DNA from: Escherichia phage cardinal
DNA length: 64,000 nt
Sequence record: PQ567651.1
Strand: one strand, 5' to 3'
Program-made: the position numbers and the translations under genes
Shown here: positions 1 through 64,000 of the stretch, piece after piece
Layout: every line of letters begins with the position of its first letter
How positions within the stretch are numbered: position 1 is the stretch's first letter
The notes under the pieces: generated by a model
What the model was told of the DNA's origin: nothing
Seen by the model: only the letters and a program-made list of their open reading frames with translations
Database searches by the model: none

Positions 1-1
1 G

Positions 2-274
2 GAAGTTCAGGACAGTGAAAAAACTCGTTGCCTCACGACTGTGCCTAAAGACGTACTATTAGCTTACATTCCACCTGGAAGATATCTAGATGCCTTTGAA
101 AAATTAAGTGAAGGCGTACATTATAGAAAGTTAACGGTTAAAGAGTGTTGCCGCTTGCAAGGTGTGCCAGATGACTACTTTAAAGTGAGTAGTAACACAC
201 AAGCATATAAGATGTTAGGTAACGGTTGGACTATACCTGTCATTGCACATATTCTTAAATGTATGGAGGAATAG
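2..274 (+). CDS. DNA (cytosine-5) methyltransferase, C-terminal fragment (gene begins upstream of window)
   Basis: C-terminal C5-MTase pattern RKLTVKECCRLQGVPDDY ... MLGNGWTIPVIAHI; frame open to window edge. Confidence 0.7.
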   Translation, partial: EVQDSEKTRCLTTVPKDVLLAYIPPGRYLDAFEKLSEGVHYRKLTVKECCRLQGVPDDYFKVSSNTQAYKMLGNGWTIPVIAHILKCMEE

Positions 275-397
275 TGGAAACATTGTGGAAAGGCTGGAAG
301 ACTGCTCTGATAGCTTTTATAATTCCATTAACTTTTCTTGGTTGGTGTTTTTGGGAATTTATCTTTTGGTTAATTTCCCATATACATTGGGGGTAAT

Positions 398-1006
398 ATG
401 ACTCAAAAAGTTGCATATCAAGTAGATCGTGAAGATGGTGAAGGTAGTGTTGTAGTTTTTGATACACATGGTCTTGCAGCAAGACGCAAAGGCGCTTGTC
501 TACTGGACATTGGTGGTGAAGATGAATACTGCACTGTACGTAGAGTAAAAGAATTTGATCAATATGCTGAAAAAGGTTTTGTACCCGTGAAAGCACTATT
601 AGAAGCTGGATGGTGGATACCTAGTGCACATGATTATGATATTTTGGAAGATACAGATGAATTCAACAGTGAAGATTTTGTTTTTTCTCTGGATGAAAAA
701 TGCGTTTGGAAAAACTGGGATGAAATGGAACGCCATGCTTATTTTATAAACGAAGCATTAGATCGTAAAACTTGGTTTGAAAATACAGTTAAAGCAGCGT
801 ATCCTCAATTTACTTTTATACAGTTTTGGGGTGGCCCACATCATATTACTCATACAGCATATTTCGAGTTCCCAGGTTCACGTTATAAAGGTACTGTTTA
901 TTGGGATTGGGACGAGGACAAAGAACCTTCTGCTCAAGACTTCCGTTGCTATGTTTGTCAAGGTGATCAAGAAGCCCTTGACAAGTACCTTAAAAGTCTG
1001 GTATAA
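398..1006 (+). CDS. hypothetical protein
   Basis: 202-aa ORF, purine-rich stretch before ATG, followed by hairpin terminator. Confidence 0.5.
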   Translation: MTQKVAYQVDREDGEGSVVVFDTHGLAARRKGACLLDIGGEDEYCTVRRVKEFDQYAEKGFVPVKALLEAGWWIPSAHDYDILEDTDEFNSEDFVFSLDEKCVWKNWDEMERHAYFINEALDRKTWFENTVKAAYPQFTFIQFWGGPHHITHTAYFEFPGSRYKGTVYWDWDEDKEPSAQDFRCYVCQGDQEALDKYLKSLV

Positions 1007-1023
1007 TCCGTAAAACTTAACCA

Positions 1024-1050
1024 AAGCCCCCCAAGCAGGGGCTTTATTTG
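1024..1050 (+). terminator. rho-independent terminator
   Basis: aagcccc-ccaagca-ggggctt hairpin followed by tatttg. Confidence 0.5.
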
Positions 1051-1062
1051 TCTGGAGGATAT

Positions 1063-1617
1063 ATGGGTTTTGATGATATGTTATTATATGAGGAGGCTTG
1101 TGTGAAAGAAGCTATGGCTTTACCAGTTTTATCTATTGATATTACAACAGTAGACACTTTTTCAGATTGTGAAACGTGTGGATCGTATTCAAGTATTGTA
1201 CATGTGGTCTGTGGGGATTTAGGCACTTACGAAGATGGAGATTATGCAAGTTGTTTAGGTGATAATCAAGATGGTGAAGTGGCAAATGTTGCAAACTGGA
1301 TTGCTTCTAAGTTAAAAGAAAGAAATCGTCCGTTCCCTAATCTTCTTACACCAGAAGCTATGCTTAAAGCTGAACAAGAGATGTATGATTATGGTTATAA
1401 AGTAGATTATGACTATAATGATCCTAATTATAAAAAATTGAGTGACAAGTATTGGGAACTAGCTAACGCTTATGATAAATACTACTCTACAGAAAACATT
1501 GTTAAATTGTTTTTAGATTTTGGAGTAGAAATTAATTGGGATTTCGAAGAGGAAGAGCGTTACGACGCATCTTCTTGGGATGATGATTACGAAGAGGATA
1601 TTGAATGCGAAGAGTAA
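1063..1617 (+). CDS. acidic hypothetical protein
   Basis: ORF with GGAGG RBS before ATG at 1063; D/E-rich C-terminus. Confidence 0.5.
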   Translation: MGFDDMLLYEEACVKEAMALPVLSIDITTVDTFSDCETCGSYSSIVHVVCGDLGTYEDGDYASCLGDNQDGEVANVANWIASKLKERNRPFPNLLTPEAMLKAEQEMYDYGYKVDYDYNDPNYKKLSDKYWELANAYDKYYSTENIVKLFLDFGVEINWDFEEEERYDASSWDDDYEEDIECEE

Positions 1618-2417
1618 TTTTTGTTAGTGGCGCAGGACTATCTGTGGATAGCGGTATCCCAGCTTTTAGAACAGATACTTCTTCAGGGGAGGCGTTATGG
1701 TCTTCTTATGATCTTTCTGAGGTTTGTGACATTTTCAACTTCCGTGACGGTTATCAGCAAGAACAAGGTGTTCTTGATGCTATGGGTGGTTTAGATGCGG
1801 AAGGATATAACCTCTACCGTAAAACTCACGACTTTTACAATAAACGTCGCGTGGAATTAGAGAAAGTTGACCCGAATCCAGCACATCTTCAGATTGGAGA
1901 ATGGTTCAAAAAATATGGCCCAGAACGAATTATTAACATTACTACTAACGTGGATGACCTCCTTGAACGAGCAGGAGTAGATAGGGAAGAAGTGCTACAT
2001 GTGCACGGTTTTCTTCCTGAAATTACTTTTCAAAGAAAAGCCGGACAACCTACAATTGTAAAAGATGTTGGTTATCAAGCCATAGATGTAGATGACTACC
2101 ATTATGTAAAACCTAATGTAATTTTCTTTGGGGAAGCTGCTCCACTTTACACGGATATGTATTATATTTTTGATACACTGACGGCTCAAGATTTGGTTGT
2201 AGTAGTAGGATGTTCAAACCAAGTTATCAATTTTAATTGGGAATTATTCCCTGCACTTAATATGGGTACAAAAATGATCGTTGTTAACCCAGGAATTAAT
2301 TACGAAGAAACTCTTCTTTACGAAGATAGAGGAGTCTTTGTTTATCGAGAAAAGGCCGCAGATGCTTTTAGCAATCCTGCTTTCATAAAAATGATAGAAG
2401 ATCATTTGACTAAATAA
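1605..2417 (+). CDS. Sir2-family (sirtuin-like) NAD-binding protein lacking the zinc-ribbon module
   Basis: Motifs FVSGAGLSVDSGIPAFRTD (GAGxS..GIPxFR), ITTNVDDLL, VLHVHG, PNVIFFGE; no CxxC pairs. Confidence 0.7.
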   Translation: MRRVIFVSGAGLSVDSGIPAFRTDTSSGEALWSSYDLSEVCDIFNFRDGYQQEQGVLDAMGGLDAEGYNLYRKTHDFYNKRRVELEKVDPNPAHLQIGEWFKKYGPERIINITTNVDDLLERAGVDREEVLHVHGFLPEITFQRKAGQPTIVKDVGYQAIDVDDYHYVKPNVIFFGEAAPLYTDMYYIFDTLTAQDLVVVVGCSNQVINFNWELFPALNMGTKMIVVNPGINYEETLLYEDRGVFVYREKAADAFSNPAFIKMIEDHLTK

Positions 2418-2424
2418 CTTAACC

Positions 2425-2447
2425 AAGGGGCGAAAGCCCCTTTTCTT
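2425..2447 (+). terminator. rho-independent terminator
   Basis: aaggggc-gaaa-gcccctt hairpin plus T-rich tail. Confidence 0.5.
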
Positions 2448-2460
2448 ATAGGAGAATATT

Positions 2461-2718
2461 ATGACCACAGAACAAATCGTTAAAGACCATTTTATGATGC
2501 ACTACGTTTATTACTTCAATAATAATCAACAGAAAGGTGAGGGATTTTGTTATCTATCCGCACAACAAGGTTTTGGTATCCGTCAAGCAGATATTAACGG
2601 AGCAGTGGCTGGAATTACAAAAGGCTTGGTTGCAAACCTTAAAGACAATGTTGTTGTTGTCCCAACGTGCATCTCTTACCTCTCAACCTGCCCTGAAGAA
2701 GATTTTATGCATTCCTAA
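2461..2718 (+). CDS. hypothetical protein
   Basis: 85-aa ORF with AGGAGA RBS. Confidence 0.45.
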   Translation: MTTEQIVKDHFMMHYVYYFNNNQQKGEGFCYLSAQQGFGIRQADINGAVAGITKGLVANLKDNVVVVPTCISYLSTCPEEDFMHS

Positions 2719-2785
2719 AACCTCCTGTAACGAATTCTAACGCACTTTTTATTTTAGTAATACGTTTCCCTATCCAATGCAAACA

Positions 2786-2820
2786 AAAGCCCCTAGAATC
2801 GCTTCTAGGGGCTTTATTTT
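2786..2820 (+). terminator. rho-independent terminator
   Basis: aaagcccctagaa-tcgc-ttctaggggcttt hairpin followed by atttt. Confidence 0.55.
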
Positions 2821-2893
2821 AGTCTTCTGTAAAATATCCTATGACAACAATGATAAAGATGATTAACACTACGATACTCTCTAGTAAAGTCAT

Positions 2894-3115
2894 CTATAAA
2901 TCTCGTTCATATAGTTCAATTATCAATTCATCCTCTGCTGTTATCGTACCAATTTGCCAAGTGTGAAGATAAACCTCTGTGTAAGAGTGTATCTTACTAT
3001 CTAACAAGCACAACCACGTATTGTTGCTTACCTTTTCTTGAATATGAACCTTAACCACGAAAGGGTGAGGGTTATCTACTAAGAAACCAATACTACCTTC
3101 TACAACTACAGACAT
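2894..3115 (-). CDS. hypothetical protein
   Basis: ORF with AGGAGG RBS on minus strand. Confidence 0.5.
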   Translation of the reverse strand: MSVVVEGSIGFLVDNPHPFVVKVHIQEKVSNNTWLCLLDSKIHSYTEVYLHTWQIGTITAEDELIIELYERDL

Positions 3116-3169
3116 AATACCTCCTATTATTTATGCTAAGAAAATACTTATAACAAATAAAGAACACAC

Positions 3170-3197
3170 ATACAAGAAAACCCGCCGAAGCGGGTTT
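3170..3197 (-). terminator. hairpin terminator (bidirectional-looking)
   Basis: aaacccgc-cgaa-gcgggttt hairpin with T-run on minus strand after gene 3203-3526. Confidence 0.45.
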
Positions 3198-3202
3198 ATG
3201 TG

Positions 3203-3526
3203 TTATACAATGTGTTTTGTTTTAACGTGCGAAGATTTAAAAATCTTATTATGTAATGAAATACGATTATCACGGAACACATAATAGTTAACAACATCTG
3301 GTTTATCAACACAGAGTGTAGCCACAACTTTCATAGGTATAGATACATTCTCACGAAGAGTAACACTACCTTTCAAACGTTCAGATGAAATGTGAATCAA
3401 ACCTTCTTTTTCATCAATGATAACTTCTTTAACATTTTTGAAATTATAACAAGAGTTGTCAACATAAGATACCCTTGCTTTTGTTTGCTTCTGTTTAGGA
3501 CGAGAACCAGTGTTTATTTTTTGCAT
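3203..3526 (-). CDS. hypothetical protein
   Basis: 107-aa ORF in co-directional block. Confidence 0.5.
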   Translation of the reverse strand: MQKINTGSRPKQKQTKARVSYVDNSCYNFKNVKEVIIDEKEGLIHISSERLKGSVTLRENVSIPMKVVATLCVDKPDVVNYYVFRDNRISLHNKIFKSSHVKTKHIV

Positions 3527-3534
3527 AGTTTTCC

Positions 3535-3822
3535 TTATTTGCTTTCACGAGCAAAATAATAATTTTCATATTCATTACGTGTAACGATTTCTGGATGATC
3601 AGGTTCACCGTAACTAAGTTTAATTTCAGGATACACTTTGGTGTTGAATAGACACGTAACACCTCTCATATAATATCCTGTAGGACTTAAAACAACATCA
3701 TCTTCACTTACACTTGAGAATTTTATTTCACCATTAGTATCTTTGACGACAATAAGAGCATGTTCAGGCCAATCAAGATTCTCTTCTTTCAGTTTTTCAT
3801 AAACTTCTTGCACTAGTTCCAT
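3535..3822 (-). CDS. hypothetical protein
   Basis: 95-aa ORF, GAGGAGG RBS immediately upstream. Confidence 0.55.
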   Translation of the reverse strand: MELVQEVYEKLKEENLDWPEHALIVVKDTNGEIKFSSVSEDDVVLSPTGYYMRGVTCLFNTKVYPEIKLSYGEPDHPEIVTRNEYENYYFARESK

Positions 3823-3831
3823 ATTGCCTCC

Positions 3832-4005
3832 TCAGATTACAAATTTTTCTTCTTCTGGTTTCTCGTAGTTGGGAGAATAAACGTGGGATGGATTAAAACC
3901 TTTAAAGCTACCCCGCCCTTTTCGTGGACAATTGAATGTTTTAGCTTTGTGATCACCAAAAGATTTACCACAATGTACACATTTATAATTGGTATCTTTG
4001 AACAT
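3832..4005 (-). CDS. small Cys-rich (zinc-ribbon-like) protein, 57 aa
   Basis: MFKDTNYKCVHCGKSFGDHKAKTFNCPRKG..., strong AGGAG RBS; below the 60-aa track cutoff; replaces GTG-start track ORF 3837-4034. Confidence 0.5.
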   Translation of the reverse strand: MFKDTNYKCVHCGKSFGDHKAKTFNCPRKGRGSFKGFNPSHVYSPNYEKPEEEKFVI

Positions 4006-4160
4006 TTTACTCTCCTTTGAAAGATAGGCTGCACAGCAGTACAGCCTTTTAAAAATTAGTGTTTAAATTTTTCGATTACTTCGTCAACTTTAGCGATGAT
4101 AACATCTTGGTACTTGTGACCAAAATAACCAACAACAACACCAACAATAAACGTCATCAT

Positions 4161-4760
4161 TTACTTCTCCTTTTTAACTATAATTGCTTCTTCATTCAGG
4201 GTAAACAGCAAGGAAGATGTATCACCAACACACCTTGCACCTGGAATGAGTTCTAAAATCTTAGAGGATATAGCAATAGTATCTTCATCCAGTACATATT
4301 CTCCAGGTAACAATCTTAATGTTATTGGAAAATCTACGGATGCCAAACCAGAGAACATCCCATCATTAAGAAGAACAACTTCTAAACCGTTGCCTTCTTG
4401 TTGTGCATTATGCACTTTTTCAGGTAAGAAGTCAATACATTGATTTAAAATTTCCACATTTAATTCTACGCCAGTCCGAGCTTTATAAACTCTAGCCAAA
4501 TCTATGATCCGAGGATCAATACTGGCGTAAGGAGATTCTAGGTGTTTTGGGTCAATAGGAGCAACGCGCAATTTACCATCGAGAGATATCCACGTTACAA
4601 TCCACATTTCACCAACCCCAGGTTGATCTCGCTCAGTAAGGAATTCTACTAATGCTCCAGGGTTAGGCATTATGTAATCTTGTGTGATCAACATGTTCTT
4701 TACTCGCAAAAGCATTCCTGGCTTTAGTAAGCCCCTCTCACCACTCCAATATTCTTTCAT
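4161..4760 (-). CDS. hypothetical protein
   Basis: ORF; start moved to internal ATG (MKEYWSGE) with AGGAG RBS to avoid overlap. Confidence 0.5.
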   Translation of the reverse strand: MKEYWSGERGLLKPGMLLRVKNMLITQDYIMPNPGALVEFLTERDQPGVGEMWIVTWISLDGKLRVAPIDPKHLESPYASIDPRIIDLARVYKARTGVELNVEILNQCIDFLPEKVHNAQQEGNGLEVVLLNDGMFSGLASVDFPITLRLLPGEYVLDEDTIAISSKILELIPGARCVGDTSSLLFTLNEEAIIVKKEK

Positions 4761-4773
4761 TTTTACTCCTGAT

Positions 4774-5046
4774 TTAATGTCGTAGTTCACTAAACTTACA
4801 AACAAAGTGAACGTTAAGAAAAGTTAGTTTTCGATCTGGTGTAAACTCTGTTACTGTTTTATACACCTGTGCAATACCGAACCTGTTGATAGCAGGTACT
4901 GACAATTGGCTTATACATTTCATAGCTGACAGTTTTGCCTCTTCTTCAGATGCAAAATAAGTAAAGATACCTTCTTCGTCAACTATAATTTCTTGTGTAA
5001 CACAATCTACAAAACAAAAGAAAACATTAGGTAATTTTTCCGACAT
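4774..5046 (-). CDS. hypothetical protein
   Basis: 90-aa ORF with RBS. Confidence 0.5.
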   Translation of the reverse strand: MSEKLPNVFFCFVDCVTQEIIVDEEGIFTYFASEEEAKLSAMKCISQLSVPAINRFGIAQVYKTVTEFTPDRKLTFLNVHFVCKFSELRH

Positions 5047-5047
5047 A

Positions 5048-5260
5048 TTAGTTGTTCCTGTACTTAGAGAACAAAGTATTGACTAACCAGTCAGCAAACA
5101 GTAATCCAAGTGTACCAATACCGTAACCGATAAGCATAATGTAAGGCACTGCCTTATTTTCATTACCTGTCATTACTTCAGGAAAAATCAAAAACACAAT
5201 ACCGTTACCAACGATAATCCAGAACATAAGAAACACAAACATACGAAGCAACATTGTCAT
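5048..5260 (-). CDS. small hydrophobic (membrane) protein
   Basis: 70 aa, two hydrophobic segments. Confidence 0.5.
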   Translation of the reverse strand: MTMLLRMFVFLMFWIIVGNGIVFLIFPEVMTGNENKAVPYIMLIGYGIGTLGLLFADWLVNTLFSKYRNN

Positions 5261-5261
5261 A

Positions 5262-5444
5262 TTATTCTTCCTCCTTCACTTCTTCAACTTTACGAAGCAT
5301 ACGTTTATCAAATGTAGCTTTCTGTAGTTGTTCATTAACATCAAACCACACCACTTCGCAAGTATCGTAGGTAGATACCATTACAGTCATTAACATTTCT
5401 TCACTGGCAAGACGTACAATATCACCTGTTTTAATATTTACCAT
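5262..5444 (-). CDS. hypothetical protein
   Basis: 60-aa ORF, packed between neighbours. Confidence 0.45.
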   Translation of the reverse strand: MVNIKTGDIVRLASEEMLMTVMVSTYDTCEVVWFDVNEQLQKATFDKRMLRKVEEVKEEE

Positions 5445-5848
5445 AACTCCTCCAGAAGTTTACCAAGTTTAGTTTTAAATTCATTATCCCACGCTATACG
5501 AACTATGTCAAGATCACCTTGTGCATTACGTTTTGTATCTAAGTAGTAACCACCATGCTCATAGCGGTGTTTTATATGCTCGATCAGACGTTCTTTACCA
5601 CTCTTAGATAAATAATCATCAAATTCCCCATTGAAAAGGTCTAAGATTGTTTGTCTATTATCTCCTAATTGAGTGATTCTAAAGCTAATCAAACATCCCT
5701 GTAAACCTATATCTGTTTGTTTAAGAGAAAACTCATGACCAAAGCCGCCTGTAACTATAACAAGCGGTTTTCCTGTGATAGAGCTTTTAATAACATCTTG
5801 CTTAGGTTCTGCCAAAGATGTTAGAAACTCTTTTAACCATTTGAACAT
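5438..5848 (-). CDS. hypothetical protein
   Basis: 136-aa ORF. Confidence 0.5.
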   Translation of the reverse strand: MFKWLKEFLTSLAEPKQDVIKSSITGKPLVIVTGGFGHEFSLKQTDIGLQGCLISFRITQLGDNRQTILDLFNGEFDDYLSKSGKERLIEHIKHRYEHGGYYLDTKRNAQGDLDIVRIAWDNEFKTKLGKLLEELW

Positions 5849-6008
5849 AAACTCTCCTGTGTGGCGTGGCTTTGCCTAAGCGCCGAAGGCGCGGATCAAA
5901 TATAAGCTGAATTTATTACGCCCAGGTAGCCAGGGCGCATAAATATCAGAAATTTACCATCGAATAACTATTCGAGTAAAATTTTCATCGTAATGAGATG
6001 TTTCTGTA

Positions 6009-6203
6009 TCAATAAAAGTTGAAAAAACCTTCAGCATCCAAGCTAACTTTTGCGAAAGTTGGATAAAGCGTGTATATAGCAACTTCTCTGTCTCCATCTT
6101 TAGCTGCTCTCTCAATATACGCGTAGATATTTTGTAAACTCTCCTTTGCTTTGTTAAGTTCTGCGTTTTCTGCCAGTTCTCTCATTTTATCTGCTACAGT
6201 CAT
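6009..6203 (-). CDS. hypothetical protein
   Basis: 64-aa ORF. Confidence 0.45.
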   Translation of the reverse strand: MTVADKMRELAENAELNKAKESLQNIYAYIERAAKDGDREVAIYTLYPTFAKVSLDAEGFFNFY

Positions 6204-6472
6204 TTGTCAGTATCCTTTTCAATAAATCCTGTGGTTTTACAAGGCACACATTCATACATCTGTCCAACATCTGCAACTACCCAACCCATTCCATTGCAAT
6301 AAGGACAGATTGTTTTGTTCTCTTTAGCATACACAGCCAGAAGTCTTTCTTCTAGCTTGTTGTAATCAGCAAGAAGAACATAGTCTCCTTCTGGATCTGG
6401 TACAATATCACATTGACCAGCAGCACCTTGGCTGTACACCTCTAAATCATATCGTGTAACCATTATTCCCAC
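6200..6472 (-). CDS. small zinc-ribbon-like protein
   Basis: CPYCNG...CVPCK cysteine pairs; overlapping start/stop with neighbours. Confidence 0.5.
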   Translation of the reverse strand: MGIMVTRYDLEVYSQGAAGQCDIVPDPEGDYVLLADYNKLEERLLAVYAKENKTICPYCNGMGWVVADVGQMYECVPCKTTGFIEKDTDK

Positions 6473-6681
6473 TCCGCAATCAGTTTTGGATTTTCTGCAC
6501 GAGAATAGAATGTTGTAATGTCACCGTAAGTGTACTCTTGTTCCGACAGTTTTACAAGAGAGATCATTTCACGATCTGGAGTACCAGGAATCCAATCAAA
6601 TACGGCAACGCCACGTGGTGTTACATAGAAACCAGATGTATTACCCGTAAACTTATCTTTTCCTTTATATAATTTGTACAC
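6463..6681 (-). CDS. hypothetical protein
   Basis: 72-aa ORF. Confidence 0.45.
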   Translation of the reverse strand: MYKLYKGKDKFTGNTSGFYVTPRGVAVFDWIPGTPDREMISLVKLSEQEYTYGDITTFYSRAENPKLIAEWE

Positions 6682-6734
6682 TTTCTACTCCTCATAGATA
6701 GAATCTATTAAAAACCTGCTATCAATCGGTATAA

Positions 6735-6805
6735 ACAGTTTTACTTTTCGTAAAAAACATGCTACCCTAATCTTATATACCGAGCGATAGCGAGGTAGAG
6801 AATAT
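6735..6805 (+). promoter_or_regulatory. conserved ~70-nt intergenic element, copy A
   Basis: ttttacttttcgtaaaaaacatgctaccctaa...cgagcgatagcgaggtag matches copy at 33616-33685. Confidence 0.4.
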
Positions 6806-6888
6806 TCCATGTTATACATGGAAAGAGTATATGTAATGTTACTAACTCTATAACTAACTATATACTCTTTATACCTTACTTACTACTC

Positions 6889-7131
6889 TTATTGAAGTTC
6901 AAAGATATCCCCATCTCCATCATATCCATACTCTAACTCTCCTGTATCATATAATACAATAAAGTCTGTATCATCTTCAATAAAAGATTTAGCATAATCT
7001 ACTAACTCTTCATTATCTTCATACCCTTCCAGGTACTCAATACGACCATTGATACATTTAGCTGCAACAACTCCTGGGCCATTGCTTGGAGTCCACTCAC
7101 TGTATACTCGCATACCTAATTCTTTAATCAT
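6889..7131 (-). CDS. hypothetical protein
   Basis: ORF; start set at ATG preceded by GAGGAG. Confidence 0.5.
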   Translation of the reverse strand: MIKELGMRVYSEWTPSNGPGVVAAKCINGRIEYLEGYEDNEELVDYAKSFIEDDTDFIVLYDTGELEYGYDGDGDIFELQ

Positions 7132-7348
7132 TGTTTGTCTCCTCATAATCAATGTAGTTGTAACACTTATTCTTTAAGAAATCTTCTGCTTGTTTCTTGT
7201 GTTTTAGAATGATGCACTTCTCTTTATTCTGTTCTACATCATTATGTAGATTGTATAAGTTAGATGCACCATACAGAATACCAATTAACAAAAGCAAAAA
7301 GATTGCTGTTGATAACAAAAATTGTTGCAACTTGTTTACAGACTTCAT
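7124..7348 (-). CDS. small membrane-anchored protein (paralog of 12134-12343)
   Basis: N-terminal hydrophobic helix; shared C-terminal motif C(I/V)(I/V)LKH..AE.FL...Y.(D/N)Y; AAGGAGG RBS. Confidence 0.55.
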   Translation of the reverse strand: MKSVNKLQQFLLSTAIFLLLLIGILYGASNLYNLHNDVEQNKEKCIILKHKKQAEDFLKNKCYNYIDYEETNND

Positions 7349-7401
7349 AAACCCTCCTTATCGTTAGTACACATTGATACTAACAAGAAGTTAAGATCGT
7401 G

Positions 7402-7575
7402 TCAACATCTTTGTGTTAATTTTATCCACTGTTCACATTCTTCTTTTGTGTCGTACTCTACAGGCTTTCCTGTATCATTTCCACAACCATCTCCGAACGT
7501 AGCCCACCAGGAGAATAGAAAACAAGTTTCTCTTACTCTCCACTTATTGGCATAAGGTACAACATAATAACTCAT
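7402..7575 (-). CDS. small Cys/Trp-rich protein, 57 aa
   Basis: ATG overlaps upstream stop (ATGA); below track cutoff. Confidence 0.4.
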   Translation of the reverse strand: MSYYVVPYANKWRVRETCFLFSWWATFGDGCGNDTGKPVEYDTKEECEQWIKLTQRC

Positions 7576-7823
7576 AAGATTGTGATCCTTAGTTCATTTT
7601 CTAAGGTATGTCTCACACATTCTTTGAAATTGTTATCAATATAAACAACACGTACTCCATGAGGTGTTTCTTTACATTCAAACACATTATATACAGTGTC
7701 AGATAAGACATGTTGTACGTTTACTTGTCCAATACCATCTTTAACCACAACCATCACTTTCAGTAAACTTGTATGGTTTTTAACTTCATCTTCTACGTAT
7801 GCTACAACATCTTTGATATTCAT
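7572..7823 (-). CDS. hypothetical protein
   Basis: 83-aa ORF, AGGAGA RBS. Confidence 0.5.
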   Translation of the reverse strand: MNIKDVVAYVEDEVKNHTSLLKVMVVVKDGIGQVNVQHVLSDTVYNVFECKETPHGVRVVYIDNNFKECVRHTLENELRITIL

Positions 7824-8119
7824 TGTTTCTCCTGTTTAAGTACGATATAAGATTGACGAGATTTCCATCGTCCTATCTTAACAAGGCAAATAATGCCTCT
7901 CTTTAACAGATATTTCATATCTTCGTCATAAGCTGTTTGCAATTGCCACTTACTGTTAACAGGAAGAGAACCATGTACCCTTAAATGAGCTAACAGATAC
8001 TTTCTTCGCTCCTTCCCATAAGGCAGATATTGCCATTCTTTCTTTGATACAGGTTCATGTACTTTACGATGCCAGTAAGTAAGGTGTCTTCTTTTATGTA
8101 AACCCCTATTCCTTACCAT
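7820..8119 (-). CDS. basic hypothetical protein
   Basis: 99 aa, K/R/H-rich; GGAGG RBS. Confidence 0.5.
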   Translation of the reverse strand: MVRNRGLHKRRHLTYWHRKVHEPVSKKEWQYLPYGKERRKYLLAHLRVHGSLPVNSKWQLQTAYDEDMKYLLKRGIICLVKIGRWKSRQSYIVLKQEKQ

Positions 8120-8358
8120 TATACCTCTACCTCCGTTACCCCAGGATCTCTAGTCCAGGTGTAGTAGAGCATACCATCTTCTTTCAGTGCAATGCGATCA
8201 CTTTCGTCTCGAAGATATAGGTCACATACTACGCGCAGTTGCGGATCTGATCCGAGTAGTTCTGAAACAATAAGGTCATCACCGCTCATACGAGCAACAA
8301 TCACTGCATATTGACCAGTATCTGCATCAAAAATTGGTTGTCCGATGTTTAATTGCAT
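8119..8358 (-). CDS. hypothetical protein
   Basis: 79-aa ORF, AAGGAGA RBS. Confidence 0.5.
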   Translation of the reverse strand: MQLNIGQPIFDADTGQYAVIVARMSGDDLIVSELLGSDPQLRVVCDLYLRDESDRIALKEDGMLYYTWTRDPGVTEVEV

Positions 8359-8543
8359 TGTGTTGTCTCCTTATTCAGTACGTTGTTTTGTGCTGCGCAC
8401 CAGCACTCATAAAAACCTTGGGTTAATGGCATAGTGTAGTTTCCAGAAGGATCTCTTTCGAGATCCCCATCTGCATAACAACCACTACCTAAGAACCATT
8501 TTTCAAAATCGGATAAATCATCCCAATCTACACTATTTTTCAT
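8349..8543 (-). CDS. hypothetical protein
   Basis: ORF; start trimmed to internal ATG abutting upstream stop. Confidence 0.4.
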   Translation of the reverse strand: MKNSVDWDDLSDFEKWFLGSGCYADGDLERDPSGNYTMPLTQGFYECWCAAQNNVLNKETTQCN

Positions 8544-8544
8544 A

Positions 8545-9003
8545 TTATACTGTCTTATATCCGACAATAGCAACCTGATTCGTAGGCTTCCAACGACCAA
8601 TAATCTCACCAGAAATCTCTGTGCTACCATTTATGTATTGGTAATGGGTATCATCATGATTAACCCATGCCATAACGTCAAGAGTAGGGGTTTTGACGTG
8701 TACCAGTAGTGTAGCCCATTCTGGGGCTTCTTTAATATCCACAGAATCTTGCCAATCTTCTTCGATGTGCCAAGTAGGTTCGCCATCAACATCTGTAACG
8801 AAGAAACGAGCTTTCATACGTTTAAAGAACATTGGTGTATACCCATGATCGCACTCTGGGATAAAATCATCCATCGTTTCGTCATAGGTGAAATATTGTC
8901 CATCTTTATAATGAAAAGATGCACAAAACAGTTCATTACGAGCAGGAACATGCCATACAGCTACAAAACTACGACCATGTGGATAATGTTTAACCTCTTT
9001 CAT
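8545..9003 (-). CDS. hypothetical protein
   Basis: 152-aa ORF, AAGGAGA RBS. Confidence 0.55.
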   Translation of the reverse strand: MKEVKHYPHGRSFVAVWHVPARNELFCASFHYKDGQYFTYDETMDDFIPECDHGYTPMFFKRMKARFFVTDVDGEPTWHIEEDWQDSVDIKEAPEWATLLVHVKTPTLDVMAWVNHDDTHYQYINGSTEISGEIIGRWKPTNQVAIVGYKTV

Positions 9004-9018
9004 AGTTTTCTCCTTATT

Positions 9019-9363
9019 TTATTCAAAAGAATCAATTCGATTTTGTTCTATGTCAATTGCAGCTTCTAAGATAAGTTTTAATGCTTCAAATTGCAAGTCT
9101 TCCTCTAAAGAGAAGACATATAAAACAACGGATTCCAAGTAAGACAGCACTCCAAGACTAAGCGTTGCAATCTCTACTCCTGCATCGGAGAAACCTGTTT
9201 GCAAAACTTCTTTGAAGAAACGTTGTTTATCAACAATAGCAGATAAGATAAGCGTTTTACGCTCGTCTGCTGATCGTACTGTGCAGTATATGTTGCTAAA
9301 AGAATCTAGCCACATTTTGATCATACCTTGTCGGTACATAAGGATTTCAATATCAGCCAACAT
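9019..9363 (-). CDS. hypothetical protein
   Basis: ORF; start set at internal ATG (MLADIEIL) adjacent to upstream stop. Confidence 0.45.
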   Translation of the reverse strand: MLADIEILMYRQGMIKMWLDSFSNIYCTVRSADERKTLILSAIVDKQRFFKEVLQTGFSDAGVEIATLSLGVLSYLESVVLYVFSLEEDLQFEALKLILEAAIDIEQNRIDSFE

Positions 9364-9364
9364 A

Positions 9365-9532
9365 TTATCTCTCCTCTGGAGAAAGATTTGCATTAATTTG
9401 ATAGTAAAAATCAAAATCCTTGTGTTGATCGCACCATTCTTGAGCTTCTTTAAATGACGCAAATTGCATAGTGAATGTTGCCATCCACGTGTTCATACTT
9501 TTATTGAACTTGTCGATAAAAAATGTTTGCAT
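9365..9532 (-). CDS. hypothetical protein
   Basis: GGGAGGA RBS then ATG overlapping upstream stop (TAATG). Confidence 0.45.
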   Translation of the reverse strand: MQTFFIDKFNKSMNTWMATFTMQFASFKEAQEWCDQHKDFDFYYQINANLSPEER

Positions 9533-9750
9533 TATTCCTCCCATTTTATCCAAAGGCAGTATTCTGGAACATAAACCTCCTTCCCTTTGTTATTTACAAA
9601 GGTGTACTCCACAAATTCTGCTTTATATGTTTTGTTATATTCCTGTGCTGCTGGCACAGGACATTTTGTAATGCGCGTTTCAGTCCAACGGCGGTGTATA
9701 ACCGCCTTGTTCTTTGGATCAAACGGATGTATAAAGTGTGTTTTACTCAT
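9532..9750 (-). CDS. hypothetical protein
   Basis: 72-aa ORF from first ATG. Confidence 0.45.
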   Translation of the reverse strand: MSKTHFIHPFDPKNKAVIHRRWTETRITKCPVPAAQEYNKTYKAEFVEYTFVNNKGKEVYVPEYCLWIKWEE

Positions 9751-10147
9751 GCGCCATTTCCACAAGATTTTTAATCATAGTTTCTCGACAGAGATTCCAC
9801 ATGTCCGAAGCAACCATAGCAGCATATTCATCGGGGTTGGATTCTGGTAAAATCTCTTTAACTGCTTCTGGTGTCGGGTTGCACATAGCAGGTAGTGCTT
9901 TAAGTGCATCTTCAATAGAGAGCTTTTTACCTTCACTGTAAATAACTTCGTAAGCATAGTCATTTACATCTTCTGGAATATCTTGATCCAGGTAACGCAC
10001 AGTAGAGTTATGCATTTTGTTCATAGCTTCACTAACACCAGCGCCACAAAGCTGTGCAACTTCTTTAGAGATACAGTCACAAATAACAACTTCGTAAGGC
10101 TTTCCACCATAATACTGCGCATTATATTTGATTTTAACAGACCACAT
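9743..10147 (-). CDS. hypothetical protein
   Basis: 134-aa ORF with AAGGAGAG RBS. Confidence 0.55.
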   Translation of the reverse strand: MWSVKIKYNAQYYGGKPYEVVICDCISKEVAQLCGAGVSEAMNKMHNSTVRYLDQDIPEDVNDYAYEVIYSEGKKLSIEDALKALPAMCNPTPEAVKEILPESNPDEYAAMVASDMWNLCRETMIKNLVEMAHE

Positions 10148-10157
10148 ATTACTCTCC

Positions 10158-10844
10158 TTATTTAACGTGTTTTAGCAATTCAATGTTGGCAGAATAGTTT
10201 TCACCACAATTAGTAACGCTCAACAGTGACCATTTACAAGAGAATACACCTTTTAGATGATCTGGAACACACATCAGCGGAACATAAACTGTTTCTGAAT
10301 CTTGTGTTTGCTCTGTTTTGTTAACATTGCAACAAAATGGCAATACATCATCATGAATCATTTTACATTCACTCAAATTATCTAACATATGTGAAACTTG
10401 TTCTGAAGTTTCAAACATTTGTGCTTCACAAGCCAGCGCACCAACCACTTGATAAGCCTCTCCACACAAATCTTCTAGTTCTAAAATACGTTCAGACATA
10501 GCTTCGATGATTGCTGATCGTGCTTTCACCTTAGTTTCTGCTTCTTTAATTTTCTTCTCAAGTTCTGTAATGTACTTCAGTAGTGCACTAACAACATCTG
10601 GAGTATTTTCTTGATCATCTTGGGAAATTTTTACCAAAGAAGAAGCTGCTTTGCAGCGCACTTTAGGCTCTACGTAGCCAAAAGTCATATTTTCCGAAGA
10701 AGATTGTTGTGAAAACCAGTGTTTGTTCGAAGAAAACACAGGTTCATCTTCAAACCAGAACACATCTCCAGTGATATCACGAGCCATGAAATTTGCATTG
10801 TCTGGAACTTCGTAACGATGCCCTTCAAACATAATCTCTTTCAT
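10158..10844 (-). CDS. hypothetical protein
   Basis: 228-aa ORF; start overlaps upstream stop. Confidence 0.55.
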   Translation of the reverse strand: MKEIMFEGHRYEVPDNANFMARDITGDVFWFEDEPVFSSNKHWFSQQSSSENMTFGYVEPKVRCKAASSLVKISQDDQENTPDVVSALLKYITELEKKIKEAETKVKARSAIIEAMSERILELEDLCGEAYQVVGALACEAQMFETSEQVSHMLDNLSECKMIHDDVLPFCCNVNKTEQTQDSETVYVPLMCVPDHLKGVFSCKWSLLSVTNCGENYSANIELLKHVK

Positions 10845-11254
10845 TACACATCCTCCATTTGGAACATCTTCTTGTGGTTAGAATAGATCTGTTTGAAAAT
10901 CTTGTCAAGGCGTTCATATGATTCTTTATGCTCTTGTTTCCATCCATGATTTCGGATTTTATCTGCCAGGTCATAAGCCTCGCATAAAACTTTGGCAAAG
11001 TTGGTATTATCTATAGCACAAGCCTCAAAACCTTGAACTAAACCCTCTACATCATACCACGTATAGTCAGAGTCACTAGGAGTCTTTCCTGCATCGGCTA
11101 AACGTTGCCTCACCCATTCGATACGTTTTTCATTTAAATGGCACTTACCTTCTCTACACTCTTGTTCTAATTCTTCTTTAGATTCGTTGAATGGGTGAAG
11201 GACAGGAAGTTCTGCTTTTTGCAATTGCTCCAGGTATTCACCTACAATGCGCAT
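10844..11254 (-). CDS. hypothetical protein
   Basis: 136-aa ORF. Confidence 0.55.
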   Translation of the reverse strand: MRIVGEYLEQLQKAELPVLHPFNESKEELEQECREGKCHLNEKRIEWVRQRLADAGKTPSDSDYTWYDVEGLVQGFEACAIDNTNFAKVLCEAYDLADKIRNHGWKQEHKESYERLDKIFKQIYSNHKKMFQMEDV

Positions 11255-11258
11255 AGCT

Positions 11259-11426
11259 TCACTGTGTACACTTTCTGCCTGTGTGCCAATAACGGAAGAT
11301 ACTTTCTGTTAAACAGATGTTTTTACTAAACATCGCATTGTCTTTAACATTCGATCTATTAACCCAGTCTAAGTAATATACATAAAACTGCAATAATTCA
11401 TAACTGCTTGGTATAACTTTACTCAT
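11259..11426 (-). CDS. hypothetical small protein, 55 aa
   Basis: strong AAGGAGAGG RBS; not in ORF track. Confidence 0.45.
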   Translation of the reverse strand: MSKVIPSSYELLQFYVYYLDWVNRSNVKDNAMFSKNICLTESIFRYWHTGRKCTQ

Positions 11427-11604
11427 AACCTCTCCTTAATTGTGCAAAATGTTATCGATCAGTATGACTAATAGTACGAGGATAGAAGGGAGTAGGAATA
11501 GAAATCTTAACATTATGTGATGCGTGTGAGAAGCGGCTTTAGCGCCAGCCGCCAATAAGCCTACTAATCCTACAATAAAGAGCAGTTGTTCAGGGACACC
11601 CATA

Positions 11605-11829
11605 TTATGGAACACTTGGATACTCCGTAAGTTCGGCTAATAGTTGGATATGTGGACACGTGAATTGTTGTCCTGGATAGCGTGAGCTAATATCATCCAG
11701 TAAAGCAATCACAGCATTGTGCAATGCTTCGTAATCTTCATAATACACCATCTCTCCATTAGGATCTTCAACAATATCACAGTGGCAAGCGTGAGCAGTA
11801 CACGCATCCCATTCCAGACGTTTTACCAT
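11605..11829 (-). CDS. small Cys/His-rich protein
   Basis: 74 aa; AGGAGGG RBS. Confidence 0.5.
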   Translation of the reverse strand: MVKRLEWDACTAHACHCDIVEDPNGEMVYYEDYEALHNAVIALLDDISSRYPGQQFTCPHIQLLAELTEYPSVP

Positions 11830-11875
11830 AAACCCTCCTATTTATATATCAAGAAACACAAAAGAATAACATCTA

Positions 11876-12124
11876 TCACCAAACCGTTACTACTCCGGTA
11901 CGTAGCGTCTCTTCATGTCCCCAAATATCCGCTTCAATTGTAATTACAACCCACTCCGTGCTCCACTGAATACCAGTGATCTCTGTGAGATGTGCAGCTT
12001 CACGTTGTAGTGAGGCTGTGTCTGTAAGAGACGCACGTAAAGCATCCAATTCTTGTTCAATTTTGGTACGTTCTTCTTCGGTAATCGGTGTACCAACACG
12101 ATCAAAGGTAAAAATATCTAACAT
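11876..12124 (-). CDS. hypothetical protein
   Basis: 82-aa ORF, AGGAGGG RBS. Confidence 0.5.
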   Translation of the reverse strand: MLDIFTFDRVGTPITEEERTKIEQELDALRASLTDTASLQREAAHLTEITGIQWSTEWVVITIEADIWGHEETLRTGVVTVW

Positions 12125-12133
12125 ACTTCCCTC

Positions 12134-12343
12134 CTAATTATAATTCACATAGCGCCCACAATCCTGTTCAAGAAATTTTTCAGCATCCCTTTGGTGCTTT
12201 AACACGATGCACTGTTCTTTTTTAGCTTCACTTTCACGAGCTTCTCTTGCCATATACTCACCTAAACGAATGATACTAGAGAATAACACGTATGCAAGAA
12301 TAAGACAAACAGTGATTGCACAGAAAGTTTTAAACTTAACCAT
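12134..12343 (-). CDS. small membrane-anchored protein (paralog of 7124-7348)
   Basis: hydrophobic N-terminus; C-terminal EQCIVLKHQRDAEKFL...YVNYN matches EKCIILKHKKQAEDFL...YIDYE; GGAGGA RBS. Confidence 0.5.
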   Translation of the reverse strand: MVKFKTFCAITVCLILAYVLFSSIIRLGEYMAREARESEAKKEQCIVLKHQRDAEKFLEQDCGRYVNYN

Positions 12344-12686
12344 TGTATTCCTCCATATCACGAATACGATCAATCACCCATTGTACACGTTCTTTATTAA
12401 GGTGTGCAATGCCTAGTTCTGTTTCCGTAAAGTAGTGCGAGAAATCCGTATTAAACGGATGTAAATGGTTCAAACCCGCTTTCTTAAATTGTTCCTTCAT
12501 TTCCTCTCGTACAGAGGATTGGAGCTTTGATACATTCTCAACATCTTTTATCCAAGCAATATTGTACAAGAAGTCTACAAGACACGTGCAAAGACCATAA
12601 TGCTTTTTGCTAAAGTTTGTATCTTCTTGTTCTAACCACCACTCATAAAATTGTAGCAAATAGGAGCTGCTTTTCATGTTACACAC
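12336..12686 (-). CDS. hypothetical protein
   Basis: 116-aa ORF, AGGAGA RBS (possible GTG start). Confidence 0.45.
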   Translation of the reverse strand: MCNMKSSSYLLQFYEWWLEQEDTNFSKKHYGLCTCLVDFLYNIAWIKDVENVSKLQSSVREEMKEQFKKAGLNHLHPFNTDFSHYFTETELGIAHLNKERVQWVIDRIRDMEEYNG

Positions 12687-12699
12687 TTTATTATTCTCC

Positions 12700-12999
12700 T
12701 TAATACCAGTCTACGATCACTGAATCTACAAAGCCCTCTTTGGTGTTTAAAGCATACACCTTACTAAGCCCATGCTCTCGTAGTGCTTCCATAGCAAGAT
12801 CAATCAAATCAACTTGTCGTTTCTTTGCTTGTTCATTTTTTGGATAGTCATCCAAACCGAAAACAGACGGTTTAAATGCTTTGGAGTATTTGCCAGTTTT
12901 AGCCTGATCATAACAGTCCTGAATAATTTCCTCAATAGGAAACCATAAACCTTCTCCACTTTGCTTTGCAATACAGCGCAGTTTTTCTGTAATAGTCAT
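12700..12999 (-). CDS. hypothetical protein
   Basis: 99-aa ORF, AGGAGAGG RBS. Confidence 0.5.
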   Translation of the reverse strand: MTITEKLRCIAKQSGEGLWFPIEEIIQDCYDQAKTGKYSKAFKPSVFGLDDYPKNEQAKKRQVDLIDLAMEALREHGLSKVYALNTKEGFVDSVIVDWY

Positions 13000-13208
13000 T
13001 CTTCCTCTCCTTTCAATTTACACTCAAAGATACCATTCTTAATGTTATCTGTCAAATAAAGGCTATCTTCTATCTCTTCTTTTGTATACACATAAGCCTC
13101 CTTTTCCACGTCTGTCAGACCTTGCATCGGAGCTAGTAGCCACCAGCCCCGCCAGTCAAACATAGGAGACTTATCAGATACACGAAGAATGTATCTGTCA
13201 TTACACAT
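12996..13208 (-). CDS. hypothetical protein
   Basis: 70-aa ORF. Confidence 0.45.
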   Translation of the reverse strand: MCNDRYILRVSDKSPMFDWRGWWLLAPMQGLTDVEKEAYVYTKEEIEDSLYLTDNIKNGIFECKLKGEEE

Positions 13209-13211
13209 ATA

Positions 13212-13664
13212 TTATACGATGTTCACACTAATATCTGCAACACCAACAAGAGAATAGACTTCAACTACACTTTGTGTACGATCCAGCTTGTAACGTTTCG
13301 CCTCTTTTTCAACTTCCTCACGGGAGATGGTTTCCATGATCGGAACTCCATCCACTACAAGCAGGTATTTCTCTTCGTGTTTACTTTTTGGTGCTTCCTC
13401 TAAGACTTCTACAAAATACTCAAACTCACTTTTTGCAAGCAACGTGTAACACTGAAGAAAGTCTCCTTCATTTTGAGCGATAATTTCTTGTTCTCCTGCT
13501 AAGGATTGCAAAGCAGTGACACCATACCAATCATCCACATCTAATACACGAAAATAAGAATCACCTAAAAAAGAAGCAATCCTGCTATTGCACTCAGACA
13601 CGTTAGCAAACTTACGGATATAAGATGGGTTTTTAAAACGATACACTTTACCAATTTCAAACAT
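13212..13664 (-). CDS. hypothetical protein
   Basis: 150-aa ORF. Confidence 0.5.
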   Translation of the reverse strand: MFEIGKVYRFKNPSYIRKFANVSECNSRIASFLGDSYFRVLDVDDWYGVTALQSLAGEQEIIAQNEGDFLQCYTLLAKSEFEYFVEVLEEAPKSKHEEKYLLVVDGVPIMETISREEVEKEAKRYKLDRTQSVVEVYSLVGVADISVNIV

Positions 13665-13675
13665 TACACAAATCC

Positions 13676-13852
13676 TTATTGTTCAAGAGTAAAAGGAATG
13701 ATTTCACCATAGCTGTATTGCATGGCATTCACTTCTGCTTCTGCACGTTGTGCTAGTTCTAATGTTGCACAGATTTTGTAAGGTACAGTGCTGCATTGGC
13801 TCCAGCCTGGGGTATTCTTTGTTACTAAGTACACAGTAGTCTCTTTATCCAT
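13676..13852 (-). CDS. hypothetical small protein, 58 aa
   Basis: AAGAGGAAAAG RBS; not in track. Confidence 0.45.
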   Translation of the reverse strand: MDKETTVYLVTKNTPGWSQCSTVPYKICATLELAQRAEAEVNAMQYSYGEIIPFTLEQ

Positions 13853-13866
13853 CTTCTTTTCCTCTT

Positions 13867-14082
13867 TTAAACAGTATATTCGTGTGGAAGGAAAACATAG
13901 TCTTCTCCTTCAACAACATCAACTACTTCCCACTTCCAGCCAGGTACTTGGCTCATTGTCTTGAATGACACATAAGCAACTCCGCTGTAAGCGATATCGG
14001 CATCTAACATAAGAGGGAAAGCAACGTGTGTCAATCCCAGATAACCACAATTATTTTCAATACACACCTGAATGCTTTTCAT
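13867..14082 (-). CDS. hypothetical protein
   Basis: ORF trimmed to ATG next to upstream stop. Confidence 0.45.
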   Translation of the reverse strand: MKSIQVCIENNCGYLGLTHVAFPLMLDADIAYSGVAYVSFKTMSQVPGWKWEVVDVVEGEDYVFLPHEYTV

Positions 14083-14083
14083 G

Positions 14084-14542
14084 TTATGCTCCATTAAAGA
14101 CGGGGCGTGTAGCATTACGTTCATCATTCACTGTAATAAGGTTTTTCATAACCATAACACCCTGAATATAGCCTAACCAACGATGGCGTTTGGTTTCAGA
14201 CATACCATTACACCCATCCTGAATTTCATTCAACATCCACAGTAAGTGGGAAGCACCTGTTTCACTGGTATCTGGATCTTCTACAGAACTAAGAATCGTT
14301 TCATAGCGTTCACAAATTTCTGGGTAGAATTCATAATCCTGTTGTACATCTCGCATTTCTCGAATGAAGTGACGAGCAATAGGCTTCCCACGAAAATATT
14401 CATTGATGAAATCAATAACACACATCTCACTGCCTGTCACCACGGAAGGCGTTCCTATGTTAAATTGAACACTCACACCGCATTCTTTTACAAGATTATG
14501 TACACGCTCAGTGTTAGCAAGATACAAAGATACAGTTTTCAT
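14084..14542 (-). CDS. hypothetical protein (first gene of leftward block)
   Basis: 152-aa ORF next to the large non-coding region. Confidence 0.5.
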   Translation of the reverse strand: MKTVSLYLANTERVHNLVKECGVSVQFNIGTPSVVTGSEMCVIDFINEYFRGKPIARHFIREMRDVQQDYEFYPEICERYETILSSVEDPDTSETGASHLLWMLNEIQDGCNGMSETKRHRWLGYIQGVMVMKNLITVNDERNATRPVFNGA

Positions 14543-15000
14543 TTACACCTCTCATTAGTAGTTTGTTATGCGCGATATTGCATATTTTATGGAACACAGT
14601 GTACAGACATTTCTATTCAATGCAAGCATTATTTGCATCTTATAAATTTACGTCTCATGCCACACATCATACAGCGTCTTTTCATCTATTACAAGAACAG
14701 CAACCTAGGAACATCATTAATGGAGGGATTAGTATAGGGATTAGTATAGGATTTCCCTATCAATTATTCTATATATACCTAATATTTTTAACACACCCCT
14801 TTGTACATAATATAGACAAATAAATATCTATGCCACAAAAATTTTCTGGTATACCCGATTTATTTCGACACACCCCCTTTTCATAAGCGTAAAGTCAATA
14901 ATATCAATAACTTGCCGCAAAATACTGCTCGCTTGCGAGAGGTGCTTAACGCGATTTTCAGCGCCCCCCCGATTTCTGCCGACCGTCCCCCTCAAATATC

Positions 15001-15036
15001 AATGAGAATAATTATCATTTGCATTATCATTCAATG
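15001..15036. promoter_or_regulatory. Fur-box-like palindromic site(s)
   Basis: aatgagaataattatcatttgcattatcattcaatg; overlapping (n)AT(a/t)AT hexamers. Confidence 0.4.
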
Positions 15037-15198
15037 ACTTATAAGACTTTTGATTATTTTCTGAGCAAGAAAGGTACTACTCACAACAAAACAGATAAAT
15101 TCTAAGTAAATCAATGGCTTGGCAAGTCTAAACATCTATATACACCTTGCCAAATGAAATGATCTGGCGTGAAATAGTGCCACCCGTGGAAGATAGCT

Positions 15199-15217
15199 GA
15201 TAATGATTATCATTTGC
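15199..15217. promoter_or_regulatory. Fur-box-like 19-mer
   Basis: GATAATGATTATCATTTGC vs E. coli Fur consensus GATAATGATAATCATTATC (16/19). Confidence 0.45.
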
Positions 15218-15450
15218 ATACTTTCTGTACTATAAAACCGACTAAAAATCAAGATAATTCTGATTTATTGCGCTTTTAAGAGAGTAGGCTCAACAAATAA
15301 CAACAAATGAGGTATGTTATAGGGGCAATAGTATGAAAAATCATCTATTCAGATGTAAATAATTTTGCGCAATAGTGGTAATATTTTTCTTGACAAGAAA
15401 GATTTCTTTGTGTGCACATAGCGCCCCTGGAGGGTGGCGCATTATGATCA

Positions 15451-15504
15451 TCAGTGTCATTATTCATTTCAGTGTCATTATTCATTTCAGTGTCATTATT
15501 CACC
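15451..15504. repeat. tandem direct repeat, 3 x 18 bp
   Basis: tcagtgtcattattcatt repeated three times head-to-tail. Confidence 0.9.
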
Positions 15505-15604
15505 ATGTTTATTATTGCATAGCTTATTATATGGAGCTTATATTATAGCCAATGTTCTAAACATTAGCTAATAATAACGCACCGCAACAATGTAAGGGAT
15601 ACAA

Positions 15605-15745
15605 TATACCATGTATATTGTTGCGCTTGCAATTGTTGCAAGCTACATAAGCACAAATAATAACTATCGGTGATGGTTATTATGTGGGGTGTGTAGTTGC
15701 GTTATTATTAGCCGCCTATGTGTCCGGCATAGGCTGCTAATGATA
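15605..15745. repeat. inverted-repeat cluster
   Basis: gcttgcaa-ttg-ttgcaagc palindrome and gccgcctatg...cataggctgc hairpin. Confidence 0.6.
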
Positions 15746-15779
15746 CGCTTGCGAATTATATTTCTTGTTATAGTTATTG

Positions 15780-16203
15780 TATGGAATGATTACTACATGA
15801 AATGGTTACTGTATGAAATGATTATCTAAGTAATAGATAGGAAGGTAAAGATTAGATCATAAATAGATAGGATGTGAATTATTTAGTAATGTTACTAACA
15901 ATTTAATAGTTACTTTGTGCAACAATTCGATAGATTATAATTGTAGTTTTAAGGGTTAGATAGATTATATTTAGCTTAGTAATGATTTATATTAGTTATT
16001 ATTGTTTAATACAATGTTATCAATGAGATAGTAACAGTAAGTTATAAATAAAGGTGAGATAATTAGTTTTAATTTAGTTAGATAACTTATTATTTTATAG
16101 GTTAGATGGTCTTAAGTTAAGAATGATTCTCATTATTGCATTATGCAATTTATTGCATAAATAATCAGCTATAAATAAGAATGATTATCATTTAAGAGGA
16201 AAG
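15780..16203. repeat. AT-rich iteron-like region with Fur-box-like sites near 3' end
   Basis: repeated tagatag(g) and atgaaatg(g/a)tta motifs; agaatgattctcattattgc and agaatgattatcattta near 16120-16203. Confidence 0.5.
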
Positions 16204-16402
16204 ACAAGAAAAAGGCTGTTTTTGCCAGGTAATTACATGAAGAAATTAAAAATAAGCGGTCTAAAACACGTTGTAAGCGCCTTATGATCTTCATGGTATG
16301 GTTGTTCATCTGCTCCTTGATTAGCTCGATACCGCGATCTATTCACTTTTTTCGGTGAACGTTTTTGATAGGTAAAAGCTATCATCTTTATTTAGGTAAA
16401 AA

Positions 16403-16430
16403 GAAAGGGCGCAATAAGCGCCCTTGTTTG
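16403..16430 (-). terminator. hairpin terminator after gene 16440-16811
   Basis: aagggcgc-aataa-gcgccctt plus T-run on minus strand. Confidence 0.5.
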
Positions 16431-16439
16431 AAATGTTAT

Positions 16440-16811
16440 TTACTGATAAGCTGGATCGTTTGTTATATCAATCCAATGAGATAAATTAATTTTATTTTTT
16501 GCTTTCATTTTCTCGATCAAACGTTCGGCTAATGTTTCTGAACGAATATAAACATGCTCGCTAAAATCTTGCCCCGTTTCTTCGTCGATCATTTCTCTAT
16601 ATTCAACCTTGCCGATAAACGCATAAGTTTTACCCGTGTACCAGTTATGTAAATGGATCTCGCATTTATAATCATCGCTATACCCTTCGGTTGTTCTAAC
16701 TTCAACCAAGTCACCTTTAAACACTGATAAGCACCACATAGGATCACGATCTACAGCGCCGTTAAAATCTTTACCGTTTACAGTAGCCGCCAGGTTGATG
16801 ATATTGCTCAT
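16440..16811 (-). CDS. hypothetical protein
   Basis: 123-aa ORF with GAGGAA RBS. Confidence 0.55.
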   Translation of the reverse strand: MSNIINLAATVNGKDFNGAVDRDPMWCLSVFKGDLVEVRTTEGYSDDYKCEIHLHNWYTGKTYAFIGKVEYREMIDEETGQDFSEHVYIRSETLAERLIEKMKAKNKINLSHWIDITNDPAYQ

Positions 16812-16886
16812 GGTGATTCCTCGTTTACCGTTTAAAATGATTTGCCCTACACGATAACTATAAGTTAACAGAGGCTATAAAGCAAG

Positions 16887-17117
16887 TTATTTTTCAAAAA
16901 ATTTTTCTACTGTGATATTCTTCCCAGTGGGATTAGCTACTTTCAAAATTTTATCATGTACTGGACGCCCAAAAGAATAAGATCCGTATACAGTAAACCA
17001 ATAATCACCGTCAGGCTGTACTATCACCGCTGCATAGGGTACGCCTTTTTCGTTATTGCTGACAGAATAGATCACATTGCCGTTAATAGCTTCAGCGCGT
17101 TTAATTTGTTCGATCAT
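16887..17117 (-). CDS. hypothetical protein
   Basis: 76-aa ORF preceded by promoter/stem-loop cassette. Confidence 0.55.
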   Translation of the reverse strand: MIEQIKRAEAINGNVIYSVSNNEKGVPYAAVIVQPDGDYWFTVYGSYSFGRPVHDKILKVANPTGKNITVEKFFEK

Positions 17118-17134
17118 GATATGATTCCTATATT

Positions 17135-17195
17135 GAGCGGGAAACCACTTCCCGCCTTACGTGATACATCTTAGTATAAGGGCGATCCGGTGTCA
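17135..17195 (-). promoter_or_regulatory. promoter + 5' stem-loop cassette
   Basis: minus strand: TTGACA-N17-TAAGAT then GGCGGGAAGTGGTTTCCCGC hairpin before RBS. Confidence 0.6.
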
Positions 17196-17317
17196 ATAGG
17201 TAGAATTGTAAAGATTTGATAGTTTATTTCTTTGATGTTTTGTTATTTGATAGGTGGAAGCTATCAATATATAATAAGATCGTCCGGTGATTATCTTCCC
17301 CTGCTCCCAGGTGCCGC

Positions 17318-17352
17318 CCGTTCAATAAGCATAACAAAAAACAGGACAAAAA
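17318..17352 (-). terminator. hairpin terminator after gene 17373-17576
   Basis: acagg...cctgt stem followed by T-run on minus strand. Confidence 0.4.
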
Positions 17353-17372
17353 CAAGCCCTGTTTTGTAAAGA

Positions 17373-17576
17373 TTAGATGATCTGCATATCCTCCACGATA
17401 ATTTCTAATTTCCAAACAAGATGATCTAAGCTCCCTGATAAAAATGATTCCGATACATAACCGCCATCTGACACCGTAGCAAGGATCTCGCCATTTGCTT
17501 GCTCTTTGATTTGAACATCCAGGCGGTTAGCCTTTGCTTTATTCAGGACGGCGATCAGGCGGTTAGCTGTAGTCAT
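17373..17576 (-). CDS. hypothetical protein
   Basis: 67-aa ORF with GGAAGGAAA RBS. Confidence 0.5.
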   Translation of the reverse strand: MTTANRLIAVLNKAKANRLDVQIKEQANGEILATVSDGGYVSESFLSGSLDHLVWKLEIIVEDMQII

Positions 17577-17590
17577 GGTGTTTTCCTTCC

Positions 17591-17654
17591 AGTTGTGAGC
17601 GGCACTATTGCCGCCCTACGAAATACATTCTACCCGATTTATAATTGTTGTCAA
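17591..17654 (-). promoter_or_regulatory. promoter + 5' stem-loop cassette
   Basis: TTGACA-N16-TAGAAT then GGGCGGCAATAGTGCCGCTC hairpin. Confidence 0.55.
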
Positions 17655-17655
17655 A

Positions 17656-17925
17656 CTATTTTTTCAAGCTCGACCAGTCAAAACACGGGGCGATCTCGTT
17701 AAAACTTGTACCATGTAAAGCACATAATTTTTTAGCAATAGCCGCCGTAACCTGGCGTTGTACGCGCGGATCTGCTACTGATTGGAGAAAATAGGCGGTT
17801 TTATATGTGATCATGCTTTCGCCTGTTTCCTTGTTAACGTGGTGCACGGTTTTAGCCTTATCATCTTTTACCAGGGTGTAACCGGATTCGATGGCCTTGA
17901 TTGCAACGTCCAAAGATATTTTCAT
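17656..17925 (-). CDS. hypothetical protein
   Basis: 89-aa ORF. Confidence 0.5.
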   Translation of the reverse strand: MKISLDVAIKAIESGYTLVKDDKAKTVHHVNKETGESMITYKTAYFLQSVADPRVQRQVTAAIAKKLCALHGTSFNEIAPCFDWSSLKK

Positions 17926-17972
17926 GATTTACCTCTTTATTGACGGCGGGGAATACTCCCCCGCCTTATTAA

Positions 17973-18143
17973 TTACTCTTCATCGTCGCCGTTATAGTAT
18001 TCAATGCCGTTTTCATCGGTTACAGTAATGTTAACGCCACCGATAGCAACACGATCACGGGCAAACGTCATGGCTTCATTTAAATCTTCAGACCAAAAAA
18101 TATTGTGACCTTTGCGCGATACATAAAACATAGTTGGGATCAT
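17973..18143 (-). CDS. hypothetical small protein, 56 aa
   Basis: ATG after cassette at 18166-18226; not in track. Confidence 0.45.
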   Translation of the reverse strand: MIPTMFYVSRKGHNIFWSEDLNEAMTFARDRVAIGGVNITVTDENGIEYYNGDDEE

Positions 18144-18165
18144 GATTTGTTTCTCTTCTGTTGTG

Positions 18166-18226
18166 AGCGGGAAACCATTTCCCGCCCTATGTGATAAACT
18201 TTACTACGTTGTTTGCCTAGTGTCAA
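18166..18226 (-). promoter_or_regulatory. promoter + 5' stem-loop cassette
   Basis: TTGACA-N17-TAAAGT then cacatag-GGCGGGAAATGGTTTCCCGC. Confidence 0.6.
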
Positions 18227-18227
18227 A

Positions 18228-18512
18228 TTATTTTTTAATGTTTTGCCCTACAAAATTGATCACTTCCTTAAGCTGTTTCTCAGTCATGATCGTGCCTGGT
18301 AATTCTTCTTTGATTTCTTCCGGTAGATAGATATTACCGCGCCAGGTTAATAAACAACCGTTTTGATCTTCGCAGATAGAATAAGAGAAGATCCACTCAT
18401 TATCATTCTCAAGCTCCCAAAAGCACAAAAAATCTTCTTTCCCTAAATTTTCAACGGTTAAACATAATCCGCGACGTGCTGCATAGTTGGAAAGTGCTTT
18501 TGTGATCTTCAT
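18228..18512 (-). CDS. hypothetical protein
   Basis: 94-aa ORF. Confidence 0.5.
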   Translation of the reverse strand: MKITKALSNYAARRGLCLTVENLGKEDFLCFWELENDNEWIFSYSICEDQNGCLLTWRGNIYLPEEIKEELPGTIMTEKQLKEVINFVGQNIKK

Positions 18513-18532
18513 AGCTTATCTCTTCTGTTAAG

Positions 18533-18594
18533 GCGGGGAAACCATTTCCCCGCTCTATGAGATACAATATACTATCTGTTAGGTGTGCTGTCAA
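18533..18594 (-). promoter_or_regulatory. promoter + 5' stem-loop cassette
   Basis: TTGACA-N17-TATATT then GCGGGGAAATGGTTTCCCCGCC. Confidence 0.6.
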
Positions 18595-18918
18595 TCAATA
18601 ATCTTTAAGATTTTCTACATTTACAAAAGTGCGTTTATTTTCTAAGTTTTCGCCGTACCATTGCCCCATGTTGATTTCTGCGGTGCGCAACCAGGACATG
18701 CCGCGCTCTATCTTTTTACTTGCAATCTCGATCCGGCTTTTGCATAGTGCTTTCGCTTGCAATGTAAAAACACTATTGCCCTGTAATGCTTCCAGGTCAT
18801 CATGTGCAAGGCGATACTCTTTAAAGCCTGATTCTATCATTTCAATAGCATCAAGTAAACGCGCGCGATGATAGAAAAAATCAGAGTTATCCAAATAAAC
18901 ACCGATCACAGATTTCAT
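18595..18918 (-). CDS. hypothetical protein
   Basis: ORF from ATG (MKSVIGVY) with AAAGGG RBS. Confidence 0.5.
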   Translation of the reverse strand: MKSVIGVYLDNSDFFYHRARLLDAIEMIESGFKEYRLAHDDLEALQGNSVFTLQAKALCKSRIEIASKKIERGMSWLRTAEINMGQWYGENLENKRTFVNVENLKDY

Positions 18919-19247
18919 AATTTTACCCTTTTGTTTGCGGCCTTTGCCGTTTTCAAGATATAGTTTAAAGCATAACAAAAAATTGTCAAGCCTTTAAAGC
19001 GTACAACTATAAAACCTATTAAAACACAATGTATAACAACATGGCTATAGTAGCAATACAACATAAAGCCATGCTTGTTTTCCTTCCTTCCTCGTATGCT
19101 GGATTTATTACGCTATATTGTACGGGAATAATTTTCATGCTGTTTCCTTAATGTCTTAAAACGTGGTTTACAATAGAAACAAGCATACAGAAGAAAAAAG
19201 ATCCTGTCAATAAGATACCGAAAAATAAATGTAAATAGGGCATGGTT

Positions 19248-19550
19248 TTACTCCTTAAAAAAATCATTGACAATTAAACTGATAACGCCCAGCACCAGAT
19301 CACCAGGTAGTGCCGCGCTTTCGTTGTTGCTTGTTTGCACTTCCTCACTAGTACCAGCACGATAGATTGCATGGTAAGCAATAGTATAATAACCTTTCGT
19401 TATTTCTTTAAGATTAATGATTAGCACGTTATTTGTTTCATCTTGAAACAATTTAGCGGTGATAGTATTGTTTTCTTTTACACTATCGACTTTTATTGAT
19501 GGATCATTTACACCAGAAAAAAGAAAAAACGTTTTAGCTATGCCGTTCAT
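19248..19550 (-). CDS. hypothetical protein
   Basis: 100-aa ORF with AAGGAGA RBS; TTGACA-N15-TATAAG upstream. Confidence 0.5.
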   Translation of the reverse strand: MNGIAKTFFLFSGVNDPSIKVDSVKENNTITAKLFQDETNNVLIINLKEITKGYYTIAYHAIYRAGTSEEVQTSNNESAALPGDLVLGVISLIVNDFFKE

Positions 19551-19597
19551 GTAGTTCTCCTTTGTTGTGTGTATCTTATAACGTGCTTTCTATGTTG

Positions 19598-19999
19598 TCA
19601 ATCTTTTATCTCGGTGCATTTTGCCAGGGTATACGTTGCAAGTGCTGACACTAGTTTTTCATTGCTACGATCTGCGGCTGTACTGTGTACTTTTTGAATA
19701 CTTTTTAACCACGGCGTAAAATTTTGAGTAGTCAGCACACTGGTAATAATTTCACATGGCACATCTTCATTTAAGCCGTTAACAATAGATTTATCTATTT
19801 TTGCCGTTAGTTGTGTAACAGCACCATAAGCGATCATGTGTGAATCCTCCATGATTTCATCGGGGATCGCATTATTAATAAGCATGACGTTTTCCATTGC
19901 ATCAACGGCGCTTAATTCTGCTACTGTGGAGGATATCGCCGCGCTAGATGTTCCAACCATGCCAAAAGAGATTAAACCAGCGATCAATAATTTTTTCAT
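19598..19999 (-). CDS. secreted/periplasmic hypothetical protein
   Basis: N-terminal signal peptide MKKLLIAGLISFGMVGTSSAA. Confidence 0.55.
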   Translation of the reverse strand: MKKLLIAGLISFGMVGTSSAAISSTVAELSAVDAMENVMLINNAIPDEIMEDSHMIAYGAVTQLTAKIDKSIVNGLNEDVPCEIITSVLTTQNFTPWLKSIQKVHSTAADRSNEKLVSALATYTLAKCTEIKD

Positions 20000-20007
20000 T
20001 TCTTGCC

Positions 20008-20190
20008 TCATATATGTTTTATTGAGATTATATTGTCACTATATACAACGTTTTTCAACGTGTCAATAAAAATCTTATTGCCTTCAATCCCCAGGATCAC
20101 GCCGCTAGTTATGAAGCCATATTGATCACGATATCGGGCGCATAACCTTTGCCCCTGGGCTAGTGCCTTGCTTATTTCGTCTAATTTCAT
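20008..20190 (-). CDS. hypothetical protein
   Basis: 60-aa ORF with AGGAG RBS. Confidence 0.45.
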   Translation of the reverse strand: MKLDEISKALAQGQRLCARYRDQYGFITSGVILGIEGNKIFIDTLKNVVYSDNIISIKHI

Positions 20191-20283
20191 TTTTAAAGCT
20201 CCTGTAAAGCCGTCTAACGTTGATTTATAGGCTTATCCTGGCGTTACCATTGCCTATGGGTAACAAGCCTCTATATAAGCTAA

Positions 20284-20308
20284 AAGGGCGCTTATTGCGC
20301 CCTTTTTT
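20284..20308 (-). terminator. bidirectional hairpin terminator
   Basis: gggcgc-ttatt-gcgccc flanked by T-runs on both strands. Confidence 0.5.
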
Positions 20309-20309
20309 G

Positions 20310-20447
20310 TTATTCGTTCCAGTATCTTTTTGTGCTGCGATCTCTTTTTGTTTTGTTCCGCTTGTCGCCTTTTTTGGTGATCTCTTCGTTCCAATTTTTA
20401 CGCGCCTTGCTGCGGTTGAATTTTTCGATCTGCTGTGATGCGTTCAT
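20310..20447 (-). CDS. very basic small protein, 45 aa
   Basis: MNASQQIEKFNRSKARKNWNEEITKKGDKRNKTKRDRSTKRYWNE; AAGAGGAAG RBS. Confidence 0.4.
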   Translation of the reverse strand: MNASQQIEKFNRSKARKNWNEEITKKGDKRNKTKRDRSTKRYWNE

Positions 20448-20462
20448 GTTTCTTCCTCTTAA

Positions 20463-20822
20463 TTACGCCACGTTATGCTGTTTTGCCAGGATTACGATCA
20501 TGCTTGCAATATATAACCAATAATTTTCCCGCTCACGGGTAACGGTTGTTTCTTTGCTTGTTTCTTTTATGTACTTCCATTCAATTAACAAGTGATCGAT
20601 CTCGTTATAATCAAAAGCAATATTGATTTCTGACGGTAAACCTTGTAACCAGGAGGCTATCGCCTTGATCATGTTGTGATTGTAACGTTTTTGATTATCG
20701 GGATACCAGTATTCAGATGTAAAACGGCGCATCAGTTCGGTGATCTTTTCTTTTTCTGTTGTAGTACCCTCAAAAGAAATAGCCGACACAATGTAAGTTT
20801 TAATTGCTTTTACTGATTTCAT
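20463..20822 (-). CDS. hypothetical protein
   Basis: 119-aa ORF. Confidence 0.5.
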   Translation of the reverse strand: MKSVKAIKTYIVSAISFEGTTTEKEKITELMRRFTSEYWYPDNQKRYNHNMIKAIASWLQGLPSEINIAFDYNEIDHLLIEWKYIKETSKETTVTRERENYWLYIASMIVILAKQHNVA

Positions 20823-20842
20823 AATCTTATCTCTTTATTGTT

Positions 20843-20901
20843 GGCGGGAAACCATTCCCCGCCGTTGTTGTTACTTTACTTATAAATGATGCTACTGTCA
20901 A
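20843..20901 (-). promoter_or_regulatory. promoter + 5' stem-loop cassette
   Basis: TTGACA-N17-TAAAGT then GGCGGGGAATGGTTTCCCGCC. Confidence 0.6.
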
Positions 20902-20908
20902 ACGGATA

Positions 20909-21079
20909 TTATTTGTTTTTTAACGTTAATGTTCCCAGCTTATCAGCGTGACGCAGACCAGGAAAGATCCATTTTCCTGATTCATCTTTTACCGGGGCTT
21001 TAAGCGTAGCGCCCAGGTTGGCGGCATTAACTTTACGTGCAACGTTGCGAGCGGCTTCACGGGTAGCGAAAGTGATCAT
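20909..21079 (-). CDS. hypothetical small protein, 56 aa
   Basis: AAGAGGAAAA RBS; not in track. Confidence 0.4.
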   Translation of the reverse strand: MITFATREAARNVARKVNAANLGATLKAPVKDESGKWIFPGLRHADKLGTLTLKNK

Positions 21080-21103
21080 GATGTTTTCCTCTTCTCTTTG
21101 TTA

Positions 21104-21165
21104 GGCGGTGGGCTATTCCACCGCCTTGATGAATACAGTTTACTTTATTTTTGCAGTATTGCAAG
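21104..21165 (-). promoter_or_regulatory. promoter-like + 5' stem-loop cassette (variant)
   Basis: GGCGGTGGAATAGCCCACCGCC hairpin with TTGCAA-N16-TAAACT upstream. Confidence 0.45.
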
Positions 21166-21170
21166 CGGTT

Positions 21171-21386
21171 TTATGAAATAAATGTCAAAGTAAAATCATA
21201 ATCTTTTGACAGTTTATATTGCACCTTGTTACCGTATATGTCACCTTTACGTAAAGATCCGCGAATACCTATTACATCCTTTACATCTTTAAGATTTTTC
21301 ACGCCTGTAATGTCTTTATTGAAATGATCGTGATCAGAAAATAAAACCTGCTTTGCATTTTTTAACAGTGTGCGGATATTAGCCAT
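21171..21386 (-). CDS. hypothetical protein
   Basis: 71-aa ORF. Confidence 0.5.
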   Translation of the reverse strand: MANIRTLLKNAKQVLFSDHDHFNKDITGVKNLKDVKDVIGIRGSLRKGDIYGNKVQYKLSKDYDFTLTFIS

Positions 21387-21405
21387 TTGATAATCTCTCT
21401 TACTA

Positions 21406-21464
21406 GGGGCGGCACTATTGCCGCCCTATGCATTACATTTTACTGATTTTAGTTATCTTGTCAA
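21406..21464 (-). promoter_or_regulatory. promoter + 5' stem-loop cassette
   Basis: TTGACA-N16-TAAAAT then GGGCGGCAATAGTGCCGCCCC. Confidence 0.6.
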
Positions 21465-21472
21465 TATTATTT

Positions 21473-21700
21473 TTAGTTTAATTGATCCAGGCACAACAAG
21501 CGATCAACATTCAGATCGGTTAGGCTAATCGTTGGCACCTGGTAGGATTCGATGTACTCAACGCTCGACCATTGCCCGAAGTTAGCGACCGCCCAGCTAT
21601 TCAAGGAAGAGTGAAGATCATCCCCTTTCTTCTCGGTGATAACTGCTACTACCTGGGAGCTTCCAACCGTACCGGATACGCGAACAATAACGATAGCCAT
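21473..21700 (-). CDS. hypothetical protein
   Basis: 75-aa ORF. Confidence 0.5.
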   Translation of the reverse strand: MAIVIVRVSGTVGSSQVVAVITEKKGDDLHSSLNSWAVANFGQWSSVEYIESYQVPTISLTDLNVDRLLCLDQLN

Positions 21701-21721
21701 AATGATAACCTTTCTTTGATT

Positions 21722-21781
21722 TGGCGGGAAACCATTTCCCGCCCTATGTGATATATCTTACACTAATTTAAAACGTTGTCA
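21722..21781 (-). promoter_or_regulatory. promoter + 5' stem-loop cassette
   Basis: TTGACA-N16-TAAGAT then atatcacatag-GGCGGGAAATGGTTTCCCGCC. Confidence 0.65.
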
Positions 21782-21877
21782 AATTATTTTCTATTTCTTC
21801 CGTAATAGCCCAATTTATGATCTAAGCTAAAACGTTTTGTGAGATAGGTCGAACGATGTTTCATTTTTATGTCTCCT

Positions 21878-22117
21878 TTACATTCCAACCATAGCGGCAC
21901 GGATCGCGGTTTTACTGAACTTGAATCCGTCTGGCGTTTTATCTTGATCCATACTTTCAAGAAATAACATCATATCCCGCGCTGCGTCATTCTTATTGGT
22001 GTTAGCTGCGATAAATTCACGCGCAAGATTATAAAAACCTTCATCGTTGTTGATCCAAAGGCTTACATTCCAATGAGTTTTGTTTTTGTGACCTAAGAAC
22101 ATTTTAGATTTAGCCAT
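21878..22117 (-). CDS. hypothetical protein
   Basis: 79-aa ORF. Confidence 0.5.
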   Translation of the reverse strand: MAKSKMFLGHKNKTHWNVSLWINNDEGFYNLAREFIAANTNKNDAARDMMLFLESMDQDKTPDGFKFSKTAIRAAMVGM

Positions 22118-22140
22118 GATGTTAATCTCTTTTTCAGTGA

Positions 22141-22199
22141 GGCGGGAACTATTCCCGCTCTCGATATAAGTATTATATGCTTTTTATTCGTGCTGTCAA
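22141..22199 (-). promoter_or_regulatory. promoter + 5' stem-loop cassette
   Basis: TTGACA-N16-TATAAT then GCGGGAATAGTTCCCGCC. Confidence 0.65.
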
Positions 22200-22205
22200 T
22201 GCTTT

Positions 22206-22571
22206 TTATAAATCTTTTTTACGTTTAACATCGCTTGCATGACTGTATACAGCGATCCCATTATCACGGCAAAAACGGGAAAGATACGCGCCGCGTGAAA
22301 ACTCTTTGCCCTCCAGGTTGATAACCTTGCTAAACTCTTCCAGGGCGACGGTATCAAAATGATCCCCATAACCATATTGAAACGGAACGTTAACGACTTC
22401 AATCAGTTTACCGCCGATCTCAACGTCAACCATCAAAGAGAAATAAGTATTACCATAAGACTTTTGAAACCAGCGACGGGCGCTAATATGTACCGCTTCA
22501 ATGCTGGATAGTTCAATTTTAGCAGTGTTAGCCAGGGTAGCATAAGCAGAAACATTGATATTTTTAGCCAT
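22206..22571 (-). CDS. hypothetical protein
   Basis: 121-aa ORF with AAAGAGA RBS. Confidence 0.5.
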   Translation of the reverse strand: MAKNINVSAYATLANTAKIELSSIEAVHISARRWFQKSYGNTYFSLMVDVEIGGKLIEVVNVPFQYGYGDHFDTVALEEFSKVINLEGKEFSRGAYLSRFCRDNGIAVYSHASDVKRKKDL

Positions 22572-22666
22572 AGTCTTTAATCTCTTTTGATTAGTTAGGA
22601 GTATTCCCGATAAAAGTTATTATGCTTGTACTATCGTTCGTTGTCAATAGCACAAGACTAAAACTT

Positions 22667-22846
22667 TTAACGATAATCATCATAGGCTTTATTGACCTGG
22701 CGAATATAGCATTCAAAAGCTAGATCAATAGATTTATATTCACGGATATAATCACCATAGGAAACCACATACATTTCTATAGCTTCCTCATATGCCAGGA
22801 TGATAGAATCTAAACCTACGATCTCAGTCTTTGCAATAATAGCCAT
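22667..22846 (-). CDS. hypothetical small protein, 59 aa
   Basis: ORF downstream of cassette 22934-22989; not in track. Confidence 0.4.
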   Translation of the reverse strand: MAIIAKTEIVGLDSIILAYEEAIEMYVVSYGDYIREYKSIDLAFECYIRQVNKAYDDYR

Positions 22847-22933
22847 GCTTTTATTCCTTAGTAATGTTTCAATCTATATAAGCATTATAGCTTACTGATT
22901 TCAGGTGTCAAGTGATTTTTTATTTCACCTTAT

Positions 22934-22989
22934 GGGGCGTTGCCCCGCTTTATGTGGTACATATTACGGGGCTTGTTCGCATATGTCAA
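22934..22989 (-). promoter_or_regulatory. promoter + 5' stem-loop cassette
   Basis: TTGACA-N17-TAATAT then GCGGGGCAACGCCCC. Confidence 0.55.
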
Positions 22990-22992
22990 GCC

Positions 22993-23547
22993 TTACACAA
23001 GACAATTTTCATAATTTTTTAGGGCTTGTCTTTTTTCCTCTTCCGTCGGCATGTATGGCTGGATCTCTTCCTCTTCCAGGGTAGGCATGATTTCTTCCTC
23101 TTCCTCCTGGTCGTCCTGGTCTTCCTCTTGCGCTACTGCAACAAGTTTATTGATCTTCTCCTGGGCTTTAATCAATTTTGCATCTAGCACCATTTTAGCG
23201 GTGTTGTATACCGTCCATGCCATGCGTTTTTCTTCGTATGCTTTATCTAGTGCGGCTAATTTAGCGGGATACTCTTCCAACACCTTAAAAGCCGGATCAA
23301 TGCTGTATAAGGGATTATTTTTAGCGTCATCGCTTGGATCTGCGGCGCTTGCAATGTCAGCGTTGCCATTCGCCAGCCATCCAGGGCGAACGGATCGCGC
23401 CTTTGTGTTGCCGTTGCTCTTTGCCGCTCGATTTCCTATCTGCTCCCCGCTATACCCTACCATGTGATCGATCATGTCATCTGGTATTATGCGCGGATCA
23501 TTAGCGTCATGCTTTACCCAGGACTGGATCACATATTCACGCCCCAT
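22993..23547 (-). CDS. hypothetical protein with acidic C-terminal tract
   Basis: 184 aa; QEEDQDDQEEEEE run. Confidence 0.5.
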   Translation of the reverse strand: MGREYVIQSWVKHDANDPRIIPDDMIDHMVGYSGEQIGNRAAKSNGNTKARSVRPGWLANGNADIASAADPSDDAKNNPLYSIDPAFKVLEEYPAKLAALDKAYEEKRMAWTVYNTAKMVLDAKLIKAQEKINKLVAVAQEEDQDDQEEEEEIMPTLEEEEIQPYMPTEEEKRQALKNYENCLV

Positions 23548-23809
23548 GTTCGTTCGCCTCTTCTGTTAGTAGTTTACATACCTTAAACATGCTTGCCGCG
23601 TCTTTTGACGGTAGCCAGCCTATGCGATACACTCCAGGATCTGGATTCGTTATATCTGTTAATTGAGCGTTACGATGATTAAAAATAGTGTAACCGCCGC
23701 CAGCACGGGGATAAACATTATCTTTAAACCTGATAGCGTATCTCGCCAGGTTGAACGTTGTAGCATGTTCAAAAGCGATCACATTATCAAAAACTTTTAG
23801 AAAAAACAA
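23537..23809 (-). CDS. hypothetical protein
   Basis: 90-aa ORF, GGGGAGGA RBS. Confidence 0.5.
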   Translation of the reverse strand: MFFLKVFDNVIAFEHATTFNLARYAIRFKDNVYPRAGGGYTIFNHRNAQLTDITNPDPGVYRIGWLPSKDAASMFKVCKLLTEEANEHGA

Positions 23810-23976
23810 GATTATCCTCCCCAGCGTTTAAAGCCCGTTGCACGGTTATTTTTTAACTCTCGTTTTAGTCTCTTGCAACGGTTTACAAGTGCAAACCGTG
23901 CCGGAGTGGTAACAGTAGCGCCGTTTTTGGTGTGAATACTCATTACATATTGTTTCATAAAGTTTTATCCTATGTA

Positions 23977-24030
23977 AGCGGGAACTATTCCCGCTTTAAG
24001 ATAGCTTATCAGGTTTTAGTGCAATGTCAA
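23977..24030 (-). promoter_or_regulatory. promoter + 5' stem-loop cassette
   Basis: TTGACA-N16-TAAGCT then GCGGGAATAGTTCCCGCT. Confidence 0.55.
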
Positions 24031-24036
24031 CCGTTT

Positions 24037-24399
24037 TTATTCGTAAATTTTACCGCTTTCTACCCATACCATAACGCGGCGCATATTATCCCATGCATCT
24101 TGTCGCAGATTTAAGGCATGCAATTCTTCGGTTGTGCTCATACCTGGTACGGGCTTGCTATATGTTACAAAGAGATCGCCAGCATATTCATAAGCCAGGG
24201 TAAGATCACATTGAATCATCTTTTTAAGCATAGCATTAAGCATCATATTAGCGGCATGTTGATCACGTTTTAGCGGTAGCGTTGCGATCTGTGAGCGATA
24301 GCTTTCGATCCGTGCATCCACTGCATCACGTGGAAGATTTTTCACGTCGTCGCGGAAAGATACCAGGTTTAACATGATAGTATTGATTTGCTTGCTCAT
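24037..24399 (-). CDS. hypothetical protein
   Basis: 120-aa ORF. Confidence 0.5.
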   Translation of the reverse strand: MSKQINTIMLNLVSFRDDVKNLPRDAVDARIESYRSQIATLPLKRDQHAANMMLNAMLKKMIQCDLTLAYEYAGDLFVTYSKPVPGMSTTEELHALNLRQDAWDNMRRVMVWVESGKIYE

Positions 24400-24424
24400 T
24401 GTGTTACCCTTTCTTTGATGGCCT

Positions 24425-24484
24425 GGCGGGAAACCATTTCCCGCCCTATGTGATACATCTTATCAGATTAAAAAACGTTGTCAA
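24425..24484 (-). promoter_or_regulatory. promoter + 5' stem-loop cassette
   Basis: TTGACA-N16-TAAGAT then gtatcacatag-GGCGGGAAATGGTTTCCCGCC. Confidence 0.65.
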
Positions 24485-24503
24485 GAATATTTTTTAGATA
24501 ATT

Positions 24504-24785
24504 TTAACTATATGATCCACATTGTTCGCAGTAGTGATCATCGTCGCCATCAGCTACCTGGCTGATAAAGTGATCTACTTTTGCTTTTAGGTTATTATAA
24601 TTGTTTTCTACTTCCTTTAATCGCTCCTGATAGTAGCCCAGGGCTTTAATATACGCCGCCTCTTCTGTTTTTTCACGCATGGCTAAATTCATGCCGCGCG
24701 TATCATCATACAGCCAAAAGCCATCGGTACATTCACTCATTGAAAGGGTAGGGCTTAACTCTTTATGATTAATTACCTTGCTCAT
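24504..24785 (-). CDS. hypothetical protein
   Basis: ORF; C-terminal CEQCG motif; start uncertain (24785 or 24818). Confidence 0.45.
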   Translation of the reverse strand: MSKVINHKELSPTLSMSECTDGFWLYDDTRGMNLAMREKTEEAAYIKALGYYQERLKEVENNYNNLKAKVDHFISQVADGDDDHYCEQCGSYS

Positions 24786-25169
24786 AGTGTGCGCCTTATA
24801 GAATGATTGAAACAACAATTGCTACAGTGATCCACACTGGAACGGCTAACAAAATAGCGTTAATCGTTCCAACCGTCAAGCTGTTTTCTTTCTTGATCAT
24901 CGTTATCAACCTTTTATAAGTAATGTTATTGTGACGGTGGATTGTGGAGATCCTCACCTTTGCCCGTCCTGCATTGCGCCCTCCTTTTGTTTATTGTCGT
25001 TGTGCCTCGCCCCCCTCGACAAGATGAATAATACGCTACCAGGTGAGGAACGTCAACCCCTTTTTTAATCTTTTTTTCATTTCTTTTTTTTGCTTGCTAT
25101 CTATAAAGGAAAGGGCTATTATCTTTCTACCACGCCAACCAGGGCGCACATCAAAGAAAGGGCGATACC

Positions 25170-25436
25170 ATGACAAATACTACTTTACACCTCATGCACT
25201 CATTAGGCTGGCAAGGCGGCACGGTGCACCAGGTAGCAAGCGCAACGGGCTTAAAGGTTGAAACCGTTCTCAACCTGGGCGATCATAAGGTGGAAGAAAT
25301 AGATCATTTTGATACGTTCGCAAATGGTTATCTATGGGCTTGCAGTGGCGGCGGGGAAAGCAAGATCCCACCAGGGGCGCGGGGTGATATATATTTTTGG
25401 TTAGGTGTCCTATCCTGGCAAGAAAACAAAAAATAA
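25170..25436 (+). CDS. hypothetical protein
   Basis: 88-aa ORF with AAAGAAAGGG RBS; TTGCTA-N17-TATTAT upstream. Confidence 0.45.
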   Translation: MTNTTLHLMHSLGWQGGTVHQVASATGLKVETVLNLGDHKVEEIDHFDTFANGYLWACSGGGESKIPPGARGDIYFWLGVLSWQENKK

Positions 25437-25437
25437 T

Positions 25438-25472
25438 ATTGACAAGCCCAGGGATCGGGCTTATACTGTTTT
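25438..25472 (+). promoter_or_regulatory. sigma70-like promoter with palindrome in spacer
   Basis: TTGACA-agcccagggatcgggct-TATACT; spacer is an inverted repeat. Confidence 0.55.
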
Positions 25473-25586
25473 ACATACAGAAGAGGAAGCGCCACCCCCA
25501 CGGCGTAAAGGCGGGGCTAACATACCAGGGCACTACTGGTTGGAAGGTTGATCGCTGGTACAACGTATTTACAAAGGAGGTTAGCA

Positions 25587-26180
25587 ATGAAAAAAGTTTT
25601 TGGAGTAGGCATTAACGATAGTGCAAAGCCGATCAAAGGTTGTCGATTCTATGCAACATGGCGCAACATGTTACAACGTTGTTATAGTGAATCATATCAG
25701 GACAAAAGGCCATCTTATAAAGGTTGTAGTGTTTGTGATGAATGGTTGACGTTTAGCACTTTTCGTGCTTGGATGGAACAGCAGGATCACCAGGGAAAAC
25801 AATTAGATAAAGATATAATAACACCGGGTAATAAACTCTATTGTCCTGATCGTTGCGTATTTGTAACGCAAGAAATGAATAGTTTGTTAACAGTTACAAA
25901 GAGTAACAAAGGGGATCATCCTTTGGGTGTTTCATTTTTGAATCATAAACCATTGCCGCGCCCTTATTTAGCAACAATACGTTATAATAACGTAGTGGAA
26001 AGATTAGGGTACTATGTAGATCCTTTATCCGCTCATTTGGCCTGGAATAGGCGCAAACGTGAAATAATCATAGAGATTATTAGTAATGAAACGGATTCAA
26101 GGATCGCCGCTGGCTTGGCTTTACGTGTTGACGCTCTCGATCTGGCTTATGAAAATAAAGCGGAAATAACTTGCTTATGA
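25587..26180 (+). CDS. putative homing-endonuclease-like protein with AP2-type DNA-binding domain
   Basis: N-terminal YATWRNMLQRCY...CDEWLTFSTFRAWM and AP2-like YLATIRYNNVVERLGYYVDPLSAHLAWN; AAAGGAGG RBS. Confidence 0.4.
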   Translation: MKKVFGVGINDSAKPIKGCRFYATWRNMLQRCYSESYQDKRPSYKGCSVCDEWLTFSTFRAWMEQQDHQGKQLDKDIITPGNKLYCPDRCVFVTQEMNSLLTVTKSNKGDHPLGVSFLNHKPLPRPYLATIRYNNVVERLGYYVDPLSAHLAWNRRKREIIIEIISNETDSRIAAGLALRVDALDLAYENKAEITCL

Positions 26181-26184
26181 CGCT

Positions 26185-26217
26185 TGACAAGCGCCCGACA
26201 AGGGCGCATAATCTCTT
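26185..26217 (+). promoter_or_regulatory. sigma70-like promoter with palindrome in spacer
   Basis: TTGACA-agcgcccgacaagggcg-CATAAT; gcgccc...gggcgc inverted repeat. Confidence 0.5.
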
Positions 26218-26435
26218 ACATAGACAGGAACGCCTACCAATGGCGCTAAACTTGGTGATGATAGCCGCAGGGCATCGACAGCTATAATCGCCGGTAGCTC
26301 GTCTAAAATAAATTTGTAAAGAAATGTAAAGATAAAAATAATCGCTTGCTTTTGTTGTTGGTTATGCTATTCTTATTGTATGGCGAGGGGACACGGGAGC
26401 GCGAGACAAACACCGCCCCTGCGCGTTATTTTCTA

Positions 26436-26550
26436 AATGAGAAAATTCTCATTTGCTAATGATTCTCATTCTCTTACTGAGAATGATTATCACTTACATA
26501 ATTAAATGATAATGATTCTCATTTACAAATGAGAATGATTATCATACGCA
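26436..26550. promoter_or_regulatory. cluster of Fur-box-like palindromes
   Basis: aaatgagaaaattctcattt, aatgattctcattctc, gagaatgattatcac, gataatgattctcattta, gagaatgattatcatacg. Confidence 0.45.
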
Positions 26551-26564
26551 TACCTATAAAAACA

Positions 26565-26775
26565 CGAAATTGAACTTTTCATTTTTGATTTTTCTACGGA
26601 AAAAGGCAAAAAAACTTTAAATAAACTGGGGAATTTTTAAAAAATTGAAGTTTTCATTTTCAAAATCTGGATAGAAATACGTACAAAAACTTTAAATAAT
26701 TTTGACCAAACTTGAACTTTTCATTTTCAAAATTTGTACCCAAAAATCTGTAAAAACTTTAAATAATTTTGTACT
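26565..26775. repeat. three ~65-bp imperfect direct repeats
   Basis: units start aaattgaa(c/g)ttttcatttt... and end ...aaaaactttaaataa at about 26568, 26642, 26711. Confidence 0.8.
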
Positions 26776-27082
26776 TTTTATAAAAATGATTTTACTGTTC
26801 TGTTATAAGTAGTAGTTAAGAGATAGTATGCCTTTTAAAGATCAGATACCATAGTCAAACAAACAAATTAAATACTTTATTAACAGAGTACAGAATAATA
26901 TTTACTCTGGATATATTATTCAGAGGGTGGATTTCCGTACATGAAACCCACACCCCTTTTTATAAAAATAAAAATTTTCAAAATATCAGTAAATATCAGA
27001 TTGTGCTTTTAGATAAACAGCAAGGTCTGTATGCCATTTTCCTAAAAGATTTTGTCCTTTCCAACAGTCCTTATTTTCCACA

Positions 27083-27538
27083 TCACGATCCCACATTCCC
27101 ATTTTTGATACCATAAATAGAATCATAAGGGCTTGCCTCTACGAACTCCTTATCTGCGTAAGCGATAAGTTTATTTTTGAGATCTTCATTTTGTGTGTAT
27201 TTAAGATACAAACCACGTTTGACAATCTTCTCCCGTAAAGAAGTCCAGGTATCTTCATCATAATCTTTAACTAATCTGCCTAGACGTTTATAATATGCTT
27301 GTTCTTTTTCTCCTGTATATCTTAGATCTCCGGTTAAAATAGAAGATGCAATATTGTAATCATAAAACAAACATGCTTTTCTCCACATCATATATTGTTC
27401 CACACAAGTAAATTCGACAGAACTTGTGATAGAATTATTATACTTGGGAGCTAAAGGTTCAATAAAAGATGATAGATACCAGTTGCTAAATTCATCTTTT
27501 GCCGAGAAAAAGAACACATACTTGTCAGTAATCCGCAT
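27083..27538 (-). CDS. NADAR (YbiA-like) domain protein
   Basis: YVFFFSAKDEFSNWYLS, FTCVEQYMMWRKACLF, EFVEASPYDSIYGIKNG align with E. coli YbiA motifs. Confidence 0.75.
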   Translation of the reverse strand: MRITDKYVFFFSAKDEFSNWYLSSFIEPLAPKYNNSITSSVEFTCVEQYMMWRKACLFYDYNIASSILTGDLRYTGEKEQAYYKRLGRLVKDYDEDTWTSLREKIVKRGLYLKYTQNEDLKNKLIAYADKEFVEASPYDSIYGIKNGNVGS

Positions 27539-28936
27539 TTACACCTCCTTATTGTATACTAATTTGCCACCATATTGTGTAACAATTTTTTGAAGATTTT
27601 CCAAATCAGAAACACTTACTGTTTCTGTATGACCATCTTTCAACTCTCTTGCCGTTAAAATACCAGTTTTTAATTTTTTCTTTATAGCTCTTTCAGCAGC
27701 CTTACATTGTTTCACTGTGCTAAAATCATATAAACAAATACGCTCCATAGGAAACATATTACAGCTATTTTGACGTTTTAATCGACTATCACTATTTTTA
27801 GCTATACCAAACTTAAGAGCAACTATAATATTATCATCCTTAACAATATTAATATATAACTGCTGCTGACTATGACCAGCACACATAGGACAACCTCGAC
27901 CGTGGCTTAATAAGGCATTAGCCCTCCCTGTCTGTTCCCCATGCACAAGACAAAGATATTTAAACTTACCGTGACTTCTAGACGGTTTACCGATCCAACC
28001 TACCCAGACATACCCTTTCCCTTCTACTTCCTTTTTTACCCTGTAGGTAATCTGATTTTCTGTATAGTGATAACTAGTTGCACAGCGGCAAGGGATACTT
28101 CCTTGTTTTAGGGGCCACCCTTTAGAGTAAAATTTACCATCGCAAACACCTGCTTGAACATATTCATCATGGGAGCAAACAGGACACTCAACCATCCATA
28201 CTGCATCACGCTTGTTACGTTTCCCTGTATTGGTGAAGATAGTGCCTTCCTTAAATTTCCCTGTAGAAAAGAAATCTGCAATATGTTGATCGTCGGACAT
28301 TGTTAGTGCCTTCCTTGTATTCTCATACCTACATAAAGGACAACCATAACCACGTTTAAAATTGTTAATACTTGTAGTATCCCATTTATAACCACAGTGA
28401 CACAACAAATCAAGTTTTGTTTTATGTCCTTTCCATTTTCCAACGTACCCTAACACCTGATACCCCTTCTTCTGTGCTATCTCTTCCAAGATCGGTAATT
28501 CTGTTTCCCATGCTAACGGTTTATTACTTGCACATGCCGGACAACCACGTCCATTCCTAAAATCAATAATGTTTGTGGTGTTCCACTCTCCATGTTTAGG
28601 GCAAATTATGCGAATTTTTGTTCGCACACCTCGCCACTCCTCGGCAAGACCTATAAAAGTAAACCCTCTTTCTTTAGCAATATCAACAAGGGAGATACAT
28701 TCCTTTTCTTCTGTTACTTTTCTATGACCATTGCAATCGGAGCAACATTTACCGCCTTTAGTTTTAAATACATTGATTATGGTACTTTCCCACTCTCCAT
28801 GATCAGAGCAAGATAGCTTAAGCCTAGTCCTGCTACCTTTCCATTCACCAACATAACCCAAGATTTGAATATTGTGATTTTTAGCAAGGGGTATTAATTC
28901 TTCTTTATATTGTTCCCATGATTTTAGTGCTACCAT
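27539..28936 (-). CDS. Cys/His-rich triple-repeat protein with C-terminal GIY-YIG-like (T5orf172-type) domain
   Basis: three modules of form GYVGxWKG..TKL.L.C..HGEW.T..I..F..G.GCP.C; C-terminal LYINIVKDDNIIVALKFGIAKNSDSRLKRQ. Confidence 0.45.
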   Translation of the reverse strand: MVALKSWEQYKEELIPLAKNHNIQILGYVGEWKGSRTRLKLSCSDHGEWESTIINVFKTKGGKCCSDCNGHRKVTEEKECISLVDIAKERGFTFIGLAEEWRGVRTKIRIICPKHGEWNTTNIIDFRNGRGCPACASNKPLAWETELPILEEIAQKKGYQVLGYVGKWKGHKTKLDLLCHCGYKWDTTSINNFKRGYGCPLCRYENTRKALTMSDDQHIADFFSTGKFKEGTIFTNTGKRNKRDAVWMVECPVCSHDEYVQAGVCDGKFYSKGWPLKQGSIPCRCATSYHYTENQITYRVKKEVEGKGYVWVGWIGKPSRSHGKFKYLCLVHGEQTGRANALLSHGRGCPMCAGHSQQQLYINIVKDDNIIVALKFGIAKNSDSRLKRQNSCNMFPMERICLYDFSTVKQCKAAERAIKKKLKTGILTARELKDGHTETVSVSDLENLQKIVTQYGGKLVYNKEV

Positions 28937-28973
28937 CTACTACTCCTTTTATTAAATCTGGCATCAATACAAG

Positions 28974-29003
28974 AAAACCCGCCGAAGCGGGTTTTTATTT
29001 GCT
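28974..29003 (-). terminator. bidirectional hairpin terminator
   Basis: aaaacccgc-cgaa-gcgggtttt with T-runs. Confidence 0.5.
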
Positions 29004-29010
29004 GGCTTAC

Positions 29011-30139
29011 TTAAAACACACTTGCCAAAGTTGCACCATTGGTGATAGTTGGTTCCAGAACAATACGGAAAGAATCTTCTGGATCATCACTAAACACAAC
29101 GATTTTACCGCCTGTAATAAGGTCTGCTTTCATTTTTGTCGCATTCAATGGAATTCGAGCATCTCCTTCATCATCAAAAACCACGTAAGAGCTATTAGCA
29201 AGGGCTTCTTTAGAGTCTGCATCACTTGGAGATGACAAGTACACGTCTAGTGTGCACGAACCACCTAAAAAGATTGCAGGTGTGAAGTTATGCCAACTAG
29301 ATACCCAGCTAACTTTCTGAAGTTTTCCATTAATAACAACGCTGCTGATATCCCATTTATTACCACCACCTAAAGAAACACCCATCATAGAGATGCATTC
29401 TTTAAAGGATAAATCAGGGTAGAAATTAAGTTCTTCTACTATACCTTGGATCACATCAAAGGACAACTCTAAACTTACATCCCAAAGTCTTTGGAAATTA
29501 TCAAAGTGTGCTTTGTTATCCAGGTTTTTATCTAAATAGTCAATCATAGTTTCTAGTGAGATTTTATCATAATTAAAATTATAAAACACACGACTAGGAC
29601 GATTTAAAAAGAATTCAGAGATAAAACCACTGTTTTTAGTCAGAATAAACAGTTTATTACCACTGCCAGTACCATCTAACAAAGTGAGAAGTGCTTCTTG
29701 ATCTTGTTTCTTCTCATACACTTTATCAAACTCGTCAAAAATAATCACTGCTTTGTCGGTGATCTTGCTAATAAGTTCAATGAAATTAGCATCGCTGTAG
29801 GCTTGAGTAACCATAATAGTTGGAATACCTTCTTCTACAAGGTCACGACTAATGAGTTTGGCTAACATAGTTTTACCACTGCCCTTAGTTCCTGTCAGGA
29901 GCAAACCTGTATTTTTACCTTGTGCACTCCGGCGATGGAATGTACGAATAACGTGATTTGCTCGTTTTTCTGTTTCACCATACAGAACATCCGGTACACC
30001 TGTTAGATTACCACGGCTTAAAAAAATAATTGCCAAGGGGATCACGACTAACAGTATAGAATCCAGGTGGAAGATAGTTAGATTCCACGCCCATATCTTT
30101 ATTTACACTTACAATATCACCATAAATCGTGTATTTCAT
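29011..30139 (-). CDS. P-loop ATPase, paralog of 45151-46311, interrupted by a frameshift at a T7 run (~30020-30026)
   Basis: Walker A TGTKGSGKT, Walker B VIIFDEFDK; N-terminal 40 codons (ATG 30139, AAAAGGGG RBS) are in another frame and restore paralog alignment if one T is removed. Confidence 0.5.
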
Positions 30140-30151
30140 TTTAAACCCCTT

Positions 30152-30589
30152 TTATTTTTGTTGAGATGAACGAATTAAATCAGCAGCAAATTCAATCAGA
30201 TACACTTTTGGTGCAATAATGATTTTTAGCCAATCAAAATTCGAAAAGAAAATAACAAATCCTAAAAAGAAAAAGAAAGCACAGACAACAAGACCAACAA
30301 TAGGTAAAGCAGATACTTCACCATAGCGATCTCGTGACCACAGGCATTCTTTATCTTTAATTGCTTTTACGAGGTTCCGTACAGCAATAAAAGTAATAAA
30401 CATAAAGCAAATACTAAAAAGTTGCCATAAACCTGCGGATACTGCTTTCCACAATAACAATTGATGGATTACTTCTGGAATTTGTTGTTTTCCAAACTCC
30501 ACAACATCACTCATTGTTTGAATAGTGACGTTAACCATGTTCAGAAGTACATCCGTTGCTTTATCTGCGATTGCGTTTGTTTTACTCAT
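30152..30589 (-). CDS. membrane protein
   Basis: 145 aa with several hydrophobic segments. Confidence 0.5.
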   Translation of the reverse strand: MSKTNAIADKATDVLLNMVNVTIQTMSDVVEFGKQQIPEVIHQLLLWKAVSAGLWQLFSICFMFITFIAVRNLVKAIKDKECLWSRDRYGEVSALPIVGLVVCAFFFFLGFVIFFSNFDWLKIIIAPKVYLIEFAADLIRSSQQK

Positions 30590-30603
30590 TCTTTATTCCT
30601 CAC

Positions 30604-30777
30604 TTACCTTTTAAGGAAACCAATCATAATGAAGAACCACATCCAGGCAGGAGAGATAATAAAGCCAAAGAAACCGCAAATAACCGCTTTCTTAATCTCT
30701 TCCAGACAACCCACCAGGAAAAGACCGAGTGAGACTACAATCCAGATAGCCATAAATACTGTAACAAAGAAACTCAT
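30604..30777 (-). CDS. small membrane protein, 57 aa
   Basis: hydrophobic; GGGAGAAAGG RBS; not in track. Confidence 0.45.
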   Translation of the reverse strand: MSFFVTVFMAIWIVVSLGLFLVGCLEEIKKAVICGFFGFIISPAWMWFFIMIGFLKR

Positions 30778-30797
30778 ACCTTTCTCCCGTCTGTATT

Positions 30798-31049
30798 TTA
30801 AAATTCAACCACCACTTTATCGAGGTGCTCTGCTTCAACTTGATCTAATGTTAACACCTCAACTAAACCCTTGTCAATACCTAATTTAATAACATCAACA
30901 TATTGTCCAAACAGATCCTGAATAGATATCTTGTGTTCGACAACAACCACTACTTCATTCCCTTTTGTGAATTCTCTCCATACACGTCCACATTTGAAAA
31001 TAAAGTCTGCTTCATCTGCTGTTATCATTTTAGGTTTGATACTTAACAT
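30798..31049 (-). CDS. hypothetical protein
   Basis: 83-aa ORF. Confidence 0.5.
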   Translation of the reverse strand: MLSIKPKMITADEADFIFKCGRVWREFTKGNEVVVVVEHKISIQDLFGQYVDVIKLGIDKGLVEVLTLDQVEAEHLDKVVVEF

Positions 31050-31600
31050 TATAAAACTCCGTATTCCGGCTCAAAATCATATTTTTCACAAATCATGTCC
31101 CAGCGTTCGTTGCCGAAGCTGCGACCACAAATTGCATCGTAAGCATAATGCTCTGCTAACCATTTTACAACAGTGTCTACATCGTTATCAAGTGGTAATC
31201 TGAATTCTTTGCCATATCGCATACGAAGAACAAATTCATCCCCTTCTTCAAACAAGTGCATATGGCTTTTTGCATAAGAAGCCAAGTTGAAAAAAGATAC
31301 CTCTTCCCAGCATTCTTTTTCCACTGCAATCCCGTGATCAACAACTAAAGCACCGATAACGCGATACATAATAGGGCTAAACAGTGCGCTTGAGCTAGGC
31401 TGCTCTTCAACTACAGACCAACCTGTTCCCTGCCAAATTTCATTTTTGAACCATTGTTGCATGTCATTCCCTTTTTCATCTACAAGGGATCGGTTACGCA
31501 TTTCAAACCATTCTCCTTCGCAAAAGTATTTATGTTTAACACGTTTGCCTTTTAACATTGCTTCTTTGGCTTCTATCCAAGTCAGATCGGTGTTTTGCAT
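31049..31600 (-). CDS. hypothetical protein, N-terminus DUF2829/Tad2-like (tentative)
   Basis: start MQNTDLTWIEAKEAMLKGKRVKHKYF with GAGAGGAGA RBS; resembles recalled DUF2829 opening pattern. Confidence 0.4.
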   Translation of the reverse strand: MQNTDLTWIEAKEAMLKGKRVKHKYFCEGEWFEMRNRSLVDEKGNDMQQWFKNEIWQGTGWSVVEEQPSSSALFSPIMYRVIGALVVDHGIAVEKECWEEVSFFNLASYAKSHMHLFEEGDEFVLRMRYGKEFRLPLDNDVDTVVKWLAEHYAYDAICGRSFGNERWDMICEKYDFEPEYGVL

Positions 31601-31719
31601 TCGTTTATCTCCTCTCATTTGTGTATGCATTAAGATTAGCACAATAAAACAGTATGTCAATACTTGATCTGAAATTAATTTCTGGTATTCTGTGTGTATC
31701 GTAACAAAAGAGGTTAGAT

Positions 31720-32010
31720 ATGAACATCACACTAGCAACTAAGAATATTACAGAAACTTTTGATGGTTTTGGCATTATTATTGCTGTTCATGGGCATAAC
31801 GAAAAATGGTTAGCCTCTTTTGAAGAGGACAAAGAACGCAATGTACGTTTGAATGCACCAATCAAAGTTTTACACCAGGTAGGTGAGAATAAGAAACAAT
31901 GGAGATCATACAAAGAGTGGAACATTACGAACGAGTTAATACACAAACTTGACAAAGTGATAAACATGTTCGACAATGCACCAAGCAGTGCAAAACGTGT
32001 TTTACTATAA
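31720..32010 (+). CDS. hypothetical protein
   Basis: 96-aa ORF, AAAGAGG RBS. Confidence 0.5.
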   Translation: MNITLATKNITETFDGFGIIIAVHGHNEKWLASFEEDKERNVRLNAPIKVLHQVGENKKQWRSYKEWNITNELIHKLDKVINMFDNAPSSAKRVLL

Positions 32011-32021
32011 AGGAGAGTGAT

Positions 32022-32375
32022 ATGAAAATTGTACACGATGAAATTCAATTTGAAGAGAGTGATCTTCTTGATCTAGATGTAGCACTAAGTAAACTGATCT
32101 ACAATGCACTTTCTGCTTATCGTGCAAAAGTGATAGCCACAAACAATGTTAAAATTCCTAGTGGGTTACTTCGTCGGATGTACCCACACGCTAAAGGTGA
32201 CTATCTACCTTATATGGAAGAACGAGCAGCAGAGCACTGGTTGGAAATTCTTGAAAAAATGGAGTCTTCTTTTAAGGACTCAACTCCACCAGAAGAAGTT
32301 AATGAAAAACAGCGGCAAGATCGTTTAGAAGGTCGTATTTTGTTTGCTAAGTATTTTCATAATCTGTGGATGTAA
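32022..32375 (+). CDS. hypothetical protein
   Basis: 117-aa ORF, AAGGAGAG RBS. Confidence 0.5.
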   Translation: MKIVHDEIQFEESDLLDLDVALSKLIYNALSAYRAKVIATNNVKIPSGLLRRMYPHAKGDYLPYMEERAAEHWLEILEKMESSFKDSTPPEEVNEKQRQDRLEGRILFAKYFHNLWM

Positions 32376-32387
32376 CAAGGAGTAAAC

Positions 32388-32543
32388 ATGGTTATCTACA
32401 AAAATAAGTTCACTGGCTGTCTGCGTAAATTTATTGACAAAAAAGGGTATGTTTCTGTTGACAATGGTGTTACGTGGGTGCAAAATGGCACTTCAGAACA
32501 ACTGATCAAGGCTTTACCTTACTATGAGGAGTTTACAAAATGA
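32388..32543 (+). CDS. hypothetical small protein, 51 aa
   Basis: CAAGGAG RBS; stop overlaps next ATG. Confidence 0.4.
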   Translation: MVIYKNKFTGCLRKFIDKKGYVSVDNGVTWVQNGTSEQLIKALPYYEEFTK

Positions 32544-32740
32544 CAGGATGGGCAAAAGTAGAAGATCCATACGATATCCCACTAGGTGAGTATGTGGTGG
32601 TAATGGAAGATGGTGGAAAAGGGTATTGTGAAGTGCATAAAAGTATGTCTGGTAAGATTATTGTGGTGAACCATCATTTTCACTTTGATTACCCTCCCAT
32701 TGTGGCATATATGCCTTTACCTAAATATGAAGGGGATTAA
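32540..32740 (+). CDS. hypothetical protein
   Basis: 66-aa ORF. Confidence 0.45.
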   Translation: MTGWAKVEDPYDIPLGEYVVVMEDGGKGYCEVHKSMSGKIIVVNHHFHFDYPPIVAYMPLPKYEGD

Positions 32741-32883
32741 ATGTTATTCTTTAGACTTAATATTGCTTTTTGTTTGTTTGCAAACATTGCATTCTGGGTA
32801 TTGGGTAGTGTAAAATTAGGCTACTTCTTTATTGTACTACAAGCTATTTGTTTAGCTGGTCAAATAATCACTAAGGGGCGAGT

Positions 32884-33312
32884 ATGACACAACAAATCCA
32901 AGACAAGTTTAATGAACTCTATCCAGCAAGCGAAAGCGGCACTCATAACGTGCGTAAATCGCTCTATAACGTCTTTAAAGCAGGATGGGAGGCTTGCCTT
33001 CAGGCTCAAGAAGAACCAGCTTCAGGGACGCGTAACGGCTTTTATATCCCGATTGTTGAAAGTGAGGAAGGATGGGGTAGCAAACATGATGGTTATATGG
33101 TAGGATTCACCATAGAAGATCTTGAAGAACGCCGTAAAGTCTTTGAGGCAGCTAATACAGAAAAGTATGGCTACTATTATGAACGACCTGTTCGTTACAT
33201 TCCTGTTGTGCTTAGTCCTAAAGCTGTTGAAACAATGTCTGCAACAGAAAAAGAAAGGACTCGCCATTGTGTATGGTTTGACGATATTGACGATTTTCGA
33301 TTTGGAGAATAA
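32884..33312 (+). CDS. hypothetical protein
   Basis: 142-aa ORF. Confidence 0.5.
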   Translation: MTQQIQDKFNELYPASESGTHNVRKSLYNVFKAGWEACLQAQEEPASGTRNGFYIPIVESEEGWGSKHDGYMVGFTIEDLEERRKVFEAANTEKYGYYYERPVRYIPVVLSPKAVETMSATEKERTRHCVWFDDIDDFRFGE

Positions 33313-33315
33313 ATT

Positions 33316-33588
33316 ATGAAAAATAAACACCCTTACTACAAATTATTGCATGTACTGCGCCGATTGCGCAATAAACAGATTGAAGATTTCCGTCACTTCA
33401 AGCGTGATCGTGTGAATCGTCAATGGATGGATCATCGTTTCTTCTCTTTAACTGTACGTAAGTTCCGTGAAGAGATTAAGAAGACAGACCAGGTAATTGC
33501 AGGTGCTAAACGTGCAATCTCTATGTCAAAAATCACAGGTGTAAATCATATGTACGACTTCAAAACAGACTCTGTTGTACCTATGTAA
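33316..33588 (+). CDS. basic hypothetical protein
   Basis: 90 aa, K/R-rich. Confidence 0.5.
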   Translation: MKNKHPYYKLLHVLRRLRNKQIEDFRHFKRDRVNRQWMDHRFFSLTVRKFREEIKKTDQVIAGAKRAISMSKITGVNHMYDFKTDSVVPM

Positions 33589-33615
33589 AAGTATTTTGTA
33601 AAGTTTTGTGGAGAG

Positions 33616-33685
33616 TATTGACTTTTTCAGAAAAACATGCTACCCTAAACCTGAAAGGTGACGAGCGAAGCGAGTTAGTATTCTC
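33616..33685 (+). promoter_or_regulatory. conserved ~70-nt intergenic element, copy B
   Basis: ttgactttttcagaaaaacatgctaccctaa...gacgagcgaagcgagttag matches 6735-6805. Confidence 0.4.
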
Positions 33686-33752
33686 TATAGATATTGTTCC
33701 TGTCACTCATGGAGGGGCAGGAACAGAGTATATTACTGTATAGGAGAATGCT

Positions 33753-33959
33753 ATGGATATTACTACACTAAAGTTTATACTTCTCTTCTTACTTATAGTT
33801 ATAGGCTTAATTGTTATACCCTATCTATATGTCTACATGTTATCTCGTAAGTATGGTTATGAGCGTATACCATTTTACTATTTAATACCTGTCTTAGTTA
33901 TCTATCTATTTCTCTTTTGTAGATATTGTCCTGAACTAGTCCTGAACATTGGAAGTTAG
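33753..33959 (+). CDS. small membrane protein
   Basis: 68 aa, two hydrophobic helices. Confidence 0.5.
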   Translation: MDITTLKFILLFLLIVIGLIVIPYLYVYMLSRKYGYERIPFYYLIPVLVIYLFLFCRYCPELVLNIGS

Positions 33960-34078
33960 AACCTGTTGAAGTTTACCATCGTGTATGGAAGACAAAATAC
34001 AGATCTAACAGTAATTAGTTATTGACTCTATCTACTAAATAATCTAGACTCTATGTAAAGTTTACTAAGGAGATTACT

Positions 34079-34243
34079 ATGCAAAACATTTCTATCACTA
34101 AAACAAAAAGATCTGTACCTAAACTTACTCACTCTACCTACCCTGTTATCATCCGAAAAGGAAAAGAATGGATTAAAGATGATCATGGTGGTTATGTAGA
34201 AGTGTCAAAGCTGAAAGAAGCAGAAGTTAACTTTGTACGCTAA
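34079..34243 (+). CDS. hypothetical small protein, 54 aa
   Basis: TAAGGAGA RBS; not in track. Confidence 0.45.
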   Translation: MQNISITKTKRSVPKLTHSTYPVIIRKGKEWIKDDHGGYVEVSKLKEAEVNFVR

Positions 34244-34253
34244 GGAGTAGATT

Positions 34254-34535
34254 ATGACTGAAGAGTTTAAGCAATGGTTTGATAAAAACTTTCTACCACA
34301 TCTGTGGCCTAATGAAGAAGAACGTCAAGAGATGATGATCTACACTTGGCTTGCCTGGCGGGATGGCATCCGTAGCAAAGAAGCACAGGAAGAGGAACCT
34401 ATTGCTTACATCTTTAAACATCCAGCAGGTAAGTTGTTTTGGGCTTTAACAGATGAAAGTAATAAAGATCACGACGATGTTATTCCTGTGTATACCAAGA
34501 GCAATGTAAAGGATCAATCAGATGACAATGTATAG
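34254..34535 (+). CDS. hypothetical protein
   Basis: 93-aa ORF. Confidence 0.5.
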   Translation: MTEEFKQWFDKNFLPHLWPNEEERQEMMIYTWLAWRDGIRSKEAQEEEPIAYIFKHPAGKLFWALTDESNKDHDDVIPVYTKSNVKDQSDDNV

Positions 34536-35004
34536 CATATGGGGTAGAATGGGCGAAGACCATGATTACTATTGCTTGAAAAGTAATGTTGAACAGGCAG
34601 ATGTTGATAAAATTATAAAGCACTACCTAAAAACATGGCGTGAAGTGGAGTTTAGAGAGTTCGCTATCCTCCATAGTCAAGAAGGAGAAAAGGAGATAGA
34701 CATGAGTACACTAACTAAAGCAGTACAAACGCATAAAGAATATGAGGAAGCAGTTAAAGATGAAATAAACCCTACTTCACTGACCTTCGAAAACCTTACC
34801 CCTTTGTTTTGGTCATACGATGGTAATGAAATTCTTACACATCATACACCAGAAGCCGTTAAAAATTGGGAAGGCTGTTGTAATTCCTATGAGGTATTAT
34901 ATGTCGTAGAAGAAGATGATACGTACATTATGTTCCGCATAGATAACGGTTGTGGTGATCAATGGGATATTGTTCTTTCTAAACATTTGCAATTGGGTGG
35001 TTAA
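34522..35004 (+). CDS. hypothetical protein
   Basis: 160-aa ORF. Confidence 0.5.
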   Translation: MTMYSIWGRMGEDHDYYCLKSNVEQADVDKIIKHYLKTWREVEFREFAILHSQEGEKEIDMSTLTKAVQTHKEYEEAVKDEINPTSLTFENLTPLFWSYDGNEILTHHTPEAVKNWEGCCNSYEVLYVVEEDDTYIMFRIDNGCGDQWDIVLSKHLQLGG

Positions 35005-35005
35005 A

Positions 35006-35368
35006 ATGCTAAAGTACCTGATGATCACTTGGTTATGTTTACTTTCATTTGCTGGACATGCAACAGAAGGTTTTAAACTTGGTGCTGACGGTACTAAATT
35101 CTTTACATATTGGGGTGGGAAAGCCTTATACCAAGAAGAAAAGAATAGCATAGAGTGTACGGTTAGTAAGAAGATTAAATCAGTAGATCAATATGGGGAT
35201 GCCTATACTGGTGTAGGTTTTAACTGTGGAAAAGATTTATTTCTATTTGTTAAGAAGTATTTAGATGTTAACCTTGTATTGCTTATTGTTGTAGATCCTG
35301 CTAAGTTTGAAGAGCGTAAAGCATATCGTGCAGATATGTTCTTAGAATATGATGATAAGGAGAAATAA
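35006..35368 (+). CDS. secreted hypothetical protein
   Basis: signal peptide MLKYLMITWLCLLSFAGHA. Confidence 0.5.
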   Translation: MLKYLMITWLCLLSFAGHATEGFKLGADGTKFFTYWGGKALYQEEKNSIECTVSKKIKSVDQYGDAYTGVGFNCGKDLFLFVKKYLDVNLVLLIVVDPAKFEERKAYRADMFLEYDDKEK

Positions 35369-35719
35369 ATGCTTGATGTAACTATTAATGGTGTTAAATA
35401 TATTCCTTATGTAGAGAAAAGCAATCCTGATGCCTTGGATGTTATGTTTGAGGATTCAGATCTTGGTACTGTCACTGTACGGGAATATTTCCGACAACTA
35501 CTCTCTACGTTATGGAGAGAAGAAGAGTGTTTTAATGGTAAACGTCCATTTGGTAACTCATGCTGGCAATTTGATATGATCCGCGCCTTAATTGAGGCAG
35601 GGTATATTGAAGGTACAGTTGTGTACGATGAAGATGGATATCCAGAAGAGACTGACTACGACAGTAAAGAAGCTAATAAATTTATACAGGGCTTGATTGC
35701 ACAGATGTGTTTGGGTTAA
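35369..35719 (+). CDS. hypothetical protein
   Basis: 116-aa ORF. Confidence 0.5.
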   Translation: MLDVTINGVKYIPYVEKSNPDALDVMFEDSDLGTVTVREYFRQLLSTLWREEECFNGKRPFGNSCWQFDMIRALIEAGYIEGTVVYDEDGYPEETDYDSKEANKFIQGLIAQMCLG

Positions 35720-35720
35720 T

Positions 35721-36107
35721 ATGAAAGTATTAAATTTTTACCACTTAGGTAAAGTAATACCTGAAGGTGCAGTGTACATTGGCAGAGCTATGCCTCATAT
35801 GGGACTAAAAGCCTCAAAGTTTGCAAATCCTTTTAAGCTAAAGGATGATGAACCACGAGGATCAACTATACAAAGATATAAAGAGTGGTTGTGGGAACAA
35901 ATTCGTTGTGGTAAAATCACTCTTGAGGATTTGTTAGAATTAGAAGGGAAAGACTTAGTTTGCTTCTGCGCACCTCAACCTTGTCATGGTGATGTGTTGG
36001 TAGCAGCGGTTGCTTGGGCTAGAACAGAGTGGGATAAAAGGCATCCTACTTACACAGATGATTATTGGATTTGGGAGGATATTTATGAAGACTACACAAG
36101 AAATTAA
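35721..36107 (+). CDS. DUF4326-like protein (tentative)
   Basis: YIGRAMPHMGLKASKFANPF and LVCFCAPQPCHGDVL resemble recalled DUF4326 pattern. Confidence 0.4.
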   Translation: MKVLNFYHLGKVIPEGAVYIGRAMPHMGLKASKFANPFKLKDDEPRGSTIQRYKEWLWEQIRCGKITLEDLLELEGKDLVCFCAPQPCHGDVLVAAVAWARTEWDKRHPTYTDDYWIWEDIYEDYTRN

Positions 36108-36450
36108 CGTATTTGATCTGTCAGGTTTAGATATGGAAAAAGCAACCCTGTATCATCACGATAAAGATAACATTACATACATCTACATCGGAGCAGATAA
36201 ATATAACATTCCTGAAAACTCCCTGGCAGTAATGAAGGAAGGGGATATGCCTTTGCAAGAGAAGATGATTGGTTTTTCCTTTCGTCAAGATGTTAAGATG
36301 GATGGTGTTATTGCTATCTTCCAGGTGGACGAGTTTTATATGGTTACTTTTGTCACACCAAATTTCACCAATATCAATGGGGAAGAGGCAGCAAACGATG
36401 TTATTGTTCTAACGTTGGGTAATGCCTTAAAAGATTTAGAAAACGTTTAA
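36085..36450 (+). CDS. hypothetical protein
   Basis: ORF from ATG with GGGAGGA RBS. Confidence 0.45.
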   Translation: MKTTQEINVFDLSGLDMEKATLYHHDKDNITYIYIGADKYNIPENSLAVMKEGDMPLQEKMIGFSFRQDVKMDGVIAIFQVDEFYMVTFVTPNFTNINGEEAANDVIVLTLGNALKDLENV

Positions 36451-36471
36451 CAAACCAATAAGGAAAATATA

Positions 36472-36987
36472 ATGTTTTTTGATGCTCAATCTCCACTTGT
36501 TGACTCTGTAAGCAGGGCGGTAATATATCCAGACTTTGATGAAAGAGAAATATGGCTTAAGGAACACCACTATGATCCAGAAAATGTCAACTGGTGCAAT
36601 CTGGATGTTGGTAAGTATCCGCGAGATAAGGGCATCTTGAAATATTATGCTTGCTATACGGTGGATAACATCTATGAATACTACGTGTTTCGTAGTTTGA
36701 TTATCCATCTAAATAAATTGGGTGCTCTAACAGGGGATTCTCAATTTACTCTAGGCCACTATAAACCATTTAAGAAAGGTGGAGAGCACTTTCCAAGCAA
36801 TTGGATTATACAAACATTAAAAGATAATTCTCGTGCTAGTGATGTTATCCCAGACAAAAAAGAAAAGTGGACATGGCATGAGCAAATGGAGTATATTATA
36901 CAACATATGCCACAACGTGTATTGTATGAGGAAAAGTTGGTCAACCGTTGTGCCGAGTTAATACAGATTGTTAAAGGGTTTTACTAG
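36472..36987 (+). CDS. hypothetical protein
   Basis: 171-aa ORF. Confidence 0.5.
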   Translation: MFFDAQSPLVDSVSRAVIYPDFDEREIWLKEHHYDPENVNWCNLDVGKYPRDKGILKYYACYTVDNIYEYYVFRSLIIHLNKLGALTGDSQFTLGHYKPFKKGGEHFPSNWIIQTLKDNSRASDVIPDKKEKWTWHEQMEYIIQHMPQRVLYEEKLVNRCAELIQIVKGFY

Positions 36988-36995
36988 GGGGAAAT

Positions 36996-37472
36996 ATGTC
37001 TAAACGTTTTGGTCGTAATCAAAAAAGAAAGTTAAGTGCTCAACTAGCAGCTTTGCAAAAAGAGGTTAACACTTTACAAAAAAGTGTTTGTGAACTTAAG
37101 GAACAAAACCAACTTGAAAAAGAGTGTATCCAGCTTACACAGGAAGTTATTGGTGAGTATTTTCCTTCACTAGTTCCTAAGAAGGTGGCTCTTAGGGAAA
37201 ATCTACCTTTTACCTTGTCCTTAATGCAAGCAAATGATAGATTCCAAACTGAAACTGATGATTTGATGTTTGCAATGCATCAATTACATGGTTTAGAATA
37301 TACAGCACAAGTGGATAAACTTCGTAACATGTTATATGTGCGGGTAGAAACACCTAAAGGTGAGACAGTAGCTTTTAATTATAATTTCCAACAGCTACCT
37401 GATCATATTATTGAACAAATTTTAAAACGAGATTTTGTTCCTATGCTTGTTAAACAAATTAAGAGAGGTTGA
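36996..37472 (+). CDS. hypothetical protein (coiled-coil N-terminus)
   Basis: 158-aa ORF. Confidence 0.5.
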   Translation: MSKRFGRNQKRKLSAQLAALQKEVNTLQKSVCELKEQNQLEKECIQLTQEVIGEYFPSLVPKKVALRENLPFTLSLMQANDRFQTETDDLMFAMHQLHGLEYTAQVDKLRNMLYVRVETPKGETVAFNYNFQQLPDHIIEQILKRDFVPMLVKQIKRG

Positions 37473-37473
37473 A

Positions 37474-40248
37474 ATGGCTAAGAAAGAGTTGAGCTTCACT
37501 CCGACAGAAGAGCAAACAGCTATTAAGGAGGCTTTTCCAGATCATCGCTTTTTAACTATCCAAGCTAAATCTGGATCAGGTAAAACGTCAACACTTTATT
37601 TGCTGGCTAACAGTACAGAAGATCGCATTCTTTACTTAGCTTTCAATAAAAGCATGGCAGAAGAAGCACGACGTAAGATGCCACCAAATGTAGAATGCCG
37701 TACATTGCATTCTATTTGCTATCAATTCCTGGATCATCGTTTACGTGCAAAACTGTCACGACCAGAAGGACAGTATGTTAACGTTGCAGGTACAGGTAGC
37801 GAGATAGCAAAGAAATTTAAGATTAATAATCTTATTGATAAACGAGGGAAAACACTTTTAACTCGTGCTATGATTGGTTTAATGATCAAGCAAACCGTAG
37901 GTAAGTTTGAATTTTCGGATGATCCTTTTATCAGCCGTAAACATTTTCCTAGTGTACATCTTGCAGATATTAAAAGAAAAGGTATTAACGAACACAAACT
38001 AATTACAGAAGTAGTTAAGTATGCAAAACAATTGTGGCGAGAGCGCATCGATCCTAACACAGATACTTTGATGACGCATGACACCTATGTAAAATTGTTT
38101 GAATTGTCTGGTGCTGATCTTGGTTATGACATTATTTTTGGGGATGAATTCCAGGATGTTAACCCTGCATTCTTGTCTATTCTGCGAAATGCTAAATCTG
38201 CAAAACAAATTGTGGTAGTTGGCGATGAATTCCAATGTGTGTCGGAAAACACGGTACTTAACACCGAGAATGGTCAGGTTACAATGAAAGACCTGCAAAT
38301 CGGTGATAAGGTAGAGTCTTATTCTAATGGTAAAGTTACATTTAGAAAAGTAACAAATAAGACTTTATCTACACGTACAAAAGGTAGGAATATTATTACT
38401 GCTACAGGTAAAACTTTAGATATGACACATAACCATCGTATTTGGGCTTCATCCTATGTTCTGAAAGATGACCAGATGGTGGTATACCTAATGTGGAGGA
38501 AAGATTTAGGTTTCCGAGTAGGGATCACTAACAAATTCGATGATAAAGAAGGTTTTTCTAAACTGGGGCAACGTACACGTTCTGAAAAAGCACAGAAATT
38601 ATGGGTGTTGGACATTGTTGAAAATCGCGAAGCTGCTATGGAAAAAGAAATGGCATACAGTTTACAATATGGCATTCCTACTTGTGTATTTGAAGCAAGT
38701 TCACGCGGCATTAATCAAGAAAGGATCAATAACATCTTTGAACAATTCGGACAAAATGGTTTTAAACTTTTAGAGGATAAAGATTATCATTTTGCTTATC
38801 CACACTGGCACAGCATCAATTGTGCAGTAGATGAAAGAAAAATGCTAACAGTGACTTTGCGAGCACAAAGTTGTAAAGGAACACAAGTTAGTTTTGAGTG
38901 GACAGAAAGTGAAATGCCGATCTATTCTTCACTGATTAAAGCAGGTGTAAGCGTAAGTGCTGCTAAATTGGAAGGTCGTTACCGTGTACGTAAATATTTC
39001 AATTCTTATCGTGAAGCATTGAGTTTTGCACAAAAGATCCTTGAAATAGTTCCGTTTGCATCTTTAAAAGAATGCATGTCCTCTGTGAACAGTGCCAAAT
39101 ATAACTTAATTCCGGCAGCGGGTTTGTTTAAAGGCATGTCTGTGTTGGTAAAAGATGGTGATACTGTAACGGCAGAAGAGATTGTGGATATTGTAGATAG
39201 TGAGGGTATCTATTATGATATTGAAGTAGAGGATACTGCTAACTTCTTTGGCAATGAAATTCTTAGCCACAACTGCATTTATCAATTTAGAGGTAGCTCT
39301 AATATGATGATTGAAACAGCTAAGTATGGGGCAGAACTTCCATTAACTGCTTGCTTCCGTTTTGGCCCCAAAGTGGCAAACATTGCCAATATGATTTTAA
39401 GCGATAAAGAACCTTTGCGTCATCCTTTGGTTGGTAAAGGCTTTGATACTGTAGTAGGTAGCTACAAATCAGATGTTGTAGACTATACAAAACCTTACAC
39501 TATCATCTTTCGCAAGAATTTAACCTTGCTTATGGAGGCAATGGATCGTATTGCAGATGGGGAAGAAATTATTATTAACGTAGATACCAGGGATTTTATC
39601 TCTATGGTAGATAGTGTTAATGCTCTTCGGAGAGGAGATATTGAGAAAGTAAAACATGAAACTGTATTACCTTACGCAGACTGGGATGAATTTGTTGAGT
39701 GTGCAGAGGCTGATCCAGATGCTAAACGCTTGTTAAACATCGTAGTTTCTGGTAAGGCGAACACCATAGCACATACACTTAGAACGCACAGAAATTCTCC
39801 TACAGCAAAAGTCACACTTACTACAGCACACAAGTCTAAAGGTTTGGAGTGGGATCAGGTTATTGTTGCTAATGATTTTCCTTCCAACTATGATAAAAAG
39901 ACTGGTGAATGGGTAGGACTAGAAGAGGCAGAGCGAAACCTACTGTATGTAGCGCATACCCGTTGTGTTAAATGCTTACAATGGAACACAACCGTACAGG
40001 AGATTATAGATATCAATCGTGTTGCAACAGAGAAAGTACCAACAAGCACCACTTTACCGATCAATGGTATTAAACTTGGTGTATTTGGCGCTGGCACATC
40101 TCGAAAAACTGTAGAAAAATTTGTTGCAGATTCTTTTGATGGTAACTATAATCATGCACAAGCATATGAGAGTTGGTTAGAGGAAGGTGAAGGTGATTTT
40201 TTAGGTGAAATAAATCTTTTACCAGACATAAATAAACTGGTAAACTAA
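37474..40248 (+). CDS. SF1 (UvrD/PcrA-like) DNA helicase containing an intein
   Basis: Walker A AKSGSGKTSTL, motif II FGDEFQD, motif III VVVGDEFQ|CIYQFRG split by 346-aa insert; AAGAGAGG RBS. Confidence 0.8.
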   Translation: MAKKELSFTPTEEQTAIKEAFPDHRFLTIQAKSGSGKTSTLYLLANSTEDRILYLAFNKSMAEEARRKMPPNVECRTLHSICYQFLDHRLRAKLSRPEGQYVNVAGTGSEIAKKFKINNLIDKRGKTLLTRAMIGLMIKQTVGKFEFSDDPFISRKHFPSVHLADIKRKGINEHKLITEVVKYAKQLWRERIDPNTDTLMTHDTYVKLFELSGADLGYDIIFGDEFQDVNPAFLSILRNAKSAKQIVVVGDEFQCVSENTVLNTENGQVTMKDLQIGDKVESYSNGKVTFRKVTNKTLSTRTKGRNIITATGKTLDMTHNHRIWASSYVLKDDQMVVYLMWRKDLGFRVGITNKFDDKEGFSKLGQRTRSEKAQKLWVLDIVENREAAMEKEMAYSLQYGIPTCVFEASSRGINQERINNIFEQFGQNGFKLLEDKDYHFAYPHWHSINCAVDERKMLTVTLRAQSCKGTQVSFEWTESEMPIYSSLIKAGVSVSAAKLEGRYRVRKYFNSYREALSFAQKILEIVPFASLKECMSSVNSAKYNLIPAAGLFKGMSVLVKDGDTVTAEEIVDIVDSEGIYYDIEVEDTANFFGNEILSHNCIYQFRGSSNMMIETAKYGAELPLTACFRFGPKVANIANMILSDKEPLRHPLVGKGFDTVVGSYKSDVVDYTKPYTIIFRKNLTLLMEAMDRIADGEEIIINVDTRDFISMVDSVNALRRGDIEKVKHETVLPYADWDEFVECAEADPDAKRLLNIVVSGKANTIAHTLRTHRNSPTAKVTLTTAHKSKGLEWDQVIVANDFPSNYDKKTGEWVGLEEAERNLLYVAHTRCVKCLQWNTTVQEIIDINRVATEKVPTSTTLPINGIKLGVFGAGTSRKTVEKFVADSFDGNYNHAQAYESWLEEGEGDFLGEINLLPDINKLVN
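38236..39273 (+). mobile_element. intein (346 aa) in helicase motif III
   Basis: N-terminal CVSENTVLNT (block A), TLDMTHNHRIW (block B), C-terminal YYDIEVEDTANFFGNEILSHN then +1 Cys. Confidence 0.75.
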
Positions 40249-40258
40249 GGGGGTTAAA

Positions 40259-40510
40259 GTGGCAGGGTATCATTTGAAGGAGATTAGCAAAGAGGAATAT
40301 GGTTCTATTGCTAAGATTCAAGAAGAGCTTTATGAACTTCAAGATGCTATTGATCAAGATTGCAAGCTGATGCAACTTATTGAGTTATCAGATATTGTAG
40401 GCGCTGTTGAAGGTGTTCTTGAACAACATTTTCCTGATATGACGCTTCAAGATTTGATCACTATGTCAAACATTACTAAACGTGCATTCCGCAATGGAGG
40501 TCGATCATGA
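40259..40510 (+). CDS. hypothetical protein
   Basis: 83-aa ORF, GTG start with AAGGGGG RBS. Confidence 0.45.
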   Translation: MAGYHLKEISKEEYGSIAKIQEELYELQDAIDQDCKLMQLIELSDIVGAVEGVLEQHFPDMTLQDLITMSNITKRAFRNGGRS

Positions 40511-41079
40511 ATGTTGCAGTAATAGCTCAAGCTGTTGATTACTATGGTCGGTTTGCACAAATGTTGGAAGTTCCATATCTCGTGGATGCTGATATACTGG
40601 CGTACACACTACCAGAAAATAAAGAGGATCGCCCATTAGGGCATCCTAACGGTAAATACTATGTAGCTAGTGCAGAACAATCTTTCCTGCAAATGGAGAA
40701 GGATGGTTTTGAATTTGCAGCAGGAAATCCTTACATGGCACTAACACCATGTTACCGTACAGAAGAAAATTTAGATGATACTCATTTTAATATTTTCTTG
40801 AAATTGGAGTTGATTGAGTTCTACCCTGATGCTACAATTGAAGAGTATGCTAACTCTATGCGCTGTTTCTTCTCTACTTATTATGGAGTTAAAACATATT
40901 TAGTACCCACTAATATTGGGGTTGACGTAGAGGATGAATATGGTTTAGAATTAGGTTCATTCGGTATAAGGGAGTCTCCAAAAGGTCATCCTTATATCTA
41001 TGCAACAGGTATTGCGGAGCCTAGGGCTTCACTGGCAATAAACCGTGTTGTAAATAAGATTCAAAGCATTAGCAAATAA
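40507..41079 (+). CDS. hypothetical protein
   Basis: 190-aa ORF. Confidence 0.5.
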   Translation: MNVAVIAQAVDYYGRFAQMLEVPYLVDADILAYTLPENKEDRPLGHPNGKYYVASAEQSFLQMEKDGFEFAAGNPYMALTPCYRTEENLDDTHFNIFLKLELIEFYPDATIEEYANSMRCFFSTYYGVKTYLVPTNIGVDVEDEYGLELGSFGIRESPKGHPYIYATGIAEPRASLAINRVVNKIQSISK

Positions 41080-41091
41080 GAGGAGAATAGA

Positions 41092-41526
41092 ATGTCTATT
41101 GTGACACAAATGAAAGCAGATCGTATCTTAGCACGTACAACCGATAAGGGTGCTTTTGCTTTGTTAACTAATATTATTGGTGAGTTTGACCTTGCTCGTA
41201 CTCAAAAGGCAAATCTGAATAAATCAGAAGATGATATTATGATTAACATTGTTAAGATTGGTATTGCACACGCTAAAGAGGAACTAGACTCGCTTAAGAA
41301 AGTTAATGCCTCCATTAGCAAATGTGAGCGAGCTATGCGTGATATCACCACTCTGGAGAAATATTTACCAGAAATGCTATCTGAAGATGATCTTCGAGCT
41401 ATTGCCGAAGAATTTGCCTTGACAGGCAAGAAAATGCCAGATATGATGAAACACCTTAAAGCAGAGTATCCGAATCAATATGATGGAAAACTTGCTTCTA
41501 CCATTGCAAAAGAAATTTTAAACTAA
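41092..41526 (+). CDS. GatB/YqeY-domain protein
   Basis: LSEDDLRAIAEEFALTGKKMPDMMKHLKAEY resembles YqeY C-terminal pattern. Confidence 0.5.
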   Translation: MSIVTQMKADRILARTTDKGAFALLTNIIGEFDLARTQKANLNKSEDDIMINIVKIGIAHAKEELDSLKKVNASISKCERAMRDITTLEKYLPEMLSEDDLRAIAEEFALTGKKMPDMMKHLKAEYPNQYDGKLASTIAKEILN

Positions 41527-41543
41527 TTTAGAAGGAGAACATA

Positions 41544-42494
41544 ATGATTGCATTTTACGCTAATAAACTGGAAGTTAAAAAAGCAGCAGAAGAGATGGGT
41601 ATCCTGCATATTCTTAATGAAGCAATTCACAAAAGTTTTGGTTACACATCTGAAGCAGAAATCAATGATCTGATTCATAGTGTTAATGACTTGTTCTTCT
41701 ATCCTAACTTCCTACAGCAATTAGATGGTTGTGGATTTGAATATATGGAACTTCACCCTGAATACACATTTATGGAAGTAACACCTGAAGGTTTTCTGGA
41801 GATTATTCGTACTGAATATCTTGCCAACGAGGATAAAGAAATGGATATGGTTGCAAAAGTACAACTGACTGTGCATAATACGTGTTTCCTGGATACTAGT
41901 GCAACGGAAGAAGATATTAGTTATCTGCTTTCCGTTTGTAATCCGCATTGTCCACAACCACATTGGAAAGATGCAGACCATTATCTAACATATTCAACTG
42001 AAGAAAACATTACTTTCTTCGATGAAAACAGTGGTATTAATGGTGCACATAAGAATTCTCCATATAGGAAAGATCGGTTTGTAGTTGATGTAAAAACATT
42101 TACTAAACTGTTTGAGGAGTATTATTCAAAAAATGAAAGTAAGACTGAATCTTCACCAAAACCACGTTTTCGTCGTCCACGTAAACCTGTGCCTACTCGT
42201 TCTGTAAGTTATGTTCGTATCATTTACACTACGCAGCAGGTATATACTCTTAAGAACGTAAGCACTCTTACTGTACAAGAAGATGTAATTAATATTGTGC
42301 GTAATAATGTTATTACAGAGGGTATTGAGGAAAAGATTATGTCTGTTATCGATCCTAAACTTGTTATGGCAATCATTATTAATGAACCAAAAGGTGTAAC
42401 AACATTGTTCCGAAATATTCATGGCACTTGGGAAACTCAAGTTGACGGTTTGACTTCTGACGGTTGTACACGTATTACCAAAAACCTTGACTAA
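41544..42494 (+). CDS. hypothetical protein
   Basis: 316-aa ORF, AGAAGGAGA RBS. Confidence 0.5.
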   Translation: MIAFYANKLEVKKAAEEMGILHILNEAIHKSFGYTSEAEINDLIHSVNDLFFYPNFLQQLDGCGFEYMELHPEYTFMEVTPEGFLEIIRTEYLANEDKEMDMVAKVQLTVHNTCFLDTSATEEDISYLLSVCNPHCPQPHWKDADHYLTYSTEENITFFDENSGINGAHKNSPYRKDRFVVDVKTFTKLFEEYYSKNESKTESSPKPRFRRPRKPVPTRSVSYVRIIYTTQQVYTLKNVSTLTVQEDVINIVRNNVITEGIEEKIMSVIDPKLVMAIIINEPKGVTTLFRNIHGTWETQVDGLTSDGCTRITKNLD

Positions 42495-42541
42495 GATCAA
42501 GGACAATCTTACGAAAAAGATTTAAAATAAAGATCCACCCT

Positions 42542-42572
42542 AAAGCCAGCATTAAGCTGGCTTTTATTTTCC
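42542..42572 (+). terminator. rho-independent terminator
   Basis: aaagccagc-atta-agctggcttt then tatttt. Confidence 0.6.
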
Positions 42573-42583
42573 ACGGAGGATTA

Positions 42584-43441
42584 ATGACCCAAAAACTATA
42601 TGAGGATGTAATCGGATTCCTCGAACAAACATCCGAAGAATTTACTCGTGAAAATGCAAACAAACCTGCAATGATTGTTAATACTCACCGAGATTTACTA
42701 GCAGGTATCCTAAGCAAGCACATGGCAATGACCCATATTTTACCTGAAGATTTAGCAGAATGGCATAAAAGTGGGTATGGTCACATCCACGATTTAGATT
42801 ATTTACTCTCACCTTTAACTAATTGTTGCCTGGTAAATTACCAAGATATGCTTGAGAACGGTTTCCGTATTGGTAATGCACATATTGAAAAACCAAAATC
42901 TATCGGTGTAGCGACTACTGTCCTAACTCAAATTATTCAAGCAGTAGCTTCTAGCCAATATGGTGGACAAACTTGTGCACATGTTGATACTGGGCTTAGT
43001 CAATACGTTAAAGCAAGTTTTAATAAAATATATGCCGATGTTGGCGATTATGATATTGCTATGCGTATGGTAGATAAACAGGTCTATGATGCAATGCAAA
43101 CTTTAATCTACCAGGTGAACACTCTAATGAGTGTAAATGGTCAGTCACCTTTTATAACAATTAGTTTAGGTTTGGATACCTCTGCTTTTGGTAGAATGAT
43201 CACTAAAAACTACCTAATGGTGCACAAACAAGGATTGGGAAAAGATAGGGTAACTCCTGTGTTTCCTAAAGTTATCTTCTTCTTGGAAGATGGTGTTAAC
43301 ATGAAAGCTGGCGATCCAAACTATGATTTGAAGCAACTGGCAATGGAGTGTTGTGCTGAACGCATTTATCCTGATTTTATCTCTGTACCTTTAAACAAAG
43401 AAGTTACAGGATCTTCAGATGGTCGCGTCACAAGCATGGGT
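42584..43441 (+). CDS. nrdD: anaerobic ribonucleoside-triphosphate reductase NrdD, exon 1 (3' boundary approximate)
   Basis: N-terminal NrdD-like sequence ...GYGHIHDLDY...; frame hits stop inside intron. Confidence 0.75.
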
Positions 43442-43688
43442 AAACTATAACTGCTCATGTAAAATCTGCCTAAACGGGGGAACTCTCAACGAGACAATCC
43501 CGTGCTAAACGTAACAGAACTCCCAACACAGAAGAAGGGGGGTACTATTACGAAATGCCTAACGACTAGCTGTGATGAATGTAGCAGCGTAGGGTGTAAG
43601 CCTATGACACCCCAAATGGTAGACATGCTTTAAGCATGAAGATATAGTCTGATCTGCATGGTGACATGCAGCAGCACGTAATGGTGCG
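43442..43688 (+). ncRNA. group I self-splicing intron (ORF-less) in nrdD; boundaries approximate
   Basis: aaatctgcctaaacggggg...gagacaatcccgtgctaaa...aatgcctaacgacta...aagatatagtctga.ctgcatggtgacatgcag resembles the T4 nrdD (sunY) intron core as recalled from memory. Confidence 0.7.
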
Positions 43689-44663
43689 GGAGTGGCCTTG
43701 CGAGCCACTTTGAACATAATGTGTAGAAGTTTCTTGTCATACTATGCAACAGAGCAAGGTGAAAAATATGATGGTCGTTTCAACTTAGGCGTAGTTTCTT
43801 TAAACTTACCTATCATTGCAGCAGAGTCCCGTGAAAAGGGCATCTTATTTACTGAACTGTTGGAACAACATATGGAGATGGCGTATAAGGCACATATGCT
43901 ACGTGTTAACCGTATTAGACATACCAAAGCATCTCAAAACCCTACATTGTTTATGGAAGGGGCTTTAGCTCGACTAGAAGCTAATGAAGAGATTGGTAAA
44001 CTATTTGAAGGTGGTTATGCCTCTATTAGTATCGGTTATGTAGGTTTAGCAGAAGCTATGGAGATTTTATACCCAAATAACACCAATCCAAAAGCAATGG
44101 GTAAAAACATCCTTCAATATATGAAGGATATCTGTTGCACATTTAAAGAACGTTCTGGTTTAGCTTTTAGTTTGTATGGAACACCAGCAGAATCCTTGTG
44201 CTATAAATTTGCCAAAGCGTTAAATGATCGCTATCCTGGCTCTATTGATCGTGACTATTTGACAAACTCTTTCCATCAACCTGTATGGATGCACACTACC
44301 CCGTTCCAAAAGTGGGATTATGAGGAAGGTTTTGCACAAATTAGTAATGGTGGGAACATAGGTTATGTAGAAACACCAAACCTTAAAAATAACTTGCAAG
44401 CACTGGAAACTCTTGTAGATTATGCCTACAATAAAATTCCTTATTTTGGCGTGAACCAACCTGTAGATCAGTGTTTCAAATGTGGTTTTCATGGTGAATT
44501 TAAGGCAACAGCTAAAGGCTTCGAGTGTCCAAGTTGTGGAAATCATGAAGAAGAATCCATATCTGTGATCAGAAGAGTGTCAGGATACCTTTCTGCTCCT
44601 AACTCTCGCCCTTATAATAAAGGTAAGATGCAAGAGGTACTAGAAAGGGAGAAACACTTTTGA
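43689..44663 (+). CDS. nrdD: anaerobic ribonucleoside-triphosphate reductase NrdD, exon 2 (5' boundary approximate)
   Basis: NIMCRSF near exon start; C-terminal glycyl-radical motif RVSGYL and Zn site CFKCGFHG...CPSCG. Confidence 0.8.
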   Translation, partial: GVALRATLNIMCRSFLSYYATEQGEKYDGRFNLGVVSLNLPIIAAESREKGILFTELLEQHMEMAYKAHMLRVNRIRHTKASQNPTLFMEGALARLEANEEIGKLFEGGYASISIGYVGLAEAMEILYPNNTNPKAMGKNILQYMKDICCTFKERSGLAFSLYGTPAESLCYKFAKALNDRYPGSIDRDYLTNSFHQPVWMHTTPFQKWDYEEGFAQISNGGNIGYVETPNLKNNLQALETLVDYAYNKIPYFGVNQPVDQCFKCGFHGEFKATAKGFECPSCGNHEEESISVIRRVSGYLSAPNSRPYNKGKMQEVLEREKHF

Positions 44664-45130
44664 ATTACGCCGGATATGAACCTGTTGACATGCTCAACGG
44701 TGACGGTGTAAGATGCTCTTTGTGGGTGAGCGGTTGTAGCCACGGTTGCCGTGGCTGCTTTAACCAGAAAGCCTGGTCGTATAACTACGGACAAGAGTTC
44801 ACTGCTGAAACATTAGATCTTATCTTGGAAGATTTATCTCGACCTTTCATTAAAGGATTAACAGTTTTAGGTGGTGAACCTCTTGACAAAGAGAACATTG
44901 ACACTGTAGAGTATGTTCTTGAGAAGGTAAGAGATTGTTTTGGAAACAAAAAAGATATTGTCTTATATACAGGATATCTTTTTGAAGAAATTCCAGAGAA
45001 AATTAAAAAACTGGTTGACATAGTGATAGATGGTAAGTATGATATGAATCAACCAACAACGAAACGTTATAGAGGTTCAGATAATCAACGAATGTGGGTT
45101 AAGAAAGACAACATTTGGGAATCTGACTAA
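44660..45130 (+). CDS. nrdG: anaerobic RNR activating protein (radical SAM) NrdG
   Basis: CSHGCRGC radical-SAM cluster motif; directly downstream of nrdD; TTG start overlapping nrdD stop. Confidence 0.7.
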   Translation: MNYAGYEPVDMLNGDGVRCSLWVSGCSHGCRGCFNQKAWSYNYGQEFTAETLDLILEDLSRPFIKGLTVLGGEPLDKENIDTVEYVLEKVRDCFGNKKDIVLYTGYLFEEIPEKIKKLVDIVIDGKYDMNQPTTKRYRGSDNQRMWVKKDNIWESD

Positions 45131-45150
45131 ATTAAATAGAGGAGAAAACT

Positions 45151-46311
45151 ATGTTTACAGTATTCGGCAATCAAATCTTTCTGCGTCAGAAATCTGGTAC
45201 AGATATTGAAGAAATTCCAGCAGGAACTTTTGGTGTAGGTGTTACTCAAAGTGGTGAGTTCTTCCTGTATCCTAAAAACGATATGGAAGTCCCTTCAGTA
45301 ACATACGGTGATACTGATGATAAATCAGAACGTATTATCAAAACGTTCCTTAGCCGCAAAGGTAAAAACACAGGTGTTCTCCTTGAAGGTACGAAAGGTA
45401 GCGGTAAAACTTTGCAAGCTAAAATGCTGTCTTCTGCTCTTCGTGAAATGGGTATTCCTACTATTTCTATCGGTAGTGCTTTTAATGGTGAAGGCTTTAT
45501 CAATTTTATGTCTAAAATCACACAACCTGTGATGATTATGATCGATGAATTTGATAAACTGTATGCTGAAAAAGATGCACAAGATGGTTTGCTTACCCTG
45601 CTGGATGGTGTTGGTGGCTACGACAAACTGTTTGTATTGACTAAAAATGATGGTTATGTATCAGAATTTTTGCGTAATCGTCCTAGCCGTATTTTCTACA
45701 GTTTTAGCTATAAGAAACTACCTAAAGCTACTATGGATGATTATCTGGCTAAAAATCTGGAGAACAAAGCCTTCTTACCAGACTTTGAAACGCTTTATAA
45801 TCTCTCCGTGGATTTGAACTTTGATATTGTTCAGTCATTAGTAGAAGAACTTAACCGTTACCCTAATGACAAATTTTCTGATGCACTTGCACTAATGGGT
45901 ATCAGTATTACTGAACACCGCTATGCTGCAAAAGAGGTTAAACTTCTGAAAGTTAACGGTGTAGATCGTACAGGAGATGTTTCGGCAGATACCGATATTG
46001 ACGGTATGACAGCACAAGGTTTGTTTAGTGGTAATCGTTATGTTGTAGCTGTAGACCATAAACTAGGTGAAGAGCATCTTCCTGAAATGGAAGGGATCGT
46101 TACCGTAGAAGATAAAGATGAAGAAGGTGACTACTACTGGGGTGTAGACCGTATCTTGCTAACGTATGATGAAAAACACATCCGTACAATGGGTGGTGAC
46201 GGTTATCACTTTATGTTCACCGATGATAAAGGTAACAACATTGAAGTTGTTATTAAAAACAAAGAACGTAAAAACTACACAGAGTATGTGTTTGGTGGTC
46301 GTTCTTACTAA
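45151..46311 (+). CDS. P-loop ATPase (paralog of 29011-30139)
   Basis: Walker A EGTKGSGKT, Walker B VMIMIDEFDK; collinear similarity to the minus-strand paralog. Confidence 0.6.
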   Translation: MFTVFGNQIFLRQKSGTDIEEIPAGTFGVGVTQSGEFFLYPKNDMEVPSVTYGDTDDKSERIIKTFLSRKGKNTGVLLEGTKGSGKTLQAKMLSSALREMGIPTISIGSAFNGEGFINFMSKITQPVMIMIDEFDKLYAEKDAQDGLLTLLDGVGGYDKLFVLTKNDGYVSEFLRNRPSRIFYSFSYKKLPKATMDDYLAKNLENKAFLPDFETLYNLSVDLNFDIVQSLVEELNRYPNDKFSDALALMGISITEHRYAAKEVKLLKVNGVDRTGDVSADTDIDGMTAQGLFSGNRYVVAVDHKLGEEHLPEMEGIVTVEDKDEEGDYYWGVDRILLTYDEKHIRTMGGDGYHFMFTDDKGNNIEVVIKNKERKNYTEYVFGGRSY

Positions 46312-46316
46312 GTGAT

Positions 46317-46345
46317 AAAAGGAGGCGAAAGCCTCCTTTATTTAT
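46317..46345 (+). terminator. rho-independent terminator
   Basis: aaaggaggc-gaaa-gcctccttt then atttat. Confidence 0.5.
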
Positions 46346-46357
46346 ATGGAGGGTATT

Positions 46358-46549
46358 ATGGATCATTATTTTGTTTTTAAAGATAAAGTTGATACAGCAG
46401 GTGGTCACGTTGCTAAAAATGATCGTGACATTAAAGAAGTATTAGGAGATCTGATTAACATTTTAGAACAAAAAGAGTTGCTTTTAGATAAGGATATTGC
46501 TAGACTTCTTGGTGTGGGGATAAGTGATATACAAAGATTACCATTCTAA
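46358..46549 (+). CDS. hypothetical protein
   Basis: ORF with TGGAGGG RBS. Confidence 0.45.
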   Translation: MDHYFVFKDKVDTAGGHVAKNDRDIKEVLGDLINILEQKELLLDKDIARLLGVGISDIQRLPF

Positions 46550-46560
46550 AGGGGAAGAAA

Positions 46561-46716
46561 ATGCTTACAGATGATGAATATAAAGCTATCCAAGAAAAAC
46601 TAACGGAGCTTGAAATTCTTGCTGTCAATATTAAAGATCAATCACATGCTGGAAAGTTACTACATCAAGAGATCAATAAAATTAAGCAGATGATATTCTT
46701 TTGGACGGAGGATTAA
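46561..46716 (+). CDS. hypothetical small protein, 51 aa
   Basis: AGGGGAAGAAA RBS; not in track. Confidence 0.4.
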   Translation: MLTDDEYKAIQEKLTELEILAVNIKDQSHAGKLLHQEINKIKQMIFFWTED

Positions 46717-46718
46717 AA

Positions 46719-47375
46719 ATGACTGTTAAGCATATTTCTTTTGATGTATGGAACACTCTTATTACTGCTAATCCTTTGTATGCAGAAGAGCGCAACAAGG
46801 TAATTGCCGAGTATGCCTCTTGTTCTGAGGCAGAAGCAGCAACTGTATATAAAGAAGTAAAAACTCTCCTGGATTTAAGAGCAGAAAAAGGCATTTGTGG
46901 AACATCTAGAAATGCTTGGGAAACACTTTCTGCTCATTTGAACATTGATCTTGATAAAGTAGATGGGTTAAAAAGAGACTGTTTAGCAATGTTTATAAAA
47001 CATCCTCCAATATTAAACCCTGAACTTTGCAAGAAGTTGGAAGAGCTAAGTTCAACCTATTCTTTGAGTATTAAAAGCAATACCAATTTTGTACCTGGTA
47101 GTTTCTTAGCTGTATATTCTGGCTTGACAAAATTACCATTTGACTTTATGCATTTTTCTGATGAGTTTTGCTTGTGTAAACCAGATCCCAGGTTTTTTAA
47201 ACTCTCTTTTGATGAAATGGTAACGTTTGATCTCGCACCAGAGGAGATCTTACACGTTGGAGATAGTTTGATCTATGATGGAAAAGCTGTTGACATAGGG
47301 ATGAAGTTCTGTCATATTATTAATCCAGAAGACTTGTTGGCTAAACTTAAAAAAGAGGAACTTATTAATGCGTAA
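46719..47375 (+). CDS. HAD-superfamily hydrolase-like protein (variant motif I)
   Basis: ISFDVWNTLI (motif I-like, second Asp replaced) and HVGDSLIYDGKA (motif IV GDxxxD). Confidence 0.5.
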   Translation: MTVKHISFDVWNTLITANPLYAEERNKVIAEYASCSEAEAATVYKEVKTLLDLRAEKGICGTSRNAWETLSAHLNIDLDKVDGLKRDCLAMFIKHPPILNPELCKKLEELSSTYSLSIKSNTNFVPGSFLAVYSGLTKLPFDFMHFSDEFCLCKPDPRFFKLSFDEMVTFDLAPEEILHVGDSLIYDGKAVDIGMKFCHIINPEDLLAKLKKEELINA

Positions 47376-48225
47376 TCAAATTCAACATTTTGCTAATATT
47401 TTTACTAACCTGAAGGAAGCAAAATTTAACATTGCAGATTATTCCAAGCTAAAGTTTGGTAGTAACCAGGCAGCAAAAAGAATGGGGCGCATTCTGGCTG
47501 AAAGTTTCTTTTCCAAGTATGAAGAACGACTGGTAAATGAAAGTTTTGTTGTTATTCCATCTCCATATAACTATGTGAAAAATGCAGCTACAGTGTTATC
47601 TGAACATTTTGTAGATCACCTCAACTACCTAATCTCTATCAAAGGAGGTAAAGCAGTGGAGTGGGATATCGTTCATCGTAAAGTGAGCTATATCAATGAT
47701 TATGGATTTCTTAGCAAAGAAGATCGTAAGGCTTTGATCGATGGTGACACTTTCTCTATCAATCGTGATTTCTGGGGTAATAAAACTCTGATTTTCATTG
47801 ATGATGTTAATATTACAGGAACGCACGAAGAAAAACTTATTGAAATTTTAGACAAAGAAGGTGTTGAAAACGATACGTTTTTCCTGTACTTTGCAAAGTA
47901 TGAAGGTACAGAAGCCAACACCGAAGCTGCACTTAACTTCAACTATATCAATAACCTGGCAGCTTTTATTAAAATGATTAAGCAAGAAACTGATGCTAAA
48001 TGTTTGGTTCGTCCTATTAAGTATCTAATGAGTCAAAGCGAAGTTGATTTTAAAATTGCACTTTCACAGCTTCCTTTGTATTATGTAGAACAACTGTTCT
48101 TTGGTTGCCTTGCAGAAGGCTACAATAACATTGAAAAATATAAAGAGAACTTTGATTTCCTGCGTCAATTTTTTGAAAGCAACATTATCAACAAATCTAA
48201 TGTTAAAGGGGATTATTATGTCTAA
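47368..48225 (+). CDS. type I phosphoribosyltransferase (PRTase)-like protein
   Basis: PRPP-binding signature TLIFIDDVNITGTHEE. Confidence 0.6.
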   Translation: MRNQIQHFANIFTNLKEAKFNIADYSKLKFGSNQAAKRMGRILAESFFSKYEERLVNESFVVIPSPYNYVKNAATVLSEHFVDHLNYLISIKGGKAVEWDIVHRKVSYINDYGFLSKEDRKALIDGDTFSINRDFWGNKTLIFIDDVNITGTHEEKLIEILDKEGVENDTFFLYFAKYEGTEANTEAALNFNYINNLAAFIKMIKQETDAKCLVRPIKYLMSQSEVDFKIALSQLPLYYVEQLFFGCLAEGYNNIEKYKENFDFLRQFFESNIINKSNVKGDYYV

Positions 48226-48934
48226 TAAAGTAATGACTTTCGGAGATCCTATCACCAATATTACAGAAAAAGATTTTGGGCGTGTAGCAACAGATAAAGA
48301 TGGTGTCTTAAGAATTCGTGTACAAGGTATTACAGCACAGGATGAATATGCTGTGTATGTTTCAGGTCTTAACTATATTGATGATCGCATTACACAAAAC
48401 TTTGCACTGATCGGTGGTGTAGAGAAAATGTATTGGGAAGATGAAATTGTAACAAGTTATCCGGCAGGTATCATTGAGGTATACGGTGATCTTTTAGCAG
48501 CAGCCGAGAGAGGCGATATAGACGCTATAGCACACTGCTGTAACTGTTTTTGCACTATGGGTAGTGGTATTGCACCAAAAATTAAAAGCAAGTGGCCTGG
48601 TGCGTTTAAAGCAGATTGTGCCACTAAACGTGGTGATTATAAAAAATTAGGTACGTTTACCAAATATACAGAAAACAATTTGACAATTTATAATTTATAT
48701 GGACAATATGGTTATAGTCGTCGTGAGGAAGGTAAGCGTGACCTGAATTATGAAGCTATCTACAATGCGTTAGATAGTATGGGAGACGATGTTGTATCTT
48801 CAGGCGGTAAAGTTGTAGGTTTACCGATGCTGGGTTGTGGTTTGGCTGGAGGGTCTTGGAATATTGTAAAACTTATGATCGAAGAAACTCTAGTAAACAA
48901 AGGTTTAAATGTAATTGTTTACAAACTGAAATAA
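48218..48934 (+). CDS. macro-domain-like protein (tentative)
   Basis: IAHCCNCFCTMGSGIAPKI and GLPMLGCGLAGGSW resemble macro-domain glycine-rich motifs; AAAGGGG RBS. Confidence 0.4.
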   Translation: MSNKVMTFGDPITNITEKDFGRVATDKDGVLRIRVQGITAQDEYAVYVSGLNYIDDRITQNFALIGGVEKMYWEDEIVTSYPAGIIEVYGDLLAAAERGDIDAIAHCCNCFCTMGSGIAPKIKSKWPGAFKADCATKRGDYKKLGTFTKYTENNLTIYNLYGQYGYSRREEGKRDLNYEAIYNALDSMGDDVVSSGGKVVGLPMLGCGLAGGSWNIVKLMIEETLVNKGLNVIVYKLK

Positions 48935-48943
48935 GGAGAAAGT

Positions 48944-49150
48944 ATGGCAGGTGTTTTAGCAGTATTAGGTTGTTTTATTGTTGTGTTTTTGATTGTGTTA
49001 ATCCCTAGTTGGCTGCTGCTTTTAGCATACAACTATATGATTGACATTATCGGTTTAGACTGGCATCATGTTCCTGTAACGTTTTGGAGTGTAGTCTGTG
49101 TGACGTTCATTCTTGCGGTACTTCGTGGTATCTTTCAATCTAACAAATAA
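48944..49150 (+). CDS. small membrane protein
   Basis: 68 aa hydrophobic; AAGGAGA RBS. Confidence 0.5.
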   Translation: MAGVLAVLGCFIVVFLIVLIPSWLLLLAYNYMIDIIGLDWHHVPVTFWSVVCVTFILAVLRGIFQSNK

Positions 49151-49177
49151 GAGAGGATTTTTATATGCGTAAAGTAA

Positions 49178-49414
49178 ATGTTGAAGTGCTTGAAAAAATT
49201 TAGAAACACTCGTGATTGTACTATCGGCAAGGTTTACGAGGCTATTCTCCTTGAAGATGGAGATCAAGTTCCTGCCCCGTATCACGCCTTTAATGGTCAG
49301 ATTAGCAAAGTGGAAGGTGGTATTGCTATTTGCTTTATTGATGACGTAGGTGATGCTGTAGCTTTCCCTATCATTAACAAAGAAGATAAACTTAAAATTA
49401 CAGAACTGAACTAG
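49178..49414 (+). CDS. hypothetical protein (start uncertain; possible frameshift from 49165)
   Basis: RBS GAGAGG serves ATG 49165, which terminates after 12 codons at an A6 run; long frame starts at ATG 49178. Confidence 0.4.
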   Translation: MLKCLKKFRNTRDCTIGKVYEAILLEDGDQVPAPYHAFNGQISKVEGGIAICFIDDVGDAVAFPIINKEDKLKITELN

Positions 49415-49491
49415 TTGACTTTCTTTAAAAACAGTTTATAGTATAAGACATAGAGCGGAGGATTGTCCTCCGCATTAAAGAGGAGAAAAGA

Positions 49492-50469
49492 ATGCAACTG
49501 GGTTTCCCAATTATTGATGTGGTTGTTTTAGTGGGTATTTTAGTCTTGTCGATTTGTATTGACTTCTTTGGACACAGAGAAAACAAAGAAATTTCATTTA
49601 AATCGGCAGTTGGTTGGTCAATTTTCTGGATTGGAGTATCATTAGCCTACTATGGTTTTGTATACTTCCAACACGGTGCTGATTTTGCGAGCTTGTTCTT
49701 GAGTGGGTATGTGTTGGAGAAATCTCTTTCTGTAGATAACTTAGTAGTATTTGTGGCAGTATTCGCAAGTTTTGGTATTAAAAGCACACACTTGCAACAC
49801 AAGATTCTACTTTGGGGTATTGCAGGTGCGATTGTCTTCCGAGGTGTGTTTGTAGCAGTAGGCACTTACTTGTTGAGTTTGGGCTGGTATGTTAATATCT
49901 TCTTCGGTGCTGTCATCCTTTTCTGTGCGGCTAAAATGGTATTCGCTGGAGATAATGATGCAGAAGTTGATTACTCTAAACACTGGGCTACTCGCATTGT
50001 TCGTAAGCTGTTCCCTGTATCTGATCAGATGGATGGTGAGAAGTTCTTCACAATCAAAAATGGTGTTCGTGTAGCAACTCCGGCTCTGGTTTGTGTGTTT
50101 GTAATGGAAATGGTTGACGTAATCTTTGCAGTAGACTCTGTTCCAGCAGTAATTGCAGTGACACAAGAACCTCTGCTTGTATTTTCTTCGATGCTCTGTG
50201 CAATCTTAGGTTTACGTGCTCTGTTCTTTGTTCTTAGTGTTGCACTGAAGTATTTGGTTCATCTGGAGAAAGCAGTTATCGTAGTCCTGGTATTTGTGGG
50301 TGCAAAACTGATGTATCATCCGTTTGCAGAAACTCTGCACGCAAAAATGAGTTTCCTGCCAGCACACATTGATCCGACGATCAGTATGTATATTGTGTTA
50401 GGTACTCTTGGGTTGGGTGTTGTTGCAAGTTTAATCTTCCCTGAAAAAGAAGATCAGACTGTTGCTTAA
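49492..50469 (+). CDS. terC: TerC-family integral membrane protein
   Basis: multiple TM helices and TerC signature LEKSLSVDNLVVF. Confidence 0.8.
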   Translation: MQLGFPIIDVVVLVGILVLSICIDFFGHRENKEISFKSAVGWSIFWIGVSLAYYGFVYFQHGADFASLFLSGYVLEKSLSVDNLVVFVAVFASFGIKSTHLQHKILLWGIAGAIVFRGVFVAVGTYLLSLGWYVNIFFGAVILFCAAKMVFAGDNDAEVDYSKHWATRIVRKLFPVSDQMDGEKFFTIKNGVRVATPALVCVFVMEMVDVIFAVDSVPAVIAVTQEPLLVFSSMLCAILGLRALFFVLSVALKYLVHLEKAVIVVLVFVGAKLMYHPFAETLHAKMSFLPAHIDPTISMYIVLGTLGLGVVASLIFPEKEDQTVA

Positions 50470-50475
50470 TTCATT

Positions 50476-50498
50476 AAGCCCCTTCGGGGGCTTTGTTG
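50476..50498 (+). terminator. rho-independent terminator
   Basis: aagcccc-ttcg-ggggctt then tgttg. Confidence 0.55.
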
Positions 50499-50508
50499 AG
50501 GTGATCTG

Positions 50509-50715
50509 ATGGTGGTTTTACGTGTTCTTTGGATTCTGTTTGAAAATATTTGTTTTGCTCTAGGGTTGTTTTGTTTGATTTTTATCTTGACAACATATAT
50601 TGATAACCATACAATTACTATCAACAGGAACGGAGAACAGATGTATTGTTTCTCTAGGGATTTTAAAAATTGTGTTGAGACTTTAAATGAGAGGGTTACA
50701 AATGAAAAACATTAA
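50509..50715 (+). CDS. small membrane protein
   Basis: 68 aa with hydrophobic N-terminus. Confidence 0.45.
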   Translation: MVVLRVLWILFENICFALGLFCLIFILTTYIDNHTITINRNGEQMYCFSRDFKNCVETLNERVTNEKH

Positions 50716-51292
50716 ATCTTTTATTGTTGCAGTTGTTTTAGGTAGTGCATTGCTGGTAGGTTGTGATGATTCTGAAAATGTACAAAATCAACGTTACCAA
50801 CAAACACCAAATCAGATGGTAGATGAACAATATGTAAATCAGCCTGCACCTCAAGTTGTTCAAGCAGCACCTGCACAACCTTCAACAGTTGTTGTGCAAG
50901 GAGGCGGCAGTGGTTCTTCTGGCGTAGGTGAGTTTGCTACAGGTATGCTTCTTGGTCATATGTTGAGTGGTAATAGTGGCGGTGGTGGTTATAGAGATGG
51001 CGGTAGCAATACAACAATTATTAATAACAACGCTGCTCCTACAACTAACAGTAAAGCATATACAACACAAAAACATAGTTTTTATGATAAACAAGGGAAT
51101 ACATATACAACAACTAAACAAAACACAATTAAGCAGCAAAGTGTACAAACGTATTCACGCCCATCAACAACAAAAGTGAATAGTGATTACTCTGCTCGTA
51201 AGTCTTACTCAAGCCCTATTAGCTCTTATAGTAAGTCTTCGAAAAGTTATTCTTCGTCGAAACGTAGTTTTAGTAGCTCACGTCGTCGTTAA
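50702..51292 (+). CDS. putative lipoprotein with Gly- and Ser/Thr/Tyr-rich low-complexity regions
   Basis: signal peptide with lipobox MKNIKSFIVAVVLGSALLVGC; C-terminal SYSSPISSYSKSSKSYSSSKRSFSSSRRR. Confidence 0.6.
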   Translation: MKNIKSFIVAVVLGSALLVGCDDSENVQNQRYQQTPNQMVDEQYVNQPAPQVVQAAPAQPSTVVVQGGGSGSSGVGEFATGMLLGHMLSGNSGGGGYRDGGSNTTIINNNAAPTTNSKAYTTQKHSFYDKQGNTYTTTKQNTIKQQSVQTYSRPSTTKVNSDYSARKSYSSPISSYSKSSKSYSSSKRSFSSSRRR

Positions 51293-51327
51293 TAATTTAA
51301 TACAGATTAAATAAGAAGGAGAAACAG

Positions 51328-52179
51328 ATGAAACTAGAAGTTGGTAAAGTGTATCGCCTGGAAGGTTGGATCTTTAATCAAGAAATTCTTGAGAAGAATA
51401 AAGATGGTTTTGAGTTTGTTGGTACTACCAAAGAAAGTATGCACGATGACGAATACTGTAAATTCGTTGGTAAAAATACAGGTCAAGAACAATTTTGCTT
51501 TAAAAGCGCAATCGGTGATTATGCTTCTGTAATGCCAACACCAGAAAAGACTTCGAAGCAATATACTGTCTTTGGTGTAAAACTTGAAGAACTTGTAGAA
51601 CACCCACGTTTTGAAGAGTTCAAGGTTGCTGCAATGCGCAAGCATTCTGAAATTAAAATACATAATTTGTTTGATTTAGAAGATCGGTTTGATATCTTTA
51701 TGTATGATCGCAGGGAAAAGCATTTTGATGCAACGACTTCAAAATTTGCTGCAACAGAGGATATTAAAATCCTTGATGTTGATACCTTTCTTGAGAGTGT
51801 ATCGTTTGTATTCATCCATAAATACAAGAAACGTAGTGATCATAAACGTGTGAAAGGAACTCCTCGTAAGAAACGTACTGTAAACAAAGCAACTTTGCAC
51901 TTCACTTCTGGTGATAAATATACTCTCAAAGGGTTTGAAAGTGTTTTGTATGATGCTGGAACGGGTAATATCAAGTTTATTATTAAGGCAACCTACAAAG
52001 GTACGGTATTGCACGAAGAGGCTGTTACACTACCTGTATTCGATATCTCTCGTGTTGAGGTACGGGGTGTTAAAGAGTCCTTCGATCTGGATTTCTTAAC
52101 TGCTAATACCACGGGTTATGTTAATCTGGAAGCAGATGGAGCATTTATTACTACAAATTATTTAGATATGTTTGTTTAA
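51328..52179 (+). CDS. hypothetical protein
   Basis: 283-aa ORF, AAGAAGGAGA RBS. Confidence 0.5.
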   Translation: MKLEVGKVYRLEGWIFNQEILEKNKDGFEFVGTTKESMHDDEYCKFVGKNTGQEQFCFKSAIGDYASVMPTPEKTSKQYTVFGVKLEELVEHPRFEEFKVAAMRKHSEIKIHNLFDLEDRFDIFMYDRREKHFDATTSKFAATEDIKILDVDTFLESVSFVFIHKYKKRSDHKRVKGTPRKKRTVNKATLHFTSGDKYTLKGFESVLYDAGTGNIKFIIKATYKGTVLHEEAVTLPVFDISRVEVRGVKESFDLDFLTANTTGYVNLEADGAFITTNYLDMFV

Positions 52180-52247
52180 TACTTAACTTGTGTTATGATG
52201 GTGGTACAGAGGTATCACCATTTACTAAAGAATATGGAGGAAATTGA

Positions 52248-53351
52248 ATGTCCAGTCCTTTTATCAGTGCCGTAAAAAGCAAACCGTCTGAAATGAGTGT
52301 ATTCACGGCAACAACAGAAAAAAGTAAGTCTTTGTTTGCTCCAAGTGCTATGGATGCAAGCCCTGTATATGCCCCTGCTGTTGCACGCCCTGTACAAATG
52401 CTGCCTCCAATGTCTCGTGAAGAGATTGAACAGGTTGGTGCTGATGCAGGACTTACTCTTCGTAACCTTAATGCTGAAGTGCTTAAACACCAGCGTTCAT
52501 CTCAGGGAGATGAAATGAGTGAACGTTTAACTGCGCTTATTAAGCAAGCAAAGCAACTTGATCCTAACTCTATTAAACAATCTAAAGGTTTAGGTAAACT
52601 AGTTAAGAAAGTTTTAGGTATGAAAGAAGATTTGTTTGGAGAATTTGACACCATCAATAACCGTATTGAAGGTTTGGTAAAGACACTCCAAACAGACTTG
52701 AAAAAAGAAGAAGATTCTTTACGATATCTGCAACGTTTAGAGGAAGCTATTGCAAAATATGCTCTTAGCTTAAACAGGGATATAGAGCTTCTAACAGCTA
52801 CTTATGAAAAAGAAGAAGTTCGCCTTAATACACTACCTGAAAATGAGGTAGAAGAGCGTCAACGTACTCGTGATACTATGGATCTGCTTGAAATTCGTAT
52901 TGCAGACCTGAAAGCCTTACGCTTACTATGTGTTCAGATGGGGCCACGTGTACAAAGTATGCAGAAAGTATCTGCAAGTTTGATGCGATCAGCCCGTAAT
53001 ATTGTGAATAATGTTATTCCTGCTTACTCTGCAAACTTTTCTATGTATATTGAAAGTCTACGCCAGAAGAAAGCAGCCGATACACAGAACAATGTACTGA
53101 ATGAATTTAATGCTGCTATTGCAATGGGTAGTGATCTGGCTGCACAAAACCAGATTGAAGCTACACAACTTGCTAATCGTCAAGTATTGGATATTGAAAC
53201 ATTGCGTCGTGATCAAGAAAACTTAGTTAAAATGTTGGAAGAAACTAACCGAATCAACACTGAAGCCCGTGCTGCTCGTATTGATTACATTCAAGAAGTG
53301 CAGTCTCTTGAAGATGGTATGATTCAAACTGTTAAACGTGGTCTACTTTAA
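52248..53351 (+). CDS. TelA-like (toxic anion resistance family) protein, tentative
   Basis: 367-aa mostly helical/coiled-coil protein; call rests mainly on size, composition and Ter-gene context. Confidence 0.4.
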   Translation: MSSPFISAVKSKPSEMSVFTATTEKSKSLFAPSAMDASPVYAPAVARPVQMLPPMSREEIEQVGADAGLTLRNLNAEVLKHQRSSQGDEMSERLTALIKQAKQLDPNSIKQSKGLGKLVKKVLGMKEDLFGEFDTINNRIEGLVKTLQTDLKKEEDSLRYLQRLEEAIAKYALSLNRDIELLTATYEKEEVRLNTLPENEVEERQRTRDTMDLLEIRIADLKALRLLCVQMGPRVQSMQKVSASLMRSARNIVNNVIPAYSANFSMYIESLRQKKAADTQNNVLNEFNAAIAMGSDLAAQNQIEATQLANRQVLDIETLRRDQENLVKMLEETNRINTEARAARIDYIQEVQSLEDGMIQTVKRGLL

Positions 53352-53364
53352 GGAGAAATATATT

Positions 53365-53571
53365 ATGAATATTAAAATTTACAAACTGTCTGGTTCTATG
53401 ATTGCTGTTCAGTATGACAATGAAGATCGTTATGTTCTCCTCCAGGATGCTTGGTTAGATGATCCTAATGTATTCACTGTCCTGCGAGAACTACGTGCTG
53501 TCTATACCTATTCTTCTAAAGATGGTTTTGACAATTCAACAATGGAATTGGTAAAAGAGGAGAATGTGTAA
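53365..53571 (+). CDS. hypothetical protein
   Basis: ORF with AAGGAGA RBS. Confidence 0.45.
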   Translation: MNIKIYKLSGSMIAVQYDNEDRYVLLQDAWLDDPNVFTVLRELRAVYTYSSKDGFDNSTMELVKEENV

Positions 53572-53771
53572 TGAGTAAAGATATTCACTTAACTCGTGAA
53601 GAATTGCAAACCATTATGGAAGATGCTTTCATTGATGGTTGGAAACAAGGTCAAGAATCAGATTGGTATGATGCCGAAGATTTTTTGTATTATCATATGA
53701 CTGCACCTGTAGACGAGCAAACACACTCTGAAACAACTTTGGCTTTAATTGATCTTAAGGCTGGTGTATAA
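53571..53771 (+). CDS. hypothetical protein
   Basis: 66-aa ORF, overlapping start/stop. Confidence 0.45.
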   Translation: MSKDIHLTREELQTIMEDAFIDGWKQGQESDWYDAEDFLYYHMTAPVDEQTHSETTLALIDLKAGV

Positions 53772-54334
53772 TGGGGTGTTTTAGTTTCTTGTGCAAAGAG
53801 TCTGGTAATGCTGCTCTTTCTACCTCTTTCGATGGCTCTCCTTGCTACCTATTTCTTTTGAAAGGTGGTAAGGTTGTCGAAGAGATGTATGGGAATTATG
53901 ATAGCTATGGTAGTGTTTTCTCTAACGAAGAAGATAAACATGGCAATCGTAAAAGATTCAAGTGGTCTATGCCTTGGGAAGAAGTTTGTAATTTGATGTT
54001 CTCTTCCGATCTTGGAGATGGGATTGCTCTGGTATTAGAAGAGCACTTTACAGGCGAGATCCCAACAGAAAGATCTGAAGAAGATCCTAACCAGGGTTGG
54101 GGTGATGGGGAAGAAGATCCAGATTGCTTCTTCAGCACTGAAAATAATAAATTTAAACGTGTTGACAATCCTTACCACAAAGTGCATAATACTTGCATTG
54201 AGACAGAAGAAGACTCAAAGCTAGAAATTGAAGATGATTTAGTTGTAACTATCTCTTTAAACGAGTTGCAAAAGATCACCAGAGAGGCTTTCTATTTAGG
54301 CTTGAGAGCAGGTAAAGGAGAAGACAGTGCTTAA
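53771..54334 (+). CDS. hypothetical acidic protein
   Basis: 187-aa ORF. Confidence 0.5.
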   Translation: MGCFSFLCKESGNAALSTSFDGSPCYLFLLKGGKVVEEMYGNYDSYGSVFSNEEDKHGNRKRFKWSMPWEEVCNLMFSSDLGDGIALVLEEHFTGEIPTERSEEDPNQGWGDGEEDPDCFFSTENNKFKRVDNPYHKVHNTCIETEEDSKLEIEDDLVVTISLNELQKITREAFYLGLRAGKGEDSA

Positions 54335-54596
54335 ATTTAATATCAAAGACGACAAATCAGATGAACCTAAATGTTTTGGAGAACTTGACGTAGGTGATAC
54401 ATTTGTATATTATGTTGCCTATCAAGATTCTGGTTTAGATACGTTCAGAAACTTAGTGTTTATTAAAGTTAATACAAACCAAGCAATGTGTCTGAACGGT
54501 TCGCAAAGAGGTCAAATTAGCTGTATTTCGTATGATACAGAAATGGTAGAAGTGGATTTAGAAGTTACTAACATTACACTCAGAAAGGAGAAATAA
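54327..54596 (+). CDS. hypothetical protein
   Basis: 89-aa ORF, GTG start with AAAGGAGA RBS. Confidence 0.4.
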   Translation: MLKFNIKDDKSDEPKCFGELDVGDTFVYYVAYQDSGLDTFRNLVFIKVNTNQAMCLNGSQRGQISCISYDTEMVEVDLEVTNITLRKEK

Positions 54597-54597
54597 T

Positions 54598-55391
54598 ATG
54601 TCCAATAAAATCAGTCTTAAAAAACGTCAAGAAACTCTTACCGTATCTCTGCGTAAGAAAAAGATTAACGATGTTGTTCTTCGTGTCGGTAGCGCCTTAG
54701 ATATTTCGGGTAGTATGTGTGAGCTGTATCGTGATGGCACTGTTAGTGATTTTGTAGGTAAGCTGCTGCCGTTTGGTATGAAGTTTGATGATAATGCACA
54801 GATTGACATGTGGGCTTTCAATAGTTCTTCTTTTGAACTGCCTCCTGCAACGGCTGATGTATATGATGATTATGTCGGCTCTTGTATGTCTAACGTTTGC
54901 ATCAATGGTGGTACAGCTTATGCTCCAGTAATGCAAGAGATCTATGATACATACTTCGGTAGTGTACCTATGAAAAATATTACACGCGAAGTCGTTGAGT
55001 ATGAAGAAGTTCCGGCTAAGGGTTTCCTTGCTAAACTAACTGGTAAAAAGAACTTGTAGAAGTAACACGTACTGTTGTAGAACAGGTTGTAGATACTGAT
55101 GCACAAGTTGATCGTACTCCTGCAATGATTTTCTTCCAAACTGACGGGGAGAACATGGATACTTCAGCAGTACGTAGCTTACTGAACAAACACCGCAATA
55201 CGCCTGTTTACTGGTTTATGGTTGGTGTAGGTAATGCAAACTTTAAATTCCTGAAAGACTTGGCAAAGGAATACGATAATGTTGACTTTATCGGTATTGC
55301 AGATTTGTCCTTGTCTGATGAAGAACTTTACGATAAACTGTTATCCGAAGAGTTTGGTGAGTGGGTTAAAAAATTTGGAGCAAAAGCGTAA
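54598..55391 (+). CDS. von Willebrand factor A (vWA) domain protein (TerY-like), interrupted by a frameshift at an A5 run (~55045-55049)
   Basis: MIDAS motif ALDISGSM, NGGTAYAP; after TAG at 55057-55059 the domain continues in another frame (...MIFFQTDGENMD...). Confidence 0.6.
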
Positions 55392-55463
55392 AAAACGCTT
55401 GACTTTGTAGAAAAGATTAGTAAAATAGACAACGTAAATTAACAACAAAGGAGATAATAAATT

Positions 55464-56060
55464 ATGACTCAGAAAATTTCCCTGAAAAAAGGTTCTAGCG
55501 AAAAAGTTTCTCTGAAAAAGATCGCACCAGCACTGAAACGCATTCGTCTGGAATTCTCTTGGAAATCTAACGAAAAACTGGATCTGGATGTTAGTGCTCT
55601 GATTTGCCGACACAATGCATCTGGTCTGCCGGAACTGTTGTCTCCTCGTCACCTGGTGTGCTACGCGCAGAAATTTGATCCTGAACGTTCTACTTTTGCA
55701 GGTGAAGATGTTCGTGATGGTGTAGGACAGATGGAGCAGATCGATGTTACTCTGGATAATATCTCTGCTGAAGCACAGGAAATTGCATTCGTAATTACTA
55801 TTGATGACGAAACGGGTAAGAAACGCCTTGGTCACGCTACCGAAGGTTTCCTTAAAATCTTCGATGATGAACGTAACGTTGAACTGCTGGATTTTGACTT
55901 CTTGGCTCCAGAACTTGCAGGTAATACCATTTGCCACGTTGCCTCCCTGGTGCGGGAAGATAATGAATGGAAACTGAAAGCATATGGTGTAGGTAAAGCT
56001 GGACTTGACATTTATGATGTAGTTAAAGCGTTTGGCGCTGGTGACGATTGGTTCGAGTAA
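55464..56060 (+). CDS. terD: TerD-family protein
   Basis: collinear with E. coli TerD: SLKKGSSEKVSLKK, DLDVSALIC, IAFVITIDDE, NEWKLKAYGVGKAG. Confidence 0.8.
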   Translation: MTQKISLKKGSSEKVSLKKIAPALKRIRLEFSWKSNEKLDLDVSALICRHNASGLPELLSPRHLVCYAQKFDPERSTFAGEDVRDGVGQMEQIDVTLDNISAEAQEIAFVITIDDETGKKRLGHATEGFLKIFDDERNVELLDFDFLAPELAGNTICHVASLVREDNEWKLKAYGVGKAGLDIYDVVKAFGAGDDWFE

Positions 56061-56068
56061 TAAATCAT

Positions 56069-56093
56069 AGCGCCCTTCGGGGCGCATATTTTA
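56069..56093 (+). terminator. rho-independent terminator
   Basis: gcgccc-ttcg-gggcgc then atatttt. Confidence 0.55.
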
Positions 56094-56112
56094 AATAGAA
56101 GAGGAGAAAACA

Positions 56113-56715
56113 ATGGGTATTACTTTAGAAGGTCAAAAACTTATTCGTAGCGGTAATTTTCTTGTAGATATTGACAACAATGAAGATTATGCTTTAGAAG
56201 TTAGTGATGTACTGTTTGATGCTTTGCAGTCTGGTTTCAATTTTGAAGTTTATGAAGTAATCCGTGGAACTAAACTCAGAGAAACCCTTGGATCAACTAG
56301 TGATGTTTATTCTGCGATCTGGCAATATTTCGGGTTAATGGATGGTAAGACATACCTTACTGATAGTTATTCTGAAGATGTTGTTTATCTTGATATGGAA
56401 GAGTTTCGTCGTCTGTTCAAGAATGAAGAAAATGAAGAAGAGGGCGAACTTTTTGAAGGAATTACTCTCGAAGGTAATGTTGAAATTGTGTATAAAGCAG
56501 GAAAAACATTCCACTTGCGCGAAAACGGTAAAGCAAAAGTTGATTTTGTAAACAAGACAGTGACAACCGAACATAATTATCTTAAAGATGGTCAACCAGC
56601 TTTTGAACGTGTAAAAATTAAATTTAAAGTGTTGTCTGCACTAGTTACGGATCAAGAACGTATTGATTTTGTAGAAGATGGTGTAGTAACTCATACAAAG
56701 GTTTACAATATCTAA
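56113..56715 (+). CDS. hypothetical protein
   Basis: 200-aa ORF, AGAGGAGAAAA RBS. Confidence 0.5.
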   Translation: MGITLEGQKLIRSGNFLVDIDNNEDYALEVSDVLFDALQSGFNFEVYEVIRGTKLRETLGSTSDVYSAIWQYFGLMDGKTYLTDSYSEDVVYLDMEEFRRLFKNEENEEEGELFEGITLEGNVEIVYKAGKTFHLRENGKAKVDFVNKTVTTEHNYLKDGQPAFERVKIKFKVLSALVTDQERIDFVEDGVVTHTKVYNI

Positions 56716-56807
56716 CAGAGTGTAAGAGGGGGATAGTCCCCCTCCACTTGCAAAATAGCCTCTTCTGTGTTACAATAAAAGTTCGTTTAACAAAATAGGA
56801 GGCAAGT

Positions 56808-57317
56808 TTGTCAATAAAAACCTTTGTCGCAATTGCGTTACTATCCTTAACTGCTTTTACATTTACACCTGTTGTGGCGCAAGCCGAAGCTGCAAACGTA
56901 AAAACTGCTAAAGTAGTTCACAAGTGTACAAAGCGTGATAGTAAAGAAAATCTATTAGCTTGTGCAATCTATGCAGAAAGTCGTAATCAAGGAAAGCGCG
57001 GTATGTCTGCTGTTGGTAATGTAGTATTGAATAGGGCTAGAGATTCATATTTCCCTGATACTATAAAAGAAGTTTTGTTTCAAAAAGGACAATTCTCTTA
57101 CACAAAGACATTCAACGTTATGGAACGTGATAAGTGGAAAGACGCTAAAGCTATAGCAGAACGTCTACTTTATCTCGATAACCATTTTCCAGAATTACGA
57201 ATTGCATTAGATATTACAAAAGGAGCATTATACTTTAAAAAATCTACAATAAGAGCACACTGGGAAAAAGATATGGTTCTAGTGTACCGCTACAAAGAAC
57301 ATCAATTCTATCGCTAA
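56808..57317 (+). CDS. secreted SleB/CwlJ-family cell-wall hydrolase
   Basis: signal peptide then LLACAIYAESRNQGKRGMSAVGNVVLNRARDSYFPDTIKEVLFQKGQFS; TTG start with AGGAGG RBS. Confidence 0.7.
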   Translation: MSIKTFVAIALLSLTAFTFTPVVAQAEAANVKTAKVVHKCTKRDSKENLLACAIYAESRNQGKRGMSAVGNVVLNRARDSYFPDTIKEVLFQKGQFSYTKTFNVMERDKWKDAKAIAERLLYLDNHFPELRIALDITKGALYFKKSTIRAHWEKDMVLVYRYKEHQFYR

Positions 57318-57327
57318 GGAGATATAG

Positions 57328-57606
57328 ATGAAAGATGGCGTTATCGTTGCAAGTTATCTTGTTATTGGTCTTACAGAAGAGGATGTACATTACATTAGGA
57401 AACATTTAGAACAGTTTGCAATGATGTTCATCGAAGACGAAGACAATGTGGATGTTTATTCAATTGAAATGATCAATGATAACGTCTATCCTTGTGTAGC
57501 TTTACGAGTCGATGAAGATGTTTGGGAACGTTTTTCACGTAGTCACGATAATGTTGAATGTTCTATGGTTATGTCACAAAGCAACATACTGGGAGTGTTA
57601 CACTGA
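57328..57606 (+). CDS. hypothetical protein
   Basis: 92-aa ORF, TAAGGAGA RBS. Confidence 0.5.
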   Translation: MKDGVIVASYLVIGLTEEDVHYIRKHLEQFAMMFIEDEDNVDVYSIEMINDNVYPCVALRVDEDVWERFSRSHDNVECSMVMSQSNILGVLH

Positions 57607-57836
57607 TGGCTGATGTTATTGAAGTTAACTTTAAAACAAAAAAGAAAGTTGATAAGTATACAATCTTAAAAAATATTTGCGTTGTGTGCTTCAATTCTGT
57701 AATATATGACTCACGTAAGGGCGAAAATGAAAATGAACCTTACATCCAGATTTCTAAAGGTAAAGGGCAGTGTATCTGCAAAAACTGTGCTGTAGCAATT
57801 AAGGAGGTTGTAGATGAAAACCATTGGGATCAATGA
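57606..57836 (+). CDS. small zinc-ribbon-like protein
   Basis: CVVCF...CICKNC; ATG overlaps upstream stop. Confidence 0.45.
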   Translation: MADVIEVNFKTKKKVDKYTILKNICVVCFNSVIYDSRKGENENEPYIQISKGKGQCICKNCAVAIKEVVDENHWDQ

Positions 57837-58008
57837 TACTGGTGAAGTTGTAAAGTCTTGGGATGATCTTAGTGGTATCCCTACAGATAAACTGATTAAA
57901 CTGCGTGATGTTTGTCGTGATCATCTTAATGAAACATATAAAGAGTATATGGAAGCACGAGATCACAGTTTAGCTATCCAGATGGAACTCGCAAAACGTA
58001 ATCAATAG
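57814..58008 (+). CDS. hypothetical protein
   Basis: 64-aa ORF. Confidence 0.45.
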   Translation: MKTIGINDTGEVVKSWDDLSGIPTDKLIKLRDVCRDHLNETYKEYMEARDHSLAIQMELAKRNQ

Positions 58009-58065
58009 GTAAAACCATTTGGACTTTTTAGTCTAAAAATGCTAAAGTAATAATACGGAGGGAGT

Positions 58066-58629
58066 ATGATATTTCACATAACTCCCTATCTTTCTGGAGA
58101 TATTGGAAAAGGTATCAATGACACAATAAGTGTCTTACCAGAAGATAGTTGGATTTGCCTAAGAGACATTGATACAATGTTTCTTCTTCCAGAACAACCT
58201 GCTTGGTTGGAATCAATAGTCCGTTCAAATCCTGATTTTGATGTTCTTGGTGCATCTTGTAATAGATTGGGATCAACATATCAATTATTTAATAATGAAA
58301 GAAGTGAAGATCCAAATATATTACACCACATTGAGATTGCAAAAAGAGCACATCTAGAATGGGGAAACTCAATAGAGGAAGTACCTACAGATGCTATCTT
58401 AGCAGGATTCTTTCTTCTCTTTCGTAAGAGTCTGTGGAATGAAATCCCTTTTGAGGAAAGATCAATACAGTTTGATATAATTTTCTCTAAAGCATTACAC
58501 GCTAACAATAAAAGGCTAGGTTTATTACGTGGGCTATATTTATTTCACACATACCGTTTAGGTAGTGATGATCCTAGGAAAGCTGTTTCACACCTTTTAC
58601 ATTGTCAAGACATGAATAAAATTATTTAA
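58066..58629 (+). CDS. hypothetical protein (possible glycosyltransferase-like)
   Basis: 187-aa ORF with DID motif (CLRDIDTMFL); assignment weak. Confidence 0.35.
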   Translation: MIFHITPYLSGDIGKGINDTISVLPEDSWICLRDIDTMFLLPEQPAWLESIVRSNPDFDVLGASCNRLGSTYQLFNNERSEDPNILHHIEIAKRAHLEWGNSIEEVPTDAILAGFFLLFRKSLWNEIPFEERSIQFDIIFSKALHANNKRLGLLRGLYLFHTYRLGSDDPRKAVSHLLHCQDMNKII

Positions 58630-58638
58630 GGAGTTATT

Positions 58639-59325
58639 TTGGAAAATACAAAAATTGGTGTTGGTGTTATTACTGTAGGTAAGCGTCCTCTTAAAGATTA
58701 TCTTGTGACTGATCCTAATGCTACTTTTGTTGTACAGTATGATCGGGAACGAAAAGGTGTTGCATATGCCCGTAATGAACTGATGAAAAAGTTTTATGAT
58801 GAAGGGTATGATTACTGGTTTATTTTTGATGATGATTGTTATCCGGTTGTGCCAGGTTGGGAAACATATTTTGTAAAACAGGCTAAGGAAAATGGTTGGG
58901 ATTTCTTTGGTATGCCTGAATACTTTAAAGATAAAGTAAAAGGTATTGAAGGTGAAGTGGTTATTTGGGAACTAGGTATGTGCCAGTTTGGTATGTATTC
59001 CCGTGCAGTTATTGAGAAAGCTGGCTATTTCCGTTCATACACCCACGGTTATGGATATGAAGATGCAGAGTGGATTCAGCGCGTTCCACTGGCAGGTTTG
59101 AACCGAGGTATTCTCGGCGTACCATGTCCTATTCGAATTATGGCGTTTATCCATCCTGACGATGTGTTTGGAGATAATCCTTTACCTTTTGCGAATCTGT
59201 CAAAAGAAGAGAAAGAACAGGGGATTGGTGTAAACTGGGAACAATATAAACAATCACTGGAGGATCTTCGCAATGGTAAAACTTTTATCTCTTATGAGGA
59301 GGCTCAAAAATATGGTAAGTCCTAA
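58639..59325 (+). CDS. putative GT-A-type glycosyltransferase
   Basis: DYWFIFDDDCYP (DxD-like) after N-terminal nucleotide-binding-like segment. Confidence 0.4.
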   Translation: MENTKIGVGVITVGKRPLKDYLVTDPNATFVVQYDRERKGVAYARNELMKKFYDEGYDYWFIFDDDCYPVVPGWETYFVKQAKENGWDFFGMPEYFKDKVKGIEGEVVIWELGMCQFGMYSRAVIEKAGYFRSYTHGYGYEDAEWIQRVPLAGLNRGILGVPCPIRIMAFIHPDDVFGDNPLPFANLSKEEKEQGIGVNWEQYKQSLEDLRNGKTFISYEEAQKYGKS

Positions 59326-60286
59326 TACTCCTGTACTTAAGTGTGATAATAAGTTAGGCAGTGGTTGTGATTACCATCGTATTGTAATGCCGTTTGCGGG
59401 AAATACATTTAAACCTAAGAAAGACGTTTTGGTTTTTAATAGAGTGTATTCTCGTGGATCAGACGAGGTTAAACGCCTGAAGGCACAAGGTGTTAAGATT
59501 ATTGTTGACTTAGATGACTTTTATTCACTTAACCCTGAACATTATATGGCTGGCGTATTTACTAATCACTCAAAGACTATTGTAGAGATGATTAAGTTAG
59601 CAGATGTTGTTACTGTAACAACAGAATATCTAGCTTACAAAATTCGTCATTTAAACCGTAATGTTGTCGTTATTAGAAACGCACTGCCTTACGACGAAGG
59701 TCAATTTACTTTGACAAAAGACCGTTATTCTGACACGCCTATTATTTGGGCTGGAGGAGCAAGCCATGAGCCTGACTTATCTCTTGTAGCTAATACATTT
59801 GATGATACACTATTGACAATTGCAGGGTATGAAGTGTATCCTTCTGCACCTGTTGGAAATAATAGTCAGTATCTAACTACTGCGGAGTGGGTTAAAGTAA
59901 AACGTAAAATTCCAAATGCACAGTATAAACCAGCTATTAAAAATTTAGGTGAGTATATGTCTGTGTATGACGGTCACAGTATTGCAATTGCTCCTCTGGT
60001 AGATAACGACTTCAACAACTGTAAAAGTAATTTGAAGATTTTGGAAGCAGGTGCAAAGGGTCTTCCTATTATCTGTTCTCCTGTGCTGCCGTACTTCAAT
60101 CCGGTAGATGCAAAGGCTGTTATCTATGCAGACTCTAAAGCATCTTGGCATTATGAAGTTGTCAAGCTAATGAGAAACCCTAGATACACAGAAGATCGTG
60201 GTATGATGCTTGCAGAACACGTTCGTCTTAATTATAATCTTGCAGATGCCAATGAACTGCGTCGTCAAGTTATTGAAAGTCTTTAA
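59312..60286 (+). CDS. putative GT-B glycosyltransferase (paralog A)
   Basis: C-terminal KSNLKILEAGAKGLPIICSP (GT1/GT4-like E..G.P motif); GAGGAGG RBS. Confidence 0.5.
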   Translation: MVSPNTPVLKCDNKLGSGCDYHRIVMPFAGNTFKPKKDVLVFNRVYSRGSDEVKRLKAQGVKIIVDLDDFYSLNPEHYMAGVFTNHSKTIVEMIKLADVVTVTTEYLAYKIRHLNRNVVVIRNALPYDEGQFTLTKDRYSDTPIIWAGGASHEPDLSLVANTFDDTLLTIAGYEVYPSAPVGNNSQYLTTAEWVKVKRKIPNAQYKPAIKNLGEYMSVYDGHSIAIAPLVDNDFNNCKSNLKILEAGAKGLPIICSPVLPYFNPVDAKAVIYADSKASWHYEVVKLMRNPRYTEDRGMMLAEHVRLNYNLADANELRRQVIESL

Positions 60287-60297
60287 TAAGGAGCGAT

Positions 60298-61242
60298 ATG
60301 CCTAATATTATTCTTGACACACGTGGGCATGAGAGGTATAGTGTATGTGATTTTCATAGAATCATTTTGCCATATAAACGCAAACTGACCATTAATCCTA
60401 AGCATAATATTTTTGTGTTTAATGGAGTACCAACCCGTGGAAAGCCAGGTTTCCTGGCTCTTAAACAACTTGGGTTTAAATTGGTAATGGATCTGGATGA
60501 TTCTTTAATTATTCCTGAAGGGCATATGCTGGAAGGATTATTTGAAAATCAAATCCGAGATGACCTAAAATGGTTCCTTGAAAGAAGCGATCTTGTAACT
60601 ACAACAACTCCGGCATTAAAGGTTGAACTAAGCCAATACAATGATAATGTACATATTGTGCCTAACGGACTACCTTTTGATGAAGGACAGTTTGTTCTTA
60701 CTAAAGATCGTTATTCTAAAAGTCCACTGGTTTGGGCGGGAAGTGAAACACATAAACATGATTTAGCAATTCTTCCTGATTTTGGTAAAGATTTAACTTT
60801 ATGTGGATTTCGTAGAGATCACGAAGAGTTAAGTAGTGCTCAATGGTTGCAAATTAAAGAAAATATTCAACCAGATTGTGTTTATGAAGGTATTCGTCCT
60901 TATGAGTGTTATATGGAAGCATACGATGGTCATCAAATCTCCATAGCTCCATTAGTAAATAATCATTTTAATAATGCCAAAAGTAATTTAAAAATTCTTG
61001 AAGCTGGTGCTAAAGGTTTGCCACTCGTTTGTTCGCCACGAGAGAACTATTATACTGAAGAATTTAAAGATCTAATCTTCTTTGCTGATTCAGTTAAAGA
61101 GTGGAAAGATATTGTAGAATACTTAATCGAATCCCCTGATGTTTGTATTGAGAAAGGATTGGCTCTTGCTAAGTATGTAAGAGATAACTACAATATTGAT
61201 GATTTAAATGAAACCCGCAGACTGCTTATCGAGGATTTATAA
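60298..61242 (+). CDS. putative GT-B glycosyltransferase (paralog B)
   Basis: shares FVLTKDRYS..P..WAG and KSNLKILEAGAKGLP with paralog A. Confidence 0.5.
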   Translation: MPNIILDTRGHERYSVCDFHRIILPYKRKLTINPKHNIFVFNGVPTRGKPGFLALKQLGFKLVMDLDDSLIIPEGHMLEGLFENQIRDDLKWFLERSDLVTTTTPALKVELSQYNDNVHIVPNGLPFDEGQFVLTKDRYSKSPLVWAGSETHKHDLAILPDFGKDLTLCGFRRDHEELSSAQWLQIKENIQPDCVYEGIRPYECYMEAYDGHQISIAPLVNNHFNNAKSNLKILEAGAKGLPLVCSPRENYYTEEFKDLIFFADSVKEWKDIVEYLIESPDVCIEKGLALAKYVRDNYNIDDLNETRRLLIEDL

Positions 61243-61511
61243 TGCACACTTTTGATTTTGAGTATAAACAAGATAATAAAGAACCTATTATTGTTGAAGT
61301 AGATTACTATTATGAAGAACCTAACCCTTTCTCACGAGAAAGTGATTGGGATTATTATGGTGGTCTTATTGTTGATGGTATTAGGTTTTATTCTGGTACA
61401 AAAGACCTTTTTGATATAGATATTTCCCCATCGGAAATTGTTTACCAATTTAAGAAACATATGGAAGATTTGGAAATGCAATATATTATGGAGACAAACG
61501 AATCATTTTAG
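61242..61511 (+). CDS. hypothetical protein
   Basis: 89-aa ORF. Confidence 0.45.
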   Translation: MHTFDFEYKQDNKEPIIVEVDYYYEEPNPFSRESDWDYYGGLIVDGIRFYSGTKDLFDIDISPSEIVYQFKKHMEDLEMQYIMETNESF

Positions 61512-61523
61512 TAGGAGAATCCT

Positions 61524-63296
61524 GTGTCTTATGTTGTAAATAAATATGGGTATAACATTGATCTAAGTCAAGAAGGACATACTGGGTGTCCTCGTTGTAT
61601 GAAAGGAGGGCGTGATCGATCACAAAACAATTTGATGGTATATGGCTTAGATGCCGATGAAGACCATCGAGGCGCACATTGTTTTTCTTGTGGCTTTACT
61701 ATCCCTGATCAAAAATGGTTAAATGCACACGGCGAAGAAATTGAAGAGGAGGATATCTTGGGTAGTGAGTTTAATCCAGAAGTACATGATAAACTAAAAG
61801 CCAGCACTGGAACTAATCCAAAAGGTTATCGCGGTATTCGTGAAGATATCTCTAAGCCTTTCGGTGTACGTTATATGTACGATGAAGCTACTGGCGAAGT
61901 AATTTCAACACTATACCCTACAACTAAAGATTACAATATTGCTGGGTATAAACAACGTATCGATCCAAAAGATTTCTCACATCCTATAGGTGAAACAGGA
62001 AAGGATTGTGATCTTTTTGGGGAGTTTAAATATCGTAACCACAGCGGTACTATTCTAATCGTTGGTGGTGAACACGATATGCTGGCTGCAACACAGATGC
62101 TAAAAGATTATAACAAGGGTGGTAAATATCCTGTTCCTGCTGTAGTATCTGGTACTTGTGGCGAAACATCTCTGCATAAGCAGCTTCAACATCGTTATAA
62201 ATTCTTAGATCAATTTAAAAAGATTGTTCTATGTATGGATAATGATGAAGCTGGACGTGCAGCAGTTGAGAAATGTGTTAAAATCTTACCACGTAATAAA
62301 GTTTACGTGATGGAACTAACGGATGTTAAAGATCCTAACCAGGCACTAGTAGAAGGAAAAATTGATCATTTTATTGATCGCTTTTTCAAAGCTAAACTGT
62401 ACACACCTGCTGGTGTTTACGCTTCTAACGTACTATATGAAGCAGCCTTGGAATGCCTGGAAGCTAAAATGATCACCCTTCCTCCATTCATGCGTGTTGC
62501 TTCTAACATGTTAGGTGGAGGCTTGGTAGAAGAAGAAATTACTGTTATACTTGCAAAAACAAGTATCGGTAAAACACTGTTGGTTAACGAGATTACGAAG
62601 CACATTATTCTTGCACACCCAGAACATACTCTTGGTATTTTATCTTTGGAGGCAACGTATAAGAAGTATTCTCGTAACTTACTGTCTTCATTCTTGCACA
62701 TCCCTCTTCACCGTAAAACAAAAGAAGAGAAGGAAAAGATTTTAAAAGATAATGAAGAAAAGATTCGTGATTTTTACGAACGAGAAGATGGAACACCACG
62801 TTTCTATGTTTGTGATGATCGTGGAGCTAACGTAGATGTGATTAAAGAGAAGGTTCTGGAAATGATTATTTATTTCGGAGTAACCATTCTTGTTATCGAC
62901 CCTTATTCTGACTTGCTTTCTGGTATGGACGTGTCACAACAAGAGGAACTTGCGACGTGGCTCAAACGCATTATGAAAGAGTACGCAATTACCATTGTTG
63001 TAATTTCACACGTTAAAAAGTCTTCTAACAATAGTAATGAACATATTGTAGAAGATGATGCAATGGGTAGTAGCTTCCTTGCTAAAGGTGCTGGTATCAC
63101 AATTGCGCTGGAGCGTGATAAACAAGCTGAAGATCCTATGGAACGTAACCGCACATATTGCTACATTCTAAAGAACCGTGAGTTCTCAGAGACTGGTGCA
63201 GCAGGTAGTTTCTTCTATGAGATTAAAACAGCGACACTTCACGATTACGATCAATACACAAGTAACCCAGAGAATATTCCTGATGGTTCTTATTAA
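61524..63296 (+). CDS. bifunctional DNA primase-helicase (T7 gp4-like)
   Basis: N-terminal zinc ribbon CPRC...CFSCG, TOPRIM-like VGGEHD...CMDNDEAG, DnaB-type Walker A AKTSIGKT; GTG start with AGGAGA RBS. Confidence 0.8.
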   Translation: MSYVVNKYGYNIDLSQEGHTGCPRCMKGGRDRSQNNLMVYGLDADEDHRGAHCFSCGFTIPDQKWLNAHGEEIEEEDILGSEFNPEVHDKLKASTGTNPKGYRGIREDISKPFGVRYMYDEATGEVISTLYPTTKDYNIAGYKQRIDPKDFSHPIGETGKDCDLFGEFKYRNHSGTILIVGGEHDMLAATQMLKDYNKGGKYPVPAVVSGTCGETSLHKQLQHRYKFLDQFKKIVLCMDNDEAGRAAVEKCVKILPRNKVYVMELTDVKDPNQALVEGKIDHFIDRFFKAKLYTPAGVYASNVLYEAALECLEAKMITLPPFMRVASNMLGGGLVEEEITVILAKTSIGKTLLVNEITKHIILAHPEHTLGILSLEATYKKYSRNLLSSFLHIPLHRKTKEEKEKILKDNEEKIRDFYEREDGTPRFYVCDDRGANVDVIKEKVLEMIIYFGVTILVIDPYSDLLSGMDVSQQEELATWLKRIMKEYAITIVVISHVKKSSNNSNEHIVEDDAMGSSFLAKGAGITIALERDKQAEDPMERNRTYCYILKNREFSETGAAGSFFYEIKTATLHDYDQYTSNPENIPDGSY

Positions 63297-63306
63297 GGAG
63301 AGAAAT

Positions 63307-63702
63307 ATGAAAGACAACGAAAATATCCTCTATGGAGTATCCCCTTCTGCGTTAGGGTATGATTATACGAAAACTATTGCTAAGTTTAAATTTCAAGATG
63401 GATCGGAGTTAGAACCATACGGTTATGCTTATGGTGAACATTTGTGGTTTGAGGATGGTTGCCTATACCTTCTCATTCAAACTACCAGTGGTTTTGTGGG
63501 AGAGCTTGTAGATCGTATGCTGAAAAATGTTAGTGATAAAGTTGTTCTTGATATCGCTAGTAAGGATGAAAACATTAATAACATTGTTTCCACTTTTAAT
63601 GGTTTGACAGGCACTGTTAAAATTGAACGTGTAGGCTTGAGAAATACCAATGGTGTCCCTAATTGCCTTATTAAAGTACAACTAAGTGCTGACAATAAAT
63701 AA
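63307..63702 (+). CDS. hypothetical protein
   Basis: ORF from ATG with AAGGAGAG RBS. Confidence 0.5.
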   Translation: MKDNENILYGVSPSALGYDYTKTIAKFKFQDGSELEPYGYAYGEHLWFEDGCLYLLIQTTSGFVGELVDRMLKNVSDKVVLDIASKDENINNIVSTFNGLTGTVKIERVGLRNTNGVPNCLIKVQLSADNK

Positions 63703-63706
63703 CAAG

Positions 63707-63730
63707 AAGGGGCGAAAGCCCCTTTACAAA
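63707..63730 (+). terminator. hairpin, weak terminator
   Basis: aaggggc-gaaa-gcccctt, T tract weak. Confidence 0.35.
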
Positions 63731-63792
63731 ACAATTAATTTGTGGTACAGTATTAACAAATTAAGACTTTAGAAATATTTTAAGGAGGGAGA

Positions 63793-64000
63793 ATGGGAGC
63801 TTTTACTTTCGACATTGAAAGTAACAACTTGCTTAATGACGAAAGTGTAGATTACTTGGCAAGTCCATATCGTTTAAAAGATAGTTTTGCAATGCACTGT
63901 ATTGTGTGCGAAAGTCATGAGACTGGAGAGATTATTGCTTTCCATGATGGTGATAAATATCTTTTCGATGGTCGTCCGTATATTGAGACTGACGGAAAGT
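63793..64000 (+). CDS. family A DNA polymerase (T7 gp5-like), N-terminal fragment
   Basis: FTFDIESNNLL (Exo I DxE) and FHDGDKYLFDG resemble T7 DNA polymerase N-terminus; AAGGAGGGAGA RBS. Confidence 0.6.
   Translation, partial: MGAFTFDIESNNLLNDESVDYLASPYRLKDSFAMHCIVCESHETGEIIAFHDGDKYLFDGRPYIETDGK

Follow-up and report, generated by a model that had tools for sequence, protein, structure and literature searches.

A NADAR gene of the adfN type and a CapR/T5orf172 homing-endonuclease-type gene as abutting, probably unrelated neighbours in a phi92-like Escherichia coli phage

Two genes lie end to end on the minus strand of a 64,000-nucleotide stretch of DNA from Escherichia phage cardinal (record PQ567651.1), referred to here in its entirety as the window. 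One encodes a protein of the NADAR family, and the other, directly upstream, encodes a 465-aa protein with Cys/His repeats and a nuclease-like C-terminus. An initial annotation, made from the letters alone, had proposed that the two are co-transcribed and act together as a counter-defence pair. The locus thus raises the question of whether its two genes serve a common function or are neighbors for another reason. In this study, we examine the extent and likely activity of the NADAR gene, the family and evolution of the 465-aa gene, and the arrangement of both in related and unrelated phages.

Layout and expression of the locus

By nucleotide comparison, the window belongs to a phi92-like E. 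coli myovirus of the genus Justusliebigvirus. About 50 such myoviruses, including Bas60 (PaulScherrer) and phi92, match the region at 92-94% identity over 3 kb. The features of the locus are as follows.

26986..27538, minus strand: full NADAR (adfN-type) gene, split by a +1 frameshift into a 5' part (the 151-aa ORF) and a 3' part (the 46-aa ORF)
27083-27538, minus strand: NADAR ORF as assembled, 151 aa
26986-27126, minus strand: 46-aa ORF, the 3' part of the NADAR gene, in another frame
27102..27106: homopolymer with the extra base that breaks the NADAR frame (T5 on the plus strand, A5 on the coding strand)
27550-27544, minus strand: NADAR Shine-Dalgarno sequence AAGGAGG, read directly, inside the last codons of the 465-aa gene
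27539-28936, minus strand: 465-aa ORF, 465 aa
27539..27865, minus strand: T5orf172 / GIY-YIG-fold nuclease domain, C-terminal, aa 358-465 plus stop
27866..28312, minus strand: CapR-type zinc modules 4 and 5, aa 209-357, placed by Pfam CapR, Cys/His positions and conserved columns
28313..28936, minus strand: CapR-type zinc modules 1 to 3, canonical and in tandem, aa 1-208, of about 68 aa apiece
28974..28995, minus strand: intrinsic-terminator-like hairpin AAAACCCGC-TTCG-GCGGGTTTT, after the ATPase stop codon and ahead of the 465-aa gene
29011..30139, minus strand: AAA-ATPase gene (Pfam AAA), upstream context, frameshifted in the assembly by a +1 in an A7 run at ~30020-30026

The two abutting, same-strand ORFs described initially are present at 27083-27538(-) and 27539-28936(-). 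The TAA stop codon of the 465-aa gene (27541-27539) directly abuts the NADAR ATG (27538), leaving zero spacing, and the phi92 record annotates a ribosome-binding site equivalent to the NADAR AAGGAGG. Given this zero-base spacing and the embedded ribosome-binding site, translation of NADAR could depend on the upstream gene. Co-transcription of the 465-aa gene and NADAR, as first proposed, is plausible in view of the shared strand, the zero spacer and the absence of a terminator between them. The terminator-like hairpin at 28974-28995 lies just upstream of the 465-aa gene, and no sigma-70-like promoter was found between this hairpin and the start of that gene. No tRNA was found in the window and no Rfam family in the region of the two genes, and the ORF-free stretch at 26180-26986 is therefore not a known RNA gene.

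Extent and activity of the NADAR gene

The assignment of the shorter ORF to the YbiA-family NADAR proteins was confirmed by profile search, in which the 151-aa ORF matched Pfam NADAR (PF08719) at 9.2e-30, with 104.5 bits against a cutoff of 35.1. The match covers only positions 9-132 of the 163-position profile. The orthologue in Bas60, bas60_0111, is 183 aa long, and alignment places one extra base in the window (A5 versus A4 on the coding strand). The last 38 NADAR codons run on in another frame as the 46-aa ORF at 26986-27126, which encodes the missing NADAR C-terminus (…MGMWDRDVENKDCWKGQNLLGKW…) and with it, out of frame, the conserved C-terminal helix (GxNxLG) of the NADAR domain. Consistently, the two ORFs cover consecutive parts of phrog_1017, positions 2-130 for the 151-aa ORF and 131-156 for the 46-aa ORF. 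Removal of one base yields an intact 552-nt NADAR ORF with the helix restored. Over 182 aa the repaired protein matches the NADAR of phage JLBYU50 at every residue (100% identity), and it is ~98% identical to AdfN^Bas60; the gene is ~97% identical to that of Bas60 at the nucleotide level. The window NADAR and bas60_0111 share one 90%-identity protein cluster and occupy the same locus. Strong purifying selection acts on the repaired gene (dN/dS 0.04-0.13; dS 0.07-0.17). Judged by these alignments, the true NADAR gene spans 26986-27538 and encodes 183 aa. The ORF that was first described, though correct as to family, is only the 5' part of this gene, the frameshift having been missed. The only PADLOC match for NADAR was to a candidate model, PDC-M42C.

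The active site was located through PDB 8BAU, a NADAR structure from Phytophthora, which aligns to the window NADAR at E=1e-12. Using the P. nicotianae residues identified by Schuller et al. 2023, E43, K50, R79, Y84, W89, R93, E125 and D130 were found to correspond to E47, K54, R88, Y93, W98, R102, E134 and D139 of the window protein, respectively. The active-site pair of Glu and Lys is thus conserved (E47 and K54), as is the acidic residue of the last strand (E134), and all eight mapped residues lie upstream of the frameshift. The last-strand position is occupied by His in T4-type phage NADARs and by Asp in DarT1-linked antitoxins, whereas the window NADAR has Glu (E134) there, which by alignment puts it in the Glu (YbiA-type) class and not in the Asp (DarG1) or His (T4) class.

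Whether the frameshift belongs to the phage or to the assembly bears on whether this enzyme is made at all. The extra base in 27102-27106 is an insertion relative to Bas60, phi92, VEcB and J-01, and it was found in none of 55 close relatives, in which a 611-nt query matched over only 610 nt (609 nt in muut). Within the 108-member NADAR cluster, the members listed are 183 aa long except for one 74-aa fragment and the present 151-aa form, which is on record from a single contig only. This Logan contig, from run SRR33749226, is the record of the exact proteins of the locus, and it has the A5 run in common with the window. The window extends beyond position 24426, where the contig ends, and may derive from a longer assembly, but the two sequences may not be independent of each other.

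To place the NADAR break among the other genes, every annotated Bas60 gene was mapped onto the window. The 128 CDSs that map full-length include eight with a broken frame in the window; in six of these eight the break falls within a homopolymer at least 4 bases long. One of the genes affected is the neighboring ATPase, whose +1 in the A7 run at ~30020-30026 is an indel relative to four relatives. Once repaired, the ATPase is 375 aa long with a dN of 0.000 against four relatives (dS 0.06-0.09), and a broken ATPase is therefore implausible in a viable phage. Because 8/128 conserved genes are broken alike and 0/55 relatives share the extra base, we judge the NADAR frameshift to be most probably a homopolymer error of sequencing or assembly. 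A complete NADAR enzyme of 183 aa is therefore the likeliest product in the phage itself. Nor is there support for a programmed frameshift or for slippage of transcription at the A5 run, as the relatives use one frame with A4.

The 38 codons past the break show no decay, the change is common to no relative, and indels of the same kind, mostly in homopolymers, have struck other conserved genes, including an ATPase with dN=0. These observations make it unlikely that NADAR is truly inactivated in the phage, whether by recent decay to a pseudogene or by loss of the C-terminal helix from a shortened enzyme, even though several points would accord with such inactivation. The extra base occurs in a read-derived contig as well as in the window, so a real NADAR mutation is possible; adfN is dispensable on hosts without DarTG1, as judged from T4 data; and the position of the ADPr-contacting residues mapped from the P. 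nicotianae structure, all upstream of the break, makes a truncated product conceivable.

With the frameshift read as an artefact, the window gene can be compared directly with a characterised protein. AdfN^Bas60 is an anti-DarT factor NADAR from Bas60/61/62, described by Johannesman, Carlson & LeRoux (preprint 2024, Nat Commun 2025; PMC11825919). Its expression by itself is enough to neutralise the toxicity of DarT1 in E. coli and to restore plaquing of three DarTG1-sensitive phages, RB69, T5 and Bas25, on DarTG1 hosts (PMC11825919). It does not counter DarTG2, as T5 was not rescued, and its authors concluded that it works without an additional phage factor (PMC11825919). The window gene lies at the same locus as AdfN^Bas60 (bas60_0111 of phage PaulScherrer / Phi92_gp223) and, like it, is an orthologous, stand-alone NADAR with a last-strand Glu; the two differ only by the single additional base, a probable artefact, that interrupts the reading frame in the window. 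At ~98% identity to AdfN^Bas60, the window NADAR is predicted to share its anti-DarT1 activity. The gene at 26986-27538(-) would then be an AdfN^Bas60 orthologue, a stand-alone NADAR ADP-ribosylglycohydrolase that strips ADP-ribose from DNA guanine bases and thereby reverses the DarT1 modification of DarTG1 systems. The suggestion that NADAR serves in counter-defence was therefore right and has been published for the orthologue, so that this function is already known.

Two other groups of NADAR proteins belong to the same superfamily and share its chemistry, guanine-ADP-ribose hydrolysis, namely AdfN^T4 (gp30.3) and the DarG1-type NADAR antitoxins (BC4488 family). AdfN^T4 is active only within a T-even phage infection context, a limit from which AdfN^Bas60 is free. 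The window NADAR does not resemble a DarG1-type antitoxin, as no DarT gene adjoins it (its neighbors are the 465-aa gene and an intergenic region) and its last-strand residue is Glu, not Asp.

Domains, family and evolution of the 465-aa gene

The 465-aa protein was initially described as having three repeats and a T5orf172-like C-terminus. The repeats and the C-terminal domain were both recovered, but the number of modules is five, not three. Pfam CapR (PF21817) matches the protein in five stretches (8.6e-50; 167.2 bits against a cutoff of 24.2), and the modules are ordered with three canonical units at the N-terminus, followed by a divergent unit (pattern CxxC...CxC) and a further canonical unit that precedes the nuclease domain. 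The Cys/His positions give four ligands per unit. In units 1-3 the ligand pairs are 43/46 and 65/68, 112/115 and 132/135, and 179 (with 180/181) and 199/202; unit 4 has C251, C254, C283 and C285, and unit 5, with the pattern CxxH...CxxC, has C329, H332, C349 and C352. The three N-terminal units are only 29-38% identical to each other, and the duplications are therefore old. CapR-type modules bind DNA as zinc fingers and were first recognised in CapR, a Vibrio satellite repressor, and in the ICP1 homing endonucleases with a T5orf172 domain (PMC10448857, PMC8096241).

The C-terminal domain matches Pfam T5orf172 above threshold (26.3 bits against a cutoff of 20) and has the GIY-YIG fold. The whole protein falls into phrog_681, 'endonuclease', at 1.2e-95; PADLOC gave no match for it. 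Across 75 homologues reaching down to 24% identity, seven residues (Y361, K375, G377, R385, E415, D434 and E438) show at least 90% conservation, if not invariance; among them Y361 never varies, and R385 and E438 reach at least 90%. By analogy with the family consensus, Y361, R385 and E438 are predicted to be the catalytic Tyr, Arg and Glu. The conservation of the nuclease domain fits a domain that is still in use.

Members of this family are widespread in phages. A tblastn search located the family at 1003 places across 501 phage records; a genome often has several, and ICP1, Phapecoctavirus and others have 3-6 each. The copies in ICP1, 32-33% identical to the window protein (tblastn), are annotated as putative homing endonucleases. 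On these grounds the 465-aa gene looks like a free-standing homing-endonuclease-type gene of the CapR/T5orf172 family, as found in ICP1 and other phages. The closest described counterparts are gp174, gp165 and other such genes of ICP1 and of other phages (Netter 2021, Barth 2023), which have the same N-terminal CapR repeats and C-terminal T5orf172 domain and likewise gain or lose whole repeats in frame between alleles. The present gene differs from them in having five modules (about 2-5 units among its alleles), in being single-copy in the window, and in occupying one fixed locus in the genus. The T4 Seg proteins and I-TevI, GIY-YIG homing endonucleases of the free-standing and intron-encoded kinds, also have a GIY-YIG-fold catalytic domain with a modular DNA-binding region, and are placed between conserved genes.

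The alleles at this locus differ chiefly in their CapR arrays. In close relatives the protein is about 465, 397, 329 or 263 aa long, and the segments missing from the shorter forms correspond precisely to aa 43-111 (~397 aa), aa 1-136 (~329 aa) and aa 1-202 (~263 aa), that is, to whole CapR units. A change by whole repeats has also been reported for ICP1 gp174 (Barth et al. 2023; PMC10448857). The 465-aa gene is less constrained than its neighbors, with a dN/dS of 0.4-0.6 as against 0.04-0.13 for NADAR, and more diverged, with a dS of 0.16-0.64 as against 0.06-0.17; its ORF is nonetheless intact in all alleles examined. A mechanism can be proposed from family membership. The five CapR-type zinc-finger modules would recognise an extended stretch of DNA, close to which the C-terminal GIY-YIG-fold domain would make a nick or a cut. 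During mixed infection, repair from the gene-carrying genome would copy the 465-aa gene and flanking markers across. Recombination between repeats would add or remove whole CapR units and so reshape the DNA-binding array.

The search for an allele without the gene bears on whether such homing is still going on. All 55 close relatives align through the junction of the 465-aa gene with NADAR, none carrying an allele that lacks the former, and tblastn found no paralogue of the gene in the 64-kb window. With the gene present in 55/55 relatives and no second copy in the window, it could be fixed and domesticated rather than mobile today. The absence of an empty site lowers the case for a gene that is actively homing now, not its assignment to the family.

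Two other roles for the protein can be considered. It might be a domesticated former homing endonuclease, now mainly a sequence-specific DNA-binding regulator that perhaps adjusts expression near the locus, much as PLE CapR represses the ICP1 capsid operon or I-TevI represses itself. All genomes of the genus carry the gene at a single locus, without any empty site, and the ORF is intact in each allele examined, which would suit such a regulator; CapR-domain repressors provide precedents (PMC8096241, PMC10448857). We nevertheless give domestication only a slim chance, because the retention of the nuclease residues Y361, R385 and E438 across 75 homologues argues that the catalytic domain is still used, while the dN/dS of 0.4-0.6 and the changes in unit number suggest a specificity that is shifting rather than fixed, and no binding site for the protein was found.

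Alternatively, the protein might be a weapon, an Odn-like nuclease directed at satellites or co-infecting related phages instead of a homing enzyme. In ICP1, the T5orf172 nuclease Odn has been turned against PLE, coliphage T5orf172/RepA_N fusions have been proposed to target satellites (PMC10448857), and the DNA-binding array of the 465-aa protein does diversify fast. Its modules are, however, generic CapR units not borrowed from a satellite replication protein, no homology to a target was found, and PADLOC offered nothing for the protein. A role as a weapon is accordingly quite doubtful, and we retain the reading as a homing-endonuclease-type gene.

The adjacency of the two genes and its meaning

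If the two genes worked as a pair, their association would be expected to matter beyond close relatives. NADAR homologues were found in 716 phage records, and their surroundings differ. In the Phapecoctavirus-like phages phAPEC8 and PsgM04F, the order is the ATPase, a homologue of the 465-aa gene (54% identical), two small genes and then NADAR. Neither a nuclease nor an ATPase adjoins NADAR in Klebsiella phage FBKp34, no nuclease adjoins it in Staphylococcus phage K, and its neighbor in Salmonella phage KE22 is an unrelated HNH gene. What persists across genera is thus the juxtaposition of the ATPase and the homing-endonuclease-type gene, not that of the latter and NADAR, whose direct adjacency is confined to the genus.

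The initial annotation proposed the NADAR and 465-aa proteins as a counter-defence pair; the DNA-binding nuclease would then, for example, recruit or assist NADAR on ADP-ribosylated DNA. Such a pair could account for the shared strand, the zero spacing, the NADAR ribosome-binding site inside the upstream gene, the lack of a terminator between the genes and the retention of the arrangement in 55/55 close relatives. That retention, however, reflects close kinship (92-98% nucleotide identity) and not independent retention; outside the genus the adjacency is gone, the family of the 465-aa protein occurs in hundreds of phages in unrelated contexts, and the two genes evolve at very different rates. 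Because NADAR contexts differ across genera and AdfN^Bas60 has been published to suffice on its own (PMC11825919), we regard the pair as unsupported and its existence as very improbable indeed. The membership of the 465-aa gene in a homing-endonuclease family, the restriction of the adjacency to the genus and the unlike dN/dS regimes of the two genes all weigh against it.

The locus is best described, with a probability of about 0.8, as two unrelated elements side by side: an adfN-type NADAR gene and a CapR/T5orf172 homing-endonuclease-type gene. Their adjacency and probable co-transcription would reflect the lodging of a selfish gene downstream of a conserved ATPase rather than a shared function.

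A looser connection can be imagined, in which the homing-endonuclease-type gene acts as a drive for adfN, cutting and repair co-converting the flanking NADAR and ATPase alleles in mixed phi92-like infections. If true, a selfish gene would spread DarTG1 resistance through the phage population, and shuffling of CapR units would keep retargeting it. Dragging of NADAR by its neighbor was sought as a lower divergence of the flank, and no signal was found (NADAR dS 0.07-0.17 versus ATPase 0.06-0.09). In the literature searched, AdfN/NADAR was nowhere connected with homing endonucleases, and no paper treated the 465-aa gene in Justusliebigvirus. We consider such a drive improbable.

Other genes related to NAD or ADP-ribose occur elsewhere in the phage. 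The Sir2-like and macro-like genes named in the initial annotation are both present, 20-25 kb from NADAR. The Sir2 gene lies at 1605-2417(+) (Pfam, 3.7e-20), and a macro domain is found in 48101-48934(+) (Pfam, 2.4e-07; 31.1 bits against a cutoff of 22). The macro-domain gene adjoins a ComF-like phosphoribosyltransferase and a HAD hydrolase. A macro domain was also sought beside Sir2, in the ORF at 1048-1617, and in 30 other ORFs, with no match. The several genes of this kind are scattered over 47 kb.

Both parts of the locus are thus already known, one as a characterised anti-DarTG1 NADAR and the other as a member of a described homing-endonuclease family, and the significance of the finding lies mainly in annotation, with little beyond. 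The name adfN (Bas60 type) can replace 'GTP cyclohydrolase II', 'N-glycosidase' and 'hypothetical protein' in many phi92-like records, and for the 465-aa gene a suitable label is CapR/T5orf172 homing-endonuclease-type gene. The assembly carries homopolymer indels, and truncated ORFs in it should not be taken as biology until the reads are checked. For the CapR/T5orf172 family, the copy-number series at one locus (~465, 397, 329 and 263 aa) provides a natural example of possible specificity change, one that extends, rather than changes, what ICP1 showed.

Assembly and database records

The Logan contig SRR33749226_0, which is the only contig on record to carry these exact proteins, ends at window position 24426. 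Because the window runs on past this point through 1-24425, with its synteny with Bas60 (BASEL phage PaulScherrer) continuing, its source may be a longer assembly of this phage. Compared with Bas60, the window assembly contains numerous single-base indels. These leave 8 of the 128 conserved genes frameshifted, six of them at homopolymers. One such indel, in the AAA-ATPase gene, was repaired, and the resulting protein was identical to those of four relatives. Any truncated ORF in the window should be regarded with suspicion.

Indel sites identified by comparison with Bas60
~30020-30026, minus strand, run within the AAA-ATPase gene (29011-30139)
~33941, 55045, 49198, 15423, 11262 and 6026, further indel sites

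Four records of about 146 kb each, labelled "Campylobacter phage" A150, A145, C3 and A110a (GenBank MG065639, MG065645, MG065656 and MG065689), share 97% identity with the NADAR region of the window. All four resemble Justusliebigvirus genomes, and each is probably either a mislabelled entry or a contaminant. In relatives, the NADAR orthologue is variously labelled "GTP cyclohydrolase II", "N-glycosidase", "hypothetical protein" and, in the Eryne record, "DNA methyltransferase", and the published name adfN is still absent.

Insertions near the NADAR gene and in nrdD

A 727-bp segment (25561-26286) is missing from Bas60 and from the relatives phi92, VEcB and J-01, and its sole full-length match is in Raoultella phage Ro1 (87.6%). 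The segment is a second insertion of the mobile-nuclease type, about 0.8 kb from the NADAR gene. Its HNH-endonuclease-like ORF matched phrog_953 (4e-82) over the C-terminal half of the profile only, and had no match in Pfam. Elsewhere, the anaerobic ribonucleotide reductase gene nrdD is split by a group I intron; the inserted sequence, about 286 nt long, contains no ORF, and nrdD of Bas60 is uninterrupted.

Features of the two insertions
25548-26180, HNH-endonuclease-like ORF
26184-26212, near-consensus sigma-70 promoter-like site, also within the 727-bp segment
43396-43727, plus strand, group I intron (Rfam RF00028, 72.3 bits)

Repeats downstream of the NADAR gene and a gene cluster elsewhere

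With up to three mismatches to GATAATGATAATCATTATC allowed, five Fur-box-like palindromes were found, as against 0.07 expected by chance, and two of the five fall downstream of the NADAR gene, in a region free of ORFs. These palindromes may confer iron-responsive control on a phage promoter. The same intergenic region holds direct repeats that could be phage promoters or iterons; some relatives' records annotate a repeat_region there.

Repeats and gene cluster
26455-26526, 15199-15217 and 38776-38794, Fur-box-like matches to GATAATGATAATCATTATC
~26570-26790, three direct repeats of ~60 nt each (TTGAACTTTTCATTTT…AAAAACTTTAAATAA)
46701-48934, plus strand, clustered genes for a HAD-like hydrolase, a ComF-like phosphoribosyltransferase (PRTase_3, 1.2e-41) and a macro-domain protein

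This last cluster may constitute an ADP-ribose or nucleotide-handling module apart from the NADAR gene.

Follow-up and report, generated by a model that had tools for sequence, protein, structure and literature searches.

A private one-base expansion of a T run splits one of two paralogous ATPase genes in a phi92-like Escherichia coli phage sequence

One of two paralogous ATPase genes was split into two open reading frames in a 64-kb stretch of phage DNA, referred to below as the window. Comparison with related phages shows that the frame is broken by one extra base, private to the window, in a T6 run that is not itself conserved. A technical run-length error that arose before assembly, in base-calling or amplification, is the favoured explanation, with a probability of roughly 55%. 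A real and recent mutation is possible but less probable. Whether the extra T is technical or real, a programmed shift plays no part in decoding the gene.

The window was part of a phi92-like E. coli myovirus of the genus Justusliebigvirus, subfamily Stephanstirmvirinae. A 20-kb piece of it showed 96-97% identity to the phages alia, arall, VEcB and PaulScherrer. Within the 1.35 kb surrounding the split ATPase, identity to 55 GenBank phage records was 98-99%, and an exact copy of the window was absent from these records. The phage represents a real lineage of its own, and its substitution record is normal. The split gene, its paralog and the further genes affected by changes in repeat length are listed in Table 1.

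Table 1. The split ATPase gene, its intact paralog and other repeat-length lesions of the window
Feature	Position	Strand	Difference from relatives	Gene (strand)	Remarks
ATPase N-terminal fragment, 43 codons	30139..30008	-			MKYT...GNYFFKPW-stop; ends at TAA reached only through the extra T
ATPase remainder, 344-codon ORF, +1 frame	30045..29011	-			begins MIPLAIIFLSRGN
T7 homopolymer (plus-strand A7)	30020-30026	-	one-base insertion		insertion site relative to every relative examined
Intact paralog, 386 aa, phi92 gp190 ortholog	45151-46311	+			directly downstream of nrdD-nrdG
NADAR-domain gene (183 aa in relatives, here 151 + 46 aa)	27102..27106	+	T5 vs T4	27098-27538 (-)	private, 0/47 relatives
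vWA-TerF-like gene (264 aa in relatives, here 153 + 88 aa)	55045..55049	+	A5 vs A6	54598-55391 (+)	private, 0/51 relatives
phi92 gp010-like ORF (194 aa, here 55 + 136 aa)	11258..11270, at 11263	-	(CA)2 vs (CA)3, 2-nt deletion	10844-11426 (-)	private, 0/36 relatives
Small gene, last codons (64 aa vs 82 aa in two other Logan contigs)	6022..6027	+	A6 vs A5	6009-6203 (-)	private, 0/4 relatives

The 43-codon and 344-codon ORFs overlapped at the T7 run, where the minus strand reads GGC AAT TAT TTT TTT AAG CCG TGG TAA. This run was one of only six homopolymers of at least 7 nt in the 64 kb. The downstream ORF lay in the +1 frame relative to the upstream ORF, so that dropping one T restored ...GNYFLSRGN... 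and gave a protein of 375 aa. The repaired protein aligned with the paralog over residues 3-256 at 47% identity (E 1e-81), ungapped at the junction. Unrepaired, the alignment to the paralog began only at residue 8 of the 344-aa ORF. Judged from these alignments, the likeness of the repaired ATPase to its paralog and family is far beyond chance. The sequence-only reading had described 29011-30139 and 45151-46311 as paralogous ATPases with a Walker A motif GTKGSGKT and a Walker B motif DEFDK, the first 40 or so codons of the minus-strand copy being in another frame and one T out of T7 restoring the alignment with the paralog. All of this was borne out. Both motifs were found in both copies and both proteins belonged to PHROG 2376 over their full length. 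The frame break was located at codon 40, in the last strand of the N-domain, and the 43-aa product is therefore an incomplete domain. From that last strand onwards, the 344-codon ORF encoded the rest of the protein: the AAA+ core with its Walker A and Walker B motifs and residues N169 and R180/R183, followed by helical lid and C-terminal beta domain. Its sole start was GTG with no ribosome-binding site visible upstream, and no plausible independent start was seen for it.

The repaired 375-aa protein was 100% identical to phi92 gp221, with no accumulated amino-acid changes, and this allele was the commonest, recorded on 323 public contigs. The 43-aa and the 344-aa products were each present on one contig only, and the split form was found in none of several hundred other contigs. 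A pseudogene, in the sense of a decaying gene, had been proposed from the sequence; it is not supported, since repair yields exactly the commonest allele, with no further disabling changes. In every annotated relative, the minus-strand ATPase was a single CDS of 1128 nt (phi92 gp221, alia gp101 and BME3 WWY66258). The gene and the paralog pair are already known and annotated in these relatives.

The PHROG 2376 profile ('ATPase') matched the repaired protein with an E-value of 6.6e-108, residues 1-367 aligning with profile positions 1-357 of 363, and the paralog over its full length with 5.7e-104. Against the Pfam family AAA (PF00004), whose cut-off (gathering score) is 21.2 bits, the repaired protein scored 38.9 and the paralog 29.4 bits. 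In a large protein collection, 295 homologues of the repaired ATPase were detected at E ≤ 1e-5, and nearly all of the 120 listed had lengths of 340-415 aa. Residues G83, G86, S87, G88, K89, T90, D135, E136, N169, R180 and R183 were invariant in 40 aligned homologues. From their positions, N169 would be the sensor-1 residue and R180/R183 the arginine fingers. Because the profile covers residues 1-367 and the N-terminal G7, P24 and L40 were nearly invariant across the 40 homologues, the N-terminal 40 residues are assigned to the conserved ATPase family. In an AlphaFold (AF2) model with a pLDDT of 87, residues 3-43 folded into an N-terminal beta domain of five strands; an AAA core with a helical lid came next, and a second beta domain formed the C-terminal part. 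When this model was searched with Foldseek, Bcs1 ranked first (E 7e-9) and YjoB, Rpt subunits and NSF came after it, every one of these matches having a probability of 1.00. The best PDB sequence matches were to the p97 D2 domain. The pair thus appears to consist of classical-clade AAA+ remodelling ATPases. Some GenBank records call the protein an 'FtsH-like protease / Zn metalloprotease', a name that finds no support, as a peptidase domain was not detected and the C-terminal part is a beta domain. No peptidase family was among the Pfam matches of the repaired ATPase at E ≤ 0.01, and no HExxH zinc site was seen when its sequence was read by eye.

The gene order in the window corresponded to that of the phi92 gp221 locus: gp220-like gene, ATPase, CapR/T5orf172 endonuclease and NADAR gene. 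The endonuclease gene adjoining the ATPase (27539-28936, minus strand) encoded five zinc-ribbon repeats of CapR homology and a T5orf172 domain. Its length in relatives was 990, 1191/1194 or 1398 nt, which suggests that CapR repeats are gained and lost among them. The exact 465-aa endonuclease protein was present on one public contig only. Two other genes of the window carried insertions. On the plus strand at 43396-43671, nrdD, the gene for anaerobic ribonucleotide reductase, was interrupted by a group I intron (Rfam RF00028; score 72.3 bits, E-value 2e-16) between exons at about 42584-43441 and 43722-44660. The nrdD gene is annotated as spliced at the same place in phi92 and is uninterrupted in alia and BME3. 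The UvrD/Rep helicase gene (37435-40248, plus strand) had an intein-like insertion at residues of about 275-613, with an Intein_splicing score of 32.8 bits, just below the cut-off, and weak Hint matches. This insertion of roughly 1 kb is missing from alia, and phi92 and PaulScherrer carry the long, intein-containing form.

The ortholog comparison proposed in the sequence-only reading was carried out, and the T7 run proved private to the window. An 81-nt segment at the run corresponded to 80 nt in 55 of 55 close GenBank relatives. A segment of 260 nt corresponded to 259 nt in every match listed among 99 records, which take in more distant phages, including Phapecoctavirus orthologs of roughly 67% identity. 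The site read T6 in BME3, KKP_3264, phiWec187, phi92, A150, PD211 and one IMG/VR contig, and had the synonymous TAC TTT TTA in alia, VEcB and two IMG/VR contigs. Deeper orthologs had TAC TCT TTA (phAPEC8), TAT TCT CTT (phiWec181) and TAC TTC CTG (Klebsiella phage KP2025), and the paralog had TTC TTC CTG at the homologous codons. In these alignments the amino acids are conserved at the site, and the T run itself is not.

Other split genes were first found by translating the alia CDSs against the window (Table 1). Repaired in the same way, the vWA-TerF-like and gp010-like proteins were exact existing alleles, the vWA allele being recorded on 306 contigs. In a reciprocal control, broken ORFs of at least 150 aa were present in 0/7 relatives, and broken small ORFs numbered 0-2 in each. 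The private 1-nt indels of three annotated relatives were all intergenic. By our own tally, the window had about 9 private small indels, compared with 3-4 in relatives over the same span. The N/S ratio of private substitutions was 0.49 in the window and 0.51-0.87 in relatives. On these counts, the private substitutions are under normal purifying selection and only the indels are anomalous, and the excess amounts to roughly five changes of repeat length, all very young and placed irrespective of coding sequence.

Several further differences were considered and set aside. The (CA) deletion at 11263 seemed common to two other samples, for which the same 136-aa product was called; their DNA has an intact (CA)3. 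A 14-nt deletion in a minus-strand gene start (12690-12700), which relative to 4/4 relatives removes the usual ATG and five codons at 12696, was not counted as a lesion; a ribosome-binding site sits 9 nt before an in-frame GTG, and the deletion is therefore probably a viable natural start-site variant. The frameshift at 33941 (T vs TT), which shortens an 88-aa ORF, was rejected as a private lesion. It is common to phi92 and absent from six other relatives and therefore looks like a natural polymorphism. Three intergenic runs were longer in the window, namely C7 (14964-14970), T7 (25071-25077) and T8 (25084-25091), against C6, T6 and T6 in those relatives with which they were compared, and alia annotates repeat regions that match the window at approximately 25-26 kb. 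Contigs carrying the 88-aa vWA fragment were rejected as sibling runs of the phage, since they came from unrelated samples and were contig-end truncations or messy assemblies. On the 134-kb Logan contig SRR31708054_197, a segment with the C-terminal part of vWA-TerF (105549-108815) had the opposite orientation to the flanking sequence, and one of its breakpoints lay close to the A run affected in the vWA-TerF-like gene of the window. Either a rearrangement or an artefact of the assembly graph would account for this.

A second assembly of the phage was available in Logan. The contig SRR33749226_0, which was reached via the exact endonuclease protein, showed the same splits into 43 + 344 aa and 151 + 46 aa in Prodigal calls. 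This Logan assembly was clean: its contigs 0 and 1 measured 72 and 63 kb. SRR33749226_1 covered the window up to 15480 and SRR33749226_0 started near window position 24426; the k-mer assembly breaks between these points, at about 15.5-24.4 kb. That the window might be a piece of SRR33749226_0 was rejected, as it spans the two Logan contigs and the gap between them and therefore comes from a separate assembly. The 25,302 nt fetched from both contigs were 100% identical to the window, including three lesions. Logan contigs are built from read k-mers seen at least twice, with base qualities dropped and no mention of a consensus or polishing step (PMC12424806).

Programmed recoding, which the sequence-only reading had offered as programmed slippage, would make the T7 run a functional slippery site, where +1 (or -2) ribosomal frameshifting or transcriptional slippage produces the full-length ATPase beside the short product at a fixed ratio. 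Re-pairing of tRNA-Phe by +1 on U UUU UUU A would give the exact wild-type ...GNYFLSRGN..., and U/A runs are known slippage sites (PMC1088944). However, the T7 was present in none of the 55 close relatives nor in the matches listed among the 99 records, and the T run is interrupted by a synonymous C (alia, VEcB and IMG/VR contigs) or replaced in the deeper orthologs and the paralog. A U UUU UUU heptamer is present in the zero frame, but a slip by -1 meets UAA as the next codon and does not enter the downstream ORF, which is in the +1 frame. In prfB, a slow or stop codon stands in the A site at the shift codon and a Shine-Dalgarno-like stimulator lies upstream. Here, no slow or stop codon occupies the A site, as AAG follows UUU UUU and the stop comes three codons further on, and inspection by eye found no Shine-Dalgarno-like (GGAGG-like) element upstream, in GAUCCCCUUGGCAAUUA. 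The 90 nt downstream folded no better than shuffled sequences (-15.7 kcal/mol compared with a shuffle mean of -17.0, z = +0.46). Both the known use of transcriptional slippage and the counter-selection against it centre on runs of 9, sometimes 8, which are conserved among homologues (PMC1088944), and the run of 7, with 6 or fewer elsewhere, falls short of these. Given the lack of conservation and of a slow codon, stimulator or structure, programmed recoding is considered very improbable. Still less credence is given to an artefact of the assembler only, in which the reads have T6 and a consensus step made T7. Homopolymer errors can indeed be introduced during polishing. Yet the SRR33749226 k-mer assembly, built straight from reads, has the identical T7 within 100% identity over 25.3 kb. 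Since an independent assembly without a consensus step carries the same run, the T7 is what most reads say and not an assembler glitch. The separate origin of the window led to this explanation being dropped and raised the weight of a real mutation.

The choice is therefore between a technical error, which the sequence-only reading had also named as a homopolymer sequencing error, and a mutation in the phage. In the favoured reading, the gene would be an ordinary 375-codon AAA+ ATPase gene of the phi92 gp221 type, in which a T6 run reads as T7. The extra T would have arisen in the reads by base-calling, or during amplification, and then entered both available assemblies; with it, the 64-kb window would contain about five errors of this kind. 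Anomalous indels beside normally selected substitutions are the pattern expected of run-length errors. Three repaired proteins match existing alleles exactly, so that every lesion must be extremely young. Four or five very recent frame breaks in universally intact genes are biologically rare, and this tips the balance towards a technical origin as a matter of judgement, not of demonstration. Against it stands the identity of the Logan assembly, whose clean contigs would fit accurate short reads; a majority T7 on accurate reads would be real, and so would the other lesions, whereas reads prone to error at repeats, or DNA amplified from only a few molecules, would make them all technical. Moreover, no single platform is classically associated with errors such as the 2-nt loss in (CA)3 and the T4-to-T5 gain. 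The alternative, held to be a substantial though lesser possibility, is that replication slippage recently extended T6 to T7, which became fixed or dominant in the stock and knocked out the gp221-like ATPase. Translation would stop after 43 codons, a loss that may be softened by the intact paralog and by RNA polymerase or ribosomes slipping occasionally on U7. The T7 would then be one of several slippage mutations in accessory genes, caused for example by a mismatch-repair-deficient host, heavy passaging or relaxed laboratory selection. The exact agreement of both assemblies speaks for such a mutation, and changes of +1, -1 and -2 in mono- and dinucleotide repeats are a classic signature of slippage in vivo. 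The damaged genes all have the appearance of accessory genes: besides small ORFs, they are those for NADAR, for vWA-TerF and for an ATPase that has a paralog. Relatives, too, have occasional broken small ORFs, and a truncated 74-aa NADAR form is present on 6 other contigs. The case for a real mutation is weakened by the absence of the split ATPase from other contigs and by the extreme youth of the lesions. Four or five events in 64 kb would also need a special history, as plaque purification would, by our estimate, fix far fewer. A more specific version, in which a real T7 is part of a burst of slippage mutations in the stock (from a mismatch-repair-deficient host or a defect in phage replication fidelity) and forms a leaky, not programmed, allele with a little wild-type protein made via +1 tRNA-Phe re-pairing or loss of a U, is regarded as unlikely.

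The main value of the result lies in quality control. The locus should be annotated as one 375-codon ATPase gene, flagged for a frameshift or possible sequencing error; annotation as two ORFs or as a recoding candidate should be avoided. The same flag fits the NADAR, vWA-TerF, gp010-like and small 64-aa genes of the window. If the lesions were real, the stock would be a natural multiple knock-out, and growth on the propagation host would evidently not require these accessory genes, one of the two ATPases of PHROG 2376 among them. This would be modestly useful for studying the function of this widespread ATPase pair.

The closest known counterpart of the split gene is phi92 gp221 (YP_009012554.1), labelled 'ATPase; predicted AAA domain fold; putative ATPase or Zn metalloprotease', with orthologs in Justusliebigvirus and Phapecoctavirus. 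Its ORF is uninterrupted, whereas the window copy is broken at codon 40 by an extra T found in no other record. The second ATPase ORF of the window lies at the same place after nrdG as phi92 gp190 (YP_009012522.1) and has the same length (1161 nt). Compared with the gp221-like copy, the gp190-type paralog has no T run at the homologous codons, and its C-terminal 120 or so residues fail to align. With the classical AAA+ proteins Bcs1, proteasomal Rpt, NSF/Sec18, p97/Cdc48 and Bacillus subtilis YjoB, the phage ATPase has in common the PF00004 score, Walker A and B and the fold, although it is only 14-20% identical to solved classical AAA+ structures. Unlike these examples, the 375-aa protein has just one AAA module, flanked by a small beta domain of its own at the N-terminus and another beta domain at the C-terminus, and it has no protease domain. 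As for the frame break, the slippage sites of Thermus dnaX and Shigella mxiE likewise have a break at an A/T homopolymer (PMC1088944). As in slippage-rescued genes, the ORF of the window ATPase would be restored if its mRNA lacked one U. The functional sites of the dnaX/mxiE type, however, are conserved runs of 9, sometimes 8, whereas the run in the window is 7 long and occurs in one sequence only.

What the first reader, a model, noticed from the sequence alone, without database searches (positions are those of the whole stretch)
38236..39273. Intein (346 aa) inserted in helicase motif III of an SF1 helicase
The helicase reads VVVGDEFQ then CVSENTVLNT... and 346 residues later ...GNEILSHN then CIYQFRGSSN. 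Removing the insert restores a canonical UvrD-type motif III (GDEFQ-CIYQFRG). The insert has intein block A (Cys1), a TxxH block B and a C-terminal HN followed by +1 Cys. Its size suggests an embedded endonuclease domain.
Basis: seen in the sequence. Interest (0 to 1): 0.7.

Follow-up and report, generated by a model that had tools for sequence, protein, structure and literature searches.

The report
Known intein in phage UvrD helicase
The 346-residue insert is a genuine, apparently mobile intein that splits motif III of a phi92-like coliphage UvrD-type helicase. It is already annotated as an intein in sister phages; the only unexplored part is its conserved middle domain, which matches no recognised homing-endonuclease family.

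Summary
Confirmed. Window 38236-39273 encodes a 346-aa class-1 intein (Cys1, T64-x-x-H67, His345-Asn346, +1 Cys) inside motif III (GDEFQ|CIYQFRG) of a UvrD/Rep-type helicase (CDS 37474-40248) of a Justusliebigvirus (phi92-like) coliphage.

- About 20 records of the same genus carry an uninterrupted helicase gene; the two read in detail are exactly 1038 bp shorter.
- Mobility is supported by a roughly 95-bp divergent tract around the insertion site (p = 7e-23). The intein is also much less diverged than its host gene between E. coli and Klebsiella phages.

It is not new. The same element (98-100% identical) is annotated as an intein in GenBank (MZ501100, MZ501084, PQ110661). The same site is occupied in Bacillus phages SPO1 and CampHawk and in at least 120 bacterial genomes.

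The parts
37474..40248 (+). Intein-containing UvrD/Rep-type (SF1) helicase precursor CDS, 924 aa plus stop
   Evidence: ORF; start as annotated in orthologue bas60_0082; Pfam UvrD-helicase/UvrD_C/AAA_19; PHROG 1967 DNA helicase, E = 2.6e-162.
37474..38235 (+). N-extein (254 aa): Walker A (GSGKT), motif II (FGDEFQD) and the first half of motif III (VVVGDEFQ)
   Evidence: Translation; collinear with intein-free helicases of phages alia and Paula.
38236..39273 (+). Intein, 346 aa, class 1 (Cys1 ... His345-Asn346)
   Evidence: The indel is exactly 1038 bp relative to NC_052655 and LR865361.
38236..38451 (+). Hint N-terminal lobe (aa 1-72) with block A (Cys1) and block B (T64-x-x-H67)
38467..38685 (+). 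Central core (aa 78-150), beta-beta-alpha-beta-alpha, motif VYLMxR..G[FY]RVG..R...E..W.L..EA...E..SLxYGIP. This is the candidate nuclease catalytic module (Y84, R94, R113, E117, E138).
38686..38820 (+). Helical linker (aa 151-195) with conserved FxxFGxNGxxLL, a helix-hairpin-helix-like motif on my reading, and the PHW motif
   Evidence: The helix-hairpin-helix resemblance is inference from the motif only.
38821..39096 (+). Subdomain 2 (aa 196-287), beta-beta-alpha-beta-alpha-beta, basic (pI 9.1). It is absent from the short SPO1 and S. suis forms. It is hypervariable between phage lineages (nt 38914-39094) and is a candidate DNA-recognition module.
39097..39273 (+). Hint C-terminal lobe (aa 288-346) with block F (YYDIEVED) and block G (ILSHN)
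   Evidence: dN/dS 0.015.
39274..40248 (+). C-extein (324 aa plus stop). It starts with the +1 Cys nucleophile (39274-39276), then the second half of motif III (IYQFRG) and the UvrD_C domain.
38206..38235 (+). 5' part of the divergent flanking tract, interpreted as a co-conversion or target-site tract
   Evidence: Mismatch clustering against intein-free alleles.
39274..39338 (+). 3' part of the divergent flanking tract. 13 of the 17 differences here are derived on the intein-bearing allele relative to the outgroup.

Best explanation
Window 38236-39273 is a bifunctional class-1 intein in the UvrD-type helicase gene of a phi92-like (Justusliebigvirus) coliphage. The gene is translated as a 924-aa precursor in which helicase motif III is split. 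The Hint domain is formed by intein residues 1-72 and 288-346. It then excises itself in four steps: (1) an N-S acyl shift at Cys1, assisted by T64/H67; (2) transfer of the N-extein to the +1 Cys; (3) cyclisation of Asn346, assisted by His345; (4) an S-N shift that joins Gln254 to Cys. The products are a 578-aa helicase with an intact motif III (GDEFQCIYQFRG) and a free 346-aa intein. This chemistry is inferred from the presence of all catalytic residues and the fold; splicing was not observed here. The element is, or recently was, mobile by homing between co-infecting phages. Its central domain of about 215 aa (residues 73-287) most likely supplies the site-specific nuclease that cuts intein-less helicase alleles at the motif III coding sequence. 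Repair from the intein-bearing allele then copies the intein together with about 30-65 bp of flanking sequence. The mobility footprint is shown here. That the central domain is the nuclease is inferred (my estimate about 0.65). That it is a divergent GIY-YIG-type fold is only a hypothesis (about 0.35).
For: Intein identity:
- Cys1, T64xxH67, H345-N346 and +1 Cys are present.
- Pfam Hint and Intein_splicing, and TIGR01443, match.
- The catalytic residues are 91-100% conserved in 89 homologous inteins.
- Excision restores a 578-aa protein 98% identical to intein-free orthologues.
- GenBank records MZ501100, MZ501084 and PQ110661 annotate it as an intein.

Mobility:
- There are 36 intein-bearing and 20 uninterrupted alleles among Justusliebigvirus records, including both states under the species name 'alia'. 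No uninterrupted allele carries the intein-type junction sequence.
- 27/95 mismatches lie within -30..+65 of the site against 23/1642 elsewhere (Fisher p = 7.5e-23). Of these, 17 are derived on the intein-bearing side relative to a Phapecoctavirus outgroup.
- Against Klebsiella phage KP2025 the intein is 89% nt identical (third codon positions 80%), while the exteins are 74-79% (third positions 45-52%).
- Against KP13-16 the intein is 61% aa identical and the exteins 44%.

Central domain is functional:
- 1772 clusters match at E <= 1e-3 and 1417 at E <= 1e-10.
- Invariant polar residues are Y84, R94, R113 and E138.
- dN/dS is 0.03 in the core.
- Homologues lacking Cys1 and the terminal His-Asn sit as separate genes immediately next to uninterrupted UvrD-like helicase genes in 3 of 3 contigs examined. 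This arrangement is typical of free-standing homing endonucleases.
- No alternative-frame or antisense endonuclease ORF lies inside the intein.
Against: - No splicing or cleavage experiment exists for this element.
- The central domain has no significant match to any nuclease family by sequence: Pfam GIY-YIG matched 1 of 24 members at E = 3.1, there was no PDB sequence hit, and hhalign against an I-TevI-type alignment gave P = 0.015-0.024.
- The second Tyr and the Asn of the canonical GIY-YIG active site are not conserved.
- The divergent flanking tract could partly reflect target-site escape in the intein-free alleles rather than co-conversion: 7 of the 27 changes are derived on the intein-free side.
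- The perfect association between tract type and intein state means no demonstrably cleavable empty site was found in this genus.
Confidence: 0.88

Rival explanations
1. It is a splicing-competent intein, but the central domain is not a nuclease. It would be a DNA-binding, regulatory or structural insert, or a decayed remnant. The intein would then spread only passively by ordinary recombination, or with the help of nucleases encoded elsewhere.
Against: - The core is under very strong purifying selection (dN/dS 0.03), and polar residues are invariant across more than 1400 clusters. A decaying remnant would not show this.
- The intein is far less diverged than its host gene across phage genera.
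- Flanking tracts are sharp and look like co-conversion.
- Free-standing copies sit next to uninterrupted UvrD genes.
These are all signatures of an active homing element.
Confidence: 0.25
2. The 346-aa segment is a native insertion domain of this helicase lineage that stays in the mature protein and is not excised.
For: None specific. Pfam Intein_splicing and TIGR01445 scores fall just below their curated cut-offs.
Confidence: 0.02
3. It is a fixed, domesticated intein whose splicing acts as a conditional (redox or stress) switch for helicase activity. On this view it is maintained for regulation rather than by homing, as proposed for ATPase-domain inteins.
For: Both nucleophiles are Cys (Cys1 and Cys+1) where the native +1 residue is Ser. 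The insertion lies in a catalytic ATPase motif, the pattern stressed by Novikova et al. 2016 (PMC4760082).
Against: The intein is polymorphic, not fixed, within a single genus and even under one species name. Intein-free phages are viable isolates. The horizontal-transfer signal shows mobility. Regulation could coexist with homing but is not needed to explain the data.
Confidence: 0.1

Closest known systems
The same intein in sister Justusliebigvirus phages, e.g. Escherichia phage PaulScherrer (Bas60) bas60_0082, 'intein-containing UvrD / Rep family helicase precursor' (MZ501100.1); also MZ501084.1 and PQ110661.1; unannotated in phi92 gp198 (NC_023693)
   Same: 98-100% aa identity, same gene, same insertion site, same length.
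   Different: The GenBank mat_peptide is drawn one codon longer (347 aa, including the +1 Cys). Comparison with intein-free alleles shows that the 346-aa boundary is the correct one. No publication in the searched library describes or tests it, and a 2024 paper even states that no coliphage inteins are reported (PMC11162368).
UvrD-helicase intein of Bacillus phages SPO1 (gp34.33) and CampHawk
   Same: Same insertion point in motif III (LVGDDDQ|C...THN|SMYSFRGA). The central core is homologous (YLM..FRVG..R..W.L..E; about 30% identity over about 110 aa) (PMC3868849).
   Different: The Bacillus-phage inteins are 275-285 aa, lack subdomain 2 (window intein aa about 196-287) and have +1 Ser.
Bacterial UvrD inteins (16 listed by Novikova et al. 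2016, PMC4760082)
   Same: The phyla overlap: Deinococcus-Thermus, Actinobacteria, Acidobacteria, Firmicutes, Proteobacteria. My scan found the core motif in at least 120 bacterial genomes, with 119 of 122 hits at UvrD motif III.
   Different: I could not verify that the 16 published cases use the same insertion site or domain, because the supplementary tables are not held.
Canonical bifunctional inteins with LAGLIDADG endonucleases (PI-SceI, PI-PfuI, TliVMA)
   Different: Only about 130-160 residues (the Hint part) align. The inserted domain shows no LAGLIDADG motif, Pfam hit or structural match.
GIY-YIG homing endonucleases and nucleases (I-TevI, UvrC N-terminal domain, Slx1)
   Different: No statistically significant sequence or profile similarity. 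The second Tyr is usually Phe, the Asn is missing, and one of the two helices between strands 2 and 3 is absent. GIY-YIG enzymes were stated (as of 2006) not to occur in inteins (PMC1564403).

Membership tests
Intein (Hint superfamily, class 1) | Hint (hedgehog/intein) fold | tested here: met
Intein (Hint superfamily, class 1) | N-terminal nucleophile (Cys/Ser1) and block B TxxH | tested here: met
   Cys1, T64-H-N-H67. C1 and H67 are 100% conserved in 89 homologues.
Intein (Hint superfamily, class 1) | C-terminal His-Asn followed by a +1 Cys/Ser/Thr | tested here: met
   H345-N346 | Cys. TIGR01443 intein_Cterm 20.0-23.3 bits >= 15.6. N346 100% and H345 91% conserved.
Intein (Hint superfamily, class 1) | In-frame insertion at a conserved site of a host protein, with intein-less orthologues that are otherwise collinear | tested here: met
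   The indel is exactly 1038 bp relative to NC_052655 and LR865361. The spliced product is 569-570/578 identical. About 20 uninterrupted alleles occur in the genus.
Intein (Hint superfamily, class 1) | Protein splicing actually occurs | not testable with these tools
   Inferred only. All catalytic residues are intact and 36 viable phage isolates carry the element in a helicase whose motif III would otherwise be disrupted.
UvrD/Rep (SF1A) helicase (host protein) | Motifs I (GxGKT), II (DExQD), III (GDxxQ[S]IYxFRG) and the UvrD_C domain | tested here: met
   GSGKT, FGDEFQD and GDEFQ|CIYQFRG are visible in the translation. Pfam PF00580 45.6 bits, PF13361 42 bits, PF13245 39.7 bits, all above cut-off.
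LAGLIDADG homing endonuclease | One or two LAGLIDADG helices; alpha-beta-beta-alpha-beta-beta-alpha fold | tested here: not met
HNH homing endonuclease | beta-beta-alpha-metal motif with conserved His-Asn-His | tested here: not met
GIY-YIG nuclease superfamily | A domain of about 100 aa with GIY and YIG motifs in two N-terminal strands (definition in PMC1564403) | tested here: inconclusive
   VYL (Y84 99%) and G[FY]RVG (G96 100%) lie in strands 81-88 and 92-98, 9-12 residues apart. The motifs are degenerate. Pfam PF01541 matched 1 of 24 members at E = 3.1.
GIY-YIG nuclease superfamily | A central Arg and a C-terminal catalytic Glu | tested here: inconclusive
   R113 (98%) lies in helix 1 with E117 four residues later. 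E138 (97%) lies in the helix after strand 3 and is aligned to I-TevI E75 by hhalign, but at P = 0.015-0.024 only.
GIY-YIG nuclease superfamily | Three-stranded sheet flanked by helices (the GIY-YIG fold) recognisable by structure comparison | tested here: inconclusive
Homing endonuclease (functional class) | Site-specific cleavage of the element-free allele | not testable with these tools
   Only footprints are available: a flanking divergent tract, the intein younger than the extein, and free-standing copies beside target genes.

The most novel reading that the evidence does not exclude
The conserved central domain of this intein (window aa about 73-287; signature VYLMxR-G[FY]RVG-R...E-W.L-EA...E-SLxYGIP) is an unrecognised family of homing endonucleases. 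It is possibly a minimal, highly divergent GIY-YIG-type nuclease fused to a variable DNA-recognition subdomain. It is specialised on UvrD-type helicase genes and exists both intein-embedded (in phages and in at least 120 bacterial genomes) and as free-standing genes next to uninterrupted helicase genes. If it is GIY-YIG-derived, it would be the first GIY-YIG-type nuclease found inside inteins, a combination the literature I could search describes as absent.
Probability: 0.35. Interest if true: 0.65.

Novelty: already known. Interest (0 to 1): 0.35.

Why it matters
As an intein, it adds little. The element is already annotated in sister phage genomes, and the same helicase site is known to be occupied in SPO1-like phages and in bacteria.

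Its value is as a tractable E. coli phage model with natural intein-bearing and intein-free partners, both available in the BASEL collection: PaulScherrer and JohannJBalmer carry it, EmilieFrey lacks it. With these, intein homing could be studied in phage crosses. They would also allow biochemical definition of a widespread intein-embedded domain (more than 1400 clusters at 50% identity) that current databases leave unnamed.

If that domain proves to be a nuclease of a new or GIY-YIG-like type, the catalogue of intein-associated homing endonucleases would grow beyond LAGLIDADG, HNH, Vsr-like and EndoVII-like. It would also supply a new site-specific enzyme scaffold.

Tried and rejected
- **Family scans of the central domain.** Pfam, NCBIfam, PHROG and PADLOC gave nothing. 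The only hit was phrog_25003 (unknown function, E = 0.0015).
- **Search of PDB sequences.** Both a single sequence and a 24-sequence profile gave no relevant hit.
- **Word-indexed protein search.** It found only 2-4 relatives. The exhaustive representative search was needed to reveal the family.
- **Structure prediction.** The first AlphaFold run with 7 sequences was poor (pLDDT 64.5). A 64-sequence alignment fixed it.
- **Foldseek.** Searches against PDB and BFVD were saturated by Hint matches and said nothing about the central domain, beyond showing that only 3 BFVD proteins share it. The afdb50 library was unavailable.
- **hhalign.** Comparing the central core with an 11-sequence I-TevI-type GIY-YIG alignment built from phage records gave only a local beta3-alpha2 match at P about 0.02. 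Homology is therefore not established.
- **GIY-YIG genes in the window.** I looked for them to use as comparators and found none.
- **A second intein in the window.** None found.
- **Endonuclease in another frame or on the antisense strand, as in some actinophage inteins.** The three small ORFs inside or overlapping the intein have no Pfam match.
- **The search for related loci.** A degenerate DNA pattern was used instead.
- **Native insertion domain or assembly artefact.** Rejected because of the Hint fold, the conserved termini and the element's presence in 36 independent genomes.
Full report
**What is in the sequence**

The window is part of a Justusliebigvirus (phi92-like, Stephanstirmvirinae) coliphage genome. 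The helicase region is 97.5-99% identical to phages VEcB, muut, arall, phi92 and about 30 others. The ORF ending at 40248 corresponds to the helicase annotated in these phages, whose start maps to window 37474; that ATG is preceded by GAGAGG.

Translating 38236-39273 gives 346 residues, CVSENTVLNT...GNEILSHN.

The host protein is a UvrD/Rep-type SF1 helicase: Pfam PF00580, PF13361 and PF13245 all score above their cut-offs, and PHROG 1967 'DNA helicase' matches at E = 2.6e-162. Motif II (FGDEFQD) lies 25 residues upstream, so the split motif is indeed motif III.

**Is it an intein?**

Yes, on every feature that can be tested in silico.

- The splicing residues are all present: Cys1, T64-x-x-H67, H345-N346 and +1 Cys.
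- Pfam Hint reaches its gathering score, and TIGR01443 (intein C-terminal region) exceeds its cut-off. Intein_splicing and TIGR01445 fall just short because the two Hint halves are separated by a large insert.
- An AlphaFold model built on a 64-sequence alignment is confident (pLDDT 94.5, pTM 0.90).
- In 89 cleanly delimited homologous inteins, C1, H67 and N346 are invariant and H345 is 91% conserved.

**Intein-free alleles**

Within the same genus, about 20 records carry an uninterrupted helicase gene. Phages alia (NC_052655) and Paula (LR865361) are exactly 1038 bp shorter. They read VVVGDEYQ-S-IYQFRGS, and the window's helicase with 38236-39273 removed is 569-570/578 identical to them.

This fixes the intein at 346 aa. 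The GenBank mat_peptide in MZ501100 is one codon too long because it includes the +1 Cys. It also shows that the native +1 residue is Ser; the Cys travels with the intein.

**Evidence that the element moves**

1. *Patchy distribution.* There are 36 records with the interrupted allele and 20 with the uninterrupted one. Records named 'alia' appear in both classes (NC_052655 without the intein; OZ035770 and OZ035799 with it).
2. *A sharply bounded divergent tract around the insertion site.* 27 of 95 positions differ from -30 to +65, against 23 of 1642 elsewhere in the gene (Fisher p = 7.5e-23). 13 of the 20 changed codons are synonymous. Polarised with the Phapecoctavirus tuntematon helicase, 17 changes are derived on the intein-bearing allele, 7 on the intein-free allele and 3 are ambiguous. 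On the 3' side the split is 13 to 3. The simplest reading is flanking sequence imported with the intein (co-conversion), perhaps combined with some target-site drift in empty alleles. No uninterrupted allele with the intein-type junction exists in the phage collection, so neither a precise loss nor a matching empty site was seen.
3. *The intein is younger than its host gene.* Against Klebsiella phage KP2025, the intein is 89% identical at the nucleotide level (third positions 80%; most 90-nt windows 91-99%). The exteins are 74-79% identical (third positions 45-52%). Against Klebsiella phage KP13-16, the intein is 61% aa identical and the exteins 44%.
4. *A mosaic segment.* Nucleotides 38914-39094 are only 57-78% identical to KP2025. 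This segment falls in the second central subdomain and points to mosaicism or rapid change there.

**The embedded domain**

Between the Hint lobes lie about 215 residues that fold confidently into three parts:

- a beta-beta-alpha-beta-alpha core (aa 78-150);
- two helices carrying a conserved FxxFGxNGxxLL motif (aa 151-195);
- a beta-beta-alpha-beta-alpha-beta subdomain (aa 196-287), which is basic (pI 9.1).

It is not a LAGLIDADG or HNH domain. There are no Pfam hits at E <= 10 in 24 diverse members, and no PDB sequence match. LAGLIDADG-bearing inteins superpose only on the Hint part. No endonuclease is encoded in another frame or on the opposite strand.

The domain is nevertheless widespread:

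- A profile search of 1.84 billion cluster representatives finds 1772 clusters at E <= 1e-3 and 1417 at E <= 1e-10.
- Almost all of the top 150 are UvrD-like helicases interrupted at the same motif III position, (V/I)GDxxQ|C...HN|(S/C)IYxFRGA. A minority are interrupted at other UvrD sites: after or inside motif II, in the P-loop, or at a C-terminal site.
- Shorter versions lacking subdomain 2 occupy the same site in Bacillus phages SPO1 and CampHawk. Another occupies an adenine methyltransferase of Streptococcus suis prophages.
- A degenerate DNA pattern for the core motif hits at least 120 bacterial genomes (Chloroflexota, Acidimicrobiia, Deinococcales, cyanobacteria, Patescibacteria and others). 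119 of 122 hits are at UvrD motif III.

The core is under strong purifying selection, with dN/dS 0.03 against KP2025. The residues invariant across all forms are Y84, M86, R94, G96, R113, W123, E138, G146 and L179.

**Is the embedded domain the homing nuclease?**

This is likely but unproven. Besides the mobility footprints, three short homologues that could be looked up are informative: P0006, P0003 and P0002. They retain Hint remnants but lack Cys1 and the terminal His-Asn. Each is encoded as a separate gene directly beside a UvrD-like helicase gene in a phage-like contig:

- P0006 starts 1 nt after the helicase stop codon.
- P0003 overlaps the helicase stop codon.
- P0002 lies 66 nt upstream of the helicase gene.

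Motif III is uninterrupted in the two helicases whose motif III region is on the contig: GDSRQSLYLF next to P0006 and GDSYQAIYGF next to P0002. Only the C-terminal end of the helicase beside P0003 is on its short contig. This is the classic arrangement of free-standing homing endonucleases next to their target gene.

**What fold is it?**

The core topology and the pattern Tyr (strand 1), aromatic-x-x-Gly (strand 2), Arg-x3-Glu (helix 1) and Glu (helix after strand 3) recall the GIY-YIG superfamily as defined by Dunin-Horkawicz et al. (PMC1564403).

- The query could not be trimmed to the domain.
- hhalign against an I-TevI-type alignment matches only strand 3 and the following helix (E138 to E75) at P = 0.015-0.024.
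- The canonical second Tyr and the Asn are not conserved.

I therefore treat 'divergent GIY-YIG-like nuclease' as a hypothesis at about 0.35.

**Comparison with what is known**

The element itself is already public and annotated:

- 'intein-containing UvrD / Rep family helicase precursor' with an intein mat_peptide in BASEL phages PaulScherrer and JohannJBalmer, and 'intein-containing UvrD' in vB_EcoM_ZYD;
- the BASEL paper notes that inteins were delimited by comparative annotation (PMC8594841);
- the SPO1 and CampHawk UvrD inteins at the same site are annotated and published;
- UvrD is among the top intein hosts in bacteria (PMC4760082).

In the searched literature I found no description or test of this coliphage intein, no paper using the phrase 'UvrD intein', and no report of a GIY-YIG-type domain in an intein. 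A 2024 paper even says no coliphage inteins are reported (PMC11162368). A 2025 survey lists LAGLIDADG, HNH, Vsr-like and EndoVII-like as the intein-associated endonuclease types.

**Verdict**

The observation and the interpretation are both correct. The feature is an ordinary, already annotated class-1 intein, with good comparative evidence of recent horizontal spread. The residual interest lies in its unclassified but very widespread central domain, and in the availability of natural intein-bearing and intein-free coliphage pairs for experiments.

Noticed in passing
L006 (Klebsiella phage KP13-16, OP617741.1) CDS 527-4123: The orthologous helicase carries two inteins. Besides the motif III intein (61% identical to the window's), a 337-aa insert splits the Walker A loop (AGTGK|AQPLTA...VTHN|TSTL). 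It begins with Ala rather than Cys or Ser and contains LAGLIDADG-like motifs (LGVLIGDGYL, LLRGLMDTDGS), so it may be a class 2 or 3 intein. The record annotates the 1198-aa protein only as hypothetical.
   Followed up: partly
L140 4001-4885, L141 510-1418, L142 4001-4798 (metagenomic phage-like contigs): Free-standing ORFs of 265-302 aa are homologous to the whole intein (Hint remnants plus central domain) but lack Cys1 and the terminal His-Asn. Each lies immediately next to a UvrD-like helicase gene. Motif III is uninterrupted in L140 and L142; L141 holds only the helicase's C-terminal end. In L142 the helicase has Ala at the +1 position (GDSYQAIYGF), which could not support splicing. They look like intein-derived free-standing homing genes.
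   Followed up: partly
window 38914-39094 (intein aa about 227-287): This segment is hypervariable. It is 57-78% nt identical to Klebsiella phage KP2025, while the rest of the intein is 91-99% identical. Local dS is 0.95, against 0.11-0.18 in the neighbouring parts. This suggests recombinational mosaicism or rapid evolution of a putative DNA-recognition subdomain.
   Followed up: partly
L008 (uncultured 485-kb phage LR745208.1) ORF 26-5116: A related intein (35% identity, same central domain) sits after motif II (DEAQDLNK|C...SHN|CQH) of a 1696-aa UvrD-like protein, not in motif III. It has an extra insertion of about 58 aa in the Hint C-lobe. The representative search shows further sites: inside motif II (VDE|C...|CQDLN), the P-loop, and ANRLIAHN|C...|SKQIPM.
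   Followed up: partly
Phage-collection records MG065639, MG065645, MG065656, MG065689: Four records labelled 'Campylobacter phage' (host Campylobacter jejuni) are 98.5% identical to this E. coli phi92-like helicase and intein. They are probably coliphage contaminants or mislabelled hosts. OZ035771 'Phapecoctavirus DIJ07P2' likewise carries the Justusliebigvirus-type intein-bearing allele.
   Followed up: no
L001 3802-4842 (MZ501100.1 bas60_0082 mat_peptide): The deposited intein boundaries include the +1 Cys codon (347 aa). The mature helicase as annotated would then lack the residue that intein-free orthologues have as Ser. The 346-aa boundary is the consistent one.
   Followed up: yes
window 40507-41526: Downstream of the helicase lie two small genes. 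Sister-phage records name them inconsistently: tRNA synthetase, seryl- or histidyl-tRNA synthetase fragment, and YqeY-like or tRNA amidotransferase. At 190 and 144 aa they are far too short for full synthetases. Their function is unclear.
   Followed up: no
L007 (Streptococcus phage Javan599) CDS 1361-3472: The S. suis prophage 'adenine-specific methyltransferase' contains an unannotated 285-aa intein of the short type (QWQHEP|CQPAGT...VTHN|CLYGWK). One record calls the same protein a 'ParB-like nuclease'.
   Followed up: no

Follow-up and report, generated by a model that had tools for sequence, protein, structure and literature searches.

An ORF-less group I intron, probably a decayed mobile element, separates the finger-loop Gly and Cys codons of nrdD in a phi92-like coliphage

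In the 64,000-nucleotide stretch of phage DNA analysed here (the window), the gene for the anaerobic ribonucleotide reductase, nrdD, appears as two raw ORFs (42584-43450 and 43692-44663 in the ORF list; all window features described below lie on the plus strand), which raises the question of whether these are two genes or the separated halves of one. The phage is a phi92-like coliphage (Justusliebigvirus), with a nrdD region 99% identical to that of phage phi92 and other Justusliebigvirus genomes. The surrounding genes form an anaerobic (class III) ribonucleotide reductase operon, nrdD then nrdG. The latter encodes the radical-SAM activase (44660-45130; Pfam Fer4_12, E = 1.4e-41; also annotated in phi92) and overlaps the nrdD stop codon, and the operon is otherwise intact. 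A first-pass annotation had proposed that the nrdD frame is broken by a noncoding insert with in-frame stops, beyond which coding resumes, and that this insert is a group I intron; both proposals hold. We consider it very likely that 43442-43721 is a group I intron lying between the Gly and Cys codons of MG|CRSF in a phi92-like nrdD, that it is spliced to give a 599-residue NrdD, and that it is a decayed mobile element.

The boundaries come from an alignment with the uninterrupted nrdD of a close relative, W22, against which the window carries an exact 280-nt insert at 43442-43721. Specifically, W22 reads AGC ATG GGT|TGC CGT AGT TTC where the intron allele reads AGC ATG GGT|[280 nt]|TGT AGA AGT TTC, and the empty insertion site reads ATGGGT|TGCCGTAGTTTC. 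Exon 1 (42584-43441; 286 codons) ends ...ACA AGC ATG GGT, encoding T S M G. Past 43441 its frame runs GGT AAA CTA TAA, that is K, L and a stop, and this TAA (43448-43450) truncates NrdD at 288 residues if the RNA is unspliced. Exon 2 (43722-44663) supplies 313 codons plus the stop, with the glycyl-radical domain inside it, and its first codon, TGT at 43722, specifies Cys287, the equivalent of Cys290 in T4 NrdD. The first-pass annotation thus had the 5′ boundary, 43442, exactly right, but its 3′ boundary, 43688, lies 33 nt short of the true end at 43721, and its length of about 245 nt falls 35 nt short of the actual 280. Alignment with T4 NrdD agrees with its placement of the intron just upstream of the finger-loop Cys. 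It had exon 2 begin merely near that Cys region; the Cys is the right one, but its codon is the very first of exon 2, and the NIM of the NIMCRSF that had been read as exon 2 is translated intron, exon 2 opening with CRSF.

Conceptual splicing from 43441 to 43722, across the predicted junction ...AGCAUGGGU|UGUAGAAGU, joins GGU|UGU and yields a 599-residue NrdD that shares 100% identity with the uninterrupted W22 protein and matches Pfam NRDD with E = 2.7e-166. [quoted passage not shown] In T4 NrdD, the finger-loop Cys290 lies within 288-MGCR-291 (PMC4493059). No codon of the host gene is more critical than the one at which this selfish element sits.

What kind of element is it? The first-pass annotation had suggested a covariance-model search, and in that search Rfam family RF00028 matches 43396-43671 over the full model (1-253) with 72.3 bits, where the gathering score is 50 (E = 2e-16); no other Rfam family exceeds its gathering score anywhere in the 64-kb window. 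The automatic Rfam alignment is mis-registered at its 5′ end, where it places “P1/P2” at 43396-43445, a placement that contains nonstandard pairs, ignores the true splice site and was rejected. The structure was instead assigned by hand, P1 by manual assignment plus covariation, and in this assignment all 14 core helices are fully standard-paired in the intron and there is no P2. The 5′ strand of P1 consists of the last 7 nt of exon 1, CAUGGGU (43435-43441), which make 7/7 standard pairs with the internal guide sequence GCUCAUG (43453-43459), a guide identical to that of the T4 sunY intron. The wobble pair U43441.G43453 marks the 5′ splice site. This U.G is retained in nine of ten sequences, and in all nrdD copies the 5′ exon ends in a G-paired U and the intron ends in G; the distal P1 pair has been swapped from C-G to G-C in JSE.

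The remainder of the core follows in order. P3 (43465-43470 with 43618-43623) is paired in 100% of alignment cells and shows compensatory changes in 3/6 pairs. The P4-P5 domain occupies 43474-43503 (P4, 43474-79 with 43498-503; P5, 43484-87 with 43491-94), and the P6-P6a-P6b arm, assigned by hand and from a minimum free energy (MFE) fold, occupies 43504-43558. P7, the helix that carries the guanosine-binding site in group I introns, pairs GACUA (43564-43568) with UAGUC (43645-43649); 100% of its cells are paired, and a U-A pair is replaced by C-G in TH18. P7.1 (43569-73 with 43584-88) and P7.2 (43592-97 with 43607-12) each include four pairs with compensatory changes. Hand assignment, covariation and the MFE fold all contribute to the P8 hairpin (43624-38), to P9.1 (43674-77 with 43684-87) and to P9.2 (43691-96 with 43704-09), while P9 itself (43654-60 with 43665-71) is closed by a GUGA loop. 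The terminal G, or omega-G, is G43721 at the 3′ splice site, a boundary set by the W22 alignment, and the last intron base is G in 10/10 family members examined. Extra hairpins P7.1 and P7.2 are typical of subgroup IA, and with P1, P3-P9.2, P7.1/P7.2 and no P2 the intron is of the subgroup IA type. Within that subgroup it is probably IA2-like in the Michel-Westhof classification.

The drawn structure is supported by covariation in a set of 10 related introns, including those of phi92, PD06, nepoznato, HMD-6, TH18, JSE, Vibrio phage F99 and T4, and taking in the terminase-gene intron of Aeromonas phage 4L372D. ORF-bearing loops were trimmed, the sequences were aligned with MAFFT by sequence alone, and the window structure was projected onto the alignment. 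Across the 10 introns 94.0% of cells are paired, versus 31-46% in controls whose partners were slid by 1-3 columns; compensatory changes affect 35 of 73 pairs, versus 5-10 in the slid controls. The observed pairing values were reached by 0/500 shuffles, a control that is inflated by the relatedness of the 10 introns; the slid-partner control is free of that weakness. Compensatory changes are seen in P1, P3, P4, P5, P6a, P7, P7.1, P7.2, P8, P9, P9.1 and P9.2. The paired percentages of P8, P9.1 and P9.2 (79-85%) are underestimates, because sequence-only MAFFT leaves these helices partly out of register. Moreover, an unconstrained MFE fold of the 280 nt recovers every nested helix, with z = -2.9 against shuffles. 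The first-pass annotation had named a lack of group I structure as a result that would count against it; what emerged is a structure drawn through P1 and P3-P9.2, with covariation, and together with the RF00028 match above threshold and the paired core helices this bears out its identification of a group I intron in nrdD.

P10 is assigned tentatively. In the candidate, intron CUAUA (43445-43449) makes 5/5 pairs with exon-2 UGUAG (43722-43726); it is displaced by 3 nt and so is not adjacent to the guide, 80% of its cells are paired across the family, and intronless alleles (UGCCG) are unable to form it. Vibrio phage introns have a different complementary P10 pair, UUGGCA with UGCCGA. A P10 directly adjoining the guide in the Vibrio manner was rejected for the window, where AUAACU does not pair with UGUAGA, and an alternative that joins intron AAACU to exon-2 AGUUU (+8 to +12) was considered.

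If the intron follows the established group I pathway, the nrdD-nrdG pre-mRNA would fold into the ribozyme, and CAUGGGU at the end of exon 1 would pair with the guide GCUCAUG, U43441.G43453 setting the 5′ splice site. Free guanosine bound in P7 would then attack this site, after which the terminal G43721 would occupy the guanosine site and exon 1 would attack the 3′ splice site, giving GGU|UGU. The spliced mRNA would encode the same 599-residue NrdD as that of intronless relatives, and the unspliced RNA would encode a 288-residue fragment devoid of both the radical Cys and the glycyl-radical domain. We infer actual splicing from sequence, in which the boundaries, the covarying fold, the restored ORF, the presence-absence polymorphism and the signature of lateral transfer can be read directly.

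The intron was also described in the first-pass annotation as ORF-less, and indeed no sense-strand ORF in the insert exceeds 43 codons; the longest, at 43 codons, overlaps the ribozyme core, and no homing endonuclease ORF was found. In arall, phiWec187, VEcB, SD2, nepoznato and nieznany, the last two being Phapecoctavirus phages, the same intron is 769-770 nt long and its P6a loop holds an ORF of 169 codons. The 169-residue product is an HNH endonuclease (phrog_59, E = 2e-34; Pfam HNH_3 and an I-HmuI-NUMOD-like match just below cut-offs), and the intron ORFs of JSE and Vibrio F99 fall into these families too. The UAG at 43567-43569, inside the ribozyme core at P7/P7.1, is the stop codon of the HNH ORF in the ORF-containing relatives. 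Taking 490 nt out of the arall intron gives that of phi92, with 3 nt of microhomology (CTG) at the joint; in the window, the lost ORF has left its scar at about 43546-43548, within the P6-P6a-P6b arm. PD06-type introns (290 nt) have a different deletion, of 479 nt with endpoints read by eye, that kept the last codons of the ORF (...TTATGATTATGAGTTCTG...). Since the phi92-type and PD06-type deletions differ, the lack of an ORF is a derived condition, reached at least twice.

The window copy is 100% identical to the intron of “Justusliebigvirus alia” (OZ035770). It shares gene, insertion site and splice junction with phi92 (NC_023693 / FR775895) but is 280 rather than 279 nt long and differs from it at two places: there is an extra G at 43542, and A replaces G at 43547, which opens the sixth P6a pair. 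To judge from the sequence, both differences are peripheral. The element is a decayed mobile intron whose HNH homing-endonuclease gene has been deleted, and it would have had a history of homing. With that gene deleted, it is therefore no longer able to home by itself. Its insertion site is closed to re-invasion, and the intron could be mobilised in trans if a relative that carries the endonuclease infected the same cell.

A population survey with an 880-nt probe spanning the junction places this copy among its relatives. The probe found 136 records that are ≥99% identical, about 19 of which are phi92-type records with the intron, and it found the intron in 33 records when more distant phages are included. 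Among the records listed, at least 27 have a span of exactly 600 nt, 280 nt shorter, and are intronless; most phi92-like phages are without the intron. By size, 13 records have an intron of 279/280 nt, 6 have one of 290 nt, 11 have one of 769/770 nt that includes the ORF, and 4, from TH18-like phages, have one of 252 nt. Intronless, ORF-less and ORF-containing alleles are all present among records with exons ≥98% identical. One phage genus therefore displays a homing-cycle series that comprises the empty site, the intron with its endonuclease gene, and two independent deletions of that gene. Four records labelled “Campylobacter phage” (A150, A145, C3 and A110a; MG065639, MG065645, MG065656 and MG065689; ~146 kb) are 99% phi92-like across nrdD and the intron and look like mislabelled or contaminant coliphage genomes.

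The exon sequence beside the junction also bears a mark. Within 200 nt on either side, the sole differences from W22 are at exon-2 positions +3, +4 and +6 (TGT AGA versus TGC CGT), all synonymous, and TGTAGA is common to all coliphage intron-plus alleles. These changes fit co-conversion with the intron and possibly P10 pairing as well. Farther afield, the MG|C site also holds homologous introns in JSE (Krischvirus), HMD-6 and TH18 (Vequintavirinae), nepoznato (Phapecoctavirus) and Vibrio phages F99 and 184E37.1, with cores 79-99.6% identical. Their ORF, where present, is the homologous HNH gene in P6a, and most keep it (760-819 nt); TH18 has no ORF, and its P6a hairpin is short, as in T4. Identity of the intron core was compared with that of flanking 300-nt exon stretches: the core is 99.6% identical in nepoznato, with exons at 78-80%, 91% in HMD-6 (exons 67-73%), 87% in TH18 (77-78%), 84% in JSE (62-68%) and 79% in Vibrio phage F99 (60-62%). 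Core identity far above exon identity is the expected signature of lateral spread by a mobile intron. The nrdD gene of F99 (OZ196423) has at least two interruptions, one at QYG|G (residues 127/128 of the NrdD of the window phage) by a segment with a 309-residue HNH endonuclease ORF, and the other by an intron of 819 nt at the MG|C site, with a 168-residue HNH ORF; in Vibrio phage 184E37.1 only the MG|C site is interrupted.

Could nrdD instead be a split gene that needs no splicing? On that account, a 288-residue piece and a piece of about 323 residues, begun at the GTG at 43692, would be translated separately and assemble into an active NrdD. There is a reported precedent for such an arrangement in the NrdA of Aeromonas phage Aeh1, which is split by mobE and whose halves form an active enzyme (PMC3653736, PMC7344957). 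Most related records annotate two CDSs, implicitly a split gene, and the phi92 annotators marked a ribosome-binding site (RBS; GGAG) before the downstream ORF. However, both this “RBS” and the GTG sit inside the conserved P9.2 hairpin, the break would hit the radical Cys on the finger-loop tip exactly, and a mere spacer would not keep a complete group I ribozyme with covariation. Excision, moreover, yields a protein identical to the uninterrupted NrdD. We regard separate translation as extremely improbable.

An intron that has ceased to splice well is a different matter, in that it accepts the ribozyme and questions its activity: loss of the ORF together with the changes in P6a/P6b would have made splicing inefficient, leaving a dead intron and an nrdD pseudogene. 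The endonuclease ORF has decayed, one P6a pair is opened and a G is added relative to phi92, and the anaerobic enzyme may be dispensable in the laboratory. In particular, nrdD is probably dispensable in aerobic laboratory growth, and a splicing-dead intron could for that reason persist. Against this, both exons are intact and encode a protein identical to that of a functional-looking intronless allele, and all catalytic-core helices are intact. The changes lie in a peripheral arm that tolerates an insertion of ~490 nt in relatives and is short in TH18 and T4, and the same ORF-less form recurs in at least 13 independent records. A dead intron thus seems very unlikely. An intein, a frameshift or another RNA family was rejected as well, given the in-frame stops, a length of 280 nt that is not a multiple of three, and RF00028 as the sole match. 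The reading we favor is still that of a group I intron spliced from the nrdD mRNA.

The first-pass annotation had likened the insert to the T4 nrdD (sunY) intron. The kinship of the ribozymes is real, but the insertion sites differ. The two introns interrupt the same host gene, their cores are 69.7% identical over intron positions 12-231 (220 nt), their guides (GCUCAUG) are the same, and both lack P2 and have P7.1/P7.2 and P9.1/P9.2. However, the T4 intron is inserted at GAG T|AT (YE|YE), at residue ~180 and about 110 codons upstream, and the T4 MGCRSF, here split at the Gly289|Cys290 equivalent, is uninterrupted. The T4 intron is also 1033 nt long and carries the GIY-YIG gene I-TevII in the P9.1 loop, after P9, whereas the MG|C family has its HNH ORF in P6a. 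The intron is therefore a paralogous insertion of the T4 ribozyme family and not the positional orthologue of the T4 intron. This link to sunY, the same ribozyme and guide at a different site, is the modest added value of the present analysis.

How one lineage came to occupy two sites in one gene invites a more tentative proposal. The T4 sunY and Cys290-site introns might be two insertions of a single ribozyme lineage, moved by guide-directed reverse splicing into an ectopic AUG(A/G)GU and later endowed with different endonuclease genes (GIY-YIG in P9.1, HNH in P6a). The hexamer complementary to the guide, ATG(A/G)GT, occurs only twice in the spliced T4 nrdD, at exactly the two family insertion sites, and a rough neighbor-joining tree places the T4 intron inside the family, together with the one at the Vibrio MG|C site. 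Because chance alone would place this hexamer about once in a gene and the branches of the tree are unsupported, we put ectopic transposition forward as a possibility that is, on balance, rather doubtful. A further hint is that at least four phage groups (Straboviridae, Vequintavirinae, Stephanstirmvirinae and Vibrio myophages) share this intron, with far greater identity in the intron than in the exons. In the view of 2010, such introns were not shown to cross phage clusters (PMC2993671), and an ectopic-insertion reading with sharing across groups runs counter to it.

In kind, the intron is ordinary, and it is already known, being annotated in phi92. That phage ribonucleotide reductase genes harbour group I introns, frequently at catalytic residues and in some cases with HNH or GIY-YIG genes inside, is textbook knowledge (PMC2988022, PMC3653736), and the position of such introns at conserved critical codons, with or without HNH genes, has been described (PMC3653736). 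Those of Staphylococcus phage Twort nrdE, T4 nrdB and SPbeta bnrdE/F, likened to the present intron by description, lie in different genes and at different sites. A distant relative in another gene is found in Aeromonas phage 4L372D (MK813939; about 2392-2691), where the large terminase gene is broken, at the junction ...CAAGGGT|...AAAAG|TACAATATT, by a group I intron of 300 nt that has no ORF and whose core is about 70% identical to the nrdD family; the record annotates the terminase as two CDSs.

The phi92 record already contains the correct product, in that its RefSeq/ENA joined CDS PHI92_gene_192A, “spliced variant” (CCF23320.1 / UniProt I7IDU2), is the exact product of the junction described here. 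In most GenBank records of such phages, whether phi92-like, rV5-like or related to these, nrdD is entered as two or three “large subunit” CDSs; the correct product would be a single 599-residue protein from an mRNA spliced at GGU|UGU. The GTG at 43692, preceded by GGGAG, mimics the start of an independent gene, and phi92 has an RBS and a CDS there. Because the GTG and GGGAG lie inside the conserved P9.2 hairpin, this apparent start is probably an artefact of ORF calling. A literature search whose reach stopped short of the phi92 genome paper (PMC3457257) found no paper on the structure or splicing of this intron.

Several further features were noted in passing. ARAGORN found no tRNA genes in the 64-kb window; the phi92 record marks a “hypothetical tRNA” (4792-4879 of the phi92 stretch) within the ATPase gene that follows closely on nrdG, but on the opposite strand. 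A subthreshold Rfam match to the hilD 3′UTR at 21284-21439 (+; 30.8 bits against a gathering score of 74, E = 0.015) is probably due to chance. At 37435-40248 (+), the ORF of a 937-residue UvrD-like helicase seems to harbour an intein about 345 residues long, which splits the helicase domains: the insert starts at ...GDEFQ|CVSENTVL and ends at ...ILSHN|CIYQFRGS, and Pfam Intein_splicing and Hint match residues ~267-613 just below their cut-offs.
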